A stretch of 64,000 bases of DNA from a virus. Lineage: Duplodnaviria; Caudoviricetes. The position numbers were made by a program, and so were the translations under genes. Shown here in pieces: positions 1 through 64,000 of the stretch; positions within the stretch are counted from its first letter, which is position 1; each line of letters starts with the position of its first letter. The notes beneath the pieces were generated by a model. That model saw only the letters and a program-made list of their open reading frames with translations. It was not told where the DNA came from and made no database searches. The DNA is taken from the IMG/VR virus record IMGVR_UViG_3300033075_000403, positions 10,165-74,164 of that record; one strand, written 5' to 3'.

Positions 1-44
1 GGAACGCCCGACGACGTGCCGGGCGCGTTTGGTTGACGTTTAGA

Positions 45-311
45 CTAGGTTTCGTCGGTGTTCTTCAATGATTCATTGTACTTTTTCAACCACGTCTTTT
101 CGTCCCAGTGCTTTCTAATCCATGCTTTCAAGCGTTTTTCACTCGGTTCGGTTTTCGATGGCATGGGTGGAACGTCGTCGTAAGCCCCTCCGAACCGCGT
201 TCCCTCGCCGTCCCAGTCCGCCCAGCAATTGAACGGGTACACGCGCATACCGCTTTTCGTGCGATAGCTCCCGCAAAAATCCATTACGCAAATTGTTACT
301 TGCTCTTGCAC
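45..311 (-). CDS. hypothetical early protein (88 aa)
   Basis: GTG start preceded by GAGGG; co-oriented with the early cassette block. Confidence 0.6.
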   Translation of the reverse strand: MQEQVTICVMDFCGSYRTKSGMRVYPFNCWADWDGEGTRFGGAYDDVPPMPSKTEPSEKRLKAWIRKHWDEKTWLKKYNESLKNTDET

Positions 312-399
312 GGTTTTCCCTCACAACGTGATTGTGATTTGATACAGTCCTTCGCCCGGTTGCGAAGCCGGCGGCGCGTCGCGGGGGATTGGTTGACGC

Positions 400-933
400 T
401 TAGACCATGTTGCCGTGCTCGTCAAATTCGTATTCGTTCGCGTCGCAGGTTTCGCGGAACGCTTCCATGCTCGTTTGATATTCGTAGTCGGCTTGGCAAG
501 CGTACAACCAGGTTTCCCCAGCGGCGCGCATCAGATCGTCAAGATCCGTTTCGCCGTCCTTCAAGAATGCTTTGCGGAATCCGTCGATGGCGCTTTCATC
601 GTGGCAGAATCCTGTTAGCTTGCAATCGCCGTGTCCCTTGAACGTCTCAGGGTTGAACGTGCCGAGTTGTTCCAATCGTTCCGCGATCTCGTCATGTCCC
701 ATATCGTCGGGCATGTTGAAGTGCAGGTGCGAGTGCGCCGCGCAGCTCCAATCAATGCGCCAATCCGAGAGAGAACCGCCGAAGTGCTCCGCCAATTTCT
801 TGAGGGATGCGAGCGCGTCGTCGCCCCAGTGATATTCTTCGTGGAGGTTGAATTGTTCTAGGGCGCGCTCTTGCACGTCCTGAGGGAGTTCCTCAAGCTT
901 GTAGATGATCCGCGTCGTCGTTTCGGTGCGCAT
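400..933 (-). CDS. hypothetical early protein
   Basis: ATG at 933 preceded by GGAGAATCGAACC; acidic protein-like sequence; promoter and hairpin directly upstream. Confidence 0.75.
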   Translation of the reverse strand: MRTETTTRIIYKLEELPQDVQERALEQFNLHEEYHWGDDALASLKKLAEHFGGSLSDWRIDWSCAAHSHLHFNMPDDMGHDEIAERLEQLGTFNPETFKGHGDCKLTGFCHDESAIDGFRKAFLKDGETDLDDLMRAAGETWLYACQADYEYQTSMEAFRETCDANEYEFDEHGNMV

Positions 934-992
934 GGTTCGATTCTCCAGGAAGGTAGGGTGGAAGGAGGGAACGCGCGCGTTCCCCATAATGG

Positions 993-1021
993 ATTCTAGG
1001 CCGATTGTCGGCGATTGTCAA
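993..1021 (-). promoter_or_regulatory. sigma70-type early promoter
   Basis: TTGACA-17 nt-TAGAAT on minus strand; -35 overlaps the TGA stop of the upstream gene; followed by hairpin GGGAACG/CGTTCCC (967-984). Confidence 0.75.
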
Positions 1022-1392
1022 AACCCGTAGATTTTACCATCGTCGCCTACGTACAGATTAACCGTGCCGTAAACCTTGCTTGCTTTGGTCAATCGCGTTC
1101 CGACATCGTGCGGCCAATCGCCATCCCAAAAGCCGGCTCCGTGCCCGTTGCGGGTAAGCCAGAAATCGTACCCGGCTTGCTTCAAGTTGCTGCCGATGTC
1201 GTCGGCATGGTCGGCGAGGAACGCCGAAACGTCGTTCTGCGCTGACGCCAGCGATTCCGGGGAGATGTCTTCGATGCCATAGTTGTCATCTAGTGGTGCG
1301 CCATCGTTCCCGTCCTCGTCATACTCGCACGAGGACCACAAGGCGCATTCAAGGTAGGCGCGTAGCATCGGGCATTCGATTTTGTGTCCCAT
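1018..1392 (-). CDS. conserved phage hypothetical protein
   Basis: YLECALWSS and GYDFWLTRNGHGAGFWDG, a motif I recall from phage hypothetical proteins; RBS GAGGATTGGACAATG. Confidence 0.75.
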   Translation of the reverse strand: MGHKIECPMLRAYLECALWSSCEYDEDGNDGAPLDDNYGIEDISPESLASAQNDVSAFLADHADDIGSNLKQAGYDFWLTRNGHGAGFWDGDWPHDVGTRLTKASKVYGTVNLYVGDDGKIYGF

Positions 1393-1486
1393 TGTCCAAT
1401 CCTCAAAAGGTTAATTGTGCTTCCCGAACAAAGGGAGGAATGATCCTCCCAAGGTTTCGCGCCTTGCGAGCGCTCATCAGCGGGAT

Positions 1487-2065
1487 TTATTCTTCGGCGT
1501 CTGCTGGCGGAGTGTAGACGCATTCGCCCGTATCGACGCGATAGACCGGATATGGGCAGGGGTTGTCATCGTCGAACCAGTCCGCAGCGAAGCAATAGGT
1601 GCGCGGTCCGCTCTCGCATGGGTTCTCAAGATACCCAGCACCGGGCGCGCAGGGGGAGCAGAATTGAGCACGAGTGTAGTAGGGGCTTGAGACAAGGAAA
1701 ACGTCGTTGTAGTCGTCGATGGTCGCCTTGTATTCGCCATCGTCCAGTGTCCAGCCGCACGGTTCATCGCCAAAGCAATCGGACGATTCGAGATAGTGGC
1801 CGCAGCTCTCGCAAGCATAGTCCGCGCAGGAGCGATAGCCCGTGCGAATGTGCGGGTAATCACAGTGCTTTTCATCATCGTAGGAAACGATATCATTCCC
1901 GCAGTTTGGGCAATGGGGATCGCCATAGTCTGCTTCAAATGCTTCCCACGATTCACACACAAGCGCGTTCATGTTGATGACGCCGAACCGAATACCCGTT
2001 TTCTTGTCAATGTTCGTGGCTCCGTGCCCGTAGTCGATGCCGACATAGTTCGTTTTTCCGCTCAT
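1487..2065 (-). CDS. hypothetical protein with CxxC Zn-ribbon motifs
   Basis: CPNC, CESC, CSPC; RBS GAGGATTGGAACCATG. Confidence 0.75.
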   Translation of the reverse strand: MSGKTNYVGIDYGHGATNIDKKTGIRFGVINMNALVCESWEAFEADYGDPHCPNCGNDIVSYDDEKHCDYPHIRTGYRSCADYACESCGHYLESSDCFGDEPCGWTLDDGEYKATIDDYNDVFLVSSPYYTRAQFCSPCAPGAGYLENPCESGPRTYCFAADWFDDDNPCPYPVYRVDTGECVYTPPADAEE

Positions 2066-2121
2066 GGTTCCAATCCTCAGATTGTGTCAAGGTAGGGGCG
2101 CGACGTGCGCCCCGTAGTGTA

Positions 2122-2149
2122 ATCGTAGCTTTGTGTCGTCGAATGTCAA
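2122..2149 (-). promoter_or_regulatory. sigma70-type early promoter
   Basis: TTGACA-16 nt-TACGAT, followed by GGGGCG/CGCCCC hairpin at 2095-2113. Confidence 0.75.
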
Positions 2150-2166
2150 GGGCGAAAATGGATTGA

Positions 2167-2367
2167 CTACTTCCCAGCGCGGAGCCGCCGAAGGATGTCC
2201 GCCGGCTTGACGCCGCGCCTTAGCAGCTTGACGCCACGAGAAACCAGCGCTAGCTCCTCTTGCCACGTTAGACCGTTAAAGCGGCTTGCCAGTGACCGCG
2301 CCAGCTGCGCGGCTTGCTGAAGACGTTCGCGCGTGGCGGCCATCTTGTCGTGTGTGCTCATGTCCAT
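2167..2367 (-). CDS. small basic hypothetical protein
   Basis: start context AGGATCTGCACAATG shared with neighbouring genes. Confidence 0.65.
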   Translation of the reverse strand: MDMSTHDKMAATRERLQQAAQLARSLASRFNGLTWQEELALVSRGVKLLRRGVKPADILRRLRAGK

Positions 2368-2463
2368 TGTGCAGATCCTCTTGAGAGAACAGGGAGTAGG
2401 GGCGAAACGTCCTCACCAGTTCACGAGACTGGCGTTCTCACGTGGATTGCAGGACGATAGACG

Positions 2464-2850
2464 TTACTTGTCGCCGATTGCAGCATTGAAGCACGCGCAG
2501 AACGACAACGGGACGTTGGGCAGTTGAACGATGCTCAATCCTTCGGTATCGTAGAGCTTGCAATCGTTGCCAAGTGCAATCAATCGCTCTTGATCGGCGC
2601 TGGTTGGGTAGTCGGTGGCCATCAGCTCATCATCGACTTCCAGGAATTCGAGCTTTCCCGAATCGGCCACGATGTCAAGCGCGTCCTGCTCGTTGTCGGC
2701 AAATGCGACTGCGACAACGAAGCCGTGGTCATGGAACAGGAACGTCTTGACGTTGGCGCTCCCAGCAGCTTGCCAATCGTCCAGGTTGATGACGTCGTTG
2801 TCGGTGAAACGGACGCGAGAGACTTCAGAGACGTTGATGCGATTGCCCAT
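2464..2850 (-). CDS. hypothetical early protein
   Basis: start context AAAGGATCTGCACAATG at 2850; acidic globular sequence. Confidence 0.7.
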   Translation of the reverse strand: MGNRINVSEVSRVRFTDNDVINLDDWQAAGSANVKTFLFHDHGFVVAVAFADNEQDALDIVADSGKLEFLEVDDELMATDYPTSADQERLIALGNDCKLYDTEGLSIVQLPNVPLSFCACFNAAIGDK

Positions 2851-2907
2851 TGTGCAGATCCTTTGAAGAGAAACGATAGGGGCGAGACGTTCGCCCCGTG
2901 TAAGGGA

Positions 2908-2936
2908 ATGATACGCTTGTTGTCGTCGAATGTCAA
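2908..2936 (-). promoter_or_regulatory. sigma70-type early promoter
   Basis: TTGACA-17 nt-TATCAT, followed by GGGGCG/CGCCCC hairpin at 2879-2897; 17-bp exact repeat with the 2122-2149 promoter. Confidence 0.8.
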
Positions 2937-2941
2937 GCCGA

Positions 2942-3130
2942 TTATTTCCGCGCTTGCAGGTCAGAGACCTGTTTCCGGGCCGTCGCAAGATCTTGCTTGG
3001 CGCGATGCAGTTGGCAACGTAGGGTGTGCTCCGCCACATCGTCCAGCGCGAGAATCGAGTAGGCGGCCAGCGCGGTTCCGATGATGACGCCGATGCCAAG
3101 CGCTGCGAGTAGGTGGAATGATGTCCTCAT
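2942..3130 (-). CDS. small membrane protein (1 TM plus coiled coil)
   Basis: hydrophobic N-terminus LLAALGIGVIIGTALAAYSILAL; RBS AAAGGATCTCCGCATG. Confidence 0.65.
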   Translation of the reverse strand: MRTSFHLLAALGIGVIIGTALAAYSILALDDVAEHTLRCQLHRAKQDLATARKQVSDLQARK

Positions 3131-3159
3131 GCGGAGATCCTTTGCAAAAATGGTGATGA

Positions 3160-3357
3160 TTAGACCGATTCATGTAGACGTTCAGGACGAATCCAGCCGT
3201 CTGAGCCGTCCTCGCGAACGACGTTGACGAATGACACCGTGCCATCGGGACGATATTCGATGTCCTGCACGATGCCGCGCACGCGATTGTTGCGCAGTTG
3301 GCGAGCTGCATGGTGCGGAGTGTACCATACTTTTTGACCGATTGTGAGCTGTTCCAT
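3160..3357 (-). CDS. small KOW/SH3-like hypothetical protein
   Basis: IGQKVWY...RGIVQDI...VNVVREDG...WIRPERL beta-barrel pattern; RBS AAAGGATCTCCACAATG. Confidence 0.65.
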   Translation of the reverse strand: MEQLTIGQKVWYTPHHAARQLRNNRVRGIVQDIEYRPDGTVSFVNVVREDGSDGWIRPERLHESV

Positions 3358-3472
3358 TGTGGAGATCCTTTGGGTATGGGGCTAGAACGTGCTAGGATTG
3401 CGTGTGTGGCGTTTGGAGAGCGCGGGTAGGGGTGGCATAGCTTGAACCCATCCCCGTGTCTCTGGGGCGATT

Positions 3473-3712
3473 CTAGGAGTCCTGCAGGGGAACCGATACA
3501 TGAGCCAGCTGGAAGGCGTCGCATGGTCCACCGTCGCGATAAGCCATGACGCGGAAGGAAATGCCAGCAGGGGAAAGCCAACCATGCACGCGGCAGGGGG
3601 CACAATCCTCAGCCAGTCCCGTTGCAGCGCGTAGCACTCGCACGCGGTCGGCAGGGGAGAGTGAGGTTAGGTCTTGGGGGCGGAGATGGAGAGCGGGGGG
3701 AAGGGTGTCCAT
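3473..3712 (-). CDS. hypothetical early protein
   Basis: start context AAAGGATCTGCACAATG. Confidence 0.55.
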   Translation of the reverse strand: MDTLPPALHLRPQDLTSLSPADRVRVLRAATGLAEDCAPCRVHGWLSPAGISFRVMAYRDGGPCDAFQLAHVSVPLQDS

Positions 3713-3808
3713 TGTGCAGATCCTTTAGGTAGCGGGTAAGGGAAACCTGTAGGGGTTGACGGGCGAGCGCTATTAGCCTGTCCTAAGTCGGCGTGTTAGG
3801 TGAGCCTA

Positions 3809-3840
3809 ACGGACCGCCCCCCGTAGGGGGCGGCTCCGTG
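3809..3840. terminator. GC-rich hairpin, possible terminator or processing site
   Basis: ACGGA-CCGCCCCC-CGTA-GGGGGCGG-CTCCGT just after the 3847 stop; no clear U-tract. Confidence 0.4.
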
Positions 3841-3846
3841 TCGGAG

Positions 3847-3978
3847 TTACCAGCTGAACCAGCGCTTCCACCATACTTTGTAGGTGGATTTTCGCATGGT
3901 CTTTTCCAGTGCCAGCCATGCCTCTGACCCGACAGGCTCCATCACTCCATCGTCGTTCCGCCAGTAGACCTTAGCCAT
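3847..3978 (-). CDS. 43-aa Trp-rich peptide (below ORF-track cutoff)
   Basis: MAKVYWRNDDGVMEPVGSEAWLALEKTMRKSTYKVWWKRWFSW; RBS GAGGGCAGGACAATG, directly behind a promoter. Confidence 0.55.
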   Translation of the reverse strand: MAKVYWRNDDGVMEPVGSEAWLALEKTMRKSTYKVWWKRWFSW

Positions 3979-4031
3979 TGTCCTGCCCTCTTGAGATCCT
4001 CGGTCGATCTGACCCTCAGCTCTACCTTATC

Positions 4032-4059
4032 ATTGTAGCACGTCGTCGGCGAAAGTCAA
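4032..4059 (-). promoter_or_regulatory. sigma70-type early promoter
   Basis: TTGACT-16 nt-TACAAT with upstream A-tract. Confidence 0.8.
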
Positions 4060-4097
4060 GAGGGAAATCTTTTTTTTTCCAGAGTTCCCCGATCCGG

Positions 4098-4468
4098 CCT
4101 ACCGTGGACCCTTGTAGGGCATTTCCGGTAGGGTACTACCTCACCGCTCCCCCACCCGTCCAAGTGTGACACCATTTTCACATGCTCCCACGACATTGAA
4201 CGACACCGCCCGAATGTCGCACCACTTTCCCATGCTCCTGCACATTGACCGACATGCCCACTCTCCCCCAAGGGGCCGACGACATTCGCAGACACTCCCC
4301 TCTTCCCGTGTTGGGGTTGCACACCCTACCCCTCGTTTTGGAACGCACGTTTGCTACATTCACGGACATACTCCCTACCGTGGACCCTTGCCGGTGGCTC
4401 GTGTGATTCGTGCAAGAATCGTGGAGAGCTACCCTACCCTGTGTTTTGGAACGATGCGTTGCTACATT
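4098..4468. repeat. two pairs of direct repeats in a non-coding region
   Basis: CCTACCGTGGACCCTTG at 4098-4114 and 4374-4390; ACCCTACCC..GTTTTGGAACG....TTGCTACATT at 4323-4360 and 4431-4468. Confidence 0.75.
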
Positions 4469-4499
4469 GGGCGACATGGTGTATGATCCACATGACGGA

Positions 4500-4725
4500 G
4501 ATTTTGGAATCGTTTTCCCGATGTAAGTTAATTCCAAATTCCACTTCGACGTAACTCTATACTACTACACCACTTAAAATGGAATTACTAGCGTTCCAAA
4601 CCGTTCCAATAATTCCACTTCTTACCCAAAGTGGAACGACTGGAACAGAGTGGAACAGGTCCAATTCCATTTTATCCCCTTGTGTGTTAACGACTTACGA
4701 CAAAGTGGAATTGTGGAATGGAATT
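4500..4725. repeat. AT-rich TGGAA/TTCCA iteron-like array (replication origin candidate)
   Basis: about 14 TGGAA or TTCCA pentamers in alternating orientation blocks, immediately downstream of the RepA-type helicase. Confidence 0.6.
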
Positions 4726-5693
4726 CACAGAGCAACCCTCCACCGTGCAGGCTTGGTCGCTTTCACTGCCACACCGTCTTTCACGAGCTTGTTGAGGGTG
4801 GAACGCACCGATTCCACGTTCTCGTTCTGGATTCCGCTGGCGATCTGTTCCAGGGTAGACCAGTCTCGTTGCTTGGTGAGGAAGTTCCTGATGCGTGTCC
4901 TCATGTCGTCGAGGATGTCTTCCCCTGGGTCCGACATCTCCCACCAAGTACAGGTCTGTGGATCGAACCTCACGGAGAGTACTTTCTCCTCAACGTCCCT
5001 GCCGGTGACGCTCAACTTGCCGTCGTTTGCCATTCGAGGTCGCTCCAGAACCATGTTGGTGTCGGTGGTTCCTGTGAGTCCGTTGGTCCCGCTGGATTTC
5101 TCGTGGATGTCCTCCGCGATCCCTTTACGAGTGTGGTGAACCAGCAAGATCGGACACTTGCCATGGTCGGCGATCTTCTTGATCTCCCCAACATAGTGCG
5201 AGTCCGCGTTGTAGTTCTGACTGTTACCGGACAGTTGAGGACGAAACCTTCCCCACACGTCGATGACGCATAGCCGGGGATTGCTGGCAGCGGAGATCCA
5301 TTCCCTGAGAGACTCGAAACCACCCTCGTGCAAGAGCGGACTATCCGTGACAAGGAAGAACCGACTCACGTTGTCACCCATCCCCATCGTGGGGAGAACC
5401 TTGAGTACACGATCCTTGATTCGTCTCTCCTGATCCTCAAGAGCAAGGTAAAGAACGTCTCCCTGCTCGACCTGACGTGTACCGAGGGCTTTTCCACCCA
5501 TTGCAACGGCGAGTGCGATTCCAAGACTCATCCACGACTTCCCCATCTTGGGAGCGCCGGACAGAAGACTCACTCCCTCACAGAGCAATCCGGGTACAGC
5601 CCACTTGGGAGGAGGTAGATCCGTGGTCATCGTTTCAGAAAGGCACTTTGCTTTGAAGCGTTTCTCCTGCCGTGGTTTGCCGACTTTCGGCAT
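4725..5693 (-). CDS. AAA_25 / RepA-family replicative helicase with C-terminal winged helix
   Basis: Walker A GAPKMGKS, VLYLALED, Walker B LCVIDVW, ILLVHHTRK; start MPKVGK after GGAG. Confidence 0.88.
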   Translation of the reverse strand: MPKVGKPRQEKRFKAKCLSETMTTDLPPPKWAVPGLLCEGVSLLSGAPKMGKSWMSLGIALAVAMGGKALGTRQVEQGDVLYLALEDQERRIKDRVLKVLPTMGMGDNVSRFFLVTDSPLLHEGGFESLREWISAASNPRLCVIDVWGRFRPQLSGNSQNYNADSHYVGEIKKIADHGKCPILLVHHTRKGIAEDIHEKSSGTNGLTGTTDTNMVLERPRMANDGKLSVTGRDVEEKVLSVRFDPQTCTWWEMSDPGEDILDDMRTRIRNFLTKQRDWSTLEQIASGIQNENVESVRSTLNKLVKDGVAVKATKPARWRVAL

Positions 5694-5838
5694 GGCAACT
5701 CCAATGAAAAAACCGCACGCAAACGTCTGGTACACGTCTGCGGCGGTCTGTCAGCCTTGCGGCTGATGTATTGTCTGTCGTCCGATGTACCAGATCGGAC
5801 CACTCTATTCTAACATGCCTGACCCTCGGATTCAATGC

Positions 5839-7059
5839 TCATCCAAGCACCCGTTTTCTTGCTGTGAGGTACGATTCCTCATCCTGCTCGATACCGACGA
5901 AGCGGAATCCCTCCAGCAGGGCGGCCTTCCCCGTGCTTCCACTTCCCAGGAATGGGTCAAGGATAACCCCGTTTGGCGGAGTCACCAAACGGCACAGGTA
6001 TCGCATCAACGCCGTGGGCTTCACCGTGGGATGATTGTTGCCTTCTTCGCGGTCGGCCTTGCTTGTCTTTGCGCAGTAGAAGAAGCGGGCGGCGCTTCCG
6101 GTGTCGCCAAATCCGGTGAGGTCAGACCCACTTCGGCACGAATCAGACCCATAGATGCCGCTTTCCCCGGACGTACCGCGACGCTTGCCGATTGGTTTCC
6201 CGCTTGTGGTATGTGGAAACCCCGCCGTTGCCTCGTCGCTGCCGTCGTGAATGAGGTTGGCTGGCCAGCGGCCAGATGGCGCGTTTCCCGTTGGTTGGGA
6301 TGAAACCTTGATTGCGTTCCCGGTGTCGTGTCGCGAATAGGCGCGGGTTGCTGGCCATGTCTCGACAACGGTTCCAACCCGGCACGCATCGACGTTGATC
6401 GCCCCCGTGCCGTGCGCCAGCACGTTCGCCGCAACGGTTCCGATGAGTGGCTTGCGGGCGAGGATGACAGGCTCATAGGCGGGCTTCAGGGCGGTCCCCC
6501 AGCCTTGCCACTGGCGGGCGGCGTCGGTAGCGGGGGCGGTGATGGGGATGTCCACCGTGATTTGCTTCGCACCCTGACCATACGCTCCGCATCCTTTGGC
6601 ATTTTCGGCATCATTCCCATTCCTCGATAGCGTGTTTAGATTTTCGCCACCCTTCCCTTTCTGAGTCCCCACTACCTCCCGCTCCGCCCCCGCCGCCTTG
6701 TCGATGGCCTTGCTCACGTCGTGCGACTTGGGAAACCCGCTGCCGTAAACCCACATGATGCAGTCGCGAATCTCCCAGCCCGCATCCTCGATGGCACACG
6801 CAAGCCGGTGATAGGTCCGCGTGCCTCCGAACGCCAGTAGGTGCGCACCGGGCTTGGCGACTCGCAACGCTTCTCGCCAGAATGATTCTCCAGGAACACC
6901 GTGGTCCCAATTCTTGCCCATGAACGACAACCCGTAGGGAGGGTCCGTCACCACGGAGTCAATGCTGTCCCCCCGCATCGTCCGCATCACGTCTAGGCAG
7001 TCCCCGTGGTGGAGGACGGCACGGGGATCGTGGTTCGTCGTTTGTCCTATTCGTGGCAT
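5839..7059 (-). CDS. DNA N6-adenine/N4-cytosine methyltransferase (beta-class order)
   Basis: TDPPY catalytic motif before DPFLGSGST SAM motif; HPTVKP. Confidence 0.92.
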   Translation of the reverse strand: MPRIGQTTNHDPRAVLHHGDCLDVMRTMRGDSIDSVVTDPPYGLSFMGKNWDHGVPGESFWREALRVAKPGAHLLAFGGTRTYHRLACAIEDAGWEIRDCIMWVYGSGFPKSHDVSKAIDKAAGAEREVVGTQKGKGGENLNTLSRNGNDAENAKGCGAYGQGAKQITVDIPITAPATDAARQWQGWGTALKPAYEPVILARKPLIGTVAANVLAHGTGAINVDACRVGTVVETWPATRAYSRHDTGNAIKVSSQPTGNAPSGRWPANLIHDGSDEATAGFPHTTSGKPIGKRRGTSGESGIYGSDSCRSGSDLTGFGDTGSAARFFYCAKTSKADREEGNNHPTVKPTALMRYLCRLVTPPNGVILDPFLGSGSTGKAALLEGFRFVGIEQDEESYLTARKRVLG

Positions 7060-7265
7060 GCTTGCTCCTTGCTCAACGATTCGTTTCTCACACTCTCCGG
7101 TACGAGACTGCGTAGAGTTTCCCGTGCTGCCCACGACACGGCATCGACTCCGCGACGTGCCGCCACCTGGTCGAGGATCTGGAGTTGACTCCACAGCACG
7201 CGCTGGGTCTCCAGCAGCAGGGACTTGGGGTTGCCACACACGGGGCAGGTAGTGGGGTGATTCAT
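7047..7265 (-). CDS. small Zn-ribbon hypothetical protein
   Basis: MNHPTTCPVCG; overlaps the methylase start. Confidence 0.55.
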   Translation of the reverse strand: MNHPTTCPVCGNPKSLLLETQRVLWSQLQILDQVAARRGVDAVSWAARETLRSLVPESVRNESLSKEQACHE

Positions 7266-7348
7266 GTGTCTCTCAAGAGAATCACAAGGGTGGGTTCGTG
7301 GTGGAGTTACACAAAGGGTGTCGTTAAAGGCGACACCCTTGTTGACCG

Positions 7349-7645
7349 TCATCGCCCATCTTCCATTGGAACTAGTTTCAGCGGGATCGCGTCGGCGTCG
7401 AGTTTTGGAAACTCGACCCACGCTTCCCACTCCCTGGTGATTGTTGCGAGTCTTGCCCTCAACTTACCTAAATCAAGCACCACGCAATCACGTCCATCCC
7501 ACCGCAGAAAGTCCCCGACCTGCCACGCACGCGGCTCGTCTGGCGGGGCCAGATCGAGGAGCATGTCTGCGGCTTCCGAGTACCCAACTTGCTTGATAGC
7601 GTCCACCATCTTCAGCACTTCCGGTCGCGTGTACTTCTTCGTCAT
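7349..7645 (-). CDS. hypothetical protein
   Basis: GAGGTG RBS, ATGA coupling with upstream gene. Confidence 0.65.
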   Translation of the reverse strand: MTKKYTRPEVLKMVDAIKQVGYSEAADMLLDLAPPDEPRAWQVGDFLRWDGRDCVVLDLGKLRARLATITREWEAWVEFPKLDADAIPLKLVPMEDGR

Positions 7646-7914
7646 GGCTTCACCTCGTTGAGAAATCGTTTCAGGGACTCCAAGTGGTGTTTCTCCGCGT
7701 GTTTTACAGCTTGGGAACGGTATCTAAACACCCTGGTGCAGTTGAGCGTACAGGCCGCCCTCTCCTGTTTCCACGACCAGTTCCTACACGTCTTGACGCC
7801 TTTTGCGGGTTTATCCAGCCTGTGGATTATGAAGATACCCATGACACCAGAAGCGGTTAAACCGCCGTCATCCCAGTCCCTCCACTCCAACGGTTTGACG
7901 GTGTAAGTTTTCAT
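7642..7914 (-). CDS. hypothetical protein
   Basis: AGGAGG RBS, ATGA coupling; VKPLEW motif also in the 46271 protein (IKPLKW). Confidence 0.65.
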   Translation of the reverse strand: MKTYTVKPLEWRDWDDGGLTASGVMGIFIIHRLDKPAKGVKTCRNWSWKQERAACTLNCTRVFRYRSQAVKHAEKHHLESLKRFLNEVKP

Positions 7915-8423
7915 GCTTCACCTCCTTCAGTTTGAATCTCCAGTTCAAGTTGCTCCGTTGTTGGAAGACCAAGGTGTCTGCACAGATTGTCATGCGTTCT
8001 GGCAGTTGATTCCCCACCAATACCGCTGCACATTGGCTCTCTGCGGAAGTCCCCGATACGGACCACCCGCTTACCGTCCTCCATCTGTTGGAGAATCCAC
8101 AAGAAGAGTGATTCTGCTTCCTCCTTGGATGTAGGGTCAGTCAGGTGGAGAACCTCCGACACGGTGGAGAGGTGGTCGGCGAGGGAGACACTCCACCCAT
8201 CCAGGAACCTACCCACGAGAAACGTGTGGGCCTTCTCTGTGTTTACTGCTTCGCCGCAACGGTTCACGATCCACATACGGTTGCTCCTTGAAAAAGAAAA
8301 ACCGCCCACCCCTGGGTCAGCAGAGATGGACGGCTGGCTGGGTTTCCCCAGAACATGCGGGCAAAGAATTGCCGTGGGGTCTTTCCAAGCGATAACCCAC
8401 GACGAGCGGCCCGCGTGATTCAA
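7911..8423 (-). CDS. hypothetical protein (start uncertain)
   Basis: first ORF behind the 8448-8475 promoter; translationally coupled to 7914. Confidence 0.55.
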   Translation of the reverse strand: MNHAGRSSWVIAWKDPTAILCPHVLGKPSQPSISADPGVGGFSFSRSNRMWIVNRCGEAVNTEKAHTFLVGRFLDGWSVSLADHLSTVSEVLHLTDPTSKEEAESLFLWILQQMEDGKRVVRIGDFRREPMCSGIGGESTARTHDNLCRHLGLPTTEQLELEIQTEGGEA

Positions 8424-8447
8424 AGTGACCTGACCGTCACTGATAGA

Positions 8448-8475
8448 ATGGTAGCGTCGTGCTTGTGAAAGTCAA
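8448..8475 (-). promoter_or_regulatory. sigma70-type promoter, divergent from terL
   Basis: TTGACT-16 nt-TACCAT. Confidence 0.7.
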
Positions 8476-8530
8476 GAGGATTCGCTAGAATCGCCTGAAA
8501 TAACCTTCCGAGGACCGTCCTGTGGCTGTC

Positions 8531-10108
8531 ATGTCTCCCTTTGCGTTGATTGAGTTGCTCTGGCCGGACACGATTTTGTATCGGCAGCAGCGGGAGTTGA
8601 TTCAGTCCGTGGAGGACAACACGGAGACAATCGTGGTGGCGGGGAATCAGTTGGGGAAGGATTACAGCGCCGGGTTGATTGCCCTTCTCTACTTCCTACG
8701 CCACCCCGTCGTCCGCATCATCACTACCTCGGTGGCCGAGAAGCACCTGGATGTGCTTTGGGGGGAAATCCGTCACTTCGTCCAGACCTCCCGCAGTCCC
8801 CTTGATTACAAGCAAGGTGGACCTCTCAAGCTCATGGAGTCAGCACTGGAGATGTACAAGGTGGACCCCAAGACGGGAGTGCAATGTCCTACGTCGCGCA
8901 TGCTCGGTATGGTGTCCGAGAAGGCAGAAAAATTCGCCGGCTGGCACGCCCCGGCAACTCTGTGCATCTTTGACGAAGCCTCCTCCGTGGACGACATGGC
9001 ATACTCCCAGTCTCGCACGTGGGCCAAGCGTCGTCTGCTCATCGGAAACCCGCATTCACGCGGTAACTACTTCTTCCGTGCCGTCAAGGAAGGGGACATC
9101 GTTGACAAGGATCACACTCCCAAGGAGGGAGAACCGCAGCGGTGTTTCCGCAAGGTGATGCAGATTCGTGCGGTGGATTCTCCCAACGTGAAACTTGGAC
9201 TTGAAGAAGTCGCTCGTGGGTTGAAACCATCGAATCGTGTTCTGGTGCCGGGGGTGCTGACCTACGAGCAGTACAAGGAGCGTCGTGCGACCTGGGGCGC
9301 GATGGAGCAGTGCATCGGGCTTGATGCGGAGTTCTGGGAGGGTGACAGCGTGATGCTGGTTCCCGCCCCCTGGCTTGCCGAGGCCGCAGATCACCACGAT
9401 TACCTCGTTCGCAACCGTGTCAAGCGTACTCCGCGTGCTATCGGAGTGGATACAGCGTCCGGTGGGGATGAGACAGTTTTCACCTGCGTAGATGAGCATG
9501 GTGTCATCGAACAGATAGGTCGCCGTACCCCCGACACGAACACGATCATCGGGGACATCATCGCGTTTGGGAAGAAGCACAACGTCCCGGCGACTCAGTG
9601 GGTTTTCGATGCGGGGGGTGGTGGTCGTGAGCATGCCGACCGTTTGAGGTACATGGGGTACAAGGTCCGCACGGTGGGGTTCGGAGAGTCGGCCACCCCG
9701 GAACCGAGGCAGGCGAAGATCCCGCTCTCGGAGAGACGAGAAGCCAAGGACGCCAAGCGTGCCTACGTCAATCGTCGAGCCGAGATGTACGGGGACGTGC
9801 GCATGCTTCTCGATCCCACCACGGATTCGGTTCCCGCAGACATCTACCGGGATCTGCCGTTCTCCGGGTTCGCCATCCCTGCCGACATGCTGGAGTTGCG
9901 AAGGCAACTAGGTGGAATCCCGTATCACCGCGACGAAGAGGGCCGCATGTACCTTCCTGCCAAGAGCAAACGGTCCAGAAAGAGGGTGAATGAACAGACG
10001 CTTGATGAACTGCTGGGGTGCAGTCCTGACCGTGCGGACTCGCTCGTTCTGGCAGTCCACGGCATGCTTCGCGCGTCAGCAGGGTTCGTAGTGAAACCGA
10101 TGTGGTGA
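8531..10108 (+). CDS. terL: terminase large subunit
   Basis: Walker A VVAGNQLGKD, Walker B IFDEAS, LLIGNP coupling motif, RNase H-like IGVDTASGGDETV and SPDRADSLVLA. Confidence 0.93.
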   Translation: MSPFALIELLWPDTILYRQQRELIQSVEDNTETIVVAGNQLGKDYSAGLIALLYFLRHPVVRIITTSVAEKHLDVLWGEIRHFVQTSRSPLDYKQGGPLKLMESALEMYKVDPKTGVQCPTSRMLGMVSEKAEKFAGWHAPATLCIFDEASSVDDMAYSQSRTWAKRRLLIGNPHSRGNYFFRAVKEGDIVDKDHTPKEGEPQRCFRKVMQIRAVDSPNVKLGLEEVARGLKPSNRVLVPGVLTYEQYKERRATWGAMEQCIGLDAEFWEGDSVMLVPAPWLAEAADHHDYLVRNRVKRTPRAIGVDTASGGDETVFTCVDEHGVIEQIGRRTPDTNTIIGDIIAFGKKHNVPATQWVFDAGGGGREHADRLRYMGYKVRTVGFGESATPEPRQAKIPLSERREAKDAKRAYVNRRAEMYGDVRMLLDPTTDSVPADIYRDLPFSGFAIPADMLELRRQLGGIPYHRDEEGRMYLPAKSKRSRKRVNEQTLDELLGCSPDRADSLVLAVHGMLRASAGFVVKPMW

Positions 10109-10204
10109 TTCTCGTGTAGCATTGTGCGACAGACGGTGTACAATCGGGTCAAACACCTGCCCGTTTTCAACCCACCACAGATCGCCCGCCACGAGGGTCC
10201 AATC

Positions 10205-10759
10205 ATGCCAGACGCAAAAGACTTGGAAAAGGTATCGCAATCCCCTGCCCTGATTGCACTGGTCTGTTTGGTGGCGCTGGCGTTCGTGGTGTGGGTGGTG
10301 GTGAAATGGGTGGGGAGGATGTTGGAGACGAAAATCCTCCCCCTCGGAGGTGATGCCCTCAATGCGATGAAGGAATTTCTGTCACACCTGCTTACCAACC
10401 AGGAACTCCTGAAAACGTCTCAGGATAACGCGGCAGCGATCCAGCTCAAACTGCTCGACAATCAGCAGCAGATCAAGAGCATGAACGACTCGACACGAAA
10501 CCATCTTGAAAAATTAGTGGTAATTTCTGCGGAACAAAGTAAGATGCTTGCAGAAATCGCCAAGGCAGGTGCTTCCCTTCTCGTAAACGTGGCCACGCTG
10601 CAAGAGAACGGGAAGACGTTGGACGGGATATTGGTGGCTCTCAACAAGGTCTGCAAGTACAACGAGGAAGCAATTCGTGCTGCTGGGGTTTGCCCGCTCC
10701 ATGTGACCGAAGTGAAACTGGAGGGCAAGACGGATGGAACCAGACCCCAAAAAAGTTAG
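10205..10759 (+). CDS. holin-like membrane protein (1 TM plus coiled coil)
   Basis: TM ALIALVCLVALAFVVWVVVKW; heptad-rich remainder; position ahead of a hydrolase. Confidence 0.5.
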   Translation: MPDAKDLEKVSQSPALIALVCLVALAFVVWVVVKWVGRMLETKILPLGGDALNAMKEFLSHLLTNQELLKTSQDNAAAIQLKLLDNQQQIKSMNDSTRNHLEKLVVISAEQSKMLAEIAKAGASLLVNVATLQENGKTLDGILVALNKVCKYNEEAIRAAGVCPLHVTEVKLEGKTDGTRPQKS

Positions 10760-10891
10760 AATCGTCGAGAAGTTGGTCGAGAGTGTCATCGCTCTGGACC
10801 AGAGGGTCAAAGAGTTGGAGCGATTAACGGAATCGTTAAGGACACGGATGACCGCTGTGGAAGCAACCCAAGACAATCGAGAGGACTCGAA

Positions 10892-11743
10892 ATGAAGCGC
10901 CTTGTGTGCGTGATGTCCCCGCTGCTCCTGCTGATTGCGGTGGTCGGGGCGGACCAGTTCCGCAGCCAGCCAGTGCGCCCGATGATGGCGACGGTGGCAG
11001 TGGCACAAGACCCCAAGCCAGTTCCGCCTCCCGTGCCGGTGGTCGATGGCATCACCCTGCCAGCAACAGCGACGGGCGAGCCAGGCGAGTTTATTCGCGT
11101 GCCGGCCATGACGACGGGGGCGGTGGTCAAGTGGAAGACGCCCGACAAGGGGCTGAACGTCTTCCCGGTGGACCTGCTCAGAGACAGCAAAACGGCGGTG
11201 GTAATTGGCACGACGCCGGGCGTCTACCGGCTGTGGGCGTGGACATCAGGGGTGAGTGGTCCGAGTGACGCAGCGGAATGTTTGGTGACGGTTGGCAAAC
11301 CCAAACCGACGCCGAAGCCGCCCGACCCCAAGCCAAAGCCCGACCCGAAGCCAAAGCCAAAACCACCCGATCCAAAGCCGCCAACGCCTTCGCCTGCACC
11401 AATTCCGGTGGCTGGGCTGCGGGTGCTGGTGGTGTATGAGTCTGCCGACATCACGAAGATGCCCGCGGCGCAGCAGGCAATTGTGTACAGCGAGGACATG
11501 CGGGATTACCTCAATTCCAAGTGCATTGTCGGGCCGGATGGCAAGACGAAGGAATGGCGGTTCTGGGACCAGAACATAGACACGAAAAATGCGGCGAAAC
11601 TGTGGCAAGACGCGATGCAGCGGCCTCGCCAGTCGTTGCCGTGGATGATCGTCAGCAATGGCAAGACGGGCTTTGAAGGACCGTTGCCTGGCAGTGCGGA
11701 CGAGGCCAAGAAGCTGATTCAGAAATACGAGGTGCAGCCATGA
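10892..11743 (+). CDS. secreted protein: Ig-like domain, Pro/Lys linker, thioredoxin-like C-terminal domain
   Basis: signal peptide; KPKPTPKPPDPKPKPDPKPKPKPPDP linker; VLVVYES...LPWMIVSNG...FEGPLP. Confidence 0.65.
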   Translation: MKRLVCVMSPLLLLIAVVGADQFRSQPVRPMMATVAVAQDPKPVPPPVPVVDGITLPATATGEPGEFIRVPAMTTGAVVKWKTPDKGLNVFPVDLLRDSKTAVVIGTTPGVYRLWAWTSGVSGPSDAAECLVTVGKPKPTPKPPDPKPKPDPKPKPKPPDPKPPTPSPAPIPVAGLRVLVVYESADITKMPAAQQAIVYSEDMRDYLNSKCIVGPDGKTKEWRFWDQNIDTKNAAKLWQDAMQRPRQSLPWMIVSNGKTGFEGPLPGSADEAKKLIQKYEVQP

Positions 11744-12648
11744 TGATTCAAGGCGAACCGATCATCCATGAAGGCAACGCCCACGAATACGCCGACCCGA
11801 CGTTGTTGGTGGCGGGGCAGCCGGTCATGCGTGGTTTGGTGCAACGTCCTGCGGGCATCGTCTACGCGAAGGCCGTGGCCGCACCGCCATCCATCCCGAT
11901 TATCCCAAGGTCGGAGTGGTCCGCACGGATTGCCGAGAAGACGGCGCAGCGGTCGCATCTATCAAACATCCGCATGAAGGCGGACAACGGCCAGCTTGCC
12001 GTGAACCTGGACCAGAATGGAAAAGGCGCATGCTGGGCACACTCGTCAACGCAAGCGGTGATGATGAACCGCGCCGCCTGCAATATGCCATACATCCGTC
12101 TCTCGGCATACGGACCATTTTGCGTTATCAAGCAGTATCGCGACGAAGGCGGATGGGCTGCCCTGTCGATGGACTTCCTTTCGACGCGTGGCGTGCCATC
12201 GTGCGAGAAGTGGCCCGAGCAGTCGATGAGCCGCAGCAACGACAACCCAGCGACGTGGGAAGACGCTGCCCGCTACAAGGTGACGGAAGGCTTTTGGGAT
12301 TCGGACCTGGCACCCTATGATCGCAAGCTGACCTTCGAGCAGCGTATTAGCTTGCTCCTGTGCAATCAGGCTTGCGCATCGGATTATATGTGGTGGGGCC
12401 ATTCGGTCTGCGACATCGACGCCGTGGATGGCGTTTCGCTTCGCGGAGAGTGCCGAGCCGAGAGCGGCAAGCTACTCACGCTCCAGGAATTCGATGCGAT
12501 GTGGGACACCGATGGCGTCACGGGTGGAATCGGCGTGCGAATCCTCAATAGCTGGCTGAACTGGGGTCTGAACGGCACCGGGACGCTGGCTGGCACGAAA
12601 GCAATGGCGGATGGATCTGTCTGCCCGCTCGTCAGCAACGCAGCATAG
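11740..12648 (+). CDS. papain-family (C1A) cysteine peptidase
   Basis: DQNGKGACWAH (Gln and catalytic Cys), WWGHSV (His), ILNSW..WG (Asn). Confidence 0.88.
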   Translation: MMIQGEPIIHEGNAHEYADPTLLVAGQPVMRGLVQRPAGIVYAKAVAAPPSIPIIPRSEWSARIAEKTAQRSHLSNIRMKADNGQLAVNLDQNGKGACWAHSSTQAVMMNRAACNMPYIRLSAYGPFCVIKQYRDEGGWAALSMDFLSTRGVPSCEKWPEQSMSRSNDNPATWEDAARYKVTEGFWDSDLAPYDRKLTFEQRISLLLCNQACASDYMWWGHSVCDIDAVDGVSLRGECRAESGKLLTLQEFDAMWDTDGVTGGIGVRILNSWLNWGLNGTGTLAGTKAMADGSVCPLVSNAA

Positions 12649-12708
12649 AGGGCGTGCGATGTTCCGCCGCCTGAGTCCGTTTGTTTTACTTCAACGAAGG
12701 AGACGACG

Positions 12709-12921
12709 ATTAGCACACCACGAAAGATCGCGACCGAACACGAAAAGGCCAACCCAGGCATGCGGGCCGCGACGAAAAAGCTCTCCGATATGGGGCTGAG
12801 TTTCTTCGAGATTCTTGCCCTGATCGGCAAGTATCAAGAGTTCTTCCTGCCCTTGCTGAAGCAGATCATCGACGCCATCAAGAACAAGACTCCGCTACCC
12901 GAAGTGCCGAAGAAAAAGTAG
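12709..12921 (+). CDS. 70-aa amphipathic protein, apparent ATT start
   Basis: AAGGAG then ATT AGC ACA...; open to TAG at 12919; FFEILALIGKYQEFFLPLLKQIIDAIK helix; an in-frame ATG exists 17 codons later. Confidence 0.5.
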   Translation: MSTPRKIATEHEKANPGMRAATKKLSDMGLSFFEILALIGKYQEFFLPLLKQIIDAIKNKTPLPEVPKKK

Positions 12922-12945
12922 CGACCACGACACGGAAGGATTCCC

Positions 12946-13251
12946 ATGCGTTACCTGATCGTCTCCCTGCTGATTGCGGCCACGGCTACCACGGCAGAGG
13001 CCCAGCTATTCGCGAGAATGCGGAACAGCCGCGCCGCTGCCCAGCGTGCCGTCCCAGCGGAAAGATCGCTGGCGACGACGTACCAGCCTCCGGTGAAGGT
13101 GGTGCTGCAAGCAGGACCGCCTCCGCAGGCTCCGCCGTGCTGGTCGCCACCGCCGCAAGCGCCTCCGGTCTGGACGCAATCGGCCCCCGTCGTCACCTAC
13201 CAGCCGCAGACGTTTGCCGCTCCGCTGATGCGTTCGGCGACGAACTGCTGA
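12946..13251 (+). CDS. secreted Pro/Gln-rich protein
   Basis: signal peptide ending AEA; AAGGA RBS. Confidence 0.6.
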   Translation: MRYLIVSLLIAATATTAEAQLFARMRNSRAAAQRAVPAERSLATTYQPPVKVVLQAGPPPQAPPCWSPPPQAPPVWTQSAPVVTYQPQTFAAPLMRSATNC

Positions 13252-13287
13252 CGCTGACCCATGCGGCCCGGTCGGGCTGGAGGACGG

Positions 13288-13797
13288 ATGAGCGTCGTGC
13301 TCTGGATCGTTACTGGCGTCATCCTGATGTCGTTTGCCGAGTACACCGTGCACCGCTGGGTGATGCACACGCCCACGGTGTCGCGGTCCACCTTCGAGGA
13401 ACACGCCAAGCTGCACCACGGGCGATTCTACCAGGGGTTCGCCGGCGACATGGACCCCGCTGCGAAGCACGTCGGGCTTACGCTGTGGCCGCCGAACATG
13501 CTGGTATGGATGCTGCCGGCCTGGGGAACGGCGGCATGGTTCTCGATTCTTGGTGGCATTATTTGGGCGACGATCTTCGTGGCGTATGGTGTGACCTGGA
13601 ACGCTTTCCACTGGGAGATGCACGAACCAAGGGGCGTCTGGTGGTCGCGGTCCAGATGGTTCAGGCGGTCGCGGGAGTATCACCGAATCCATCACAATCA
13701 TCCACGATGCAATTACGCTGCCCTGTTCCCTGGAGTGTGGGATTGGGTATTCCGAACACGTCTGTCACCCGCTAACGTGGTAGGCAAACCGAACTAG
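13288..13797 (+). CDS. fatty acid hydroxylase / sterol desaturase family protein
   Basis: His boxes EYTVHRWVMH, HAKLHH, FHWEMH, YHRIHH, NYA; hydrophobic segments. Confidence 0.85.
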   Translation: MSVVLWIVTGVILMSFAEYTVHRWVMHTPTVSRSTFEEHAKLHHGRFYQGFAGDMDPAAKHVGLTLWPPNMLVWMLPAWGTAAWFSILGGIIWATIFVAYGVTWNAFHWEMHEPRGVWWSRSRWFRRSREYHRIHHNHPRCNYAALFPGVWDWVFRTRLSPANVVGKPN

Positions 13798-13922
13798 TGT
13801 GGTGACAGACGACCTTAAAGCCCACGCAGCCCCAGCCTGAGGACAGGGCGAACCTGGGAGCCGGATGACATTTTCCGAGTGTGTCGTCTGCTGCGTGTGG
13901 CCTGTATACCGAGGGGTGATTC

Positions 13923-14309
13923 TTGAAACGAACCGCTTTGGGGACAGCGACAGGTGTGATTCTCGGAGTAGCTGTCACTTTCGGGACGATGGTGGAAGAT
14001 AACTCTCCCCCAGAATCGCGATCTCCAAAGTGGTCAAAAGCGAGAATCGAGCATCTGAAAGTTGAACCGACATGCAGGGTGTGCGGTGCAACAACCAAAC
14101 TCGAAGTACATCACGTCGAGCCTTTTCATAAACGCCCCGATCTCGAACTCGACCCGAAGAACCTGGTGACGCTGTGTGGAAATCCGTCGTGCAAGTCTCA
14201 TCTGACCATCGGACATCTCGGTGACTACCAGTTGGCTAACCCCGATGTCCGTAGTGATGCCGACATGCTTCGTAAACGTAGAGAGACGGTACGGAATCGC
14301 AAACCATAG
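13923..14309 (+). CDS. HNH endonuclease (packaging-type) with hydrophobic N-terminus
   Basis: CRVCG..LEVHHVEPFH...NLVTLC....CKSHLTIGH; just upstream of the portal. Confidence 0.85.
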   Translation: MKRTALGTATGVILGVAVTFGTMVEDNSPPESRSPKWSKARIEHLKVEPTCRVCGATTKLEVHHVEPFHKRPDLELDPKNLVTLCGNPSCKSHLTIGHLGDYQLANPDVRSDADMLRKRRETVRNRKP

Positions 14310-14365
14310 ACAAGTTGAATTTTCCTCAATCCTTCAGTACACTTGCGTCAACGGAGGATGGAGAA

Positions 14366-16054
14366 ATGTCGGACACGAACGGTAATACACCAGAGCGATT
14401 TGAGATCCCTTCCGAATTTCGGGAGATGGTTCACAACGCCTATGTCACTCGTCAAGAACTGCTCACGAAGCTCGGTGATCCACGCCGGAACATCGAGGAT
14501 GAGTGTGGTTTCCCCGACCTGCATCTCAACATCGACGCATGGGCGTGCCAGCGATTGTTCGACCGTGACCCCTTCGCCGGGCGTGTCGTGGACATTCTTC
14601 CCAAGGAAACGTGGAAGGTTCACCCCGTCGTTCACGAAGACCTGACTTCCGGTGAGGTCACGGAGTTTGAGGAAGCGTGGAGCGATTTGTGCCAGGGTGT
14701 CAGTGTGGACCCTTCGTGGCATCGTGACGATCAGGCGTCCATCCTCTACGACTACTTCAAGCGTCTCGACATCATCTCCGGTATCGGTCGCTACGGCGTG
14801 ATGCTTCTGGGGTTCGATGACGGCATGCCCCTGGATCAACCGTTGCCGGGGTTTCAGGAAAACAACTCCTTCGCCTACGCCAACCCTTCGCTCAATCAAG
14901 AGCATTTGCCCAAGGACTTCGTGGTCAACACGGAAGCCCCACCCACCCCTGCACAGATGATGGCGAAGCCGTACCGTCTCACCGTCAACGCCAGCGTACA
15001 AAAGCTGAATCTCGCCTACCTCCGAGTGTTTGGTGAGACGACGGCACAGATCACGCGATTCGAGGCCAATCCCACCTCGCCTCGACATGGCATGCCTGTG
15101 GAGTACTTGCTGACGCTGGTGGATGCACGCGACTCCACGGGAACGACTGCGGTGGGGGTAGGACCATCCACGGCACGGGTCCACTGGTCGCGGGTGATCC
15201 ATGTTGCGGACAATCGGCAGTCGTCCGAAGTGTTCGGCATGCCTCGCATGCAACCCTTGTGGAACAACCTTCAGAGCTTGCGGAAGATCGTACACGGGTC
15301 GGGGGAGATGTACTGGAAGGGGGCCTTCCCCGGCCTGAGCATTGAGACGCATCCCTCGCTGGGAGCGGAAGTGACCATCGACGCGGTGGGCGCGCGTACG
15401 GCGATGGAACAGTACATGAACGGACTCCAGCGGTATCTCGCCCTCCCCGGCGTCACCGCGAAGTCTCTGGCCCCTCAGATCAGTGACCCCACGAACTTCA
15501 TGAACGCGCAGGTGGAAGCCCTCTGCGTGCGTCTGGGATGCCCGGTACGTATCTTCGTGGGTAACGAGTCGGGGGAGAAGGCATCGGGTCAGGATGAGCG
15601 TGGATGGGAAGGTCGTGTCATCGAACGCCGCAACGGTTACGCCACCTGTCAGATCATGGCACCCTTCGTAGACCGCATGATTTTGCTGGGTGTGTTGCCT
15701 GAGCCGGTGACGGGGTATACGATCACCTGGCCGGACAGCACCAGCCCCACTGAGGATGACAAGGCGAACGTGGCGACGAAGTGGGCCAACGCCATGAGCA
15801 TCTACGTCACAGCGGGTCTGGACGGCATGATGGCACCGAAGGACTTCCTGGTGACGTACATGGGCTTCGACGCGGACGAGGCCGCCACGATCCTCGACAA
15901 CAGCCTGGAATGGCAGACCGAGTACGAGGAACCGCTGGCTGCTTTCGGGCAACAAGTCCCCGGTAATCTCAAGAACCCTGTGGCGACGGACTCGGAAGGC
16001 AACCCTGCCAAGCCGGGGCAGACACTCGATCAGGCGCAGGGTGGACAAACGTAA
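14366..16054 (+). CDS. portal protein (DUF1073-like)
   Basis: RLDIISGIGRYGVMLLG, VHWSRVIHVA, FGMPRMQPLWN, CPVRIFVG; size and position. Confidence 0.85.
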   Translation: MSDTNGNTPERFEIPSEFREMVHNAYVTRQELLTKLGDPRRNIEDECGFPDLHLNIDAWACQRLFDRDPFAGRVVDILPKETWKVHPVVHEDLTSGEVTEFEEAWSDLCQGVSVDPSWHRDDQASILYDYFKRLDIISGIGRYGVMLLGFDDGMPLDQPLPGFQENNSFAYANPSLNQEHLPKDFVVNTEAPPTPAQMMAKPYRLTVNASVQKLNLAYLRVFGETTAQITRFEANPTSPRHGMPVEYLLTLVDARDSTGTTAVGVGPSTARVHWSRVIHVADNRQSSEVFGMPRMQPLWNNLQSLRKIVHGSGEMYWKGAFPGLSIETHPSLGAEVTIDAVGARTAMEQYMNGLQRYLALPGVTAKSLAPQISDPTNFMNAQVEALCVRLGCPVRIFVGNESGEKASGQDERGWEGRVIERRNGYATCQIMAPFVDRMILLGVLPEPVTGYTITWPDSTSPTEDDKANVATKWANAMSIYVTAGLDGMMAPKDFLVTYMGFDADEAATILDNSLEWQTEYEEPLAAFGQQVPGNLKNPVATDSEGNPAKPGQTLDQAQGGQT

Positions 16055-16102
16055 AAAACGTGGTAAACTCTCTATCTGGTTAAAACGACACAGGAGGGAG
16101 TT

Positions 16103-16888
16103 ATGCCGAAAATTGGAGAGACAGGACTTCCGATCAACCGCATCGTGTGTGGGGACAACGTGGAGGTGATGAAGACGCTGCCGAAGGAGTGTATCGACTT
16201 GGTGGTTACATCGCCACCCTACGATAATCTGAGAACCTACGGTGGACATTCGTGGGACTTCAAGGGGGTGGCCGAGCAGTTGACGCGGGTGTTAAAGCCT
16301 GGAGGGGTGATCGTCTGGGTGGTGGCGGACGCGACGGTGGATGGGAGCGAAACACTCACCAGCATGCGTCAGGCAATCCACTTCAAAGACGTGTGCGGTT
16401 TTCGTGTGCATGACACGATGATCTGGGAGAAAACGGGAAGCGGAGGTATTGGGTCGAACCTTTGTTACGCACAGAACTACGAGTTCTCCTTCATTTTCTC
16501 CAAGGGCAAACCGAGCAGGATCAACCTTATCGAAGATCGTGAGAATGTCATCAAGGCTGGAAAAGTGAAAGTCAACGGCGGTATCGGTAAGGACGGTAAA
16601 TCAGCGGACGCAAGAGTAGTGGAGAGGAAACCTGTCGGCAAGCGGACCAACATCTGGAGAATCGCAACACAGAAGAACAGCGAGCATCCCGCCCCGTTCC
16701 CCGAACAACTCGCGCACGACCACATCGTGTCGTGGTCCAGCGAGGGGGACGTGGTGCTGGACCCTTTCAGCGGCAGCGGAACCACAGCGAAGATGGCGAT
16801 GCTCGCGAATCGGAAGTACATCGGGATTGAAGTGAACGAGGAATACTGCCGAATCGCAGAAACGCGGCTTTTACAGGCGAAACTATGA
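16103..16888 (+). CDS. DNA N4-cytosine/N6-adenine methyltransferase
   Basis: VVTSPPY, HPAPFP, DPFSGSGTT. Confidence 0.93.
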   Translation: MPKIGETGLPINRIVCGDNVEVMKTLPKECIDLVVTSPPYDNLRTYGGHSWDFKGVAEQLTRVLKPGGVIVWVVADATVDGSETLTSMRQAIHFKDVCGFRVHDTMIWEKTGSGGIGSNLCYAQNYEFSFIFSKGKPSRINLIEDRENVIKAGKVKVNGGIGKDGKSADARVVERKPVGKRTNIWRIATQKNSEHPAPFPEQLAHDHIVSWSSEGDVVLDPFSGSGTTAKMAMLANRKYIGIEVNEEYCRIAETRLLQAKL

Positions 16889-17880
16889 TCCGTCGTGACC
16901 CTACCTTCAACCCTCTACTGTCAGACCCCACGCGAACTACGTTCCTGCGCAAGCGGGCCAAGGGTACACTACGCAAGGCGATTCGTGCAGCATTCAAAGC
17001 CATGCGCGACATGCTTGCGGGACACGCCACGACCATCCCCGTGATGAACGTGTTCTGTCCTGGTGGGAAGGGGTCGGGGAAGAACCCTCACTGCGTCACC
17101 ACGGGTAGCACCGTGCAGGCAGGTGACTCCACCAAGCAGGCGTTACAGGCCAAGCAAGCCCGCATCCTCCGTCAGAAGCGTATTCTGAAGTCAGGGCAGA
17201 CTCGTGCGACAAAGCAGCGGGGATACCGCAAGGGTGTGAAGGACAGTCCATCCATCTACTCCCCGGCGAAGCAAGGCACTCTGGACTCCGTGGCCAACGC
17301 CTTCAATCCTCTGTCGATCTTTGGATCGGTGAAGGATGTCCTCAAGGACTTGATGAAGCGGGTACTGCCCTCCGGTGGTTGGTGGAAGAAGTTGCTCGAT
17401 CTGGTGTACCGTCGTGGCTATGGTGGAACCAAGGCACCTCGCAGCAAGGGTCCGTTCCTTGAAGTTGATCCTCCCAAGTTGGAGAAGACTGCCGAGGAAC
17501 TTGCCAGGCGTGCGATGGAAGACATCGACAACGTGGCCACCGACATCGCCACCAAGGTAGGGCGTGCAGTGGACGACGCCCAGCGGAAGAACGACCCCAA
17601 GGGTCTTGAGAAGGCGATCAACGAAATCGAGAAAGTCGCCAACAAGCGCGCCGAGATGGTGGTGGACGACGCCGTGGTGCGTACCAATGCGGAGAGCCAG
17701 CTGGACGGACATGAAGCCGCCGGCGTGACTCAGGTGGAAGCGCGCGTGGAGTGGATCACGATGGTGGGAGCGTGTCCTGCCTGTGCTTCCATGCAGGGTA
17801 AAATCTTTCCACTGGAAGCAGCGCGTGGTCTGATTCCAGCGCATCCTCTCTGCCGCTGTGCGTGGCGTGCCGTTTCCTGA
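16885..17880 (+). CDS. head morphogenesis protein (MuF / SPP1 gp7-like)
   Basis: C-terminal VEWITMVGACPAC...IPAHPLCRC. Confidence 0.82.
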   Translation: MIRRDPTFNPLLSDPTRTTFLRKRAKGTLRKAIRAAFKAMRDMLAGHATTIPVMNVFCPGGKGSGKNPHCVTTGSTVQAGDSTKQALQAKQARILRQKRILKSGQTRATKQRGYRKGVKDSPSIYSPAKQGTLDSVANAFNPLSIFGSVKDVLKDLMKRVLPSGGWWKKLLDLVYRRGYGGTKAPRSKGPFLEVDPPKLEKTAEELARRAMEDIDNVATDIATKVGRAVDDAQRKNDPKGLEKAINEIEKVANKRAEMVVDDAVVRTNAESQLDGHEAAGVTQVEARVEWITMVGACPACASMQGKIFPLEAARGLIPAHPLCRCAWRAVS

Positions 17881-17893
17881 ACCGAGGTGTCCT

Positions 17894-18451
17894 GTGCCTT
17901 GCTTTGAAGACGTGTATGAATCGCTTCCCGCTGATGGGTGGTTGACCAAGGATGAGGCACAACTTCTCTACGAGACGGTGGAATCCATCACATCTGCGGG
18001 TACGATTCTCGAAGTTGGAGCATTCAAGGGGCGTTCTACGGCCCTGCTCGCCTCTTTCGGCAGGTTAGTGCATGTGGTAGACCCGTTCGAGGGGTTCAGC
18101 ACGGAAGACCCAACGGGGATCGAAACACGAAACCTCTTTCTCCGCAACATGGATGATCGCGGATTGATGAACAGTGTGTGTCTCTGGTCCACCCGCATCG
18201 AGGACTTCAACCTCGACATCGTGAAGAAATGCGTCATGGCTTATCTGGACGGGGACCACACCCGCAAGGGAACCGAGGCGCAAATCAACACTGCCTTGAA
18301 ACTCAACGCCCAGGTGATCGCAGTTCATGATGTGAACGATGAAGGGGACGGCCTTCAGATCAAGCAGGCGTGCCTCGAACGGCTGGGTCCGTGGACCAAA
18401 CGAGTCGGACGGTTGGCGGTGTGGGATCGACGGATTAAACTACGCTCTTGA
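17894..18451 (+). CDS. class I SAM methyltransferase (Methyltransf_24-like)
   Basis: GWLTKDEAQLLY, ILEVGAFKGRST, AYLDGDHT, IAVHD; GTG start after GAGG. Confidence 0.85.
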   Translation: MPCFEDVYESLPADGWLTKDEAQLLYETVESITSAGTILEVGAFKGRSTALLASFGRLVHVVDPFEGFSTEDPTGIETRNLFLRNMDDRGLMNSVCLWSTRIEDFNLDIVKKCVMAYLDGDHTRKGTEAQINTALKLNAQVIAVHDVNDEGDGLQIKQACLERLGPWTKRVGRLAVWDRRIKLRS

Positions 18452-18720
18452 GGTGCTACTTGCTGATGACCGTGGAAAAACTAACCGCCACAGAGCGCCG
18501 CCTGTTTCAGATGTTCTCAGACGGGGAACCGCATACCAAGGCGGAACTCATCACCTGTCTGAACGACGAACTGGCGGATTGTCACGCCATGCAACTCCAT
18601 CTCACGCGCATGCGTCCCAAGATCCGCGAACAGGGTTTGCTCGTCGTTACGCAGTACATCAGCGGGCGTGTTCACTACCGCATGGTACGCGCCATCAATG
18701 TGTCTCCGAACTGCGAGTAG
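18448..18720 (+). CDS. winged-helix DNA-binding protein
   Basis: LTATERRLF...GEPHTKAELI...LHLTRMRPKI, OmpR-type output-domain pattern. Confidence 0.6.
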   Translation: MRCYLLMTVEKLTATERRLFQMFSDGEPHTKAELITCLNDELADCHAMQLHLTRMRPKIREQGLLVVTQYISGRVHYRMVRAINVSPNCE

Positions 18721-18782
18721 TATGATTCTCAATTTGATGACATAGGTTTACACGTCTGTCTCCATCCGATACACTTCTCGGC

Positions 18783-20072
18783 ATGGAGATTCTCACTTCA
18801 CCACTGGCCAACGCTTCTGCTCGTCGTGAGACGATGCACGGTAGAAACTACATCGTCGCACCGATGTCGTTGATCGTGCCGGGTGTCCTCAACGGCAGCA
18901 TGGGTCCGCTGTTCTACCCACCGGAGGAAACCGCCTCCAGTGCGGACTCATGGAACGGTATGCCCATCGTGGTCTATCATCCCCGTAAGGATGGCCGTCA
19001 TGTCTCGGCGCGCAGTCCGCAGGTGATGGTGGAGTCGAACATCGGCACGGTCTACAACGCCACCTTCGACCGCAAGCTCGGTGCGGAGGGCTGGTTCGAC
19101 GAGGAACTGGTCAAGAACGCCGACCGTGGCTTGCCCGACAAGGCGAAGATCCTCCCTCGTCTGCTCAAGGGGGAACCGATTGAACTCTCCACGGGGCTGT
19201 TCACCGAGAACGAGTCTGCCCCTCCCGGTTCCGTTTTCAACGGACAACAGTACACGCACGTCGCACGCAAGTACCGTCCCGACCATCTCGCCGTGCTTCC
19301 CGATCTGCCGGGCGCTTGCTCGATTGCAGACGGGTGTGGTGTCATGGTCAACGCGAAGACGGACTCTTGCGGAGACACCTGTGATTGCACCGCCTGTACC
19401 CATCAACGAACCATGAAACCCTCCAAGGGAGATGCCACGATGAACGAGCGTGAGAAGGCGGTCGAGTTTCTCGTCGCCAACTGCGATTGCTGGAAGGACG
19501 CCGAGGGCAAGACGACCCTGAACGCTCTTTCCACTGAGAAGGTGCTGGCTCTCAAGGCCGACGCCGAAAAGAAAATCCCCGTCGCCAACACGACCTCCAC
19601 CGCTTCCACTTCCGCTGTGACCCCCGTGGTGGTCGCACCCGTTGCCAAGCCTGCGGTCAACGCCTGTGCGGACAACGAAGACGGCGAAGTCACTGGCAGT
19701 AAGAAGAAGAAGGCCACCATGAACGAGTGGATGGCGTCAGCTCCCCCCGAAGTCCAGGTTGCGGTCAACACCGCGCTGGAACTCGTCAACGCGGAGAAGG
19801 CCAACCTCATCGCCAATCTCACCGCGAACGTGGCCGACACGATCAAGGCATCACTTGCCACCCAGCTTTCCGGGTACGGCGTGCCAGAACTCCGCAACCT
19901 GCTCGCCCTGCGTGGTCAGGTCCAGAACGCTCAGTCGGTTATCCCCGAATTCAACGGCATGCGTCCGGCCATCTACGCACCGGCAACCGCTGGCGGCGTG
20001 GTCAACAACAGCAACGATCCCGTCGAAGAGGGTCCGGCTCCTCCGACCATCAATTGGAAGGCGTCGGCGTAA
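18783..20072 (+). CDS. prohead protease/scaffold (DUF2213-like)
   Basis: SWNGMPIVVYHP, ELSTGLF, DHLAVLPDLPGACS; low-complexity scaffold-like C-terminus; position before capsid genes. Confidence 0.8.
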   Translation: MEILTSPLANASARRETMHGRNYIVAPMSLIVPGVLNGSMGPLFYPPEETASSADSWNGMPIVVYHPRKDGRHVSARSPQVMVESNIGTVYNATFDRKLGAEGWFDEELVKNADRGLPDKAKILPRLLKGEPIELSTGLFTENESAPPGSVFNGQQYTHVARKYRPDHLAVLPDLPGACSIADGCGVMVNAKTDSCGDTCDCTACTHQRTMKPSKGDATMNEREKAVEFLVANCDCWKDAEGKTTLNALSTEKVLALKADAEKKIPVANTTSTASTSAVTPVVVAPVAKPAVNACADNEDGEVTGSKKKKATMNEWMASAPPEVQVAVNTALELVNAEKANLIANLTANVADTIKASLATQLSGYGVPELRNLLALRGQVQNAQSVIPEFNGMRPAIYAPATAGGVVNNSNDPVEEGPAPPTINWKASA

Positions 20073-20111
20073 CCAGTTCCACACACCACCTTGCTTCGGC
20101 AGGAGAATCAC

Positions 20112-20615
20112 ATGAAGGGCAGCAAGATCATCGTCACGGCGGACCCCAAGGGTCAGTTTGACGAAGGGTACGTCAACACGGGGGAGACTTTCTACCCCGG
20201 TATCTGCGTTCAGCGCGACGCAACTCAGTCAACGGTAGGCGGTCGCTTCGTCTACAAGCTCTACGCTCCCGGCACGGACGGCGAAAACCCGCTCGGTTCG
20301 TACTGGATCGTCACGGAGAAGATGGCAGTCCTTCAGGGATCGGCCATTGCCTCGTCCACCTCGTTCCCCAGCTTCGCGGCGGGTGCGCGGGTCGAAGTCT
20401 ATAGCCCGCGTGCGGGTGAGGACATCAACCTCCTCATCAAGAACCTTTCCGGCACCGGCGACGACCACACCAAGGGTGAAAAACTCATGGTGGACACCGG
20501 CACGGGCATGTTCATCGCCACCACCGGCTCCCCGGAAAGCGAACCGGCCCAGTTGCTCGAAACGCTGACCGACCCGACCGCTGACACGCTGGCGTGGTGC
20601 CAGTGGGCGCAGTAA
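20112..20615 (+). CDS. head decoration protein
   Basis: position between protease and MCP; beta-rich. Confidence 0.65.
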   Translation: MKGSKIIVTADPKGQFDEGYVNTGETFYPGICVQRDATQSTVGGRFVYKLYAPGTDGENPLGSYWIVTEKMAVLQGSAIASSTSFPSFAAGARVEVYSPRAGEDINLLIKNLSGTGDDHTKGEKLMVDTGTGMFIATTGSPESEPAQLLETLTDPTADTLAWCQWAQ

Positions 20616-20663
20616 CCCGCCTGTCCTTCCTCCGAACACAACTTCAAGCAAAGGGAAATCACG

Positions 20664-21827
20664 ATGTTCACGGATTTCGTCGAGAATGGACAGGCACACG
20701 GCGAGGCCGCGAACCTGCTCCAAGGCATGCGTTACGAACCCGGCCTGCTTCGCCCGTGGCGGGACAGTCGCGGTCGCACCTGCTTCACGGTCAACGTTGG
20801 GAAGAAGTGGACCGAGGGGCAGGAAGTCCCGATCTACAAGTCCTACACCGCTGAACAGCTGGCCCAGCGTGGGGTGTACAGCCCCGTGGCCAACGCTCTC
20901 AGCATGACCAAGGACGCCTGGATCGAGCTGGACCGCCAAATCGTCAAGACGGCACGCCTCCGTCTGTTCGCCTACGCCGACCTCGCTTCGTACTCCAGCC
21001 GCAACATCGCGAACGCGATGGGCAAGACTACGCTGGAATACCAGGCGATGAACGACCCCGGCGAAGCCGTCGTGGACATGGACGCCATGACCGATGGCCG
21101 GGCCGACCGTCCGCTGTTCAACCTGAAGAGCATCCCCCTGCCGATCACGCACTCGGACTTCTGGTTCTCTGAGCGTGAACTGGCTTCCTCGCGCATGGGT
21201 GGTGCCCCCCTCGACTCCACGATGGGCGAAACCGCTGGCCGTCGCGTGGCCGAGATGATCGAGCGGACCACCATCGGTACGGAAACCGGCACCACCTTCG
21301 GGCCGAACTCCAGCACCGACACGCGGTACGCCAACAGCGCCAGCACCGTCTACGGGTACACCAACTTCCCGCAGCGGACCACGAAGACCGACCTGACCAC
21401 CCCCACCGGCTCGAACCCGGAAGCCATCGTCCAGGACATCCTGGAGATGATCGAGACGATGAACACGAACGCCTACTACGGGCCGTTCGTGCTGTACCAC
21501 TCGACCTCGTACAGCCAGTACCTCAACTCGGACTACTTCCGCACGGGTGGTACGCAGGTCAGCCAAACCGTCAAAGAGCGCATCATGAAGATCGACGGCA
21601 TTGCCAAGGTGCAGCGCCTCGACTACCTGACCAGCGGCTACCAGATGATCCTGGTGCAGATGGGTAGCGATGTGGCTCAGGCTCTCGACGGCATGGGAAT
21701 CACCACGGTCATGTGGCCCTCCCAAGGCGGCATGCGGACCAACTTCAAGGTCATGGCGATTCAGGTGCCGCTCCTCAAGAGCCAGTACAGCGGTACGACC
21801 GGCATCATCCACGGCACCACGTCGTGA
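20664..21827 (+). CDS. major capsid protein (HK97 fold)
   Basis: 387 aa, strongly biased codons, PLPITHSDFWFSERELASSR..G.PLD; followed by a terminator. Confidence 0.85.
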   Translation: MFTDFVENGQAHGEAANLLQGMRYEPGLLRPWRDSRGRTCFTVNVGKKWTEGQEVPIYKSYTAEQLAQRGVYSPVANALSMTKDAWIELDRQIVKTARLRLFAYADLASYSSRNIANAMGKTTLEYQAMNDPGEAVVDMDAMTDGRADRPLFNLKSIPLPITHSDFWFSERELASSRMGGAPLDSTMGETAGRRVAEMIERTTIGTETGTTFGPNSSTDTRYANSASTVYGYTNFPQRTTKTDLTTPTGSNPEAIVQDILEMIETMNTNAYYGPFVLYHSTSYSQYLNSDYFRTGGTQVSQTVKERIMKIDGIAKVQRLDYLTSGYQMILVQMGSDVAQALDGMGITTVMWPSQGGMRTNFKVMAIQVPLLKSQYSGTTGIIHGTTS

Positions 21828-21869
21828 TCCTGACGTAGTGCAAAACAAAGCGTCTCCATGATGGAGTAT

Positions 21870-21894
21870 GGGGGCAGGAAGCCCCCGCTTTTTT
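21870..21894 (+). terminator. intrinsic terminator after MCP
   Basis: GGGGGC-AGGAA-GCCCCC followed by GCTTTTTT. Confidence 0.8.
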
Positions 21895-21919
21895 GAATCA
21901 ACCCTTTTGGAGCAACACG

Positions 21920-22114
21920 ATGAAGTTCAGGCTACTGGAAGGCTTGCATGTGCAGGCAGGTAACGACGGGAAAAGCAAGACGTTTTCCCGTGGTGACATC
22001 GTTGAAAGCAAGATGGACCTTGCCAAGCGATTCGGACGCGAGAAGTTCGATCCCGTCGTCTACGAAGCCCCACCGGAAGCACCCCCCAAGGGTGAGAATC
22101 CCCCGAAGAAGTAG
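21920..22114 (+). CDS. small post-capsid protein with Pro-rich tail
   Basis: GGAG RBS; typical position after MCP. Confidence 0.6.
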   Translation: MKFRLLEGLHVQAGNDGKSKTFSRGDIVESKMDLAKRFGREKFDPVVYEAPPEAPPKGENPPKK

Positions 22115-22122
22115 GGTGACTC

Positions 22123-22560
22123 ATGGCGACTCGGACGAATGCAGCACTGGTGAGGCAGGTTCTCCAGGATGACTACGGCACCACGGAGGCGGGAATCGAA
22201 TCCCCCACCCTGGAACCGTTCATGCTGGCAGCGAATCTCCTCACGACCCGCATGGCGTCCACCGCTGCTGCCAACGGGTTCACCCATACCACCGACGAGA
22301 AGAAATCCATCGAGACGTGGCTGTCCGCTCACTTCTATGTGATGAGCGATCAGAACTACATCACGAAGAACACAGGTGGTGCGTCGGCCACGTTTCAGGG
22401 GAAGACTGCAATGCACCTGGAGGCCAGCAAGTACGGCCAGTCGGCGTGCATCATCGACGCCAGCGGCACACTACGAGCGATGGCCAAGGGTGGGATTGCT
22501 CGGATTCAGTGGCTCGGTTTACCCGTGAGTGGTCAGACCGATTACGTTGACAGGGACTAA
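22123..22560 (+). CDS. head-tail adaptor
   Basis: IETWLSAHFY, ASKYGQ motifs; position. Confidence 0.75.
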   Translation: MATRTNAALVRQVLQDDYGTTEAGIESPTLEPFMLAANLLTTRMASTAAANGFTHTTDEKKSIETWLSAHFYVMSDQNYITKNTGGASATFQGKTAMHLEASKYGQSACIIDASGTLRAMAKGGIARIQWLGLPVSGQTDYVDRD

Positions 22561-22563
22561 TCC

Positions 22564-22935
22564 ATGCCTGCTCAGGAACGCCGAGAGCGATACCAGTGGG
22601 CGGTGTACTGGCCAGCAGATGGAACCCTGGACATCTACGGTGAGGCAGTCCTTGGTGAACCAGAGGAAATCCGGTGCAGGTGGGTGGAGAAGCGGCATCA
22701 GGTGCCATCACTGACCAGTGAACCCGTGGCGGCAGACGTTCAGCTCCACACCGACTTCGATGTACCCAACGGGAGTGTGTTCTGGAAGGGAAGGTTGGAC
22801 GACTACTACGGCACGGGAAGCAGTGGGTTTGAATCCGTGACCTTCGTGGCCGTGGCTCGAAACGTGGTCCCCGACATCAAAGGACGTGCTACCCTCCGGT
22901 ACACATCCCTCCAGCAGCAGCGAAAGAAGGCGTGA
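22564..22935 (+). CDS. head closure / stopper protein
   Basis: position; PEEIRCRWVE beta-barrel pattern. Confidence 0.65.
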   Translation: MPAQERRERYQWAVYWPADGTLDIYGEAVLGEPEEIRCRWVEKRHQVPSLTSEPVAADVQLHTDFDVPNGSVFWKGRLDDYYGTGSSGFESVTFVAVARNVVPDIKGRATLRYTSLQQQRKKA

Positions 22936-22936
22936 G

Positions 22937-23419
22937 ATGTTCAGTCCCAGGGTGATCGTCGAAGGGTTGGGAAACCTGTTCGGCAAGCTGTTTGGACTGG
23001 GCAAGAAGACGCAGGCCCCCGCGAACTACGTCGTCGGTTACTCCGCTCCCTACGCTCTCCGTGTCCATGAGGACATGATGTATGTTCACCCGATCCACGA
23101 ATCTCACAAGGGCAGGCACAAGGAAGGGGACTTCTTTTCCATCGCGATCAACGACGGACTCTACGACTGCCACGGGGATGCGAAGTTCCTGGAGAAAGCG
23201 GCACGGGGGATGAAGAAGTTCGCGGCGTTCCGTCTATCGTCGCTGATGACCAAGGGGATGACCCTTCAGGAAGCCAACCTCGTACTTGCTCACGATTTGC
23301 TCAAGGCGTCGAATCTCATCACTCCCGTACTGACGGGCAATCTGCGAGCCAGTGGTTTTGTGAAAGGGGACAATGGGATATGGGAGAACCTTTCAGCACG
23401 GGTGCCATCGGGTTCGTGA
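22937..23419 (+). CDS. neck protein (HK97 gp10-like)
   Basis: VVGYSAPYALRVHE, AKFLEKA, PVLTGNLRASG. Confidence 0.75.
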   Translation: MFSPRVIVEGLGNLFGKLFGLGKKTQAPANYVVGYSAPYALRVHEDMMYVHPIHESHKGRHKEGDFFSIAINDGLYDCHGDAKFLEKAARGMKKFAAFRLSSLMTKGMTLQEANLVLAHDLLKASNLITPVLTGNLRASGFVKGDNGIWENLSARVPSGS

Positions 23420-23595
23420 TTGGCGCGCTGGTAACGGCGGTGATCTTCCTTCTGGTGCAGAAACGACAGCCCTCACCTTCTTTCTCTCCCATGCTGGAAG
23501 AACCCGTTCAGACCGAGGAGGAGAAGGCGAAGATGGCAGAGGAGATCAAGAAGCTCTCAGGACGAATCAACGGCTCTCGAACCATGTGGGATTGA
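23380..23595 (+). CDS. small membrane protein overlapping the neck gene
   Basis: TM AIGFVIGALVTAVIFLLV plus charged helix; fills the gap to 23597. Confidence 0.5.
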   Translation: MGEPFSTGAIGFVIGALVTAVIFLLVQKRQPSPSFSPMLEEPVQTEEEKAKMAEEIKKLSGRINGSRTMWD

Positions 23596-23596
23596 T

Positions 23597-24034
23597 GTGA
23601 CGCATTCACAGGCGGAAATCGTGAGACAGTTGCTTGTGGATCTGGTACTGGGGTACGAACCCAACACCACGACCAGCTGGTCCGCATTCGCCTTCAAGGA
23701 ACCACAGCAACCCGATAACTGCCTCAGTGTGTTCAACACCCAGGGGATGAGCGATGGTAGGGCGATGATCGACGGGGAGTTGATGGACCATCTCGGCTTC
23801 CAGATTCGTTCCCGTGGGGTAGATGTCCCGACCATGCGTGCCAAACTCGCCGCCGTCCGAACGTCTCTTGCCGGTGTGTATCAGCGAACCGTGGTGATCG
23901 ACTCCAGCTACTACCTGATTCAGTGTGTCTCGAACATCGGCCAGATTCTTTACCTTGGTGACGAATCCCCGAACAGTAAGCGTCAACTTGGAACCCTGAA
24001 CGCCACGCTCGCCGTGGACGAACTCCCCCTGTAA
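23597..24034 (+). CDS. tail terminator
   Basis: QQPDNCLSVFNT.G, FQIRSRG; position before tail tube. Confidence 0.7.
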   Translation: MTHSQAEIVRQLLVDLVLGYEPNTTTSWSAFAFKEPQQPDNCLSVFNTQGMSDGRAMIDGELMDHLGFQIRSRGVDVPTMRAKLAAVRTSLAGVYQRTVVIDSSYYLIQCVSNIGQILYLGDESPNSKRQLGTLNATLAVDELPL

Positions 24035-24052
24035 TACCCAACGGAGAATCCA

Positions 24053-24529
24053 ATGGCGGCTCCTTCCCCAACGACTCGTGTATCCCCCGCTGGCATCAAG
24101 CTGAAGGACGGCTACCGTAGCCTCATCACCTTCTCGCTGGATTCCAACATCGACCTGTGGGAGAAGAAGGTCACTCCACCGGGTCTGGATGGTCGTGAAA
24201 AGATCAACCAGACGACGATGTGGAACGACGACTTCATCACCTACGCTCCTCGGTCCCTCACGGACATGACGGACTCCTCGATGACCTGTGCCTACGATCC
24301 CGTGGCTTACACGCAGATCCAGGCCATTATCAACCGCGAGGGAACCGTCACGCAGACCTTCAGCGACGGCAGCACGCTCGCCTACTACGGCTACCTCCAG
24401 AAGTTCGAGCCGCAGGAGTTGGACGAGGGTACGCAGCCGGAAGCGAAAGTCACCATCGTCTGCACGAACTTTGACCCTGTGAACCATGTCGAAGCCGCAC
24501 CCGTTCTCACCAGCGTGTCCGGCACCTAA
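24053..24529 (+). CDS. major tail tube protein
   Basis: VTPPGLDG..KINQTTM, FSDGSTLAYYGYL..FEP; position. Confidence 0.75.
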   Translation: MAAPSPTTRVSPAGIKLKDGYRSLITFSLDSNIDLWEKKVTPPGLDGREKINQTTMWNDDFITYAPRSLTDMTDSSMTCAYDPVAYTQIQAIINREGTVTQTFSDGSTLAYYGYLQKFEPQELDEGTQPEAKVTIVCTNFDPVNHVEAAPVLTSVSGT

Positions 24530-24556
24530 CCTTCCTCTTTCCACCGGAGCAACAAC

Positions 24557-25027
24557 GTGGAAATCCAGTCTCTTGTGTTCGATGAAACAGACCTCGCCCC
24601 TGTCGAACTCCCCGTCAAACTCGGCAAGGTCAACTACGCCTTGCTCGAAGCCGACGAGGACACGGCAGGGAAGTTCCGCACCGCTGCCGCCAAGTCGATC
24701 AAGTTCGACGACGGCAAGATGTGTGGTCTTGGCGATGTGGGGTCAACCCAGGCCCTTCTCGTCTCCCTGTGCCTCTACATGGCCGACGAAAACGGCAAGG
24801 TGCCACGTCGAGACGACGGTACTCCCGACTACTCCAAACGAGTACCGGAGTCCGTGGTCAAGAAGTGGAAGGCTTCCGTGGTGAAGTCCATCTTCGAGAC
24901 GGCGAAGAACATTTCTGACCTGTCCGAAGGGGAGGACACCGAGGAAACGCTGACCAGGCAGATCGACGACCTCCAGAAGCGTCTGACTCGTCTCCAGTCG
25001 AAAAAAAACGGCAACAACGCTGGTTAG
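24557..25027 (+). CDS. tail assembly chaperone (lambda G-like)
   Basis: between tube and tape measure; ends in slippery G AAA AAA AAC (25000-25009). Confidence 0.8.
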   Translation: MEIQSLVFDETDLAPVELPVKLGKVNYALLEADEDTAGKFRTAAAKSIKFDDGKMCGLGDVGSTQALLVSLCLYMADENGKVPRRDDGTPDYSKRVPESVVKKWKASVVKSIFETAKNISDLSEGEDTEETLTRQIDDLQKRLTRLQSKKNGNNAG

Positions 25028-25374
25028 CCAAGTTCAACCTGGCGAGTCGTCTCGGTAAGCACCTGCATGAGGTCATGGGGTGGCCTGGTCCGATGACGGC
25101 GCGCCAGTTTGACGCCTGGATGGAGTGGGAGATGGAGGACATCAACATCCCCTCCCGCACCGATCACTACCTCATGCGTATCGCGATGGAAGTCCGAGGG
25201 GGGAACGTCAAGCCCGGAACCTCGATCAACCCCAGGGACTTCTTTGTCAAGTTCGACCGTCCAGATCGCCCCGTGGTGAAAACTGAAGAACAGAAGCGTC
25301 TGGAAGTCGAGCAGGACAAGGCAATCGCTCTCGCAAGAGTGTCACGAGTCGGTAAACGCCCCACGAAGGAGTAG
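25003..25374 (+). CDS. -1 frameshift extension of the chaperone (GT-like)
   Basis: -1 frame open from the A-run (KRQQRWLAKFNLASRLGKHLHEVMG...MTARQFDAWMEW) to TAG 25372. Confidence 0.8.
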   Translation, partial: KKRQQRWLAKFNLASRLGKHLHEVMGWPGPMTARQFDAWMEWEMEDINIPSRTDHYLMRIAMEVRGGNVKPGTSINPRDFFVKFDRPDRPVVKTEEQKRLEVEQDKAIALARVSRVGKRPTKE

Positions 25375-25376
25375 TC

Positions 25377-28112
25377 GTGAACGAGCAGGAGGTAGCCAGA
25401 CTGATCGTGAGGGTCATGGGTGACGCCACCCAGTACCACCGCATGCTCAATCAGGCTACTTCCGCCACGCAGCGATTCACCTCCATGCTGGGGTTCTCGT
25501 TCAACAACATCAGCCTGGCCGGACTCACCATTCGGTTCTCGTCGATGTTCGAGCAGTTGCAAACGTCCTTCGGCACGATGCTGGGGTCGGATGGTCTTGG
25601 CCGTCGCATGATCTCTGAACTCAGGCAACTCGCCGCCGAAACCCCCCTCACCATGACCGGGGTGGCACAGGGCGCGCGCGAGCTTCTCCAGTACGGTGTG
25701 TACGCTGGCGATGTTGTAGACGTGCTCCGTCGGATCGGTGACATCTCCGGTCAGACCGAGGAGCAGATGCACCGCATGACTCGTGCCTATGGGCAGGTCA
25801 TGTCGATGGGCGCTCTCCACGGTCAGGAACGCCGGCAGATGATTAACGCCGGATTCGACCCCATCGCGGAAATCTCACGCACCACGGGGCGTAGTACAGG
25901 TGACTTGCTCAGTTCCATGCGTCAAGGTGGAATCTCCGCACAGATGGTCGTGGAAGCGTTCCATACCGCCACGACTGCGGGAGGCCGATTCAACGACGCC
26001 ATGCTTCGTCAAAACCGCACCCTGTACGGGTTGTGGTCCAACCTTCGTGACGATGCCATTCGTACTCTCGCACGCCTCGGCGATGATCTCGTGGAGATGC
26101 TCAATCTCAAGCAGATCGTCCGTGGCGTGACGGACATGGTGAACAAGTTCCGTCAGTGGTACGAGGCTCTGTCCCCCACGGTACGTCGCGCCATCGTTCA
26201 GGTGATCGGACTCACGGGCGCGTTCATCGGGCTTGCAACCTCGATGGGCATTCTCCGCATGACGCTTCTTGCCACCACCTACGGGTTTGGTGTGCTTGAG
26301 AACTTCATCTCGTTTTTGCTGTCCCCGCTGGTGATGCTGGGGTGGCAGATTCGGTATACCGTGGTGGGTGCGTTCACCTTGCTCCGCATCGCCTTTAACG
26401 AAATCATTGCGGTTGCACCGACCGTAGGACGAGCGTTGTTCTTTGTCGGCGAGGTAGCTTTTCAAGCATTCAATTTGGCGTCGATGGCTATTGCCGGTTT
26501 TGGTGTCACACTTGCACAATTACCAGTAACCGTTGGTACAGCGATAGCAAGAATATCAAGTTACATCTGGTCGTTACTACCGAGTTTGAATGGTTTAATG
26601 ATCTTCCTCGGTCAAACAATGCCAATTGCTTTTGGGGCAATGCTTAACTTCCTGTCCAGCAATACATTCACAATGATCGGGCAAAAACTACTTCCGATCC
26701 TTGACGCACTCGCTCTCAGATTCCGTAATTTTCTTCTCAATTTTAGTTGGGGAGATATAATTTATAACATCGGATCAGGTATTTCATACGTCGTAACAGG
26801 AATCGGCTCATTAACGATGGGGTTTATTCGTCTCGCAGCAACAGGTGTAGCAGCACTGTTTCAAGGGATCACCTCCGCTGTGTGGGGACTCGGCAGGGCG
26901 ATCAGCAGCGTCTTCGTCCTCAGCGCTCGTGGCTTCATCGGCATGTTCACCATGCTCGGCCCCACGTTCTGGGTGATCCTCGGCGTGATGACAGCCATCG
27001 CCGTGTTGGTGAGTGACGACCTCAACCCGTCCACATGGAGCATGACCGCCGCATGGAACGCGGTAAAGCAGGCAGCGGTTGACCTGTTCAACTTCCTGTT
27101 CCCGGTGTGGAACGCCTTCCAGGGGGCGGTGCGTGGCTTCGCGGTACTGGCGGTAACCGTGTGGAATGAGGCAGGCGAAGGACTTGCTACATTGCTTGGA
27201 TATGGGAGTTCAGGCATCTTTCGTATGGGTCTTACTTGGCGAGACGTGTTTCTCGGAATCCGTGAATGGATTTTCACTGCGTTTATTTACCTTGAGTTCC
27301 ACACTCGTAGGTCTAGGCTGTATTTCCAAAGAATGCAACTTGGTCTTGCGATGTCGATGGTAACGATGTGGGATTCTATGCGATGGTTCGGTCGCAACAT
27401 GGCTATCTTTTTCACATGGCTAGGGGCTAACTGGAGAGGTGCTCTTGTTGACATGGGAAATATGTTCGTAACATTTTTCCAGAATGCACTGCGTAATGCT
27501 GGCAATTTTGCCGGCATGATCTGGGATGCCATGTTTGGCGATGAGGAAGTTGATTGGGCGGCTGGTTGGAGAAATATGCTGGAGGGTTTTGAAAGAGTCA
27601 CACCGGCTATCCAATGGGAAGGGTTCAATCTCGCAAACATCGCTTCTCCTATAATGCTTGACCTGCAACGACAGTTTAACGCACTAGAACGCCAGTTGGG
27701 TGAAACATGGGAGCAGTTCCGTGACCGCAGGCTCCGTGAAATCGAGATGGCGAATCCTCTCCGTCTCGCCGACCCCGAAACCTTTGAACCTTACGGTCAG
27801 CGTGTTGGGGAGAACATCGCACAGGGCATCGGGAAGGGACTCAAAGACTGGGACCACGTTCTGTTCCGCAGCGCTGAAGCCAACCGCCGCATCGAGGCGT
27901 ACCGCAACCGTCTCATGGGTCTGGAAACGGACCCCCATGTGCGAGGTGGTGCCCACGGTATGCGTGCGGGGAACCCCAACATGCCCAACGCTCGCGATGT
28001 GAACGCCTTCCGTGGGAACGACATCGTGGCACAGCTGCAACGGGTCAATAACAACCTCGAAGGCAACCCGCAAATTCAGATCAACCAGGCCAACTTGCCG
28101 GTGAACGTCTAG
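25377..28112 (+). CDS. tape measure protein
   Basis: 911 aa helical; tape-measure N-terminal domain (LAAETPLTM...LRRIGDISG...RAYGQVMSMG.L.GQE..QM). Confidence 0.92.
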   Translation: MNEQEVARLIVRVMGDATQYHRMLNQATSATQRFTSMLGFSFNNISLAGLTIRFSSMFEQLQTSFGTMLGSDGLGRRMISELRQLAAETPLTMTGVAQGARELLQYGVYAGDVVDVLRRIGDISGQTEEQMHRMTRAYGQVMSMGALHGQERRQMINAGFDPIAEISRTTGRSTGDLLSSMRQGGISAQMVVEAFHTATTAGGRFNDAMLRQNRTLYGLWSNLRDDAIRTLARLGDDLVEMLNLKQIVRGVTDMVNKFRQWYEALSPTVRRAIVQVIGLTGAFIGLATSMGILRMTLLATTYGFGVLENFISFLLSPLVMLGWQIRYTVVGAFTLLRIAFNEIIAVAPTVGRALFFVGEVAFQAFNLASMAIAGFGVTLAQLPVTVGTAIARISSYIWSLLPSLNGLMIFLGQTMPIAFGAMLNFLSSNTFTMIGQKLLPILDALALRFRNFLLNFSWGDIIYNIGSGISYVVTGIGSLTMGFIRLAATGVAALFQGITSAVWGLGRAISSVFVLSARGFIGMFTMLGPTFWVILGVMTAIAVLVSDDLNPSTWSMTAAWNAVKQAAVDLFNFLFPVWNAFQGAVRGFAVLAVTVWNEAGEGLATLLGYGSSGIFRMGLTWRDVFLGIREWIFTAFIYLEFHTRRSRLYFQRMQLGLAMSMVTMWDSMRWFGRNMAIFFTWLGANWRGALVDMGNMFVTFFQNALRNAGNFAGMIWDAMFGDEEVDWAAGWRNMLEGFERVTPAIQWEGFNLANIASPIMLDLQRQFNALERQLGETWEQFRDRRLREIEMANPLRLADPETFEPYGQRVGENIAQGIGKGLKDWDHVLFRSAEANRRIEAYRNRLMGLETDPHVRGGAHGMRAGNPNMPNARDVNAFRGNDIVAQLQRVNNNLEGNPQIQINQANLPVNV

Positions 28113-28120
28113 GTGGTGTA

Positions 28121-29638
28121 ATGACGATTCGTAACCTTGGACCCATGCCTGCCGAACTGGAACGTGACCATGAGGGTCATCGTACCTACTCGGTCAAGTA
28201 CAAGGTGTCGTCGGACAACTTCGACGACGGCCCGGCCAACGTCATCCAGTTCATGGACTCCGAAATCCCGGTGGGGTCGTACTGGAACATCGGCACCGAC
28301 GTGGACATCTGGGCCTTCCGTCTGTTCACGTCCAAGGTCATGTCTCGTGGTTCCGATGTTGGTGAGAAAACGAAGCACTGGATGGTGGAGTACACCTTCT
28401 CCACGAAGAACCCCAACCGCTGCAACGACACCAAGGTCGAGAACCCCCTGCTGGAACCACCCCGCATCAGTGGTTCCTACACGACAGATCGAGAGGAGTT
28501 CACCGAGGATCGCTTCGGTAAGAAACTCGTCAACAGTGCATGGGAAGCCCTGAAAGGTCCGACCGTTGAATTCGACCGCTCCAACATCACCATCAAGATC
28601 GAACAGAACGTAGCGTCACCGTATCTGGCTTACGAGTTGCCGTACCAGATGATGGATACCGTCAACAAGTATCCGATCTGGGGGTTTGAACCACGACACG
28701 TCAAGTTGTCAGCGGCACCCTTTGAGAAGAAATACTTTGGGACGTGCTTCCCCTACTACTCACGCACCCTTGAATTCAAGATGCGAGCCGATGGGTTCGA
28801 CCGTGACATCCTTGATGAAGGGACCAAGGTTCTCCACGGACACTGGGGTGGTACGTTTCGTCGGCTCGGCACCATCACCGCTGGGTCAACCGCTGTCACA
28901 GGGATGGTAAGCACTCAGAACTTGGCAAACGCTCAGGTGTCCGGCACAGGTATCGCTTCTGGAACCACGGTTCGTGAAGTGACAGGGGCGACCACCTTGA
29001 CACTCTCTGCGGTGGCAACGGCAAGCGGGACCGTGTTTCTGACGTTTACCAGCTCGCAATGGATCTTGGATCAGATCGACGGGCAACTGCCTGACGCTGG
29101 TAATCCCAACCACTTCGACCAGTTTCTTGATCGTCAAGGAAACCCCGGTGTGGTAGTTCTCAACGGATTCGGTATCCCTGCCGACGTGGTACAGGGGAAT
29201 CGTGGGGTTACATGGTACATGGTGATCGACACCGTGTTTGGCAGACCTGCCACCGATACCGCGTTCTTCGTCGAGTTGCGAGGTACTCCACCGGGGTCGG
29301 ACCCCGACTTCACCAGTCCCCCCTTGTGGGATGGAAAGGTGGCATGGGAGAGGGGATCGTTGGTAAACTACCTCGGTCAGACCTACCTCGCCATCCGTGA
29401 CGTGTCACGACCGCCACCACTGGAAATCAACCCCAACCCGACATTCGATGACACGCGATGGCTCTCGGTCAACCCGAACAACATGGGTCAGCTGGTCAAC
29501 GATCCCCTCGTGATCTACAGTCCTGGAGACTACGGATACACGGACTCCTTTGAAACCAAGACATCGGCTGGGAGTGTGCATGTGGAGGCATACCAGGAAA
29601 GCGACTTCCTCGAACTCGGCATCCCGGTCACGCTTTAG
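28121..29638 (+). CDS. tail tip / distal tail protein
   Basis: position after TMP; inserted T/S-rich beta segment and a carbohydrate-binding-like W.RG..V.YLGQTY motif. Confidence 0.6.
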   Translation: MTIRNLGPMPAELERDHEGHRTYSVKYKVSSDNFDDGPANVIQFMDSEIPVGSYWNIGTDVDIWAFRLFTSKVMSRGSDVGEKTKHWMVEYTFSTKNPNRCNDTKVENPLLEPPRISGSYTTDREEFTEDRFGKKLVNSAWEALKGPTVEFDRSNITIKIEQNVASPYLAYELPYQMMDTVNKYPIWGFEPRHVKLSAAPFEKKYFGTCFPYYSRTLEFKMRADGFDRDILDEGTKVLHGHWGGTFRRLGTITAGSTAVTGMVSTQNLANAQVSGTGIASGTTVREVTGATTLTLSAVATASGTVFLTFTSSQWILDQIDGQLPDAGNPNHFDQFLDRQGNPGVVVLNGFGIPADVVQGNRGVTWYMVIDTVFGRPATDTAFFVELRGTPPGSDPDFTSPPLWDGKVAWERGSLVNYLGQTYLAIRDVSRPPPLEINPNPTFDDTRWLSVNPNNMGQLVNDPLVIYSPGDYGYTDSFETKTSAGSVHVEAYQESDFLELGIPVTL

Positions 29639-29647
29639 GAATACGTC

Positions 29648-30064
29648 ATGGCGAATGAAATCACAATCAGCGTCAATGCTCAGGTGAGGAACGGCAACCT
29701 CATTGACCAGACCACCTCGAACTACCGTGCTGACCAGAACGGACTCGGTGGTCCCACGCCTGGCGCACTCCTCATCAGCACGGCGGGAGAGGATGTCACG
29801 CTCACCGATCTGACCACCCCCGGCCTGTGTGTGGTGCAGAACATCGACGAAACCAACTACGTCGAGATGGGGGTCCATGACGGTACACTGTTCCATCCGT
29901 TCATCGAGATCCAACCGGGAGAAACCTACGTCTTCCGGTTCAGCCGCAACCTCGGTGAAGAAGACGATGTGGCGGGTACGGGAACCACGGGCACGGTCAA
30001 CACCATCTTCGCACGCGCCAACACCGCACCCGCATGGATTTTGGTCAAGGCTTACGAGGCATAA
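29648..30064 (+). CDS. minor tail protein
   Basis: position; beta-rich. Confidence 0.55.
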   Translation: MANEITISVNAQVRNGNLIDQTTSNYRADQNGLGGPTPGALLISTAGEDVTLTDLTTPGLCVVQNIDETNYVEMGVHDGTLFHPFIEIQPGETYVFRFSRNLGEEDDVAGTGTTGTVNTIFARANTAPAWILVKAYEA

Positions 30065-30562
30065 ATGGACGACACGGAAGACACTCTGATCGAGGAATGC
30101 CCCTCCTGCACGCCACCCGTGCTTGTGGCAGGCGCTCCCATCGCTCGCACCACGGTGGTGTGTTCGTTCTACCATCAGGCAGCGGGATCACAGCCCAGGC
30201 TGTTCGACGCAACGTGGTGTTCCCCCGCATGGGAGGATGAGGAACCCTTCCAGCGTACCCTCAAGGCCACGGCAGCGTGGAAGGTACTGGCGGCGGGATG
30301 CTGGATCGAGAACGCCGGCATCGTCATCATCCGTAACGACGAGAAACCATCTGCTCACAGTGCTCGCAATCCGACCACGGAAGACCGCGAAGCCGATGCA
30401 GGGAAGACCCTCGAAATCAGTCCTGACGGTCGTACCGATGGGGGGGTGTGGATCATCCCTCCGGGGGAACACATGAGCGGTCGTTTCCCCGTGGTGGGGA
30501 ATCTTCGAGTTCGTTGTCGAAGTGGTGAAGTCAAGTACACGGTTCTGGTTCATCCAGCGTAG
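30065..30562 (+). CDS. minor tail protein
   Basis: position; resembles the 29648 jelly-roll pattern. Confidence 0.5.
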   Translation: MDDTEDTLIEECPSCTPPVLVAGAPIARTTVVCSFYHQAAGSQPRLFDATWCSPAWEDEEPFQRTLKATAAWKVLAAGCWIENAGIVIIRNDEKPSAHSARNPTTEDREADAGKTLEISPDGRTDGGVWIIPPGEHMSGRFPVVGNLRVRCRSGEVKYTVLVHPA

Positions 30563-30570
30563 GAGCGTTC

Positions 30571-31635
30571 GTGGCGCGACAGCAGGTATACACCCTGAGC
30601 GAGAATGACATCAAGGCGTTGCGCGACCTCATGCGCAAGGTCAAGGACATCGGTACGACCACGAAGAATCGTCCCCACGTTCCTCCCGCAATCCCCAACG
30701 CCACGGATTGCTACATCGCTCTGGTTCCCGCAGGTGGGATTGGGGGTATGGCCCTCTCCCCCTACTACACCACGCTGGAGTTCCCACAAGGCAACCTACC
30801 CTCCTTCAACACCTGCGACATCTACCACCTTGAGGACGGCGATCTTGGTAAGGAGTTGATGCCCGCTGGTTTCACCGAAAACGTCTACAACCTGTCCGTG
30901 AACCCCATCGCCGGTGGGACATGGGTGCAGGTCACCAAGGACAAGTTCGGGACGTGGTGGGCGGAAACCGCAGTGGGAGGAAACCCCTCCGAGGGCGACT
31001 ACACCGGCACTGGGACCGGCACCGGGTCGGATCACCAGACCTCGTGTGATCCCATCGAACTCATCGAGACGGAAATCTGGTGCGTGGACAACCTCGGCAC
31101 CACTGGCACCGGACCCAAACAAGGCGATCTTCAGCTGTTCGAGAGGACGATCACTCTCGACATCATGAACGGATGCCTCACGAAATCCACAGGGGCGTGG
31201 AGGTACGTTCGCACGGTTGGGTGCTGCGATCCGTCCTGCATCTCGGATGGAAACCAGACCGGAACGGGTACGGGAACTGGAACCAACGACGGCGGAACCC
31301 CTGTCCCAACCCCTCAGCCCTGCACGGGGTTCCCAACGGTGTCCTCTGCTACGTTCACCAACAAGACGGGGGATTGCACCTGTCTCCCCGATAATCCAAG
31401 CATCAGCGGTGGCACGTCGTCTCCTGTGGTTCTTACCACAATGACATGCCCCGGCAACGTCACATTGACGCTCGATTGTACAGGCGGTTTCATCGCGTTG
31501 ACCACAGGTACGGGTGGTATCGTCATCACTCTGGTATCCGCTTCTTCCACGCTGCTCGTCTACGACATCACCGGCTACGGGGCCAACTGCGGTACGGACG
31601 GCGGCGCACGGCTTACTCTGATCGGGACATTCTAA
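30571..31635 (+). CDS. Cys-rich tail protein with (GT)n repeats
   Basis: TGTGTGTG runs; many Cys in the C-terminal half. Confidence 0.6.
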   Translation: MARQQVYTLSENDIKALRDLMRKVKDIGTTTKNRPHVPPAIPNATDCYIALVPAGGIGGMALSPYYTTLEFPQGNLPSFNTCDIYHLEDGDLGKELMPAGFTENVYNLSVNPIAGGTWVQVTKDKFGTWWAETAVGGNPSEGDYTGTGTGTGSDHQTSCDPIELIETEIWCVDNLGTTGTGPKQGDLQLFERTITLDIMNGCLTKSTGAWRYVRTVGCCDPSCISDGNQTGTGTGTGTNDGGTPVPTPQPCTGFPTVSSATFTNKTGDCTCLPDNPSISGGTSSPVVLTTMTCPGNVTLTLDCTGGFIALTTGTGGIVITLVSASSTLLVYDITGYGANCGTDGGARLTLIGTF

Positions 31636-32633
31636 TGGGGTACTACTGTCACCGGGTTCCTTCTCCGAAGGATTGTCCTATCTGTGCAAGATGTGAAACC
31701 GACGAGGAGTTCCGTCGTCAGGTACAGTCCATCCCACTCCCCCTGTGGCAACGACCAGGCGGTGTTCCCAAGCAAAAGCTATCCATCAACGAACTGGCGG
31801 TGAAACGGAAACGGTGTGGTGAGGCGAAACGTGCTGGATTACCCTGTAACGAGTTCCAGACCTCCTCAGGCGATGTTACCCCTATGAAGCGTCTCCAATG
31901 GGCTTACGGTGTCACCACGGTGCCTTCTCGAAGGAACAACCTGCTTCCACGCACCTTGCGATCCCTGTCCGACGCCGGATTCGACCGTCCGAGGTTGTTT
32001 GTGGACGGGGGAAGTACGGAGGGGTGGTGTCACTTCGGACTGGACGTGACGATTCGTGGGGGTGATCCCGCTCGAACTCACGGCAACTGGCACCTGACTT
32101 TGCTCGAACTGTTCATTCGACAGCCCAACGCGGATCGGTATGCGGTGTTTCAGGATGACTTCGTGACAGTCAAAGGATTGCGTACCTACATCGAATCATC
32201 CCCCTGGCCTGGGAAGGGGTATTTGAACCTCTACACGTTCCCCTCGAATCAGGCTGTTGCTCCCCTCGATTCGGGGGGGCGTGTAGGGAGGTGGTACGAA
32301 GCACGGTTGCTCAATAGCGGTTCTGGTGAGCATCGTCTACAAACAGGACGTGGTGCGGTGGCACTGGTGTTTAATCAGGAATCCGCACTTGCTATACTAG
32401 GGTCAACCGAATTTCTATCAAGACCTCTGGACCCCAACCGTGGGCATCGTGCTGTTGATGGTGGTGTCGTCACCGCTCTCAACAAGTTAGGGTTCCGAGA
32501 ATACGTCCACGACATATCGTTGGTCCAGCATACAGGGGATGTGAGCAGCATGGGTAGTAAACCCCATCCCAAGGCAAAATCGTTTCCTGGTGAAACGTGG
32601 GACGCGATGGAGTTGTTGAAGGAAACGGCTTGA
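31635..32633 (+). CDS. GT-A-fold glycosyltransferase with Cys-rich N-terminus
   Basis: YGVTTVPSR...LPRTLRSL, AVFQDDFV (DxD), SLVQHTG; TAATG coupling to the tail gene. Confidence 0.7.
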   Translation: MGYYCHRVPSPKDCPICARCETDEEFRRQVQSIPLPLWQRPGGVPKQKLSINELAVKRKRCGEAKRAGLPCNEFQTSSGDVTPMKRLQWAYGVTTVPSRRNNLLPRTLRSLSDAGFDRPRLFVDGGSTEGWCHFGLDVTIRGGDPARTHGNWHLTLLELFIRQPNADRYAVFQDDFVTVKGLRTYIESSPWPGKGYLNLYTFPSNQAVAPLDSGGRVGRWYEARLLNSGSGEHRLQTGRGAVALVFNQESALAILGSTEFLSRPLDPNRGHRAVDGGVVTALNKLGFREYVHDISLVQHTGDVSSMGSKPHPKAKSFPGETWDAMELLKETA

Positions 32634-32671
32634 TGCTAAACTTTTGCAAATTTTCGAGGGGACGGTGATAT

Positions 32672-33079
32672 ATGGCGATGCGACTTTCCACAGCAGCCCG
32701 CAATGCCGCTTGCGACGCAATTGTGGACTTGATCGACGGCGGCACACCACCTGGGACGTGTGCGATTCGCACCGGGACACAGCCGACCAACGTAGGTGAC
32801 GCCGACACGGGAACGCTGCTCGGCACGCTCACGTTCTCAACAACCGCTTTCGGCGCTGCCGCAACCGGAGTCGCGACAGCCGCATCAATCACCAGCGACA
32901 GCAGCGCTGACAACAGCGGCACCGTTGGTCATGCGCGAATCAAAAACGCTGCCGGGTCGATTCTATTCGATTGCACCTGCGCCCAAGGATCGGGTGACAT
33001 CAATTTCGACAACGGTACTATCGTTGCCGGTGGCGTGATTGCAATTTCCTCCATGACTGTTACCGTACCGATTAGCTAA
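32672..33079 (+). CDS. virion structural protein
   Basis: STAARNAACDAIVDLID, T/G/A/S-rich; common phage tail-associated pattern. Confidence 0.65.
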   Translation: MAMRLSTAARNAACDAIVDLIDGGTPPGTCAIRTGTQPTNVGDADTGTLLGTLTFSTTAFGAAATGVATAASITSDSSADNSGTVGHARIKNAAGSILFDCTCAQGSGDINFDNGTIVAGGVIAISSMTVTVPIS

Positions 33080-33089
33080 GGAACAAACC

Positions 33090-33485
33090 ATGCAAGCACG
33101 AATTGGTGGCACGTTTGCCCCGTCGCTGGACGCTGACAAACTGGTCGTGTATAAGACGCTGGCAGCAGCAGCGTCGCCGAAGATCGCGGAGGCGATGGGC
33201 AAGCTAATCTCCATGATCGAGGAATTCCGCAAAACGCCGGACTCGGCGAATCCTGGCAAGCCGCATCCTTCGGGGCGTGGTGTTATCGTACCGTTGGAAA
33301 ATGCCGAGATTGTCCGCATGGATGCGCACGTTCCCTGGGACGATGAGTTGAATTTGTGGGCGACGTGGTTTGAAGGTATCAGTCCGACCGACGCAAAACC
33401 GCTTCGTGACGCGGCTTTTCATTTGCTTTGGTTTGGCCGGGAACTGTTTCTTGATCGCGAGCCGATGACGACCGACAAGCTGTAG
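33090..33485 (+). CDS. hypothetical protein
   Basis: AAGGA RBS; fills the operon. Confidence 0.6.
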   Translation: MQARIGGTFAPSLDADKLVVYKTLAAAASPKIAEAMGKLISMIEEFRKTPDSANPGKPHPSGRGVIVPLENAEIVRMDAHVPWDDELNLWATWFEGISPTDAKPLRDAAFHLLWFGRELFLDREPMTTDKL

Positions 33486-33494
33486 GAGCAAGCG

Positions 33495-34115
33495 ATGCCG
33501 ACCCAAGCCGAACGTGCCGAATGGGTGTCCGCTCCTGTCGTCCTCACCGACTCCGAATTGTTGATCGGTAGCCGGCAGGTCATGCAGTCGTGGGAACGCC
33601 CCATCATGGAAAGGATGGCGGCGGCGGTTGCATGCGGCGACATGCTGGAGGTCGGTTTCGGCATGGGCATCTCGGCGAACGCCATCATGCGGCACGGCTG
33701 CAAAAGCTACACAGTCATCGAGGCACACCCCGCAATTGCAGCGAACGCAAGATGCTGGGGCGAACGCCAATCGGTGCCGGTCACAGTGGTCGAGGGGTTC
33801 TGGCAGGACATCGCCCCGCTCGTTGCGGATCGGTTCGACGGCATCCTCTACGACACGTTCCCGGTCGGCGACGATTACACGGACCACGGCCCGGCATTCG
33901 TGGCGATGGCCCGGCTGCTTCGTCCCGGTGGGCGGTTCACCTACTACACCGGCCAGCCCGAATCGGTGCTTGTCAACGACCTGAAAACACTACTGAATGA
34001 GTTTGATTCGGTCGAGATTTCCCGCACCAAAAATCTGACCCCGCACAACGGTTGCGACTACTTCCACGGCCAGCAAATGGTAGTCGTCGTCGCCACGAAA
34101 GGAACGGCATCATGA
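33495..34115 (+). CDS. GAMT/Rmt2-like class I SAM methyltransferase
   Basis: MQSWERPIM, MLEVGFGMGISA, VIEAHP, GFWQD, FDGILYDTFP mirror guanidinoacetate N-methyltransferase motifs. Confidence 0.82.
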   Translation: MPTQAERAEWVSAPVVLTDSELLIGSRQVMQSWERPIMERMAAAVACGDMLEVGFGMGISANAIMRHGCKSYTVIEAHPAIAANARCWGERQSVPVTVVEGFWQDIAPLVADRFDGILYDTFPVGDDYTDHGPAFVAMARLLRPGGRFTYYTGQPESVLVNDLKTLLNEFDSVEISRTKNLTPHNGCDYFHGQQMVVVVATKGTAS

Positions 34116-34699
34116 GCGTTTTTGAATCGACCACGCCCGGTTCGGACTCGTGGACTGCCCCCGCAGCCGGGACCATCACGGTCGAGGCGTGGGGCGGTGG
34201 TGGTGGCGGCGGGCCAACCTACGGCGACGGCGGCGCAGGAGGCGGGGCATACAGCCGCGTCGAAGGCGTGGTGGTCGCTGCGTCCGAGGTCGTCGCGTAC
34301 ACCGTCGGCGCTGGCGGTGCGCCGGGTGTTGATGGTGAAGCGTCTTCAGTTGGTGGCGTCTGCATCGCTCCTGGTGGAATCGCTTCCACGGGCAAGCCGG
34401 GCGGCGCTGGTGGCTCCGGCGCAACGGGTGACGTGACCTTCAGCGGCGGGGCAGGCGAGACGGCAATCCCTTCTGGACGTGGCTGGAAAGAAGGTTGCGG
34501 CGGCTCGTCTGCCGGGATCGAGGGCAACGGCACCTCGCCGGTCAACACGGGCTGCGGTGGCCTCGCCCCGGAAGGCGGCGGCGACGGAGGCGGCGGGGCT
34601 GCCACGGGCTTCTGGGCGGAAGCCAAGATTCCAGGTGGAGGGGCGCACGCTCGCAAGACCGGAGCAGCGGGGAAAATCCGAATCACTTTCACGGTTTAA
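34112..34699 (+). CDS. glycine-rich tail-associated protein
   Basis: WTAPAAGTITVEAWGGGGGGG...GGGAYS. Confidence 0.7.
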   Translation: MSVFESTTPGSDSWTAPAAGTITVEAWGGGGGGGPTYGDGGAGGGAYSRVEGVVVAASEVVAYTVGAGGAPGVDGEASSVGGVCIAPGGIASTGKPGGAGGSGATGDVTFSGGAGETAIPSGRGWKEGCGGSSAGIEGNGTSPVNTGCGGLAPEGGGDGGGGAATGFWAEAKIPGGGAHARKTGAAGKIRITFTV

Positions 34700-34720
34700 C
34701 AAGCAAAGGCAGGGCAGACG

Positions 34721-35017
34721 ATGGCAGACATTACCGATCCGCAGGCGATTCGATTCGTGAACGAGCAGGTGCGCCCGCTGTGCGAGCGTGCCCGCGCACT
34801 CAAGGCGGAAATCGACGCGATGACAACCGCCTGGTATGGCGGCATCAATGCGAAGTTTCCGAACGACTCGTCCCCGCTGGTGGACGGGCGCGCCGCCGAG
34901 GGGGTTTCGCAACTCACTGGGGCGCAGGTCAATTCAGCGGTGGGGCAACTGATCGGCATTGCACCCAACGCGGAGATTGTTGCTGCGCCGTGCGTGCGTC
35001 CCCTGTCCGCATCGTAG
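34721..35017 (+). CDS. hypothetical protein (possible fibre chaperone)
   Basis: helical small ORF between fibre-type genes. Confidence 0.55.
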   Translation: MADITDPQAIRFVNEQVRPLCERARALKAEIDAMTTAWYGGINAKFPNDSSPLVDGRAAEGVSQLTGAQVNSAVGQLIGIAPNAEIVAAPCVRPLSAS

Positions 35018-35029
35018 CGAGGTGACGAG

Positions 35030-36448
35030 ATGTCGTTCACAGATTTTTTCACAAATGCCTCCACCGGCTCCAACATGAACGGCGGGAGCGACGAAAACAC
35101 GTCGCCAGCCTACTCCGCGACCAATGGCGGTTGGAACAGTGGGACCGGGGTATTCACGCCGACCAGCGGTGACCCGTCTGCTGTGTCTCCCACGCTGGTA
35201 GGACAGTTTGCCCACGTCTTCACGGACGGCAGCACGACGCCGACTCGCATCGCTCGCGTGACGGCGGTGTCGTCCACCACGCTGACCCTTAGCACTACGG
35301 CGGGCAGCGGCACGGCTCCAACGACGGCGGGGACTGGAATCAGCGTCAATGTCGGCGGCGTGTGGAAGGGACCGAACGGGACGGTTGGCTTTCCATTCTC
35401 CGGGGCGACACTTACCAGCGCTGCCACGAACGCCTCCGGCGACCTTCCGTTTATCAACATGAAAAACGGCACGAACTACGCAATCACCGCCGCAATCACC
35501 TGGAGTTCGGCCAATGTCAGCGTCGGCGGCTACACGTCCACGGTTCGCGACGGCGGCAAAGCGGTCATCGACGGCGGCACGAGCGGGTCAAGCTACGTCC
35601 TGCTGACCGTTTCCGGAACGCCATGCGAGGTCATGGATTTGATCCTGCAAAACAACGGCGCGACAGGCTCCGCAGCCGGGTTGTCCAACTCCAACAATCG
35701 AAACACGTTTCGCCGCGTCGTGGTCAACTCCGTCCGTGGGGCCGGGTTCGTCAATACGTTTGTTGGCAGGTTCACCCAGTGCGAAGCGTATGCCTGCAAC
35801 CAATCGAACACGGCGGCGACCGCAGGGTTCAATATCACTGCGGCGGCGGTCCTCAAAAGGTGCGTGTCGCACGACAACACCGGGAGCAACTCCAGCGGAT
35901 TCGTCATCACACCAACCGTTCCGGTGACGCTGATTGGGTGCATCGCCGACACAAACGGACAGCACGGATTCAGCGGTACAGGGATTGGGCCGGTGGTGCT
36001 TCAGAACTGCATCGCGTCCGCAAACACCAGCGACGGGGCCAGGCACGCCGACGCGACATGCGCATGGGACGTGGAGAACTGCATATTCTCCACGAACGGC
36101 GGCTACGGCTTCACCTCCACGGCGAATGCGGGGGACGAGTTGGTCAACAACGCCTTTCGTTCCAACACGTCCGGCCAGACCAACAACACTAACGCCGATC
36201 TCGTCACCGGCTCCGTCACACTGACCGGCGACCCGTTCACCGACGCCGCCAATGGCGACTTCACGCTTAACAACACGTCTGGAGCTGGTGCGTCCTGTCG
36301 TGGCGCTGGCATCGGCACATACACGCAGACGGCGAGCAGCTACGCGGGCACGGTCGGTTATCCCGACATCGGCATTCAGCATCAAGAAACGGGCGGTGGT
36401 GGCCCTGTTGCCCGCCAAACGATTCGCACAAACATCGGAACCTACTAG
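35030..36448 (+). CDS. right-handed beta-helix (pectin-lyase-like) tailspike
   Basis: repeating Asn/Cys ladders (CEAYACN, CVSHDN, CIADTN, CIASAN, CIFSTN) followed by G(F)x motifs. Confidence 0.78.
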   Translation: MSFTDFFTNASTGSNMNGGSDENTSPAYSATNGGWNSGTGVFTPTSGDPSAVSPTLVGQFAHVFTDGSTTPTRIARVTAVSSTTLTLSTTAGSGTAPTTAGTGISVNVGGVWKGPNGTVGFPFSGATLTSAATNASGDLPFINMKNGTNYAITAAITWSSANVSVGGYTSTVRDGGKAVIDGGTSGSSYVLLTVSGTPCEVMDLILQNNGATGSAAGLSNSNNRNTFRRVVVNSVRGAGFVNTFVGRFTQCEAYACNQSNTAATAGFNITAAAVLKRCVSHDNTGSNSSGFVITPTVPVTLIGCIADTNGQHGFSGTGIGPVVLQNCIASANTSDGARHADATCAWDVENCIFSTNGGYGFTSTANAGDELVNNAFRSNTSGQTNNTNADLVTGSVTLTGDPFTDAANGDFTLNNTSGAGASCRGAGIGTYTQTASSYAGTVGYPDIGIQHQETGGGGPVARQTIRTNIGTY

Positions 36449-36464
36449 CAAAGGCAGACATATC

Positions 36465-36980
36465 ATGGGCGCTCTCTTTCTTGTCGCGAATGGTCCGATG
36501 CAGACCACGGCGGCTTTCGCTGCGGTTACAACAGGCACGGCAATTAAGACCATGATCCAGATCAAGCCTGGATCAACCACTCCGCTCCGGGTGGTTGACT
36601 GGTGGATCAGCTTTGACGGGTATGTTGCAGCGACACCGATCAAGGTTGAGTTGATCGAAACAGACGTGGCTGCGACTGTAACCGCGTATGCGGCTGCGGA
36701 CATCACCAAGCTCAATGCCGATGCGTTGATGTTCGGCGATCCAACCACGGCATTGATCGCGGTCGGCACCACGTCGAGCGGCTACACATCAACCAGCGAG
36801 GGTTCGATTACTTCGGTGCGAAACCTTGCGCCGCCTCAGTTCATCGCGCCGACCAACCAGAACATCATCCAGATGCCGCTTGGCCGCGAAGCATTGATTC
36901 AGGCTGGCAAGTTTGGGCGAATCCGCGTGACGGCTGGCGCTGCGGTCAACTGCTACTGCGGCATGACCCTGGAGGGGTAA
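36465..36980 (+). CDS. tail-associated protein
   Basis: AAGG RBS; beta-rich jelly-roll pattern. Confidence 0.55.
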   Translation: MGALFLVANGPMQTTAAFAAVTTGTAIKTMIQIKPGSTTPLRVVDWWISFDGYVAATPIKVELIETDVAATVTAYAAADITKLNADALMFGDPTTALIAVGTTSSGYTSTSEGSITSVRNLAPPQFIAPTNQNIIQMPLGREALIQAGKFGRIRVTAGAAVNCYCGMTLEG

Positions 36981-36981
36981 C

Positions 36982-38580
36982 ATGGCCCGCTTAGGTCGTC
37001 GGCAATCGTTTCCCTGGAAACGCCGCAATCCGCCTGTGATTGTTCCGGCGCTGACGACCTACGCCACAGCCGGCACCTACTACTGGATCGCCCCAGCAGC
37101 CGGCACCATCAACGTCAAAGCCTATGGCGGTGGTGGTGGTGGCGGTGTCGGCATTTACCCAACAGGAACTGGCGGAGGTGGCGGTGGGGCCTATTCCGAG
37201 GTCGCGGCGCAGTCAGTGACGGCAGGCCAGTCGGTCACGATTGTCGTCGGTACTGGTGGCGGCAGTGTAACGAACGGTGGTGACTCGTCAGCCGATTCAT
37301 TTTGCGTGGCCAAGGGTGGTAGTACGACAACCACGGCTCTCACAGGTGGTATTGGCGGGCAGTCATCGGCTGGCACTGGGGACATTAAGTATTCGGGTGG
37401 TAATGGCGCTCCATGTCAGACAGGTGGAAGAGGGGCAATCTATGGTGGTGGTGGGTCATCTGCTGGTACGGGTGCGGACGGCACAACGGCTACTGTAGCA
37501 GTTGGAGCGGTAGCTCCGTCGGGTGGCGGTGATGGCGGAAACGGTCAGGCATCGAGCGGTCTAGCGGGTTCATCCCCAGGCGGTGGTGGAGGGCAAGGTG
37601 GATCTGGTACAGGCGGCACGGGTGGCGATGGCAAGGTGCTGGTGCTGTTCACCGTTGGGGTTGCTACCACCACCTATACCGGCACAGGAACGCTGACAAG
37701 CGGAGTGGCGACGCTCGCGGGATCAGCAACTTTCGTCAAGCCAACTTACACGGGTACAGGGTCGCTCGTTTCTGGTATTTCGACGCTGATAGGTGTCGCC
37801 ACATTTACCAAGCCAACCTACACGGGGACTGGCTCGCTCACAGCCGCACCGTCCATACTATCCGGCTCTGCTACGTTTGTCGTGCCAACCTACACCGGGG
37901 CAGCCGCGCTGACCGTCGGACCATCCACGTTGGTAAGTTCCGCTGCGTTTACACAGCCGACATTTACAGGAATCGGTTCGCTAGTCGTTGCGCCAACAAG
38001 TTTGGCAAGTTCCGCAACCTTCACCACGCCGACCTACACCGGGACTGGATCTCTAACCGTTGCGGCATCAAGTTTAGTGGCAGTGGCAACTTTTGTTAAT
38101 CCGACCTACACTGGTGCAGCGACGCTTACTTCGGGGTCAACAACGGTTGCGGCTGCGGCGACGTTCACCGTTCCAATTTTTACAGGAATTGGCTTGCTGG
38201 CTATCGCACCGGCAAGTTTATCTGCTTCGGCGACTTTCCAGCCACCACCCGTCTACGGGACAGGTGTACTGACCGTGGGGACCGTCCTGTTGAGTGGGGC
38301 GGCGGTGTTTTTTATCCCTCCGGTAACTGGAAGCGGAAACCTGATCGTTGGGGCTTCTCTACTTTCCGGTTCCGCGATATTCACCACCATACCGTCGTTC
38401 GCCACAACTACGGACACCACCCTGTTCGTCCAACTACGATCAGAGTCCACCGTCTGTGCATCCATTGGACCCTCAGACGGTTCTTTGTTCACCCATTTGG
38501 AAACGATCTCCATATCCGCTACGTCGTTGGGTTCCGACTCAACGGCTGGCTCATATCGACAATCAGACACACTGGATTAG
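36982..38580 (+). CDS. fibre-like protein: glycine-rich domain plus ten 24-aa repeats
   Basis: repeat unit PTYTGTGSL...L...ATF encoded at about 37670-38390. Confidence 0.72.
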   Translation: MARLGRRQSFPWKRRNPPVIVPALTTYATAGTYYWIAPAAGTINVKAYGGGGGGGVGIYPTGTGGGGGGAYSEVAAQSVTAGQSVTIVVGTGGGSVTNGGDSSADSFCVAKGGSTTTTALTGGIGGQSSAGTGDIKYSGGNGAPCQTGGRGAIYGGGGSSAGTGADGTTATVAVGAVAPSGGGDGGNGQASSGLAGSSPGGGGGQGGSGTGGTGGDGKVLVLFTVGVATTTYTGTGTLTSGVATLAGSATFVKPTYTGTGSLVSGISTLIGVATFTKPTYTGTGSLTAAPSILSGSATFVVPTYTGAAALTVGPSTLVSSAAFTQPTFTGIGSLVVAPTSLASSATFTTPTYTGTGSLTVAASSLVAVATFVNPTYTGAATLTSGSTTVAAAATFTVPIFTGIGLLAIAPASLSASATFQPPPVYGTGVLTVGTVLLSGAAVFFIPPVTGSGNLIVGASLLSGSAIFTTIPSFATTTDTTLFVQLRSESTVCASIGPSDGSLFTHLETISISATSLGSDSTAGSYRQSDTLD

Positions 38581-38589
38581 GAGCAACCC

Positions 38590-38883
38590 ATGTCTTACGA
38601 TTCCGCAAGCTACTTCATCGGCGATGTGAAGAAGTTCGAGGTCACGACGGTCAAGGACAGCGTGAACTGGTCCTGCACTGCTGTTACCCTCTATCTCGTT
38701 GACCCTGACGGCAACGTGGACTCCTACACCGCCACGCAGGACTCCACCTACGTCTGGAGCAAAACCGTCTCTACGGCCATCCTCGACCAGCGTGGGGATT
38801 GGAGACGCTATTGGACGGCCACCGATGGAGTCACCACCCTTACGTGTGGCGAGGTCGAATTTTATGTGAAACAGATAGAGTAG
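38590..38883 (+). CDS. small Ig-like (BppU N-terminal-like) virion protein
   Basis: VTLYLVDPDG...LDQRGDWRRYW. Confidence 0.6.
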   Translation: MSYDSASYFIGDVKKFEVTTVKDSVNWSCTAVTLYLVDPDGNVDSYTATQDSTYVWSKTVSTAILDQRGDWRRYWTATDGVTTLTCGEVEFYVKQIE

Positions 38884-39445
38884 ACTTTCACCGACATAGC
38901 TAAGTTAGTGGTAACTTACATCTCCAGCCCATACAGGGCTATCCCAGTCATCATCTCTATGAAAGAGTGAGAGAGGTGTTGGATAACTAAAGACACCGAG
39001 GCAGTGGGGTCCAGTCACCGTCCCACCGACTACTCCCAATTCTTCACACGCACCGTTGCGGATGACTCGTGGACCAGGACGTTAGCCCGTTGGTGGATCG
39101 ACTACCACCCCGTTGCCTGGAAAACCCACACCCCCTATGGGGTTTGTGGGGAAGAATTGTTTCGTCGTCCTCGCTGCATCACCGGGGGAGGTTGTAACCC
39201 CGTGTTTCGCCCATACCGTTTCTAGGAGAATGGGTGGTCTGTCCGCTTTTGGTTCCGGTACTGCGTCCGCCAACTCTCGAACCGGCCTACCCCCTGGTGG
39301 TAGGAACACAAGTCACCCTCTGCCGTGGAGAACCACAACCCACGAAAAAACCGCACACGGAACAGGTGAAGGCTGTATCCGGTGCGGTCTATCAGGCTTT
39401 CGCCTGTGTTCGGTGGTTGTAGCTCCTTCACAGCCCAACAGGGGT

Positions 39446-39533
39446 AGATTACACCCCCACCACCCCTTCCGTCAAGTCTTTCTGGATTTTTCTCTCAAGA
39501 ATCTTGACAGGGGGAGGGTGGCGAGCCTATACT
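39446..39533. promoter_or_regulatory. back-to-back divergent sigma70-type promoters
   Basis: plus: TTGACA(39504)-18 nt-TATACT; minus: TTGACG(39475)-18 nt-TAATCT; both spacers G-rich. Confidence 0.6.
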
Positions 39534-39663
39534 TCCTCCGCGTGGTGATGCAAGCACCACACACCGTACACCCCACGAAGCACGTCCGCCGTGCCAACAG
39601 CCGCCTTCCAGTTCGCTTGCATCGGACTGGCGGGCGGTTTTCTTTTACCCCAAGGACTTCACG

Positions 39664-40860
39664 ATGCATTGGACCGCCATCCTCACCGTCGCCGACACCG
39701 GGCCAAGGGAATCCCTGGTGGAAATGCTCGACAGCATCGGCATCGACTGCGTGATCCCCACCGACAAACTCCGCAGCACCCTCCAGAGCTGGGGTCTGGA
39801 TTGCATCCTCGATCCCTCCCGCCTCGAAGCCGAGATGGGGTACTCCGTCGCAGCACCACTCCCCCAGGTCGGACTCGAAGCCCTCGACCGCAAGGACACC
39901 CTGGTCGTTGACGTGAAAGCCCACCGCAACTACGACCGCATCCTCAAACACAAACCCAACCTCGCTGGTCGCATCCTCTGGTATCGCATCAACGGAGGAC
40001 AACCCGAACACGTCGTCAACGCCCGTGGGGACTTCGGAGACGAACGCAACCCACCCTGCCCCATCCTCACCCCCAACCTTTGGTACAAGCAAGAATTTGA
40101 GGACGTACCATGTGATGAGTGTCCTCCCGAAGAGCAAATCGACCTGACGGACCAAGGACTGCCCAGAATCGCGTTTAAGCCTTACCACTCGAAATGTGGG
40201 GGTAGAGGCGTTTTATCCGTCGAAATGCCTTGGCGGGGCAAATCGTTCGCTTGCTGGCCCCCTTTCTCAAGAATCTCCGAGTACAACGTCCTCCGTCGTC
40301 CGGGGGATGGGGTGAACGAGACGTGGAAGAAGTACGCCAACCCGGTGTGCCTGGTTCACAACCTCCAGGGGTGGGGGTACGGAAATCTCATAGAGCGTGT
40401 CCGTCAACTCGGTGTCAGATGCTACGGACTTGGTTCGCCGGACGGATTGCTTCAGCATGGTGAAGCTCGTATCCGATTAGAGTCGGCACTGGCTTTGGTT
40501 CACCTGAAGTCATCCGATGCTCCGGGGTACGCTTTGTATGAAGCACTCGCGTCTGGTTGCCCAATTATTTGCCCTCGCCGTTTGATATGGCGAAACCGTA
40601 TGGAAGATCTTTTGGTAGAGAATGAGACGTGTTTGTGTTTTGACAGAGAAACACATGATTCCCTATCGCCTGAAGAAGCAGTAACATGCTCCGCAGAAAT
40701 TGAAAAGCATCTGAAGTATCTTTCCAGCAACCGCAACAACAAAAAGATCGGGCTTGCGGGGAGGGAGAGGCTTCAGGAGGTCATGTGGTCCTCCAAACGC
40801 GATAAGGATGTGGAGTCACTGAGGAATTTCTTCAAGAAAAACTTCCCGAATATCGGATAA
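39664..40860 (+). CDS. GT-B glycosyltransferase (GT4-like)
   Basis: LVHLKSSDAPGYALYEALASGCPII; NETCLCF; IGLAGRERL. Confidence 0.8.
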   Translation: MHWTAILTVADTGPRESLVEMLDSIGIDCVIPTDKLRSTLQSWGLDCILDPSRLEAEMGYSVAAPLPQVGLEALDRKDTLVVDVKAHRNYDRILKHKPNLAGRILWYRINGGQPEHVVNARGDFGDERNPPCPILTPNLWYKQEFEDVPCDECPPEEQIDLTDQGLPRIAFKPYHSKCGGRGVLSVEMPWRGKSFACWPPFSRISEYNVLRRPGDGVNETWKKYANPVCLVHNLQGWGYGNLIERVRQLGVRCYGLGSPDGLLQHGEARIRLESALALVHLKSSDAPGYALYEALASGCPIICPRRLIWRNRMEDLLVENETCLCFDRETHDSLSPEEAVTCSAEIEKHLKYLSSNRNNKKIGLAGRERLQEVMWSSKRDKDVESLRNFFKKNFPNIG

Positions 40861-40982
40861 AGGGTTGCAACCGTCATAAAAGGCGGTATGCTCTCAACAT
40901 CCCCGGAGTGGGGTAACAGCGCTTGACTCCCGCTGGACTCGTCATCCGCCCCACTCCGGGTTTTCCTATCAAGAGACATGAC

Positions 40983-41789
40983 ATGCAAATTGGCATCATT
41001 GGGAATGGTACCGTGGGGTCGGCGATGCTGGTGGCGTACCAGCACCTCGGCCACGACGTACTGGCTCACGACATCGTGCCAGAGCGATCCCAGTGCAGTC
41101 TCTCCGAGGTCGTGAAACGGGAGCTGGTGTTCGTCTGCCTGCCTACTCCCAAGCGTGACGACTCCCTGCGGTGCAACACGCGGTCACTGGATACGCTGCT
41201 GTGGGAGATCATCCACCTGCAACCGGAAGCCAACGTGGTGATCCGGTCCACGGTTCCCATCGGCTACACAAAGTTGTTCCACGATCACGGTCTGAGCAAC
41301 ATCGTCCACTCCCCGGAGTTCCTCACGATGAGAACGGCGGTGGAGGATGCTCGCAATCCTCGACAACTCATCATTGGGTGTCCTGACCGGATGAAGCTGA
41401 CGGATGGGTCGTCCAAGTTGTTCCACTTCTACGCGGAGACGCACGAAGGGAACGGTGTGAAGGTGCTCATCTGTCACAGCGATGCCAGCGAAGCGATCAA
41501 GCTGATGCAAAACAGCTTCAGTGCCGCCAAGGTGAGCCTGTTCAACGAGTTCTACCAGCTGTGCAAGTCCACGAAGATCGACTGGGATACGGTGGTGATG
41601 GGTCTGCTCAACAACGGGTGGATCAACCCGATGCACACCGAGGTTCCAGGACCGGATGGTCAGTTCGGCTACGGTGGCGCATGCTTCCCCAAGGACATTG
41701 CGAATCTCGTGACGTGCATGCGTGACGCCGGTGTGAGTCCGACCATGCTTCTTGCGTCGATGGAGAGGAATGCTGTAGACAGGGGGTGA
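40983..41789 (+). CDS. ugd: UDP-glucose/GDP-mannose dehydrogenase family protein (short form, no C-terminal domain)
   Basis: IGIIGNGTVG, VFVCLPTP, IRSTVPIG, SPEFL, EAIKLMQNSF.AAKVSLFNE, GYGGACFPKD (catalytic Cys). Confidence 0.88.
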   Translation: MQIGIIGNGTVGSAMLVAYQHLGHDVLAHDIVPERSQCSLSEVVKRELVFVCLPTPKRDDSLRCNTRSLDTLLWEIIHLQPEANVVIRSTVPIGYTKLFHDHGLSNIVHSPEFLTMRTAVEDARNPRQLIIGCPDRMKLTDGSSKLFHFYAETHEGNGVKVLICHSDASEAIKLMQNSFSAAKVSLFNEFYQLCKSTKIDWDTVVMGLLNNGWINPMHTEVPGPDGQFGYGGACFPKDIANLVTCMRDAGVSPTMLLASMERNAVDRG

Positions 41790-41975
41790 TCCGTGTTCAA
41801 CGGAATGGGCGGCCTGGTTCCCGACTACGACTTCGTTTACGCCAGTGATTCCATCAACTCCAATCAAGAAAGCCTGTCTCACCGGAGCCGCCGTGTCAGA
41901 ACCAAGAGAAAGAAGCCACCGTGACGGTGGGTAGAGGATTCACCTGGAAGTTTCCAGGGGCGTTTACAGGGGAGG

Positions 41976-42242
41976 ATGCAGGGGATGACGAAGCAAGAAA
42001 AATACCTGGAAGGTGCTCACCGCAAGCTCGAAGAGGCGGCGCTGAATTACGCCAGAGTCCAGGCGAACGCCTGTTACGTCAACTCGCTTGGTGAATTGGT
42101 GATGTTGTCGCATGACGAAAAAGAAACACACTCGCTGTATTGGAGTCAGGCGATGATGGCTGCGGCAAAAATGCTGCTTATTGAGGTGTCGATGACGCCT
42201 TTGCCGCCCAGGTCCAGCAGCCATGCGGAGGCCACGACATGA
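41976..42242 (+). CDS. hypothetical protein
   Basis: GGAGG RBS; first of an ATGA-coupled chain. Confidence 0.55.
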   Translation: MQGMTKQEKYLEGAHRKLEEAALNYARVQANACYVNSLGELVMLSHDEKETHSLYWSQAMMAAAKMLLIEVSMTPLPPRSSSHAEATT

Positions 42243-42538
42243 TCGGAGCGAACACGCCACCGGGGACGGAAGTTTGGGAGCTTTGCCCCTACGACAAGTT
42301 TGTCACGGGCCCATATCGCCTTCTGCGCATGGAGGACGAAAAAGCAGTGATTGACCGGATTCTCGAAGAAGGTGAAGAATCTTTGCCATTCAGTTCGTTC
42401 CACCAAAAACGTGTCGATCTGTTCTTGACCAAGCGAGAGGCGATCTTGGCACTCGTCATCTACCGTCAGCATCGTCTTGACAGGGCCGTGGCGGAACTGG
42501 CCGCACACGACGCTGGGCAAGCGGAGGCCACGCCATGA
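42239..42538 (+). CDS. hypothetical protein
   Basis: GGAGGCCACGACATGA junction. Confidence 0.6.
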   Translation: MIGANTPPGTEVWELCPYDKFVTGPYRLLRMEDEKAVIDRILEEGEESLPFSSFHQKRVDLFLTKREAILALVIYRQHRLDRAVAELAAHDAGQAEATP

Positions 42539-42738
42539 CAGGATGGACGGAATTCATCTACCCAGTGTTCCCGCAGATTGCATGCGAATGCGGCGGTCTC
42601 ATGGCGTGGCAGCGCAACCCGCGTAACAACATGGTTGAGTTGCGCTGCAACAAATGCTGCGAACGAGCGGAGGTGCCTGTTGAGGACGACTGCCGCAAGG
42701 CGCTGGAACGCAATACTTGGAAAGGACCAAAGGCATGA
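42535..42738 (+). CDS. small Zn-ribbon protein
   Basis: CECGG...CNKC. Confidence 0.6.
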   Translation: MTGWTEFIYPVFPQIACECGGLMAWQRNPRNNMVELRCNKCCERAEVPVEDDCRKALERNTWKGPKA

Positions 42739-42977
42739 CCGACACAAACAAACTGGACAGGCCGCGACCGATCATGCCAGACTTGGAGGGTGACAATCTG
42801 GTCATTCAGGCAGTTATGATCGCCGCAACAAAACTTGCTCAACTGGAAAAAAACAGGACGCTGGACGAGCGGAGCAGACGGGAGTGCATGGCTGTTCGAG
42901 ACTTGTTGGAGCGAGCCGAGAATCACCTGATGCCAACGCTGGCGCAAAGCCGAAAGGCAATGGAGGCCACGCCATGA
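42735..42977 (+). CDS. hypothetical protein
   Basis: ATGA coupling on both sides. Confidence 0.6.
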   Translation: MTDTNKLDRPRPIMPDLEGDNLVIQAVMIAATKLAQLEKNRTLDERSRRECMAVRDLLERAENHLMPTLAQSRKAMEATP

Positions 42978-43216
42978 CCGACGAAGTTGATGATGACGAT
43001 TTCCGCCTCTGGAGCGACGGTAGGCTGGAGGAGGAAATTGGCGGGATACGCGACAGCATGCGTTTCTTCAAGGGCGATCAAGCCCGCGAGATGTCCGACC
43101 GGCACAATGTACTGGTTGACGAGTGGAAGCGTCGGAAGGCCGCGCCTGTGACCGACGAAGCCGCCCTGCAAGCCCTGCTCGACACAATCCAAAGGCAAAA
43201 TGATGCGCAAGCGTAA
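42974..43216 (+). CDS. hypothetical protein
   Basis: GGAGGCCACGCCATGA junction. Confidence 0.6.
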   Translation: MTDEVDDDDFRLWSDGRLEEEIGGIRDSMRFFKGDQAREMSDRHNVLVDEWKRRKAAPVTDEAALQALLDTIQRQNDAQA

Positions 43217-43427
43217 ATCAATCAACCTGAACTCGGATCTATTCTCAACAGGGGATGTCGCCTGGATTTGTGGGGTGAGTTCTCTGACGGTGCGGAAGTG
43301 GCAGGAGAAGGGTCTGTTGCCTGGACATCGAATCCCTGGAACGGTGAACCGACACCGCCGTTTCCGCAGGGAGGACGTGGTGAAGTTCATCAATGATCAT
43401 GGTCTACCCAATCCAGGATTGCACTGA
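43200..43427 (+). CDS. MerR/excisionase-type helix-turn-helix protein
   Basis: FSTGDVAWICGVSSLTVRKW...GLL..HRIPG...HRRFRREDV. Confidence 0.85.
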   Translation: MMRKRKSINLNSDLFSTGDVAWICGVSSLTVRKWQEKGLLPGHRIPGTVNRHRRFRREDVVKFINDHGLPNPGLH

Positions 43428-43431
43428 GCCT

Positions 43432-43700
43432 GCGGCGGCATGGGGGAAAATGCTTGGGAGAGTGCCCTGTGTCGCCGCTTTTGTACCCGCCAGCTTCGGC
43501 GGTAGGGTGAGGGTTAAATCCCCTCAACGGATGCCGTGCCGATGATTGACGTGGCGATATATCAACCTCCCACGTCATAGGCCCCTGAGCGTGGGTGATT
43601 CGCGCGTCCCACGGTATGGCGGAGGTCGATCCATACTCCGTCGAATGGTGCTCATGTACCGACGAACCCCGGTATCCACAACCAGCGATGGGTTCAAACT
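43432..43700 (+). ncRNA. candidate structured non-coding RNA or regulatory leader
   Basis: no credible ORF; six or more stems read by eye (see findings). Confidence 0.35.
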
Positions 43701-43709
43701 TACGAGGGT

Positions 43710-44075
43710 GTGATGAGACAGCAAGGTGCGGTGTGGATGGAGGGAGATGATGTCAAGTACGGATCATCGTTGCCGCATTCCGCACAAGATTATTTGCTAT
43801 GGTGTGGTGGTACGGCTAACTCCATTGAGATTGCCGACATTGTGGTGATGTCGAAACGTAGAAGTGGTATTGGACGAAAGCTCGTCAGTGCGATGCTTCT
43901 TGCACTGGACACCGAGACGGTGGTGTGGGCTTGTACGCGAACGACGAACGAGATTGCGCAGCAATTCTACGAGGCACTTGGGTTTGATGTGGCTGGTGTG
44001 GTGCGTCGTCTGCACGGTACGGAACAGGGTGCGGACGGGGTGATCTACCTGCGCCGTGCAGGTGGTCCAATCTGA
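43710..44075 (+). CDS. GNAT acetyltransferase
   Basis: IADIVVMSKRRSGIGRKLV (motif A), NEIAQQFYEALGF (motif B). Confidence 0.88.
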   Translation: MMRQQGAVWMEGDDVKYGSSLPHSAQDYLLWCGGTANSIEIADIVVMSKRRSGIGRKLVSAMLLALDTETVVWACTRTTNEIAQQFYEALGFDVAGVVRRLHGTEQGADGVIYLRRAGGPI

Positions 44076-44111
44076 AAACAGACGAAGTATGATTGCCCAA
44101 GGAGACAACCG

Positions 44112-44324
44112 ATGACGGATAAGAACGGGGACATTAAGACAATCCCCTTTGCAGCGCTGGTGATAGCAGCCGTATTGTTCGGCACGGTCGCAGGTCTTTT
44201 GTCCTGTGGACACTGCAACACGCGACCAGATGTTCCTCCCGCTGTGGACATGCGAGATGTCGGACAGGAGAACAACAACGGCATTCGTGTTCTGTTCTGG
44301 TCGAAGATGTTCGGTGCGTGGTAG
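44112..44324 (+). CDS. small membrane or lipoprotein-like protein
   Basis: hydrophobic stretch ending LLSC; AAGGAG RBS. Confidence 0.5.
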   Translation: MTDKNGDIKTIPFAALVIAAVLFGTVAGLLSCGHCNTRPDVPPAVDMRDVGQENNNGIRVLFWSKMFGAW

Positions 44325-44331
44325 ACGATCC

Positions 44332-45366
44332 ATGTCGAAACGAGTCCGAGACAGGTACAACCACAGGAAGGACGCACGCTTGAAGGTTGCTTCGATTGTG
44401 TACGCCACCGACCAGGGGTTGGGGTATCTGGCGAAGTCGTTCTGGGATGCGGGAATCCTATCGGAAGTCCTGATCGTCAAGCACCAGCACCGTCCTACGC
44501 ACCAGGAATGGTTCCCCGGTCAGACGATGGTGAACTGGTCGAGTCAGATGCCGAAACAGGCACGAGGTCTGGTACAGCGGTGTGACGCTCTCCTGTTCTT
44601 CGAGACTCCGTTTTGGTGGGACATCATCCCCTTCGCGCGAGAGCAGGGGAAGAAGACATTTCTTTGTCCGATGCACGAATGCGAACCGAAAGTCCTCCCT
44701 TACGTCCCTGACCGATACATCAACCCGTCCCTGCTCGACCAGAGGTGCTACCCGGACAACTCGGTGTTCATCCCGGTTCCGGTGGAGGATCTGTTCATCA
44801 ACCAGTGGCGGCAGAGGATGAGGGCGTACACGTTCGTCCACAACGCGGGACATGGGGGGCTGAAGGGGAGAAACGGGACACGGGAGTTGATCGAGGCGAT
44901 GCAGTACGTCAAGGCCGACATCGAGCTGGTGATTCGTTCACAGAAGCCTCTGGAAGGGATACCGAATGATCCTCGGATCAAGGTGAAGGTGGGGACTGTG
45001 CCACGCGAGCAACTTTACAGCGAGGGTGACGTGTTCATCTTCCCAGAGAAGTTCAACGGACTCTCCCTTCCTCTACAAGAAGCCTGCGCATCGGGGATGC
45101 TGGTGATGGCGACGGATCGTTTTCCGATGAACCAGTGGTTGCCCACGGAACCGCTGATCCCGGTGAAGAAGTCGGTGCAGAACGAAGTATCGGGTAGGTG
45201 TCGGACGTTCCTCGAAGCGGTGATCGACCCGGTGGACATCGCGGCGAAGATTGACGAGTTCTCGACACTTGAGATTGGACACTGGAGTGGTAAGGGGTAC
45301 GATTACGGCCAGCAGAACTCATGGGATGTTCTCAGGCCAAGGTATCTTGAGGAGTTGTCCAGGTGA
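44332..45366 (+). CDS. GT-B glycosyltransferase (GT4-like)
   Basis: FVHNAGHGG, DVFIFPEKFNGLSLPLQEACASGMLVMATD. Confidence 0.88.
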   Translation: MSKRVRDRYNHRKDARLKVASIVYATDQGLGYLAKSFWDAGILSEVLIVKHQHRPTHQEWFPGQTMVNWSSQMPKQARGLVQRCDALLFFETPFWWDIIPFAREQGKKTFLCPMHECEPKVLPYVPDRYINPSLLDQRCYPDNSVFIPVPVEDLFINQWRQRMRAYTFVHNAGHGGLKGRNGTRELIEAMQYVKADIELVIRSQKPLEGIPNDPRIKVKVGTVPREQLYSEGDVFIFPEKFNGLSLPLQEACASGMLVMATDRFPMNQWLPTEPLIPVKKSVQNEVSGRCRTFLEAVIDPVDIAAKIDEFSTLEIGHWSGKGYDYGQQNSWDVLRPRYLEELSR

Positions 45367-46274
45367 GGAAGCACCGTGTCCTGTACGTGGCCAACCACAA
45401 CCAGAAGTCGAGCAACGACGATGAAGGGGCGATCACCTACGCCCTTCGTCAACTGGGTCATGAGGTTATCACGGAACCGGAGAAGACGAGTTTACCACGG
45501 ATCGCTCAACTCTCGAAGGATTGCGACTTCCTCCTGTTCCACAAGTGGCAGGACACCCACTCGATGGCCGCTTCTCGGTGTCCCAACGTGATGTGGTACT
45601 TCGATCTGGTGGACTTCCCTGACCCCGGTTTGCGTCGTCGCTGTGTGGACCGCATTCGCTGGATGTTGAAAGTGCTTCCTCACGTCGCATTGGGATTCGC
45701 CACGGATGGGGACTGGGTTCGGAGAAACACCAAGAAGTTGCGGTGGCTACCCCAGGGCGCTGATGAGCGAATGCTGGCCGACCCTACGAAGATTCGATTC
45801 CCAGATCAACCGAAGATTCTGCTGGCGGCGTCGAGTAGGGGTGGGGAGAAGCGTGACTCGTTCATCGAGCACATGCGGACGTGGCACGCGGATCGTCTGG
45901 TGTACGTTCCACAGGGGGTATACCGAGAGAAGATGCGTGACCTCGTGGCTCAGTGTGGTGTGGTGGTCTGCCCTGACGGTCCTGTGACTTCGAGGTACTG
46001 GTCCAACCGCGTGTACAATATGACCGGGTTTGGTGGGTTAGTGTTCCATCCTCGGTGCGAGCGGTTGAACGATCACTTCGACGATGACGAAGTGTTGTCC
46101 TACACCAGTCGGGAAGAACTGGATGAGTTTCTCAAGTACCCTTTCGACTCGATGTGGTATCAAGACAACATGCAGTTGATGAAGTGTGGTTTGTTGCGCA
46201 CCATTGAGTGTCACACCTACCGCCACCGCGTCATGGAGATGCTGTCCTGTCTTGAGATAGAGGGAATCGTATGA
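45363..46274 (+). CDS. glycosyltransferase (CgeB/YkvP-like)
   Basis: WLPQGADE, YWSNRVYNMTGFGG, HTYRHRV terminal motif. Confidence 0.8.
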   Translation: MRKHRVLYVANHNQKSSNDDEGAITYALRQLGHEVITEPEKTSLPRIAQLSKDCDFLLFHKWQDTHSMAASRCPNVMWYFDLVDFPDPGLRRRCVDRIRWMLKVLPHVALGFATDGDWVRRNTKKLRWLPQGADERMLADPTKIRFPDQPKILLAASSRGGEKRDSFIEHMRTWHADRLVYVPQGVYREKMRDLVAQCGVVVCPDGPVTSRYWSNRVYNMTGFGGLVFHPRCERLNDHFDDDEVLSYTSREELDEFLKYPFDSMWYQDNMQLMKCGLLRTIECHTYRHRVMEMLSCLEIEGIV

Positions 46275-46525
46275 TGTACAAGATTAAACCTCTCAAGTGG
46301 CTGCACAACACGCCTCCGAGTGGGCCGGAGTGGTGGACCACATTCGGACTGGGCGGAGAGGGCAACGGGTCGGAGATGGGGACCATCGAGGTGTACCTCA
46401 GCAACTACGGTGGGTGGAAGATCACGGGAAGCAGCGAGAAGTTCGAGAACGCGGAAGACGCTAAGGAGGTCGTGGAGGATAACCACACCCGCTTGCTGCG
46501 TCTGTTCCTGGAGGAGACGCCCTGA
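46271..46525 (+). CDS. hypothetical protein
   Basis: IKPLKW N-terminus similar to the 7642-7914 protein. Confidence 0.6.
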   Translation: MMYKIKPLKWLHNTPPSGPEWWTTFGLGGEGNGSEMGTIEVYLSNYGGWKITGSSEKFENAEDAKEVVEDNHTRLLRLFLEETP

Positions 46526-47007
46526 TGGAGCCGATCCTTGATCCCGCTTATTGGAAGGAACGACTGGATACCGCAGCCCAGTTACACCACGCCATCATGA
46601 AATGTCCGCTGGAGAAGTGGCAGAGGATCGAGGCGAAGCACCGGGAGATTCTCAAGCGGGTGGTGCAGCCGGACGACCGTGTACTGGATGCGGGGGCAGG
46701 TTACGGACGCCTGCTCACGCTGATGCCGGATCATTGGAGGGGTCCGTATCATGGGGTAGACCTGTCCCCTGACTTCATCGCCAAAGCAAAGGCGGATTAC
46801 CCGGAGCGGGACTTCCGTGTTGGGTCGATCATGGATCGCATCGACGTGCCCCCGTGCGACCTGGCCGTGCTGATCTCGATTCGGCCAATGATCGTTCGTA
46901 ATCTGAGCCAAGAGGCGTGGGAGATGGCGGAAGTCAACCTGCAGCTGGTGGCGAAACGCCTGCTGTTTCTAGAATATGATGAGACATCCGAAGGGGAGAT
47001 TTCGTGA
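46525..47007 (+). CDS. class I SAM methyltransferase
   Basis: VLDAGAGYGR, YHGVDLSPDFI.KAK, FRVGSI. Confidence 0.85.
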   Translation: MEPILDPAYWKERLDTAAQLHHAIMKCPLEKWQRIEAKHREILKRVVQPDDRVLDAGAGYGRLLTLMPDHWRGPYHGVDLSPDFIAKAKADYPERDFRVGSIMDRIDVPPCDLAVLISIRPMIVRNLSQEAWEMAEVNLQLVAKRLLFLEYDETSEGEIS

Positions 47008-47987
47008 TGCGTGAAGTTAGGAACTGCGTGGTGGCCGTCACGGGGGCGGCAGGGTTTATGGCCCACCACTTGCTGAAGCACCTCATCGACGACCGGGGGT
47101 GCGAGGTGGTGGCCATCGACAACCTCTGCGCGGGTAGGCGTGACTTCGTTCACAAGAAGGCCAATTTCGTACATCATGATCTCCTCGGAAGTGAGGACAG
47201 GCTTCGCAACATCTTCGAGAAGAACAAGGTGAAGTACGTCTTCGCCCTCGCAGCTCATCCCTACGTTCCTGACAGCTACGTTCGTCCGATCTACGTTTTC
47301 GAGACGAACGCCACCGCCGCCCTTCGCACGATGAATGCCGCCCAGGAAGCGGGGGTGGAGGCGATCCTCCAAGTGTCGAGCGCCGAGATTTATGGGGAGG
47401 GGGCAGTCCACGACCGACCAATGGATGAAGACGCGCTGGTCAAGCCCCACTCGACGTACTCCGCAGCGAAGGCCGCCATCGACTTCATTGTGCAGGTACG
47501 GTGGAGGGAGGCGAAGACACCAGCCATCGCCCTGCGGCAATTCAACGTGTTGGGGGAACTCGATCTGCTCCATCCATACGTGGTGCCGGAAATTGTGCGC
47601 CAGTTGATTCCGCAAGACTCGAATTTACATGCCACGGTTCGTCTCGGCAACAACTCACAGCGTGACTTCCTCTACGTCGGTGATGCAGTGGAAGCAATGG
47701 TACTACTGCTGGAGAAGGGGAAGTTCGGAGAGGTGTACAACAGCGGCAGCGGGGAGTCCGTGTACATCTACGATCTCGCCAAGCAGATCGGTGACATCAT
47801 GAGGTTTCCACACGTCGAAGTCGTGCCGGATGATGCACGCCGACGAAAGTGGGAGTTGTGGTCTTTGCGAGGTGATTTCGCCAAGTTGAATAACGCAACG
47901 GGATGGTTTCCGAAGGTTCCCTTCCAGGAAGCCCTGCGTCGAACGGTTGAATCCATCATCGAGAACCAGGATAAGTTCGCATGGTAG
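47004..47987 (+). CDS. NDP-sugar 4,6-dehydratase / epimerase (extended SDR)
   Basis: VTGAAGFMAHHL, VSSAEIYG, YSAAK, RQFNVLG, RDFLYVGD. Confidence 0.9.
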   Translation: MMREVRNCVVAVTGAAGFMAHHLLKHLIDDRGCEVVAIDNLCAGRRDFVHKKANFVHHDLLGSEDRLRNIFEKNKVKYVFALAAHPYVPDSYVRPIYVFETNATAALRTMNAAQEAGVEAILQVSSAEIYGEGAVHDRPMDEDALVKPHSTYSAAKAAIDFIVQVRWREAKTPAIALRQFNVLGELDLLHPYVVPEIVRQLIPQDSNLHATVRLGNNSQRDFLYVGDAVEAMVLLLEKGKFGEVYNSGSGESVYIYDLAKQIGDIMRFPHVEVVPDDARRRKWELWSLRGDFAKLNNATGWFPKVPFQEALRRTVESIIENQDKFAW

Positions 47988-48973
47988 AACCGCATGTGCA
48001 GCTGGAGCAAGCGTGGGGTGACTTCCTCCACATCAAGAACGTGGTGTCCTGCTCCAGTGGGTCGAGTGCCTTGCACCTGGCACTGGAGGCGTTGGACATA
48101 CATCTGGCGTCCGAGGTTGTCACCGCCGACTACTCGATGATCGCATGCCCCCGTGCAATCGTGATGGCGGGTCTGGTGCCGGCGTTCATGGACTGCAACG
48201 ACGACCTGTTGATGCAGCTGGACGGCACGCAGAAGATGGAGCGTAGTCGCACGCTGGCGGCGATTCTCGTCGTCCACGTCTACGGTCGCCGTGTGGACAT
48301 GGATCTGGTTCACCGCATCGCGAAGAAGCGGGAGATCCTGGTCATCGAGGACATGGCCGAACTGCACGGGGTGCCGCCTCACCCGCTGACGCACGCCGCT
48401 TGCTGGTCCTTTTACAAGAACAAGGTGGTGGGTGGGGAAGAAGGGGGTGCGGTGTCGTTTCGTGACCCGAAGCATGCCGAGCGCGCCCGCAGTCTGCGAT
48501 GCCTGGGGTTTGGGTATGAGCATGACTACATGCACCTGCCGCGAGGGTGCAACTACCGCATGTCGTCGGCACACGCCAACCTGATCCTCAAGAGTCTGGA
48601 CCAGTACGAGAACAACCTTGCTACCCGAAGGCTCATGGAGAAGTGGTATGACAGTCTTTGTCCGAAGCGGTGGGGAATGCCACCACGCCAGTCTCCGTGG
48701 GTGTACGATCTGCGGATTCCGGGGATGACGAAATCGGTGCAAGCAAAACTGGTGGAGAGTCTCAACGCCGATGGGATTCCGGCCAGACACGGGTTCAAAC
48801 CGATGACCTGGCAGACGGAGTTCAAGAACTGTCGCCGTAACGACGGGGTGATGAAGTCGTGGGAGCGCGCTCATGAGATCATCTACCTTCCGCTGAATCC
48901 GGCGATGGGGAAGACCGAGTTCGACCGGGAGCAACTCGCTGTGCGAGCGTTCAACATCATCAAAGATGCTTGA
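47981..48973 (+). CDS. DegT/DnrJ/EryC1/StrS PLP sugar aminotransferase
   Basis: CSSGSSALHLAL, VVHVYG, IEDMAE, SFYKNK (PLP Lys), GEEGG, NYRM. Confidence 0.9.
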   Translation: MVEPHVQLEQAWGDFLHIKNVVSCSSGSSALHLALEALDIHLASEVVTADYSMIACPRAIVMAGLVPAFMDCNDDLLMQLDGTQKMERSRTLAAILVVHVYGRRVDMDLVHRIAKKREILVIEDMAELHGVPPHPLTHAACWSFYKNKVVGGEEGGAVSFRDPKHAERARSLRCLGFGYEHDYMHLPRGCNYRMSSAHANLILKSLDQYENNLATRRLMEKWYDSLCPKRWGMPPRQSPWVYDLRIPGMTKSVQAKLVESLNADGIPARHGFKPMTWQTEFKNCRRNDGVMKSWERAHEIIYLPLNPAMGKTEFDREQLAVRAFNIIKDA

Positions 48974-49033
48974 CGAGGAGTGTAGGATAATGACAGGGAA
49001 ACTTTTCCTGTCATTTCTTTTTGGAGGATCGTC

Positions 49034-49333
49034 ATGCACAAGGAACGAAACAAGAAGGTGTTCACCGCTTTGGCTGTCGCTGTCCTGCCTTTGGTGGCGT
49101 GGTTTCAGTTCGACTACGCGGGAAGGACGAACGTGGAAGAACGGGGAACTGCGACGATGGCCGTGGCGAGGTCGATGGGACTGGCTGCCCCTGTTTGTCC
49201 TGAACGATTGAGCGAAGAAACGATTCGTGCTGCGGAGAAGTGTCTGGCTGATGCGGAAGAAATGGACAGGCCCCGCCGTGATGGTGAGGCCCGTCTTGAG
49301 ATGTTGGCTGCTTACACTCCCTTGGTGGACTAG
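49034..49333 (+). CDS. hypothetical membrane-anchored protein
   Basis: GGAGG RBS; N-terminal hydrophobic helix. Confidence 0.55.
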   Translation: MHKERNKKVFTALAVAVLPLVAWFQFDYAGRTNVEERGTATMAVARSMGLAAPVCPERLSEETIRAAEKCLADAEEMDRPRRDGEARLEMLAAYTPLVD

Positions 49334-49346
49334 AAGGGTCGTGTGG

Positions 49347-49738
49347 TCACTTGCCGAGGGCGTCTCTTATGAGTTCCAGGGACGTTTTCTTCTTGAACAG
49401 GATACCGGACTTGCGGAGAGCGTCACGAGTCGTTTCCCCGCTCTGGATCATCTCTCCGATTGTGTCCCAGCACGCTTGACACAACTGTCCGTCTGGATTC
49501 ACCACGGGTACTCCACCGCACTTTGGGACGTGGCACCGTGCGGATTTTACAGTCTTGGCGTTCCGTTGTCCTCGACGACGGCCACGTTTGGTCGGCGGAA
49601 CCGCAAGCCCGGCACTTTCAAGAAGTCCCCACGTTGTTTCACCCCTCTTGATGCACTTTCTGTAGAACTGGTAACAGTTCATACAGCAACCACGACTAAC
49701 TAATCTTTGGGTTCTTGCGCATCGGATGCATCCTTTTT
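49347..49738 (-). CDS. Zn-finger domain pair without its own start; probable -1 frameshift extension of 49700-50161
   Basis: CIRC..CCMNC..GETT and CHVPKC..CQAC..GETT internal repeat. Confidence 0.55.
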
Positions 49739-50161
49739 CTTGGCGCGTTCCCTCCGTTTGCTCTCCCTCGCATGCCTGCGATCCCTCTCCTGTTTGCACT
49801 CCTGATGGTAGAGTTGACTCCCGTGTGTCCACACAAAGGGTTTGTTGCACTCCCGGCAAATCCTCGGTGGGATTACCTCCATCTCGATGTCCTTGGCTCG
49901 CTGGGATTTCTTCTCCTCCATCACACGGGCGAGTTCCTGTTTGCGACACTCCCGATGGAACGGTTTCACTCCGAAGGCTGATCCCACCTTGATGGGGTTT
50001 GCGCAGTAAAAGCACACTCTCTGCGGCACCTTGATGGTTGCCATCTCCGAGGAGAGATCCCGTGTGATTGCATGACAGCGTAGGCACAGGCCCTCCGGGT
50101 CCATGCTGCTCTTGAGAAACCTCTTGTGGCATCGTTGGCATTCTGGCATTCCGCCCGTCAT
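49700..50161 (-). CDS. multi-Zn-ribbon protein
   Basis: CQRC..CLRC, CFYC..HREC, CREC..HQEC. Confidence 0.7.
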   Translation of the reverse strand: MTGGMPECQRCHKRFLKSSMDPEGLCLRCHAITRDLSSEMATIKVPQRVCFYCANPIKVGSAFGVKPFHRECRKQELARVMEEKKSQRAKDIEMEVIPPRICRECNKPFVWTHGSQLYHQECKQERDRRHARESKRRERAKKKDASDAQEPKD

Positions 50162-50205
50162 GGTCAGCTTTCATAATGCTCCGTCCTTTGATGGGGTGGT
50201 GATGT

Positions 50206-51303
50206 TTAAGATTCGGTCGTTTCATCGGGGGCGTAGTCGATCCCTCCGACCATCGGGTACTCGTCAAGGCGGGATACACCATTGGAGTCCTGGTAGTAGG
50301 AGAGGGCCAGGTCGGAGTCGGTAAAACCACTCTGTACCAGTGAGACGTTCCACGCCTTGACGATAAGTGCGATTCGTTCCTGAAGCGACGTGTCGCAGTG
50401 GGTGGAGAGCATGGACCGCAGCGGGGTGTCCGAGGCGAGGGCTGCCCAGAACGTCATCGCCTTGTCCCACATGGAGAAGTCGATACGGCGCTCGGACGGA
50501 TTCTTGCGGTAGCGATCTCCGTCTGTTTCGGATGACGCCATGAGATAGAACAGGGCGGACGCCACGCCCATGTTGACGAGGGGGGTGATCGCACCGTCGT
50601 GGTGGAGTTCGAGAATCTTGAGAACCGCCTTCTTCAGCTTGTCGTGGCGGGCAAGCCACTCCGCAGCCTCCGAGTGGGTGAGTTTGGAATCTCGTTCGTC
50701 GTATTTCCTACCGATCCGTTTCCACAGCACGCGGATGGCGGTGGAGAGAATGCGGGAAAGGCGTGCCCGTTCCTTGGGGGATCGCTTGCCGAAGAAGTCG
50801 GGAGACGTGTGCAGTACGTCGGCGAAGGTGCGGGCCTTCACGTTGTCGAAGGTGCGGATGACTTCCGGGGTTTCCTTCACCCCGTAGGCGATGCTGCACT
50901 CGTAGACCGGCTCCGTCTCCCATTCGGAAGACCACGCTTCGGGATCGGCGCGCCATTCCTCCACGGCGAGGATGTAACCCGCCAGTCGGTGCTGGCCGGA
51001 CAGGACGTTGCCGTACTCACCGATGACCACGTTTTCCAGGTTGAGCTTCCACATCCGGTTGAGGTGGTCTTGCTTGCAGCGGAGAGCGTGTGCGGTGGAG
51101 AACGGTCGGTTGAATGCGTTGCGGGAGAATCGGACAGGTTGGCCGTCGTGATTCTTGATGGAGGTTTCCGCGTCCTTCTTCTCCTGTACTTCCCAGCCGA
51201 GGATCTCCACGGCTTCGTCGTAGGTCAGGGCGGTATCCCCTTGACGGATGACGACTTCAAGTTGGGAGTACAGGGGTTTGCGTTGCTCACTGATTCGAGG
51301 CAT
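50206..51303 (-). CDS. ParB/DGQHR-like domain protein
   Basis: FNRPFS...NVVIGEYGNVLSGQHRLAG...FDNVKARTFAD. Confidence 0.65.
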   Translation of the reverse strand: MPRISEQRKPLYSQLEVVIRQGDTALTYDEAVEILGWEVQEKKDAETSIKNHDGQPVRFSRNAFNRPFSTAHALRCKQDHLNRMWKLNLENVVIGEYGNVLSGQHRLAGYILAVEEWRADPEAWSSEWETEPVYECSIAYGVKETPEVIRTFDNVKARTFADVLHTSPDFFGKRSPKERARLSRILSTAIRVLWKRIGRKYDERDSKLTHSEAAEWLARHDKLKKAVLKILELHHDGAITPLVNMGVASALFYLMASSETDGDRYRKNPSERRIDFSMWDKAMTFWAALASDTPLRSMLSTHCDTSLQERIALIVKAWNVSLVQSGFTDSDLALSYYQDSNGVSRLDEYPMVGGIDYAPDETTES

Positions 51304-51323
51304 GGGTCGGGTTGCTCCTTGTG

Positions 51324-51545
51324 CTAGGACGTGTAACGTCCACCTGTGAGACTGAAAATGTACGTTTTGGTAAGTGCGAAGGCTTGGTCTTCCGTGAACC
51401 CCTTCAGAATGAGTCCTTCATAGACTGACCTCACCGCTGCTGGGAGGATCTTGCCGAGGTGGGCAATGCGGTCGGACAAGTTCATGTTGGGTGTTTCGTC
51501 GTCCAAGTTAGTCTCCTTGTGTTGGTTGTGGTCTGCAAAAATCAC
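51324..51545 (-). CDS. hypothetical protein
   Basis: YEGLILKGFTEDQAFALT helix; coupled to upstream ORF. Confidence 0.55.
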   Translation of the reverse strand: MIFADHNQHKETNLDDETPNMNLSDRIAHLGKILPAAVRSVYEGLILKGFTEDQAFALTKTYIFSLTGGRYTS

Positions 51546-52279
51546 TGGTCGGCGGTGTTGGTTAGGACGGTGCGAACGATGTACTCGATGCTGTAGCCGT
51601 CCTCGTCAGTTCCAATCGTCGAAAACTCCAGCACCTTTTCGCACGCCGCTCGCAGATCGTCCCGCTGTTTCCGCAGGGTGGCAATCATGGCCGCTTGCGA
51701 CGCACGCACCAGGCAGGGCGTGCATTGCTTGGCGTCGGCCAATTCGAGCTTGCGGCGTTTTTCGGTCATGTTGGCCGTTGGATGGTCGGGAAACGCGCAG
51801 CCGCACGTCTCGCAACGCCACTCGCACGCACGGCGAAGCCGCTTCGCCTCGGCGACGAATGCCGCCGGGTCGTCGATGCCGGCCAGGGCGTTGACGCAGG
51901 CGACGATACGGGCCATGTTCGCCATGTCTTCGTCTTTTCCACTGGTTTGCCGATTTTCTGGTGGAACTGCAATCGCCATCGTTAGACCAGTGTCGCCGTT
52001 CGACAGGTTGTAAATCGTGCCGTAGCCCGGCTGGGAAAACCACGGTTCTTTGCTGTGCTTGCTCATCGTCCGTTCATTTTGTGTTGATTGTGGTTCAATC
52101 ACCATCATATCTGCGATGAGACGGTGTTTCTCCGCTTCGCGCATGATGTCTTCTACGGTTGGGAAGTACCCGATGCACTTATCCCAGTGGCACGAGCAAG
52201 ACAAATGGATTCCATCGTCATCTGTCGTGTAGGTGATCTCAATGCGATGCTCCAATTTAGTCTCCTGTGTAAAATCCAC
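51542..52279 (-). CDS. hypothetical multi-module protein
   Basis: contains HS.EPW...NMARIVACVNALAGI phage module and CxxC motifs. Confidence 0.6.
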   Translation of the reverse strand: MDFTQETKLEHRIEITYTTDDDGIHLSCSCHWDKCIGYFPTVEDIMREAEKHRLIADMMVIEPQSTQNERTMSKHSKEPWFSQPGYGTIYNLSNGDTGLTMAIAVPPENRQTSGKDEDMANMARIVACVNALAGIDDPAAFVAEAKRLRRACEWRCETCGCAFPDHPTANMTEKRRKLELADAKQCTPCLVRASQAAMIATLRKQRDDLRAACEKVLEFSTIGTDEDGYSIEYIVRTVLTNTADQ

Positions 52280-52529
52280 CGAGGGTCATCACGCCGCCGC
52301 CAGGTCCGTCCGCTCGTTCTCCGACACGCATGGGCTTGCCAAGGGGACGTTGGGGATCACCCGCCAGCAGTTCCTCGTCCTTTACCGGGCCGATGGCGAG
52401 AGCGAGAAGGCGTTCCGCACGGTCGTACCAGTAGTTGGCCATAGTGATCTCGCCTTGCCTTCGACAAGCATCACCCGCTTCGGTGCAGGACTTGGCGATG
52501 CGGCGGATCTTTTCTGGGTTGTGACGCAT
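52257..52529 (-). CDS. hypothetical protein
   Basis: AAGGAG RBS directly after the 52569-52597 promoter. Confidence 0.6.
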   Translation of the reverse strand: MRHNPEKIRRIAKSCTEAGDACRRQGEITMANYWYDRAERLLALAIGPVKDEELLAGDPQRPLGKPMRVGERADGPGGGVMTLGGFYTGD

Positions 52530-52568
52530 GGTAGCTCCTTTTTGTAGAATCCTTGTGCACGCATAGTC

Positions 52569-52597
52569 ATCCTAGACACGCAATCGGCGAATGTCAA
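52569..52597 (-). promoter_or_regulatory. sigma70-type promoter
   Basis: TTGACA-17 nt-TAGGAT. Confidence 0.7.
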
Positions 52598-52606
52598 GAG
52601 AAAAAC

Positions 52607-53083
52607 ATGAACCACACATACATCGGTGTCGATCCGGGGGCGTCGGGTGGAATTGCGTGGGTGAGACCGAACGGGGTTGCCGAGGCGATCACGATGCCAG
52701 GGTCGGAAGACGATCTCTGGGAGCTGATGCAGATGTTGAAGCAGTGGGGGCCGGCGAAGGGTGTGGTCGAGAAGGTGGGAGGGTTCATTCAGGGGAATCC
52801 AGCTCCCGGTAGCGCGATGTTCAACTTCGGGATGGGGTACGGTGCAGTGCGAATGGCGATGGTGGGGGCGGGAATCCCTTTCTGCGAGGTAACGCCGCAA
52901 GCGTGGCAGAAGTACCATCAAGTGGCGCGGCATCCCCAGGAGACAAAATCGTCGTGGAAAAACCGCCTGAAAACACTGGCGCAGTCGATCTACCCTGATC
53001 TGAAGGTGACGCTCCGAACAGCCGACGCCCTGCTTCTGGCGTTGTTTTTGCAAAAAATGGAATCTTCCCTGATTTCTTCTTGA
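52607..53083 (+). CDS. RuvC-like Holliday junction resolvase
   Basis: YIGVDPGASGGIA, VVEKVG, SAMFNFGMGYG, VTPQAWQK, ADALLLA. Confidence 0.87.
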   Translation: MNHTYIGVDPGASGGIAWVRPNGVAEAITMPGSEDDLWELMQMLKQWGPAKGVVEKVGGFIQGNPAPGSAMFNFGMGYGAVRMAMVGAGIPFCEVTPQAWQKYHQVARHPQETKSSWKNRLKTLAQSIYPDLKVTLRTADALLLALFLQKMESSLISS

Positions 53084-53108
53084 CTTTCATCGTCATCCGG
53101 CTTACCAT
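53080..53108 (+). promoter_or_regulatory. sigma70-type promoter for the replication operon
   Basis: TTGACT-17 nt-TACCAT; -35 overlaps the resolvase TGA. Confidence 0.72.
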
Positions 53109-53144
53109 TCCATTGTCCAAGGCAAATGGCACCAATGCAAAGGA

Positions 53145-53525
53145 GTGGGAATCATGTCAACGCACTACACACCGTCAACGCATACACTCTGGGATGAACT
53201 CCCCCACATTACGACGGGCAAGCCAACCATGAGCTACGCCATCGTATCGCCTGGTCTGATCGCGTACCTTAACACCGTGACTGGTTTCTGGAACGTCGAT
53301 CATCAGTTGACGCACCGGAGCATCCTGCTAGGTGTCAGGGAGAAGATTGCACGTCAGTTCTGTACCGAACTGGGTGCGGTTCTTTACCGTGAGCAGATAC
53401 TTGATGTGGAATCCGCTGCGGAGTTCCGATCCATCGCTCCCCTGTGGCTTGACAAGTGGGTCAAGGAACAGCGGATGCGTCTTGAGTGGCTTGACCCTAC
53501 TCCTTACATGACGGGGCATAAATAA
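53145..53525 (+). CDS. hypothetical protein
   Basis: first ORF behind the promoter; start uncertain. Confidence 0.5.
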   Translation: MGIMSTHYTPSTHTLWDELPHITTGKPTMSYAIVSPGLIAYLNTVTGFWNVDHQLTHRSILLGVREKIARQFCTELGAVLYREQILDVESAAEFRSIAPLWLDKWVKEQRMRLEWLDPTPYMTGHK

Positions 53526-53800
53526 TGGATGACAAACTCAAGAAGTGGTTGTCGGAGACGCAACAGGAAATCGAGAGTCTCAAACATAAGAAACAAGTAC
53601 CGGCGAAGAGTGGTATCACGTTTCTTCTCAATGTGTACCAGAGGAAGATGGAAGATGACGATTTTGTGATCGGTATGGAGCAACTTATTGAGAGTTGCGT
53701 CAATGACCAAGACACACACGACTTCGCTGTCTTCGCTTTGCTCGGATTGAGTCTGTTTGACCGTGACACATGGGATGAGTACAAGGAGTTCTTCAAGTGA
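53525..53800 (+). CDS. hypothetical protein
   Basis: TAATG coupling. Confidence 0.55.
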   Translation: MDDKLKKWLSETQQEIESLKHKKQVPAKSGITFLLNVYQRKMEDDDFVIGMEQLIESCVNDQDTHDFAVFALLGLSLFDRDTWDEYKEFFK

Positions 53801-54339
53801 GCCAATGGACGGAACACAAGAGTAAGTGGGCAGGCGGTTGCGGGTCGTGTCAGTGTGCCGCCGCCAAGAAAGTGCTAGGGCGTGGGTATCTCCCGTGCGA
53901 TGTGTTGTTTGTCGGTGAAGCACCTGGGGAGAGTGAGGAAGTGCTTGGGAAGCCGATGGTGGGGCCAGCGGGTCAACTCCTGGACCGGATCATCGCGGAC
54001 GCCATCAAGAAGTTCCCCACGCCGAAGTACGCTTTCACCAACATTGTCGGCTGCATCCCACGGGACGGGTTGAACAAGGCGAGCGAGCCGGACGAGTCTC
54101 AGATCAAACAGTGTCAGTCCCGCCTGCTGGAGTTCATGGCGATGGCTAAGCCGCGTCTGGTGGTAAGGGTGGGCAAGCTCTCCACCAAGCACTGTCCCGA
54201 CATCGGGGTTCCCGTGGTGGACCTGGACCATCCAGCATTCATTCTCAGGTCGAACGAAGCCAATCGTGGTTTGTTGATGCAGCGGTGCGTCGTGCAGTTG
54301 CGCGATGCCTACGAAGAACTGAACGAGAAAGGCGGATAG
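53797..54339 (+). CDS. uracil-DNA glycosylase family 4
   Basis: CGSCQC, VLFVGEAPG, VGPAGQLL, TNIVGCIP, C, HPAFIL. Confidence 0.88.
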   Translation: MSQWTEHKSKWAGGCGSCQCAAAKKVLGRGYLPCDVLFVGEAPGESEEVLGKPMVGPAGQLLDRIIADAIKKFPTPKYAFTNIVGCIPRDGLNKASEPDESQIKQCQSRLLEFMAMAKPRLVVRVGKLSTKHCPDIGVPVVDLDHPAFILRSNEANRGLLMQRCVVQLRDAYEELNEKGG

Positions 54340-54340
54340 C

Positions 54341-54520
54341 ATGCTTGTGCTTGCACGGAAGGAGCATCAGACCATCCTCATCGGAGAGGGGAAGAACCGC
54401 ATTGTGGTGACGGTCCTTGAGATTAACCACATGGGGCAGGTACGTATCGGAATCGAGGCACCGAAGGACGTGTTGATCCTGCGGGCAGAACTGGAGCATC
54501 GAGAAAAGGAAAGGAATTGA
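54341..54520 (+). CDS. csrA: carbon storage regulator CsrA/RsmA (59 aa, missed by the ORF track)
   Basis: MLVLARKEHQTILIG...IVVTVLEI...QVRIGIEAPKDVLILRAEL. Confidence 0.92.
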   Translation: MLVLARKEHQTILIGEGKNRIVVTVLEINHMGQVRIGIEAPKDVLILRAELEHREKERN

Positions 54521-54521
54521 C

Positions 54522-54797
54522 ATGCCGACTTTCCTATACGGTTACGAGCCGTTCGCGGAACTGGAGAAGTGGAGACATGAGGAACCGAATCAAGTTGAGC
54601 ATCATCGTCGGTGGATGATTGAAGTAAACGAGGTGAAGATGTTCGCCTGTGAGTTAATCTGGTTCGATTACCACTCGAATCGAAAAGTGTATATCACCCA
54701 GTACGGCCAGGGACTCCACGAAGCCGTGTATGAGGCTCTAAGGGCTTTCAAGAAGAACCAAAAGACGATTGATGACCCGAACGGATCGCCAAGATAA
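54522..54797 (+). CDS. hypothetical protein
   Basis: AAGGA RBS; fills the operon. Confidence 0.55.
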   Translation: MPTFLYGYEPFAELEKWRHEEPNQVEHHRRWMIEVNEVKMFACELIWFDYHSNRKVYITQYGQGLHEAVYEALRAFKKNQKTIDDPNGSPR

Positions 54798-54807
54798 GGA
54801 GAACAGC

Positions 54808-54933
54808 ATGCCGTTGATTGACGCACTGAAGGGGGTGAAAGCACCACGACAGGGTCCGCTGTGGCAGGGGCCGGAAGCGGAAGGACCGCTGGGTGGCGTG
54901 ACGTTCTCGATGCTCAATGCGTTCCTAGATTGA
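54808..54933 (+). pseudogene. orphaned 5' fragment of the exonuclease gene (41 aa)
   Basis: MPLIDALKGVKAPRQGPLWQGPEAEGPLGGVTFSMLNAFLD matches the exonuclease N-terminus GPLWKGPEVDGITFSMLNSYL; AAGGAG RBS. Confidence 0.8.
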
Positions 54934-54957
54934 CAACCGTGGTTTGTTTGTTAGGAT
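54930..54957 (+). promoter_or_regulatory. promoter carried by the HNH cassette
   Basis: TTGACA-16 nt-TAGGAT; the TGA inside the -35 box terminates the fragment. Confidence 0.7.
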
Positions 54958-54980
54958 GCATCTTGAAAGAGAGGTGTACT

Positions 54981-55640
54981 TTGCCGAGACCGCGTTTAAA
55001 ACTAGAAGGTAAGCGATTTGGGATGCTCGTAGCGATCAGCGGCGAGTACTCAAACGGCGTGGTTTACTGGACGTGTATTTGCGATTGTGGGAAAACCACG
55101 AAGGTTCGTGCAAGCAATCTCGGACATCACACGAACAGTTGCGGGTGCTACGACAAGAAGCGTCGCATCAAGCACGGATTACACAAACATCCGTTGTACT
55201 TCACCTGGGCCAATATCAATCGAAGATGCGGCACAACCGACTACGGAAACTGCTACTTGAACGTGAAGGTTCATCCAGAGTGGCAAACGTCACTTGAATC
55301 GTTCATCAAGTATGTCGAGGAGAATCTTGGAAAGAGGCCAACGCCTCAGCATTCCATCGACCGTATCTCCAGTGAAGGAGACTATGTCCCTGGAAACATT
55401 CGGTGGGCTTCAAAGGTCGTTCAAGGGAACAACCGTAAAGCGACAAAACTGCACACCTACAAAGGTGAAACAGAAACTCTGAGGTACTTCTCGTTGAAGT
55501 ACCGAATTGACTATGACTGTCTGAGATCAAGGTTGTGGAGAGGTTGGACGTTATGCCAAGCCTTGGAGAAGCCATTCGTGAAGCAGGCCAAGGTGCCTAT
55601 CGAGAAAGAACTGGTCCGCTCTGGAAAGGTCCAGAAGTAG
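54981..55640 (+). mobile_element. free-standing HNH homing endonuclease
   Basis: GKRFGML, WTCICDCG, SCGC, HPLYFTWANINRRC, HSIDRISSEGDYVPGNIRWA...NNR; TTG start after GAGG; appears more AT-rich than flanks. Confidence 0.88.
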
Positions 55641-56614
55641 ATGGGATTACCTTTTCAATGCTGAATTCGTATTTGGCTTGCAAAGCCCGGTTCGGGATCA
55701 AGTACTTGGAGGGTATTCGACCCTTCAAGAAGTTCTCGTCACGCATCGAGTACGGCCAGATGTGGCATGTGTGCGAGGAAGCTCACGCCGCCCTTGATGT
55801 GTCGTGGCCGTCGAAGCTCCGCGACTACTGCGGTGAGTTGAAGGTAAAACACCCTTACGACCGCGACGAAATCGAGAAGTGGCGGAATGTGTGCCAGCTT
55901 CAGTTCCAGGAGTATGTCAACTTCTGGAGCAAGCATCAGGGGATCGACGGCGAGGTTCCTTTTCTCCAGGAGCAGGTCTTCGACGTTCCGTACACACTTC
56001 CTTCGGGAAGGGTCGTGCGGTTGCGGGGGAAGTATGACTCCGTGGGGTCACGAACTCATGGGCTTGTTCTCCAGGAGAACAAGACGAAATCTGAGATTGA
56101 CGTGATCGCCTTGATGCGGCAACTCAAGTTTGACCTTCAGACGATGCTCTACGCGGTGACTCTCCGCGAGATGTATCAGGAGAAGGTGGATGTTCGCTAC
56201 AACGTGGTGCGCCGTCCCCTCAGTGGTGGCAAGGGGACCATTGTTCGGAAGAAGGGGTCGAAGAACGTCCCCGCCGAGACGGAGGCGGAATACTACGAGC
56301 GCCTGCGCCAGTACATCGCGGACGAACCGGAGACGTACTTCGTGAGGTTCGAGGTTCCTCTGTCGGCTCACGACATCGACTTTTTCACATCCAGATGCCT
56401 AGATCCGCTTTTGGAGTCTTTGTGCAATTGGCATCGTGCGAAGACACGAGACATCCAGCTTTATCAGATGTCGTTTGGACAGGAATGGATTCACCCCTAC
56501 GGGTGCTACAACCCCGTGGACGAGACGGGTGGGTCGGACGTGGACGGCTACCTGTTCGACGGGAACATGGTGGGGCTGGAAAAAGTGGACACCCTGTTCG
56601 AGGAACTGCAATGA
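55553..56614 (+). CDS. PD-(D/E)XK exonuclease (Cas4/AddB-like recombination nuclease)
   Basis: TFSMLNSYLAC, LRGKYDSV, LQENKTK, LQTMLY; ATG after GGAGAGG inside the HNH ORF. Confidence 0.82.
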   Translation: MPSLGEAIREAGQGAYRERTGPLWKGPEVDGITFSMLNSYLACKARFGIKYLEGIRPFKKFSSRIEYGQMWHVCEEAHAALDVSWPSKLRDYCGELKVKHPYDRDEIEKWRNVCQLQFQEYVNFWSKHQGIDGEVPFLQEQVFDVPYTLPSGRVVRLRGKYDSVGSRTHGLVLQENKTKSEIDVIALMRQLKFDLQTMLYAVTLREMYQEKVDVRYNVVRRPLSGGKGTIVRKKGSKNVPAETEAEYYERLRQYIADEPETYFVRFEVPLSAHDIDFFTSRCLDPLLESLCNWHRAKTRDIQLYQMSFGQEWIHPYGCYNPVDETGGSDVDGYLFDGNMVGLEKVDTLFEELQ

Positions 56615-56853
56615 CATCAACGGAGTTCTTCGCGTGGTGTGAGACGGTAGACGAGGTACAACTGACGATCAGTGATGCCAACGAAACCGACAGTATGGTG
56701 GAGTTGCGTGTGAGGATGGCGGGACACACTCACGTCGCTCGAATGACGACCCATGACGATGACGTAACCAAGAACCTCCGCGACATCATGGGTAAACTCA
56801 CCAAGACTATCGACAACCAGATTCAATACCGATTGCTCTATGGAGACAAGTGA
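56611..56853 (+). CDS. hypothetical protein
   Basis: ATGA coupling to the exonuclease. Confidence 0.55.
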   Translation: MTSTEFFAWCETVDEVQLTISDANETDSMVELRVRMAGHTHVARMTTHDDDVTKNLRDIMGKLTKTIDNQIQYRLLYGDK

Positions 56854-57686
56854 TGCCACCCGTGGCGAAAACAAGTCCGAATGTGAAACCCAAACCAACG
56901 GGTGGTCCCAAGTCCGCCTGGGACATGCTCGACAGCCTGAAGATGCTGGTGTACGGCAGGTCCGGTACGGGGAAGACCACGTTCTGGTCCACCTTCCCAG
57001 GACCGATCCTCACGCTCGTGTGCAGTGGTGGGAACCGTCCTGGGGAACTGAAGTCAATCGACACCGAGGAGATGCGGGAGAAGGTCACTCCGACCATCAT
57101 CGACAGCACGGATCAGATTCGTGACGCCATCGCAAGTTTCGATGGAGAAGGCACTTTGGTGCTGGATCACGCATCGGGGCTGGCTGACCTTGCCTTGAAG
57201 GAGATTCTCGGTATCAAGGAGTTGCCCGCTCAGAAGGGTTGGGGGCTGGCCACGCAGCAGCAGTACGGCCAATGCACGCTTCAGTGCAAGGAGATCATGC
57301 GGAGTATCCTCGGCAAGTCATGCAACGTGGTGATTGTGGCCCAGGAGCGTACCTTTGGCGATGCGGAGAGTGGTGGGTCAGACACCGGCATCCAGCCTAC
57401 GGTGGGACCGGCACTGTCGCCGTCACTGGCGGGATGGTTGGCACCTGCCTGCGACTATGTGGTGCGGACGGAGATCCGGCCCAGGTCCGAGAAGGTCGAG
57501 CAGAACTTGCTCGGCAAGAAGACGACGACATGGAAGATCGTCCCCGGCGAGTATGAGTACGTCATGCGGGTTGGCCCACACCATACCTTTCAGACGAAAT
57601 TCCGCAAGCCTCGTGGCGTGGCGATGCCAGAGGTGATCGTGGACCCTGATTACAACAAGGTGCTTGCTCTGGTGAAGGGCGAGTAG
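56850..57686 (+). CDS. AAA_24 / Sak4-like ATPase
   Basis: LVYGRSGTGKTT, LVLDHASG, VVIVAQE, CDYVVR. Confidence 0.85.
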   Translation: MMPPVAKTSPNVKPKPTGGPKSAWDMLDSLKMLVYGRSGTGKTTFWSTFPGPILTLVCSGGNRPGELKSIDTEEMREKVTPTIIDSTDQIRDAIASFDGEGTLVLDHASGLADLALKEILGIKELPAQKGWGLATQQQYGQCTLQCKEIMRSILGKSCNVVIVAQERTFGDAESGGSDTGIQPTVGPALSPSLAGWLAPACDYVVRTEIRPRSEKVEQNLLGKKTTTWKIVPGEYEYVMRVGPHHTFQTKFRKPRGVAMPEVIVDPDYNKVLALVKGE

Positions 57687-57717
57687 GATTCATTTTCTCA
57701 AACGACAGGAGCAACAG

Positions 57718-58773
57718 ATGCAGACCGGCAGTAGCGAATTGTTCAAGGCCCTTGGCGCGCAGCTCAGTGCTGCCCATGCGGAAGCAGCCAACGCGGAAAC
57801 CACGATGCCCATGATGGACCTCCCCGGAGGTATCAAGGGCGGCATCGCACAGGTGGTGGAGTGCAAGTTCGACAAGTACAAGGAAGGTGACAACAAGGGC
57901 AAGTGGTACTTCTACTGCGCCGCCGTGGTGATCGAACCGAAGACCCATGAAGGACGGAAGGTGGAGGGACTCCGCACGTCGATCATGGAACCGATGTGCG
58001 AGACTCCCAGCCGCAAACGGGCGACGATTGAGGCGCACATGCACTACGTCTACAACGAGTTCCGCAAACTCGGCGTGGACACGCGGGAGATCAGCCCCGA
58101 CCAGCTGGAAGACGTGGCCGCTCACATCAAGGCGGCGAAGCCCATCATCGGGTTCTCGACCAGGCTCGGCAAGGCGACTCCACAGTACCCCGACCCCAAG
58201 GTGTTCGAGCAGTGGGAGGGTCTGGTGCAGTACGGGGATCATGCCGACGATGAGGTGAACGACAACACCCCTGACCCGGAACCGACTCCCGCACCACCGC
58301 CGCCCACTCCCAAGGCGACGAAGCCGAAGGCGGCACCCAAGGCAACCCCAGCGCCGACGCCGCCACCCCCTCCCCCGGTGGCAGAGTCCAAACCGGAACC
58401 GACCCTCGACGACCTCGTGGCGGTAGCCAGTGGAGTGCAGGGGGATGAGGCGACGGAGGCTCAGTCCGCACTCACGGAGAAGGCCAAGTCTCTCGGCGTG
58501 TCGGAGGAATCCATCCAGAACGCCGATGACTGGCAGGCGGTGGCCGATTTGATCGTGACCGCCGAGGCCAACGCGGACCTGCTAGTGTGGCAGGCAGGGG
58601 ATGTGTGCAAGCACGCCCCGCTCCTTGACAAGAAGACGAAGAAGCGGGGGCCGGAAGCCCTGTTTGCGATCACGGCGGTGGACGAGAAGGCGAAGACGGC
58701 CAACCTCAAGGGGGTTGACGACGCCAAGGTGTCCTACGCCAAGGTGCCGTGGAGCGAACTGCGCGAACAGTAG
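57718..58773 (+). CDS. ssDNA-binding-like protein with Pro-rich linker and extra C-terminal domains
   Basis: OB-fold-like N-terminus after the Sak4-type gene; PTPAPPPP linker; SH3/KOW-like end. Confidence 0.55.
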   Translation: MQTGSSELFKALGAQLSAAHAEAANAETTMPMMDLPGGIKGGIAQVVECKFDKYKEGDNKGKWYFYCAAVVIEPKTHEGRKVEGLRTSIMEPMCETPSRKRATIEAHMHYVYNEFRKLGVDTREISPDQLEDVAAHIKAAKPIIGFSTRLGKATPQYPDPKVFEQWEGLVQYGDHADDEVNDNTPDPEPTPAPPPPTPKATKPKAAPKATPAPTPPPPPPVAESKPEPTLDDLVAVASGVQGDEATEAQSALTEKAKSLGVSEESIQNADDWQAVADLIVTAEANADLLVWQAGDVCKHAPLLDKKTKKRGPEALFAITAVDEKAKTANLKGVDDAKVSYAKVPWSELREQ

Positions 58774-58815
58774 ACGGTTTGGGGAGCCGCCTGTCCTGCT
58801 CGATGGGCGGCATTC

Positions 58816-58896
58816 GACGCAGTAGCTCAGTGGCAGAGCAGCCGATACACAGGTAGGACAGTCGGTTGGTCGCAGGTTCGATTCCTGCCCGCGTCA
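58816..58896 (+). ncRNA. tRNA-like RNA 1 with 16-nt anticodon loop
   Basis: acceptor GACGCAG/CCGCGTC (one mismatch), D arm GCTC-AGTGGCA-GAGC, stem GCCGA/TCGGT, T arm GCAGG-TTCGATT-CCTGC; no CCA directly after the discriminator. Confidence 0.75.
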
Positions 58897-58928
58897 TTCC
58901 AGTAGATACTCGTGTCTGACCGAGTGGT

Positions 58929-59041
58929 AGTGTCGGAGTTCGTTGGTAGAACACCCGAACGGTTGAGCGGTTGCATCGCATGATGCGGTGATGAACAGGC
59001 TACAAGTTCGGTCTGTGCGGGTTCGATTCCCGCCGACACTT
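58929..59041 (+). ncRNA. tRNA-like RNA 2 with 45-nt insert in the anticodon arm
   Basis: perfect acceptor AGTGTCG/CGACACT, D arm GTTC-GTTGGTA-GAAC, stem CCGAAC/GTTCGG, T arm GCGGG-TTCGATT-CCCGC. Confidence 0.75.
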
Positions 59042-59074
59042 TTTAACAGCAACATACACAAGGAGGAACACCCA

Positions 59075-61138
59075 TTGAGACGTATCGCGTTCGACACCGA
59101 GACGACGGGGCTGGACCTGCGACATGGGGCAGCCCCCTTTTTCGTCACCACCTGTGATGAGCATGGAGTGCAGCGCTGGTGGGAGTGGGATGTGGACCCG
59201 CTCACCCGTCAGGTACAGGTGCCAGCGGAAGGACTCCAGCAAGTTCTCGACCTGATCGAGAGTGCCGACCAACTGGTTCTCCACAACGCCAAGTTCGACG
59301 CCACCGCGATGCTGGCTATCGCGCCGGACTTCGAGTGGCCGTGGCACAAAACCGTGGACACCCTGGTGGCGGCGCATCTACTGGCGAGTAATCGACCGAA
59401 GGACTTGACTTCGCTTGCGATGATGTACCTCAGTACGGACATCTCCAAGTACGAGAAGGCAGCGGTCAAGGCGGCGAACGAGGCACGGTCCCTTGCTCGG
59501 CGAGAGCATAAGGACTGGATGATCGCAAAGGAAGGCTTGCCCTGCATGCCCTCGGCCAAGACCGAGGTGTCTCGGATGGACTATTGGCTTCCGCGTGCCT
59601 TGGCGGGCCATCTGGAGTACGAGAAAGGACATCCGTGGCACACGGTCCTGCAGGACTACGCCAACATCGACACGGTGGTGACGATGCGACTCTGGCACGT
59701 CATGGATGCGGAGATCAAGCGTCGTTGCCAGGACAAGATTTTTAAGGTACAGAACGAACTCACCGAATCCATCTTTGAGATGGAGCGCAGAGGGGTAACG
59801 GTGTCGGTGCCGTCGCTACGGAGCATGCGTGAGTCACGCAAGAAGGAGTCCGAGCTTCAGGGAAGACGGTGCCGGAACATCGCGAAGGTCCACGGGTACA
59901 ACCTCGATCTTCCGAAGGCCGGCGTCAATGATTCGATGCGGTCGTTCATCTTCGATGTGTTGAAGATGCCTGGCATTGTGAACCAGAAGGCCAAGACGGA
60001 TAAGCCGACGCTCAACTCGGCAGCGCTGGAAAAGTACGCCGAGGACAGTAGCCCACGCAGTACGGTAGGTCTATTCTTACGATCCCTCATCAAGAAACGT
60101 GACGTGGACACCGAGGTGGCTTTCCTCGATGCCTACGAGCGGTTCATGCTTGATGAGAGGGATGGGTACGCAACGCTCCACCCAAACTTCAACGGGTGTG
60201 GTACGGACACCCTGCGGTTCTCCTGTCAAAATCCCAACGGGCAGAACATCAAGAAACCGGAGGAAGGAGAGTTCTCGGTACGAGCGTGTTTTGGACCAGC
60301 GCCGGGTAGGGAGTGGGTAGCGAAGGATGCCAAGAACATCGAACTGCGCATCCCGGCCTATGCTTCCGGTGAGAAGGACCAGATCGCCCTGTTCGAGAAC
60401 CCCAACGATCCCCCCTTTTACGGTAGCAACCATCTGCTCAACTTCTCGGCAGTTTATCCTGACCTGTGGGAGAAGGCGGTTGCGGAGCATGGGCTGGGGA
60501 AGGCGGGTCCGTGGTGCAAGAAGCATCTGTCGTCGTCGTGGTATCAGTGGTGCAAGAATGGCGCGTTCGCCAAACAGTACGGCGGGGGAAAGCGAACGGT
60601 AGACAAGGCTTTCCACAGGTCGGGGAGTTACGAACTCCTCGGCAATCGTTTCGACAAGCTCGAAGCGCTCAACCAGCGGTGCATCAACGACGCCAAGACG
60701 AAGGGGTTCATCGAGACGGTTCCCGATTCCAGTGTTGACCCGGAACGTGGGTATCCGTTACTCTGTGGCCGAACCGAGAGCGGTGGCGTGCTTACCACGA
60801 CGCCCCTCAACTACTTCTCGTCGGGATCGGCGATGTGGTGGATGCGGCGAGCGATGGCTCGGTGCCACACTCAACTGAAAGTGTGGAGGAAGGAGGGATT
60901 CGACGGGTTTATCACGCTCCAGGTGCATGACGAATTGATTTTCGACTTCCCGAAGACTGAGGTATCACCACTAGACGAACTGGATTTGCCGGTGGGGGAA
61001 AAGGGAAAGTCCAACCTGTGGCGCATGCGTGTTCTCAAGGATCTCATGGAGCAGGGGGGCAGAGACATGGGGATTCCGCTCCCTGTGTCGATCAACTACC
61101 ACCCCAATAACTGGGGAGAGGGTTTTTCCATCGCATAG
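59075..61138 (+). CDS. polA: family A DNA polymerase with 3'-5' exonuclease
   Basis: ExoI FDTETTG, ExoII HNAKFD, ExoIII YANID; TDTLRFSCQNPNGQNI, motif A DAKNIELR, motif B K...F...YG, motif C QVHDEL; TTG start after AGGAGG. Confidence 0.95.
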   Translation: MRRIAFDTETTGLDLRHGAAPFFVTTCDEHGVQRWWEWDVDPLTRQVQVPAEGLQQVLDLIESADQLVLHNAKFDATAMLAIAPDFEWPWHKTVDTLVAAHLLASNRPKDLTSLAMMYLSTDISKYEKAAVKAANEARSLARREHKDWMIAKEGLPCMPSAKTEVSRMDYWLPRALAGHLEYEKGHPWHTVLQDYANIDTVVTMRLWHVMDAEIKRRCQDKIFKVQNELTESIFEMERRGVTVSVPSLRSMRESRKKESELQGRRCRNIAKVHGYNLDLPKAGVNDSMRSFIFDVLKMPGIVNQKAKTDKPTLNSAALEKYAEDSSPRSTVGLFLRSLIKKRDVDTEVAFLDAYERFMLDERDGYATLHPNFNGCGTDTLRFSCQNPNGQNIKKPEEGEFSVRACFGPAPGREWVAKDAKNIELRIPAYASGEKDQIALFENPNDPPFYGSNHLLNFSAVYPDLWEKAVAEHGLGKAGPWCKKHLSSSWYQWCKNGAFAKQYGGGKRTVDKAFHRSGSYELLGNRFDKLEALNQRCINDAKTKGFIETVPDSSVDPERGYPLLCGRTESGGVLTTTPLNYFSSGSAMWWMRRAMARCHTQLKVWRKEGFDGFITLQVHDELIFDFPKTEVSPLDELDLPVGEKGKSNLWRMRVLKDLMEQGGRDMGIPLPVSINYHPNNWGEGFSIA

Positions 61139-61147
61139 GAGGATGAC

Positions 61148-61600
61148 GTGGGACTCAACGGAAGGGAGCGAACGGTGGAGCAAAAGGAGATCATCAGCAG
61201 GGTGATTCTGCGTCAAGGGATGGACGCAACGATGATGCAGGCGAACGAGACTCTCAAGCCCTACAGCATTGAGATTGGGCCGAAGGAGTTTCAGGATTTG
61301 TGGCGCAAGCATCATCTCGTGGCATGGGAGGCACGATGGAATCTGGCCAACAAGGTCGAGACGGAGTACAGCAAGGCGGTGGAGAGGGAGAAGGTCGCCA
61401 GATCGAATCGACCCAACCAGGCCGAGTTGGAAAAAATCGTGGATGGTCTGGGCTTGTCTCACACCTACAGCGACTTCAAGCGTGCGGTGTACGCATCAGG
61501 ACTCCACCTTCCTGATCGTAACTGGTGGAAGCATGTCAAGAAACGGTGGAAGGTATCTCTGAAGAAACCTCGTAACGAAGAAGGGTACAGCGATGAATGA
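61148..61600 (+). CDS. hypothetical protein (possible DNA binding)
   Basis: GGAGG RBS; helical, basic. Confidence 0.55.
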   Translation: MGLNGRERTVEQKEIISRVILRQGMDATMMQANETLKPYSIEIGPKEFQDLWRKHHLVAWEARWNLANKVETEYSKAVEREKVARSNRPNQAELEKIVDGLGLSHTYSDFKRAVYASGLHLPDRNWWKHVKKRWKVSLKKPRNEEGYSDE

Positions 61601-61793
61601 TCGTGTGAAGTGTGGGTGCTGTAATGGTACAGGGTACGTCAACGTGATGAGTGGTGTTGTGAAGGTAGATACGCCGATCAACACGGTGAACTGGCACCAG
61701 ATCATCGGCCCGATGCAACCCTGTCACTCGTTCACCCTGGAGACGGGAAAACCGGATTGCGACGAGCCGACCATCGTGGAGGTGAAACCATGA
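61593..61793 (+). CDS. small Zn-finger-like protein
   Basis: CGCCNGTG. Confidence 0.5.
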   Translation: MNDRVKCGCCNGTGYVNVMSGVVKVDTPINTVNWHQIIGPMQPCHSFTLETGKPDCDEPTIVEVKP

Positions 61794-62320
61794 GTGTTCT
61801 CACAGGGCCAGAGATCATCCGACAGGTGGTGATGGGTCGTATTCACATTGACCCGTTCATCGAGTCCAATGTAGGTCCGAACAGTTACGACCTGCGGTGG
61901 GGGAACACTTACCGTCTCTACACCAACACACTCCTGGACGTGCGCGGTGTAAACCCAACGGTGGAGTACCCGTTCCCAGAGGAAGGTATGATCCTCACAC
62001 CGGGTGAACTCTACATCATGGCAACGATTGAAGAAGCGGGGAGTGACTACTACCGTCCGTGCATCGAGACACGAAGCAGTATGGCCCGCCTCGGCATCAC
62101 GACGCACTTGAGTGCTGGGTACGGGGATCACGGGTTCAAGAGACAGTGGACTCTTGAGGTCACGGCAATCAAGCCGGTGAAGGTATACCCAGGGGATCGG
62201 GTGTGTCAGATCGAGTTCGTGACGATGGACGGCAAGCCCATGCCGTATGACCAAAGAAAAAGCAGCAAGTACGCCACACAAACAGGACCAACCGCAGCTA
62301 TTGGAGAGGAGAATTCGTGA
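61790..62320 (+). CDS. dcd: dCTP deaminase
   Basis: GPNSYDLR, TRSSMARLG, D.GF...WTLE, PGDRVCQIEF, Y..Q.G. Confidence 0.9.
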   Translation: MSVLTGPEIIRQVVMGRIHIDPFIESNVGPNSYDLRWGNTYRLYTNTLLDVRGVNPTVEYPFPEEGMILTPGELYIMATIEEAGSDYYRPCIETRSSMARLGITTHLSAGYGDHGFKRQWTLEVTAIKPVKVYPGDRVCQIEFVTMDGKPMPYDQRKSSKYATQTGPTAAIGEENS

Positions 62321-63141
62321 AGATCATTACGAAACCAAAGGTGTATCTTGTCGGCAGGCAGCAGGTGGTGGGAGGTGGTAGTGAAGAAATGCCCGATCTT
62401 TACGACTTTCACATCGACCACGATTCCTGGAAATACTATGATCGAGAGCGTCCCACCTCTCCCTCAGAGGAGTTAATCGAAACGGGTGGCAGGCTCTGCT
62501 ATATGTCCTTCAACAACCCCAGACCGGGTGGTTCCGAGGCATACCTGAAGCATATCATCGAAGTGGGCCACGGGTCGGTCCTCGAACACGGGGTGTGGAA
62601 CTTCATCTTCACGGGGATCAGCAGGGCTTGTTCACACGAACTGGTCAGGCACCGGGCTGGATGGGGGTACTCCCAGCTTTCCCAGCGGTACGTTGATGAG
62701 TCGGTGGCGGAGTACGTCGAGCCAGATGTAATCGCCCAGGACTCAGAGGCGCACGCGATCTGGGAGGATGCAGTCAATTACGCCCACGCCGCCTACATCA
62801 AGCTGGCGGAGCGGCTGAGAGAGATGCACTGCCAGCGATACACCGCCGGAGTCGCGTTCACCGCAGCGGAGAAGGCGGAGATCCGCAAGGGGGCGAGGCA
62901 AGCCGCCCGCAGCGTGCTTCCCAACGCCACGGAGACGAAGATCTTCTGCACCGTCAACGGAAGGGCGATTCGGCACTTCCTGGAGATGAGGGGAAGCCGC
63001 CACGCGGAACCGGAGATTCGCAAGCTGGCGTTTCAAGTGCTCGACATCATGCAACGGGAGGCCCCGCTGCTATTCGCAGACTATCGTATTGAAACCAGCA
63101 ACGGCGTCGAAGAAATCGTTACCGACAACAAGAAGGTGTGA
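62317..63141 (+). CDS. thyX: FAD-dependent thymidylate synthase
   Basis: GHGSVLEH, SHELVRHR...SQLSQRY, ARSVLPNATET, AEPEIR. Confidence 0.95.
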   Translation: MKIITKPKVYLVGRQQVVGGGSEEMPDLYDFHIDHDSWKYYDRERPTSPSEELIETGGRLCYMSFNNPRPGGSEAYLKHIIEVGHGSVLEHGVWNFIFTGISRACSHELVRHRAGWGYSQLSQRYVDESVAEYVEPDVIAQDSEAHAIWEDAVNYAHAAYIKLAERLREMHCQRYTAGVAFTAAEKAEIRKGARQAARSVLPNATETKIFCTVNGRAIRHFLEMRGSRHAEPEIRKLAFQVLDIMQREAPLLFADYRIETSNGVEEIVTDNKKV

Positions 63142-63144
63142 CCG

Positions 63145-63462
63145 ATGATGGAAGTGATGCGAGAACTTGTTGACGCAGTGCAAGTGTGCCGGGAAGTTGG
63201 TAAGCCAGCGACGCCAGATGAGAAGAAGAAACCTGGCAGCAAGTACCGGCGGTTCATTCACGTCGGCCACGACGAGCAGTGCGATATATACGACATCCTC
63301 GAAGCCTACGAGGTGACGTGTCCAGCACGGGCACATGCGATCAAGAAGCTGTTGTGCGCCGGTCTGCGCGGCAGTAAGGACGGTTTGCAGGACTTGCAGG
63401 AGGCTGCGCAGGCGTTGGATAGGGCGATTGAACTGGAGCAGCAACGAAAAGGTGGTGAGTGA
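63145..63462 (+). CDS. DUF3310-like phage protein
   Basis: DIYDILEAY.V...A.AHAIKKLL..G.RG.KD.LQDL.EA. Confidence 0.65.
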   Translation: MMEVMRELVDAVQVCREVGKPATPDEKKKPGSKYRRFIHVGHDEQCDIYDILEAYEVTCPARAHAIKKLLCAGLRGSKDGLQDLQEAAQALDRAIELEQQRKGGE

Positions 63463-63493
63463 TCGTGGTTATTCTCTGTTGTACGTTTTCCTC

Positions 63494-63521
63494 TTGACAT
63501 TCAACGACCAGACGTTACTAT
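63494..63521 (+). promoter_or_regulatory. sigma70-type promoter
   Basis: TTGACA-16 nt-TACTAT. Confidence 0.72.
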
Positions 63522-63710
63522 ACCTACGCCGGTTAGAAACGCAAGCCGAGAGAATGTAGATGACACCATGCAGAAAGTGCTTCTGTTTTTGGCGGAATTC
63601 TCTATCTGCATCGCCATGCTGGGGGTGCTGGCATGGTTGCTCGGATCGGTGGAGCTTGGACCACCCGTTCCGGTGGATGACGAATCATTGAGAGGAAAGG
63701 ATGGCGCATC

Positions 63711-63929
63711 GTGACCCAGGGCAGAGCCAAGATCGCATTCAGCCCAGCAATCGCGGCCCGGCGTGGCCTGTCGCCAGCACTCGGCAAGGGCGTTGCCCCG
63801 CTGCCCACGGGTGACGCGCCGCCGCAACCGGAGGGGCACGCAAGGACGGGGCGGAGGAATGATCCGTGCGTCTGTGGGAGTGGTCGCAAATTCAAGAAGT
63901 GCTGCATGCGGAAGGGCGGTGCAAAGTGA
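63711..63929 (+). CDS. SEC-C motif protein
   Basis: GRNDPCVCGSGRKFKKCC. Confidence 0.8.
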   Translation: MTQGRAKIAFSPAIAARRGLSPALGKGVAPLPTGDAPPQPEGHARTGRRNDPCVCGSGRKFKKCCMRKGGAK

Positions 63930-64000
63930 CTGCGGAAGAAGATCAAGTTTTTCGAGACCTGATGATTCACCTTCGGAAGATCGAAATCGGGGTGCATGAG

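What the first reader, a model, noticed from the sequence alone, without database searches (positions are those of the whole stretch)
58786..59041. Tandem tRNA-shaped RNAs with oversized anticodon arms directly upstream of polA
Both elements have proper acceptor, D and T arms (GGTTCGATTCC T-loop, GG in the D-loop, 5-nt variable region), but the anticodon loop is 16 nt in RNA1 and a 45-nt insert with its own hairpin (GCATC-GCAT-GATGC) in RNA2. Neither has CCA directly after the discriminator. They share ACAGG..ACA(A)G(T)TCGGT on the 3' side of the enlarged arm, so the expansion looks conserved rather than decayed. Each is preceded by a hairpin (58786-58811; 58908-58925), and RNA2 ends about 20 nt before the polA RBS. 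Removing 58961-59000 from RNA2 would give a canonical loop CU-ACA-AG (Cys), but no excision gives U33 in RNA1. Hypotheses (inference): decoys for host anticodon nucleases or uncharged-tRNA sensors; tRNA scaffolds displaying a protein- or RNA-binding loop (RNA1 loop has AGGA, a CsrA-type site); RNase P/Z punctuation marks that process the polA mRNA; or tiny-intron tRNAs.
Basis: partly seen in the sequence, partly recalled or inferred. Interest (0 to 1): 0.85.

Follow-up and report, generated by a model that had tools for sequence, protein, structure and literature searches.

The report
Two anticodon-less tRNA look-alikes before polA
An uncultivated 74-kb phage carries, between its SSB-like gene and its DNA polymerase gene, two RNAs that keep the body of a tRNA but have lost a readable anticodon loop; related phages do the same in many different ways, so the tRNA shape itself, not decoding, seems to be what is kept.

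Summary
RNA1 (58816-58896) scores 53.4 bits on Rfam tRNA. RNA2 (58929-59041) is missed by Rfam. A tRNA-body model built only from related phages finds just these two in the 64-kb window (58.5 and 38.5 bits). The anticodon loops are 16 nt and 45 nt.

RNA1 is a remodelled tRNA(CAU). Its body matches cellular tRNAs that all carry the loop CTCATAA, and normal CAT tRNAs sit in the same slot in related phages.

The claimed shared loop motif is not above chance and occurs in no other viral contig. GGA (CsrA) sites are not enriched. I found no splicing enzyme, Ro protein, group I intron or tmRNA features.

Across the polA clade, the same gap holds about 15 tRNA-shaped genes with differently disrupted anticodon arms, against about 5 normal tRNAs. 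Their body stems are intact and covary.

Best reading (about 0.4): these are non-decoding tRNA-derived RNAs, cut from the operon transcript by RNase P and RNase Z, like plant mitochondrial t-elements. Rivals are decaying pseudo-tRNAs, trans-acting tRNA mimics and intron-bearing tRNAs. No expression data were available.

The scan has noted similar non-decoding tRNA look-alikes in jumbo phages. Published precedents are the Lak phage 'enigmatic introns' and T4 RNAC/RNAD. I class it as a new variant of a known kind.

The parts
57718..58773 (+). Upstream gene p351, probably an SSB-like protein: OB-like N-terminal domain, disordered linker, Tudor/SH3-like C-terminal domain. Its stop codon lies 12 nt before the hairpin.
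   Evidence: No Pfam or PHROG hit. Homologues lie in the same exo-Sak4-p351-polA order in relatives. AlphaFold pLDDT 84; weak fold matches to PrgE/OB and Tudor domains.
58786..58811 (+). Stable 10-pair hairpin without a T-run, ending 4 nt before the 5' end of RNA1. Inferred to cap the 3' end of the upstream mRNA after RNase P cleavage.
   Evidence: -17.1 kcal/mol, z -4.06. Not called as a terminator. In relatives a hairpin plus T-run abuts the 5' end of the slot tRNA or tRNA look-alike.
58816..58896 (+). RNA1: tRNA(CAU)-derived cloverleaf with a 16-nt anticodon loop (58846-58861), discriminator A, no CCA.
   Evidence: Rfam tRNA 53.4 bits. Clade model 58.5 bits. The body pattern hits 67 cellular tRNAs, all with loop CTCATAA.
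58929..59041 (+). RNA2: tRNA-shaped RNA with a 45-nt insert (58961-59005, inner hairpin 58973-58986) on a 6-pair anticodon stem. It has G8/G14, discriminator T, then TTTT.
   Evidence: Strict scan, 0.04 expected per shuffled genome. Clade model 38.5 bits, E 4e-9. Fold.
59060..59077 (+). polA ribosome-binding site AAGGAGG (59060-66) and TTG start (59075).
   Evidence: Read from the sequence. Homologues align from residue 1-4 of this start.
59075..61138 (+). Family A DNA polymerase with a 3'-5' exonuclease domain.
   Evidence: Pfam DNA_pol_A and DNA_pol_A_exo1; PHROG 17.

Best explanation
RNA1 and RNA2 are tRNA-derived RNAs that no longer decode. RNA1 descends from the tRNA(CAU) gene that occupies the same slot in related phages.

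The gap has no promoter or terminator, so both are inferred to be transcribed as part of the p351-polA operon RNA. Their intact acceptor/T/D body is then recognised by host RNase P at the 5' end. At the 3' end, RNase Z is the likely enzyme, because the genes lack CCA and carry a pyrimidine-T trailer.

Cutting them out would do three things:
- leave the upstream mRNA ending in the 58786-58811 hairpin;
- give polA a short leader of about 34 nt;
- release two stable tRNA-shaped RNAs.

Only the tRNA body is needed for this, so the tip of the anticodon arm is free to change.

Shown here: the tRNA descent, the non-canonical loops, the lack of promoter or terminator consensus, and the clade-wide pattern. 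Inferred: transcription, cleavage and any effect on polA expression.
For: - RNA1 and RNA2 are the only tRNA-body matches in the window, and RNA1 is the only Rfam tRNA in the genome.
- The RNA1 body matches cellular tRNAs that all carry CTCATAA. Canonical CAT or CCT tRNAs occupy the same p351-polA slot in L006/L070, L063, L067, L022 and L076.
- There is no promoter-like or terminator-like site at 57500-59500 other than a terminator-like hairpin at the Sak4/p351 junction (57661-57685), upstream of p351 and outside the gap.
- All 11 aligned slot elements lack CCA, and all have T at the second base after the discriminator. The further elements mostly keep this.
- Many have a hairpin, mostly with a T-run, abutting the 5' end, which leaves no room for a promoter of their own.
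- About 15 distinct elements in the clade keep perfect bodies while their anticodon arms are disrupted by -1 to about +90 nt in unrelated ways.
- In the class-II-like subgroup, body stems are 97.8% paired and 7 of 15 pairs changed on both sides, while the inserts cannot be aligned.
- Precedent: plant mitochondrial t-elements with the same GGTTCRANYCC motif direct RNase P/Z cuts that form mRNA ends (PMC1920247).
Against:
- A mere RNase P/Z signal needs only the acceptor and T arm, yet the D arm and a closed anticodon stem are also kept.
- Roughly half of the related phages have no tRNA look-alike in the slot, so polA expression does not depend on one.
- No orthologue of RNA1 or RNA2 exists to show purifying selection on these two genes themselves.
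- The body covariation in relatives could partly reflect independent captures of host tRNAs.
Confidence: 0.4

Rival explanations
1. Decaying pseudo-tRNAs. These would be former decoder genes, a tRNA(CAU) and a second tRNA, inactivated by changes in the anticodon loop and not yet deleted, with no function.
For: - The loops show no conservation.
- RNA1 has an A.C mismatch in the acceptor stem. RNA2 has lost U8, A14 and the 15-48 pair.
- Canonical orthologues exist in relatives.
- The fold energies of the enlarged arms are not unusual (z -1.5 to -2.2).
Against: - Phage genomes shed dead DNA quickly (my own knowledge). Yet the gap of about 300 nt consists almost only of these two elements.
- RNA2 keeps 7/7, 4/4, 6/6 and 5/5 stem pairs despite a 45-nt insert.
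- Non-canonical elements outnumber canonical ones about 15 to 5 across the clade, and their stems covary.
Confidence: 0.25
2. Trans-acting tRNA mimics. Once processed, the stable L-shaped RNAs would act on a host or phage protein that binds tRNA bodies. One possibility is as decoys or inhibitors of anticodon-arm nucleases. Another is as natural 'tRNA scaffolds' that display a fast-evolving hairpin.
For: - The whole L-shape is kept (D arm, G18G19, closed anticodon stem), which is more than RNase P/Z needs.
- The inserts are structured hairpins: RNA2 has GCATC-GCAT-GATGC and L012a has a GAAA-capped stem.
- The inserts vary greatly between relatives, as expected for arms-race loci.
- The elements are accessory, not universal.
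- Defence nucleases that attack tRNA anticodon arms, and phage tRNAs that counter them, are documented. See PMC11464382 and PMC12445682, listed (titles and abstracts only read).
Against: - No partner protein is identifiable. There is no Ro/TROVE, RtcB or RNA ligase, and p351 looks like an SSB.
- No antisense target in the phage genome exceeds chance.
- GGA sites are not enriched.
- No insert is conserved anywhere.
Confidence: 0.2
3. Intron-bearing decoder tRNAs. An 11-nt segment (RNA1) and a 40-nt segment (RNA2) would be removed to give tRNAs with anticodon ACA, as proposed for the 'enigmatic introns' of Lak megaphage tRNAs.
For: - Permissive ARAGORN calls both as tRNA-Cys(ACA) with introns. 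RNA2 then has the loop CU-ACA-AG and U73.
- Lak phages have tRNA genes with unexplained inserts (PMC6784885).
Against: - The same ARAGORN settings give about 1 hit per shuffled genome, 0.5 with inserts of 45 nt or less.
- RNA1 needs a shifted stem with no residue 26, and the insert position differs between the two RNAs.
- A34 in a Cys anticodon is not used by bacteria (my own knowledge).
- The body of RNA1 is of the CAU type, not Cys.
- There is no RtcB, RNA ligase or splicing endonuclease in the phage, and no group I intron hit.
- All 56 tRNA matches in two Gemmatimonadota genomes, a tentative host group, are 71-88 nt long.
Confidence: 0.07
4. A sponge or target for the phage's own CsrA, through GGA motifs in the enlarged loops.
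For: - The phage encodes CsrA at 54341-54505, in the same module. Relatives keep CsrA next to p351.
- The RNA1 loop contains AGGA.
Against: - The RNA2 insert has no GGA.
- Across 15 inserts, 17 GGA were seen against 18.5 expected, and 72% of shuffles reach the observed count.
Confidence: 0.03

Closest known systems
Plant mitochondrial t-elements (Forner et al. 2007, PMC1920247)
   Same: Non-canonical tRNA-like cloverleaves that keep the GGTTCRANYCC T-loop motif. They are embedded between genes in polycistronic RNA and are thought to direct RNase P and RNase Z cuts that create mRNA ends and release a stable small RNA.
   Different: Those are organellar and usually more degenerate, often lacking good D and anticodon arms. 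Here the whole L-shape is intact and only the tip of the anticodon arm is enlarged. The setting is a phage, and there is no experimental end mapping.
'Enigmatic introns' in Lak megaphage tRNA genes (Devoto et al. 2019, PMC6784885)
   Same: Phage tRNA genes carry unexplained inserts in the anticodon loop that are too short for group I introns, and no known bacterial mechanism removes them.
   Different: The Lak inserts leave a sensible tRNA once removed and are identical across cohorts. Here RNA1 cannot be restored in its natural register, and the only anticodon obtainable (ACA) is implausible. The inserts are also not conserved. This is a 74-kb phage with no other tRNAs.
Phage T4 RNAC and RNAD (species 1 and 2 stable RNAs)
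   Same: Stable small RNAs of unknown function (PMC9697503). That they are encoded among the phage tRNA genes and matured like tRNAs is from my own knowledge.
   Different: No sequence or structure comparison was made here. The T4 RNAs lie in a tRNA cluster, not inside a replication operon.
YrlA-type bacterial and phage Y RNAs (Chen et al. 2014, PMC4201824; Rfam RF02553)
   Same: Non-coding RNAs with a tRNA-like module (T arm, D arm, acceptor-like stem), some of them phage-encoded.
   Different: YrlA is circularly permuted relative to a tRNA, with its ends in the Ro-binding stem, and it comes with Ro60. Here the order is that of a normal tRNA. The Rfam score is 19.5 bits against a threshold of 69, and no TROVE protein is present.
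Canonical phage-encoded tRNAs (Rfam RF00005)
   Same: Same cloverleaf body. RNA1 passes the Rfam threshold and descends from a tRNA(CAU).
   Different: The anticodon loops are 16 nt and 45 nt instead of 7 nt, with no U33-NNN-R37 in register. RNA2 lacks U8 and A14.

Membership tests
tRNA (RF00005), functional decoder | Cloverleaf with 7-bp acceptor, D, anticodon and T arms, scoring above the curated threshold | tested here: met
   RNA1 scores 53.4 bits against a threshold of 29. RNA2 is not reported by Rfam, but scores 38.5 bits on the clade model.
tRNA (RF00005), functional decoder | 7-nt anticodon loop with U33 and a purine at position 37 | tested here: not met
   The loops are 16 nt (58846-61) and 45 nt (58961-59005).
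tRNA (RF00005), functional decoder | Conserved core nucleotides U8, A14, G18G19, T54-psi55-C56 and A58 | tested here: inconclusive
   RNA1 has all of them. RNA2 has G8, G14 and T15, but keeps G18G19 and the T loop.
tRNA (RF00005), functional decoder | CCA end and aminoacylation | not testable with these tools
   CCA is not encoded. Its addition and any charging need experiments.
Intron-containing tRNA (group I, archaeal BHB, or Lak-type) | Group I intron core inside the anticodon loop | tested here: not met
   No Rfam intron hit even at E up to 10. The inserts are 9-45 nt.
Intron-containing tRNA (group I, archaeal BHB, or Lak-type) | Splicing endonuclease and ligase available, with a bulge-helix-bulge motif | tested here: not met
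   The phage has no EndA, RtcB or RNA ligase. A permissive motif script gave only combinations that conflict with the cloverleaf. Host enzymes are unknown.
Intron-containing tRNA (group I, archaeal BHB, or Lak-type) | Removing one segment restores a canonical tRNA with a used anticodon | tested here: inconclusive
   RNA2 gives CU-ACA-AG. RNA1 does so only with a shifted stem. The chance rate is about 1 per genome.
YrlA / Y RNA | Match to the Rfam YrlA model and a Ro60 (TROVE) gene | tested here: not met
   19.5 bits against a threshold of 69. No TROVE gene.
tmRNA | tRNA-like domain without a D stem, G3:U70, and a tag reading frame | tested here: not met
   ARAGORN in tmRNA mode finds none. Rfam matches only the 17-nt T arm. 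Neither acceptor stem has G3:U70.
t-element-like processing signal | Non-canonical tRNA-like fold with GGTTCRANYCC, lying between co-transcribed genes | tested here: met
   Both RNAs have GGTTCGATTCC. No promoter or terminator consensus lies in the gap.
t-element-like processing signal | Cleavage by RNase P and RNase Z at the ends of the element in vivo | not testable with these tools

The most novel reading that the evidence does not exclude
A widespread clade of phages from soil, sediment and groundwater uses the tRNA body as a natural scaffold. The acceptor/D/T frame is under strict structural selection. The anticodon arm (and in L071 also the D loop) carries a fast-evolving structured insert that acts in trans, for example as a decoy or inhibitor of host tRNA-targeting defence nucleases. 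RNA1 and RNA2 would be two such cassettes.
Probability: 0.15. Interest if true: 0.8.

Novelty: new variant of a known kind. Interest (0 to 1): 0.5.

Why it matters
Phage tRNA genes are usually read as codon-usage helpers or as counters to anticodon nucleases. In this case a whole phage clade keeps tRNA bodies while repeatedly destroying the anticodon loop, and this phage has no decoding tRNA at all. That points to a use of the tRNA shape that has nothing to do with decoding.

If the use is RNA processing, it would be a bacterial-virus counterpart of mitochondrial tRNA punctuation and t-elements. If the RNAs act in trans, it would be a new class of phage small RNA.

It also matters for annotation. 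Such genes are missed (RNA2) or mislabelled as 'tRNA-???' or as intron-bearing tRNAs.

Tried and rejected
- Near relatives: none in GenBank phages, IMG/VR or metagenomes. The best polA identity is 48-56%, so there are no orthologues of RNA1 or RNA2. Exact-pattern scans for RNA1 and for the shared loop motif found nothing.
- Antisense targets of the enlarged arms in the phage genome: the longest complementary word is 10 nt, within the range of shuffles.
- CsrA/GGA enrichment: none.
- Loop similarity between RNA1 and RNA2: at chance level.
- Minus-strand ORFs over the region, and the in-frame extension 58988-59074: no credible family match. The only hit is one PHROG of unknown function at E 0.007.
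- p351 as an RNA enzyme or partner: its fold suggests an SSB-like protein, with only weak matches.
- The bulge-helix-bulge script was too permissive to be informative.
- Papers: I found none describing this RNA or anticodon-less tRNA look-alikes in small phages.

Full report
**Setting.** The window is bases 10165-74164 of a 74,164-nt IMG/VR virus record that CheckV rates complete. The finding lies in a gap of about 300 nt between two genes. Upstream is a 351-aa gene (57718-58773). Downstream is a family A DNA polymerase (RBS 59060-66, TTG start 59075). Further upstream on the same strand are CsrA (54341-54505), an HNH endonuclease, a PD-(D/E)XK exonuclease and a Sak4-like annealing protein. 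Downstream are dCTP deaminase and ThyX. The 351-aa protein has no family hit. Its model (pLDDT 84) shows an OB-like N-terminal domain and a Tudor/SH3-like C-terminal domain, with weak matches to the plasmid SSB-like PrgE. I read it as an SSB-like protein, not an RNA enzyme.

**The observation.** RNA1 (58816-58896) is a clean cloverleaf. The exceptions are one A.C mismatch in the acceptor stem and a 16-nt anticodon loop. It scores 53.4 bits on Rfam tRNA, and ARAGORN calls it 'tRNA-???'.

RNA2 (58929-59041) is missed by both programs in default mode. It has a 7/7 acceptor stem, a 4/4 D stem with GG in the loop and a perfect GGTTCGATTCC T arm. Its 6-pair anticodon stem closes a 45-nt insert with its own hairpin.

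Two independent tests show RNA2 is not chance:
- A strict body scan finds it as the only hit in the genome, with 0.04 expected per shuffled genome.
- A covariance model built from eight elements of related phages, without the window's own sequences, returns exactly two hits in 64 kb. These are RNA1 (58.5 bits, E 3.5e-15) and RNA2 (38.5 bits, E 3.7e-9).

RNA2 deviates from real tRNAs at U8, A14 and position 15. Neither gene encodes CCA. The hairpin at 58786-58811 is strong. The one at 58908-58925 is not.

**Origin of RNA1.** I searched one genome per prokaryote species with the D-proximal base, anticodon stem, variable loop and T stem of RNA1, leaving a free 7-nt loop. This gave 67 hits. Most were Gemmatimonadota, with some Solirubrobacterales and Pirellulaceae. 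Every hit has the loop CTCATAA, so these are tRNAs with anticodon CAU. Their acceptor stems (GGGCCCG, with C4 and C5) resemble tRNA-Ile2 (my own knowledge).

Related phages carry canonical CAT tRNAs in the same p351-polA slot (L006/L070, L063, L067), or tRNA-Arg(CCT) (L022, L076). RNA1 is therefore a slot tRNA(CAU) whose loop was rebuilt. No CAT remains, and the change is not a simple insertion into CTCATAA.

**Are the enlargements conserved?** No. The shared ACAGG..ACA motif of the two loops is matched or beaten by 46% of shuffled loops in local alignment, and by 14% when anchored at the 3' end. The motif next to a T arm occurs in no other IMG/VR contig. No near relative of the phage exists in any collection searched, so orthologous loops cannot be compared.

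**The clade.** polA relatives at 38-56% identity come from soil, groundwater, sediment, digester and marine samples. They keep the order exonuclease-Sak4-p351-[gap]-polA. In or near that gap I found about 15 distinct tRNA-shaped genes with non-canonical anticodon arms:
- a 6-nt loop in L019;
- +3 nt in L046;
- a 21-nt loop in L002;
- a 34-nt loop with a GAAA-capped hairpin in L012a;
- 50-120-nt inserts in Leu-like class II bodies (L012b, L016b, L049, L071, L074b);
- others in L016a, L031, L043, L074a, L076a and L025.

Against these there are about 5 canonical tRNAs. In L071 a hairpin also sits in the D loop.

In the class-II-like group the body stems are 97.8% paired, and 7 of 15 pairs changed on both sides. 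No shuffle reached the observed values, although that control is not a probability. The inserts cannot be aligned at all. One caveat applies: some of this covariation may reflect separate captures of different host tRNAs.

The flanks are shared by canonical and non-canonical members:
- none encodes CCA;
- in the 11 aligned elements the second base after the discriminator is always T, and most of the others keep this;
- many have a hairpin, mostly followed by a T-run, ending 0-7 nt before the 5' end (most within 3 nt), so there is no room for a promoter of their own.

About half of the relatives have no such element, so it is an accessory feature.

**Readings tested and set aside.**
- *Introns.* Permissive ARAGORN labels both as tRNA-Cys(ACA) with 11-nt and 40-nt introns. 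The same settings give about one call per shuffled genome. RNA1 needs a shifted stem, and the insert positions differ. ACA is not a bacterial Cys anticodon (my own knowledge). The RNA1 body is of the CAU type. The phage has no RtcB, RNA ligase or splicing endonuclease. There is no group I intron signal. Two complete Gemmatimonadota genomes, a tentative host group, have only tRNA matches of 71-88 nt.
- *Y RNA.* YrlA scores 19.5 bits against a threshold of 69, and no Ro protein is present.
- *tmRNA.* No support.
- *CsrA sponge.* CsrA is present, but GGA is not enriched.
- *Antisense RNA.* No target in the phage genome exceeds chance.
- *Protein coding.* No support.

**Most likely mechanism.** The scan found no promoter or terminator consensus in the gap. 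The two elements should therefore be part of the p351-polA transcript. What is conserved, here and in relatives, is exactly what RNase P, RNase Z and the CCA enzyme read. That is the stacked acceptor and T arms plus the D/T-loop elbow. What varies is the part that only the ribosome and anticodon-reading enzymes need.

I therefore favour the view that these are non-decoding tRNA derivatives excised from the operon RNA. Excision would leave a hairpin-capped upstream mRNA and a short-leader polA mRNA. This is how plant mitochondrial t-elements are thought to work (PMC1920247). Everything beyond the sequence anatomy is inference. I put this at about 0.4.

The main rivals are:
- plain pseudo-tRNAs (0.25);
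- a trans-acting role for the released RNAs as tRNA mimics, decoys or scaffolds (0.2), which the fully kept L-shape, the structured hypervariable inserts and the accessory distribution make attractive;
- spliced decoders (0.07).

**Comparison with what is known.** The published relatives of the idea are Lak megaphage tRNAs with 'enigmatic introns' (PMC6784885), T4 RNAC/RNAD of unknown function (PMC9697503), YrlA (PMC4201824), and irregular tRNA-like polycistrons in soil metatranscriptomes (PMC7609411).

Earlier notes of this scan describe anticodon-less tRNA-shaped RNAs in several jumbo phages, so the scan has seen this general theme before on other DNA. Three things are new here:
- the small genome has no decoding tRNA at all;
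- the elements lie inside a replication operon;
- the slot is clade-wide, with canonical and disrupted forms side by side.

I class it as a new variant of a known kind, of moderate interest.

Noticed in passing
L012 693-834, L016 1010-1180, L049 160-306, L071 89-263, L074 1540-1642, L031 1143-1231: A family of tRNA-Leu-like (class II D arm, GTGGCGGAATTGGTAGACGC) phage RNAs. Unalignable stretches of 36-117 nt (including the anticodon and variable arms) lie between the D and T arms. L071 also has a hairpin inserted in the D loop. The body stems covary (7 of 15 pairs changed on both sides).
   Followed up: partly
window 54341-54505 (+); L076 1190-1423; L077 3245-3442: A phage-encoded CsrA is conserved inside the recombination/replication module of this clade. 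The polA RBS (AAGGAGGAA) contains GGA motifs that it could bind.
   Followed up: no
L006 about 2300-2324, L012 about 490-515, L019 about 1165-1206, L022 about 1895-1924, L076 about 5165-5202: In relatives, a terminator-like hairpin plus T-run ends 0-7 nt before the 5' end of the slot tRNA or tRNA look-alike, which implies expression by read-through. In the window the equivalent hairpin (58786-58811) has lost the T-run.
   Followed up: partly
L080-L146 (cellular genomes): The body of RNA1 is closest to tRNA(CAU) genes of Gemmatimonadota (about two thirds of 67 hits). Those genes also lack an encoded CCA. This is a weak hint at the host phylum.
   Followed up: partly
window 58988-59074 (+): The polA reading frame stays open for 29 codons upstream, through the 3' half of RNA2 (GTG 58988, ATG 58991). 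No RBS precedes these starts, and homologues start near 59075, so this is probably chance.
   Followed up: partly
L002 2749-2920: A small Cys-rich ORF with a DnaJ-like CxxCxGxG zinc-finger motif lies directly after the tRNA look-alike and before polA. L077 has a similar Cys-rich start in the same gap.
   Followed up: no
L077 4602-5032 (= L078 3345-3648): A 430-nt non-coding gap after p351 ends in a T-arm-like GCGGGTTGAATCCCCGC followed by a T-rich run. It may be a heavily expanded tRNA look-alike that all the detectors missed.
   Followed up: no
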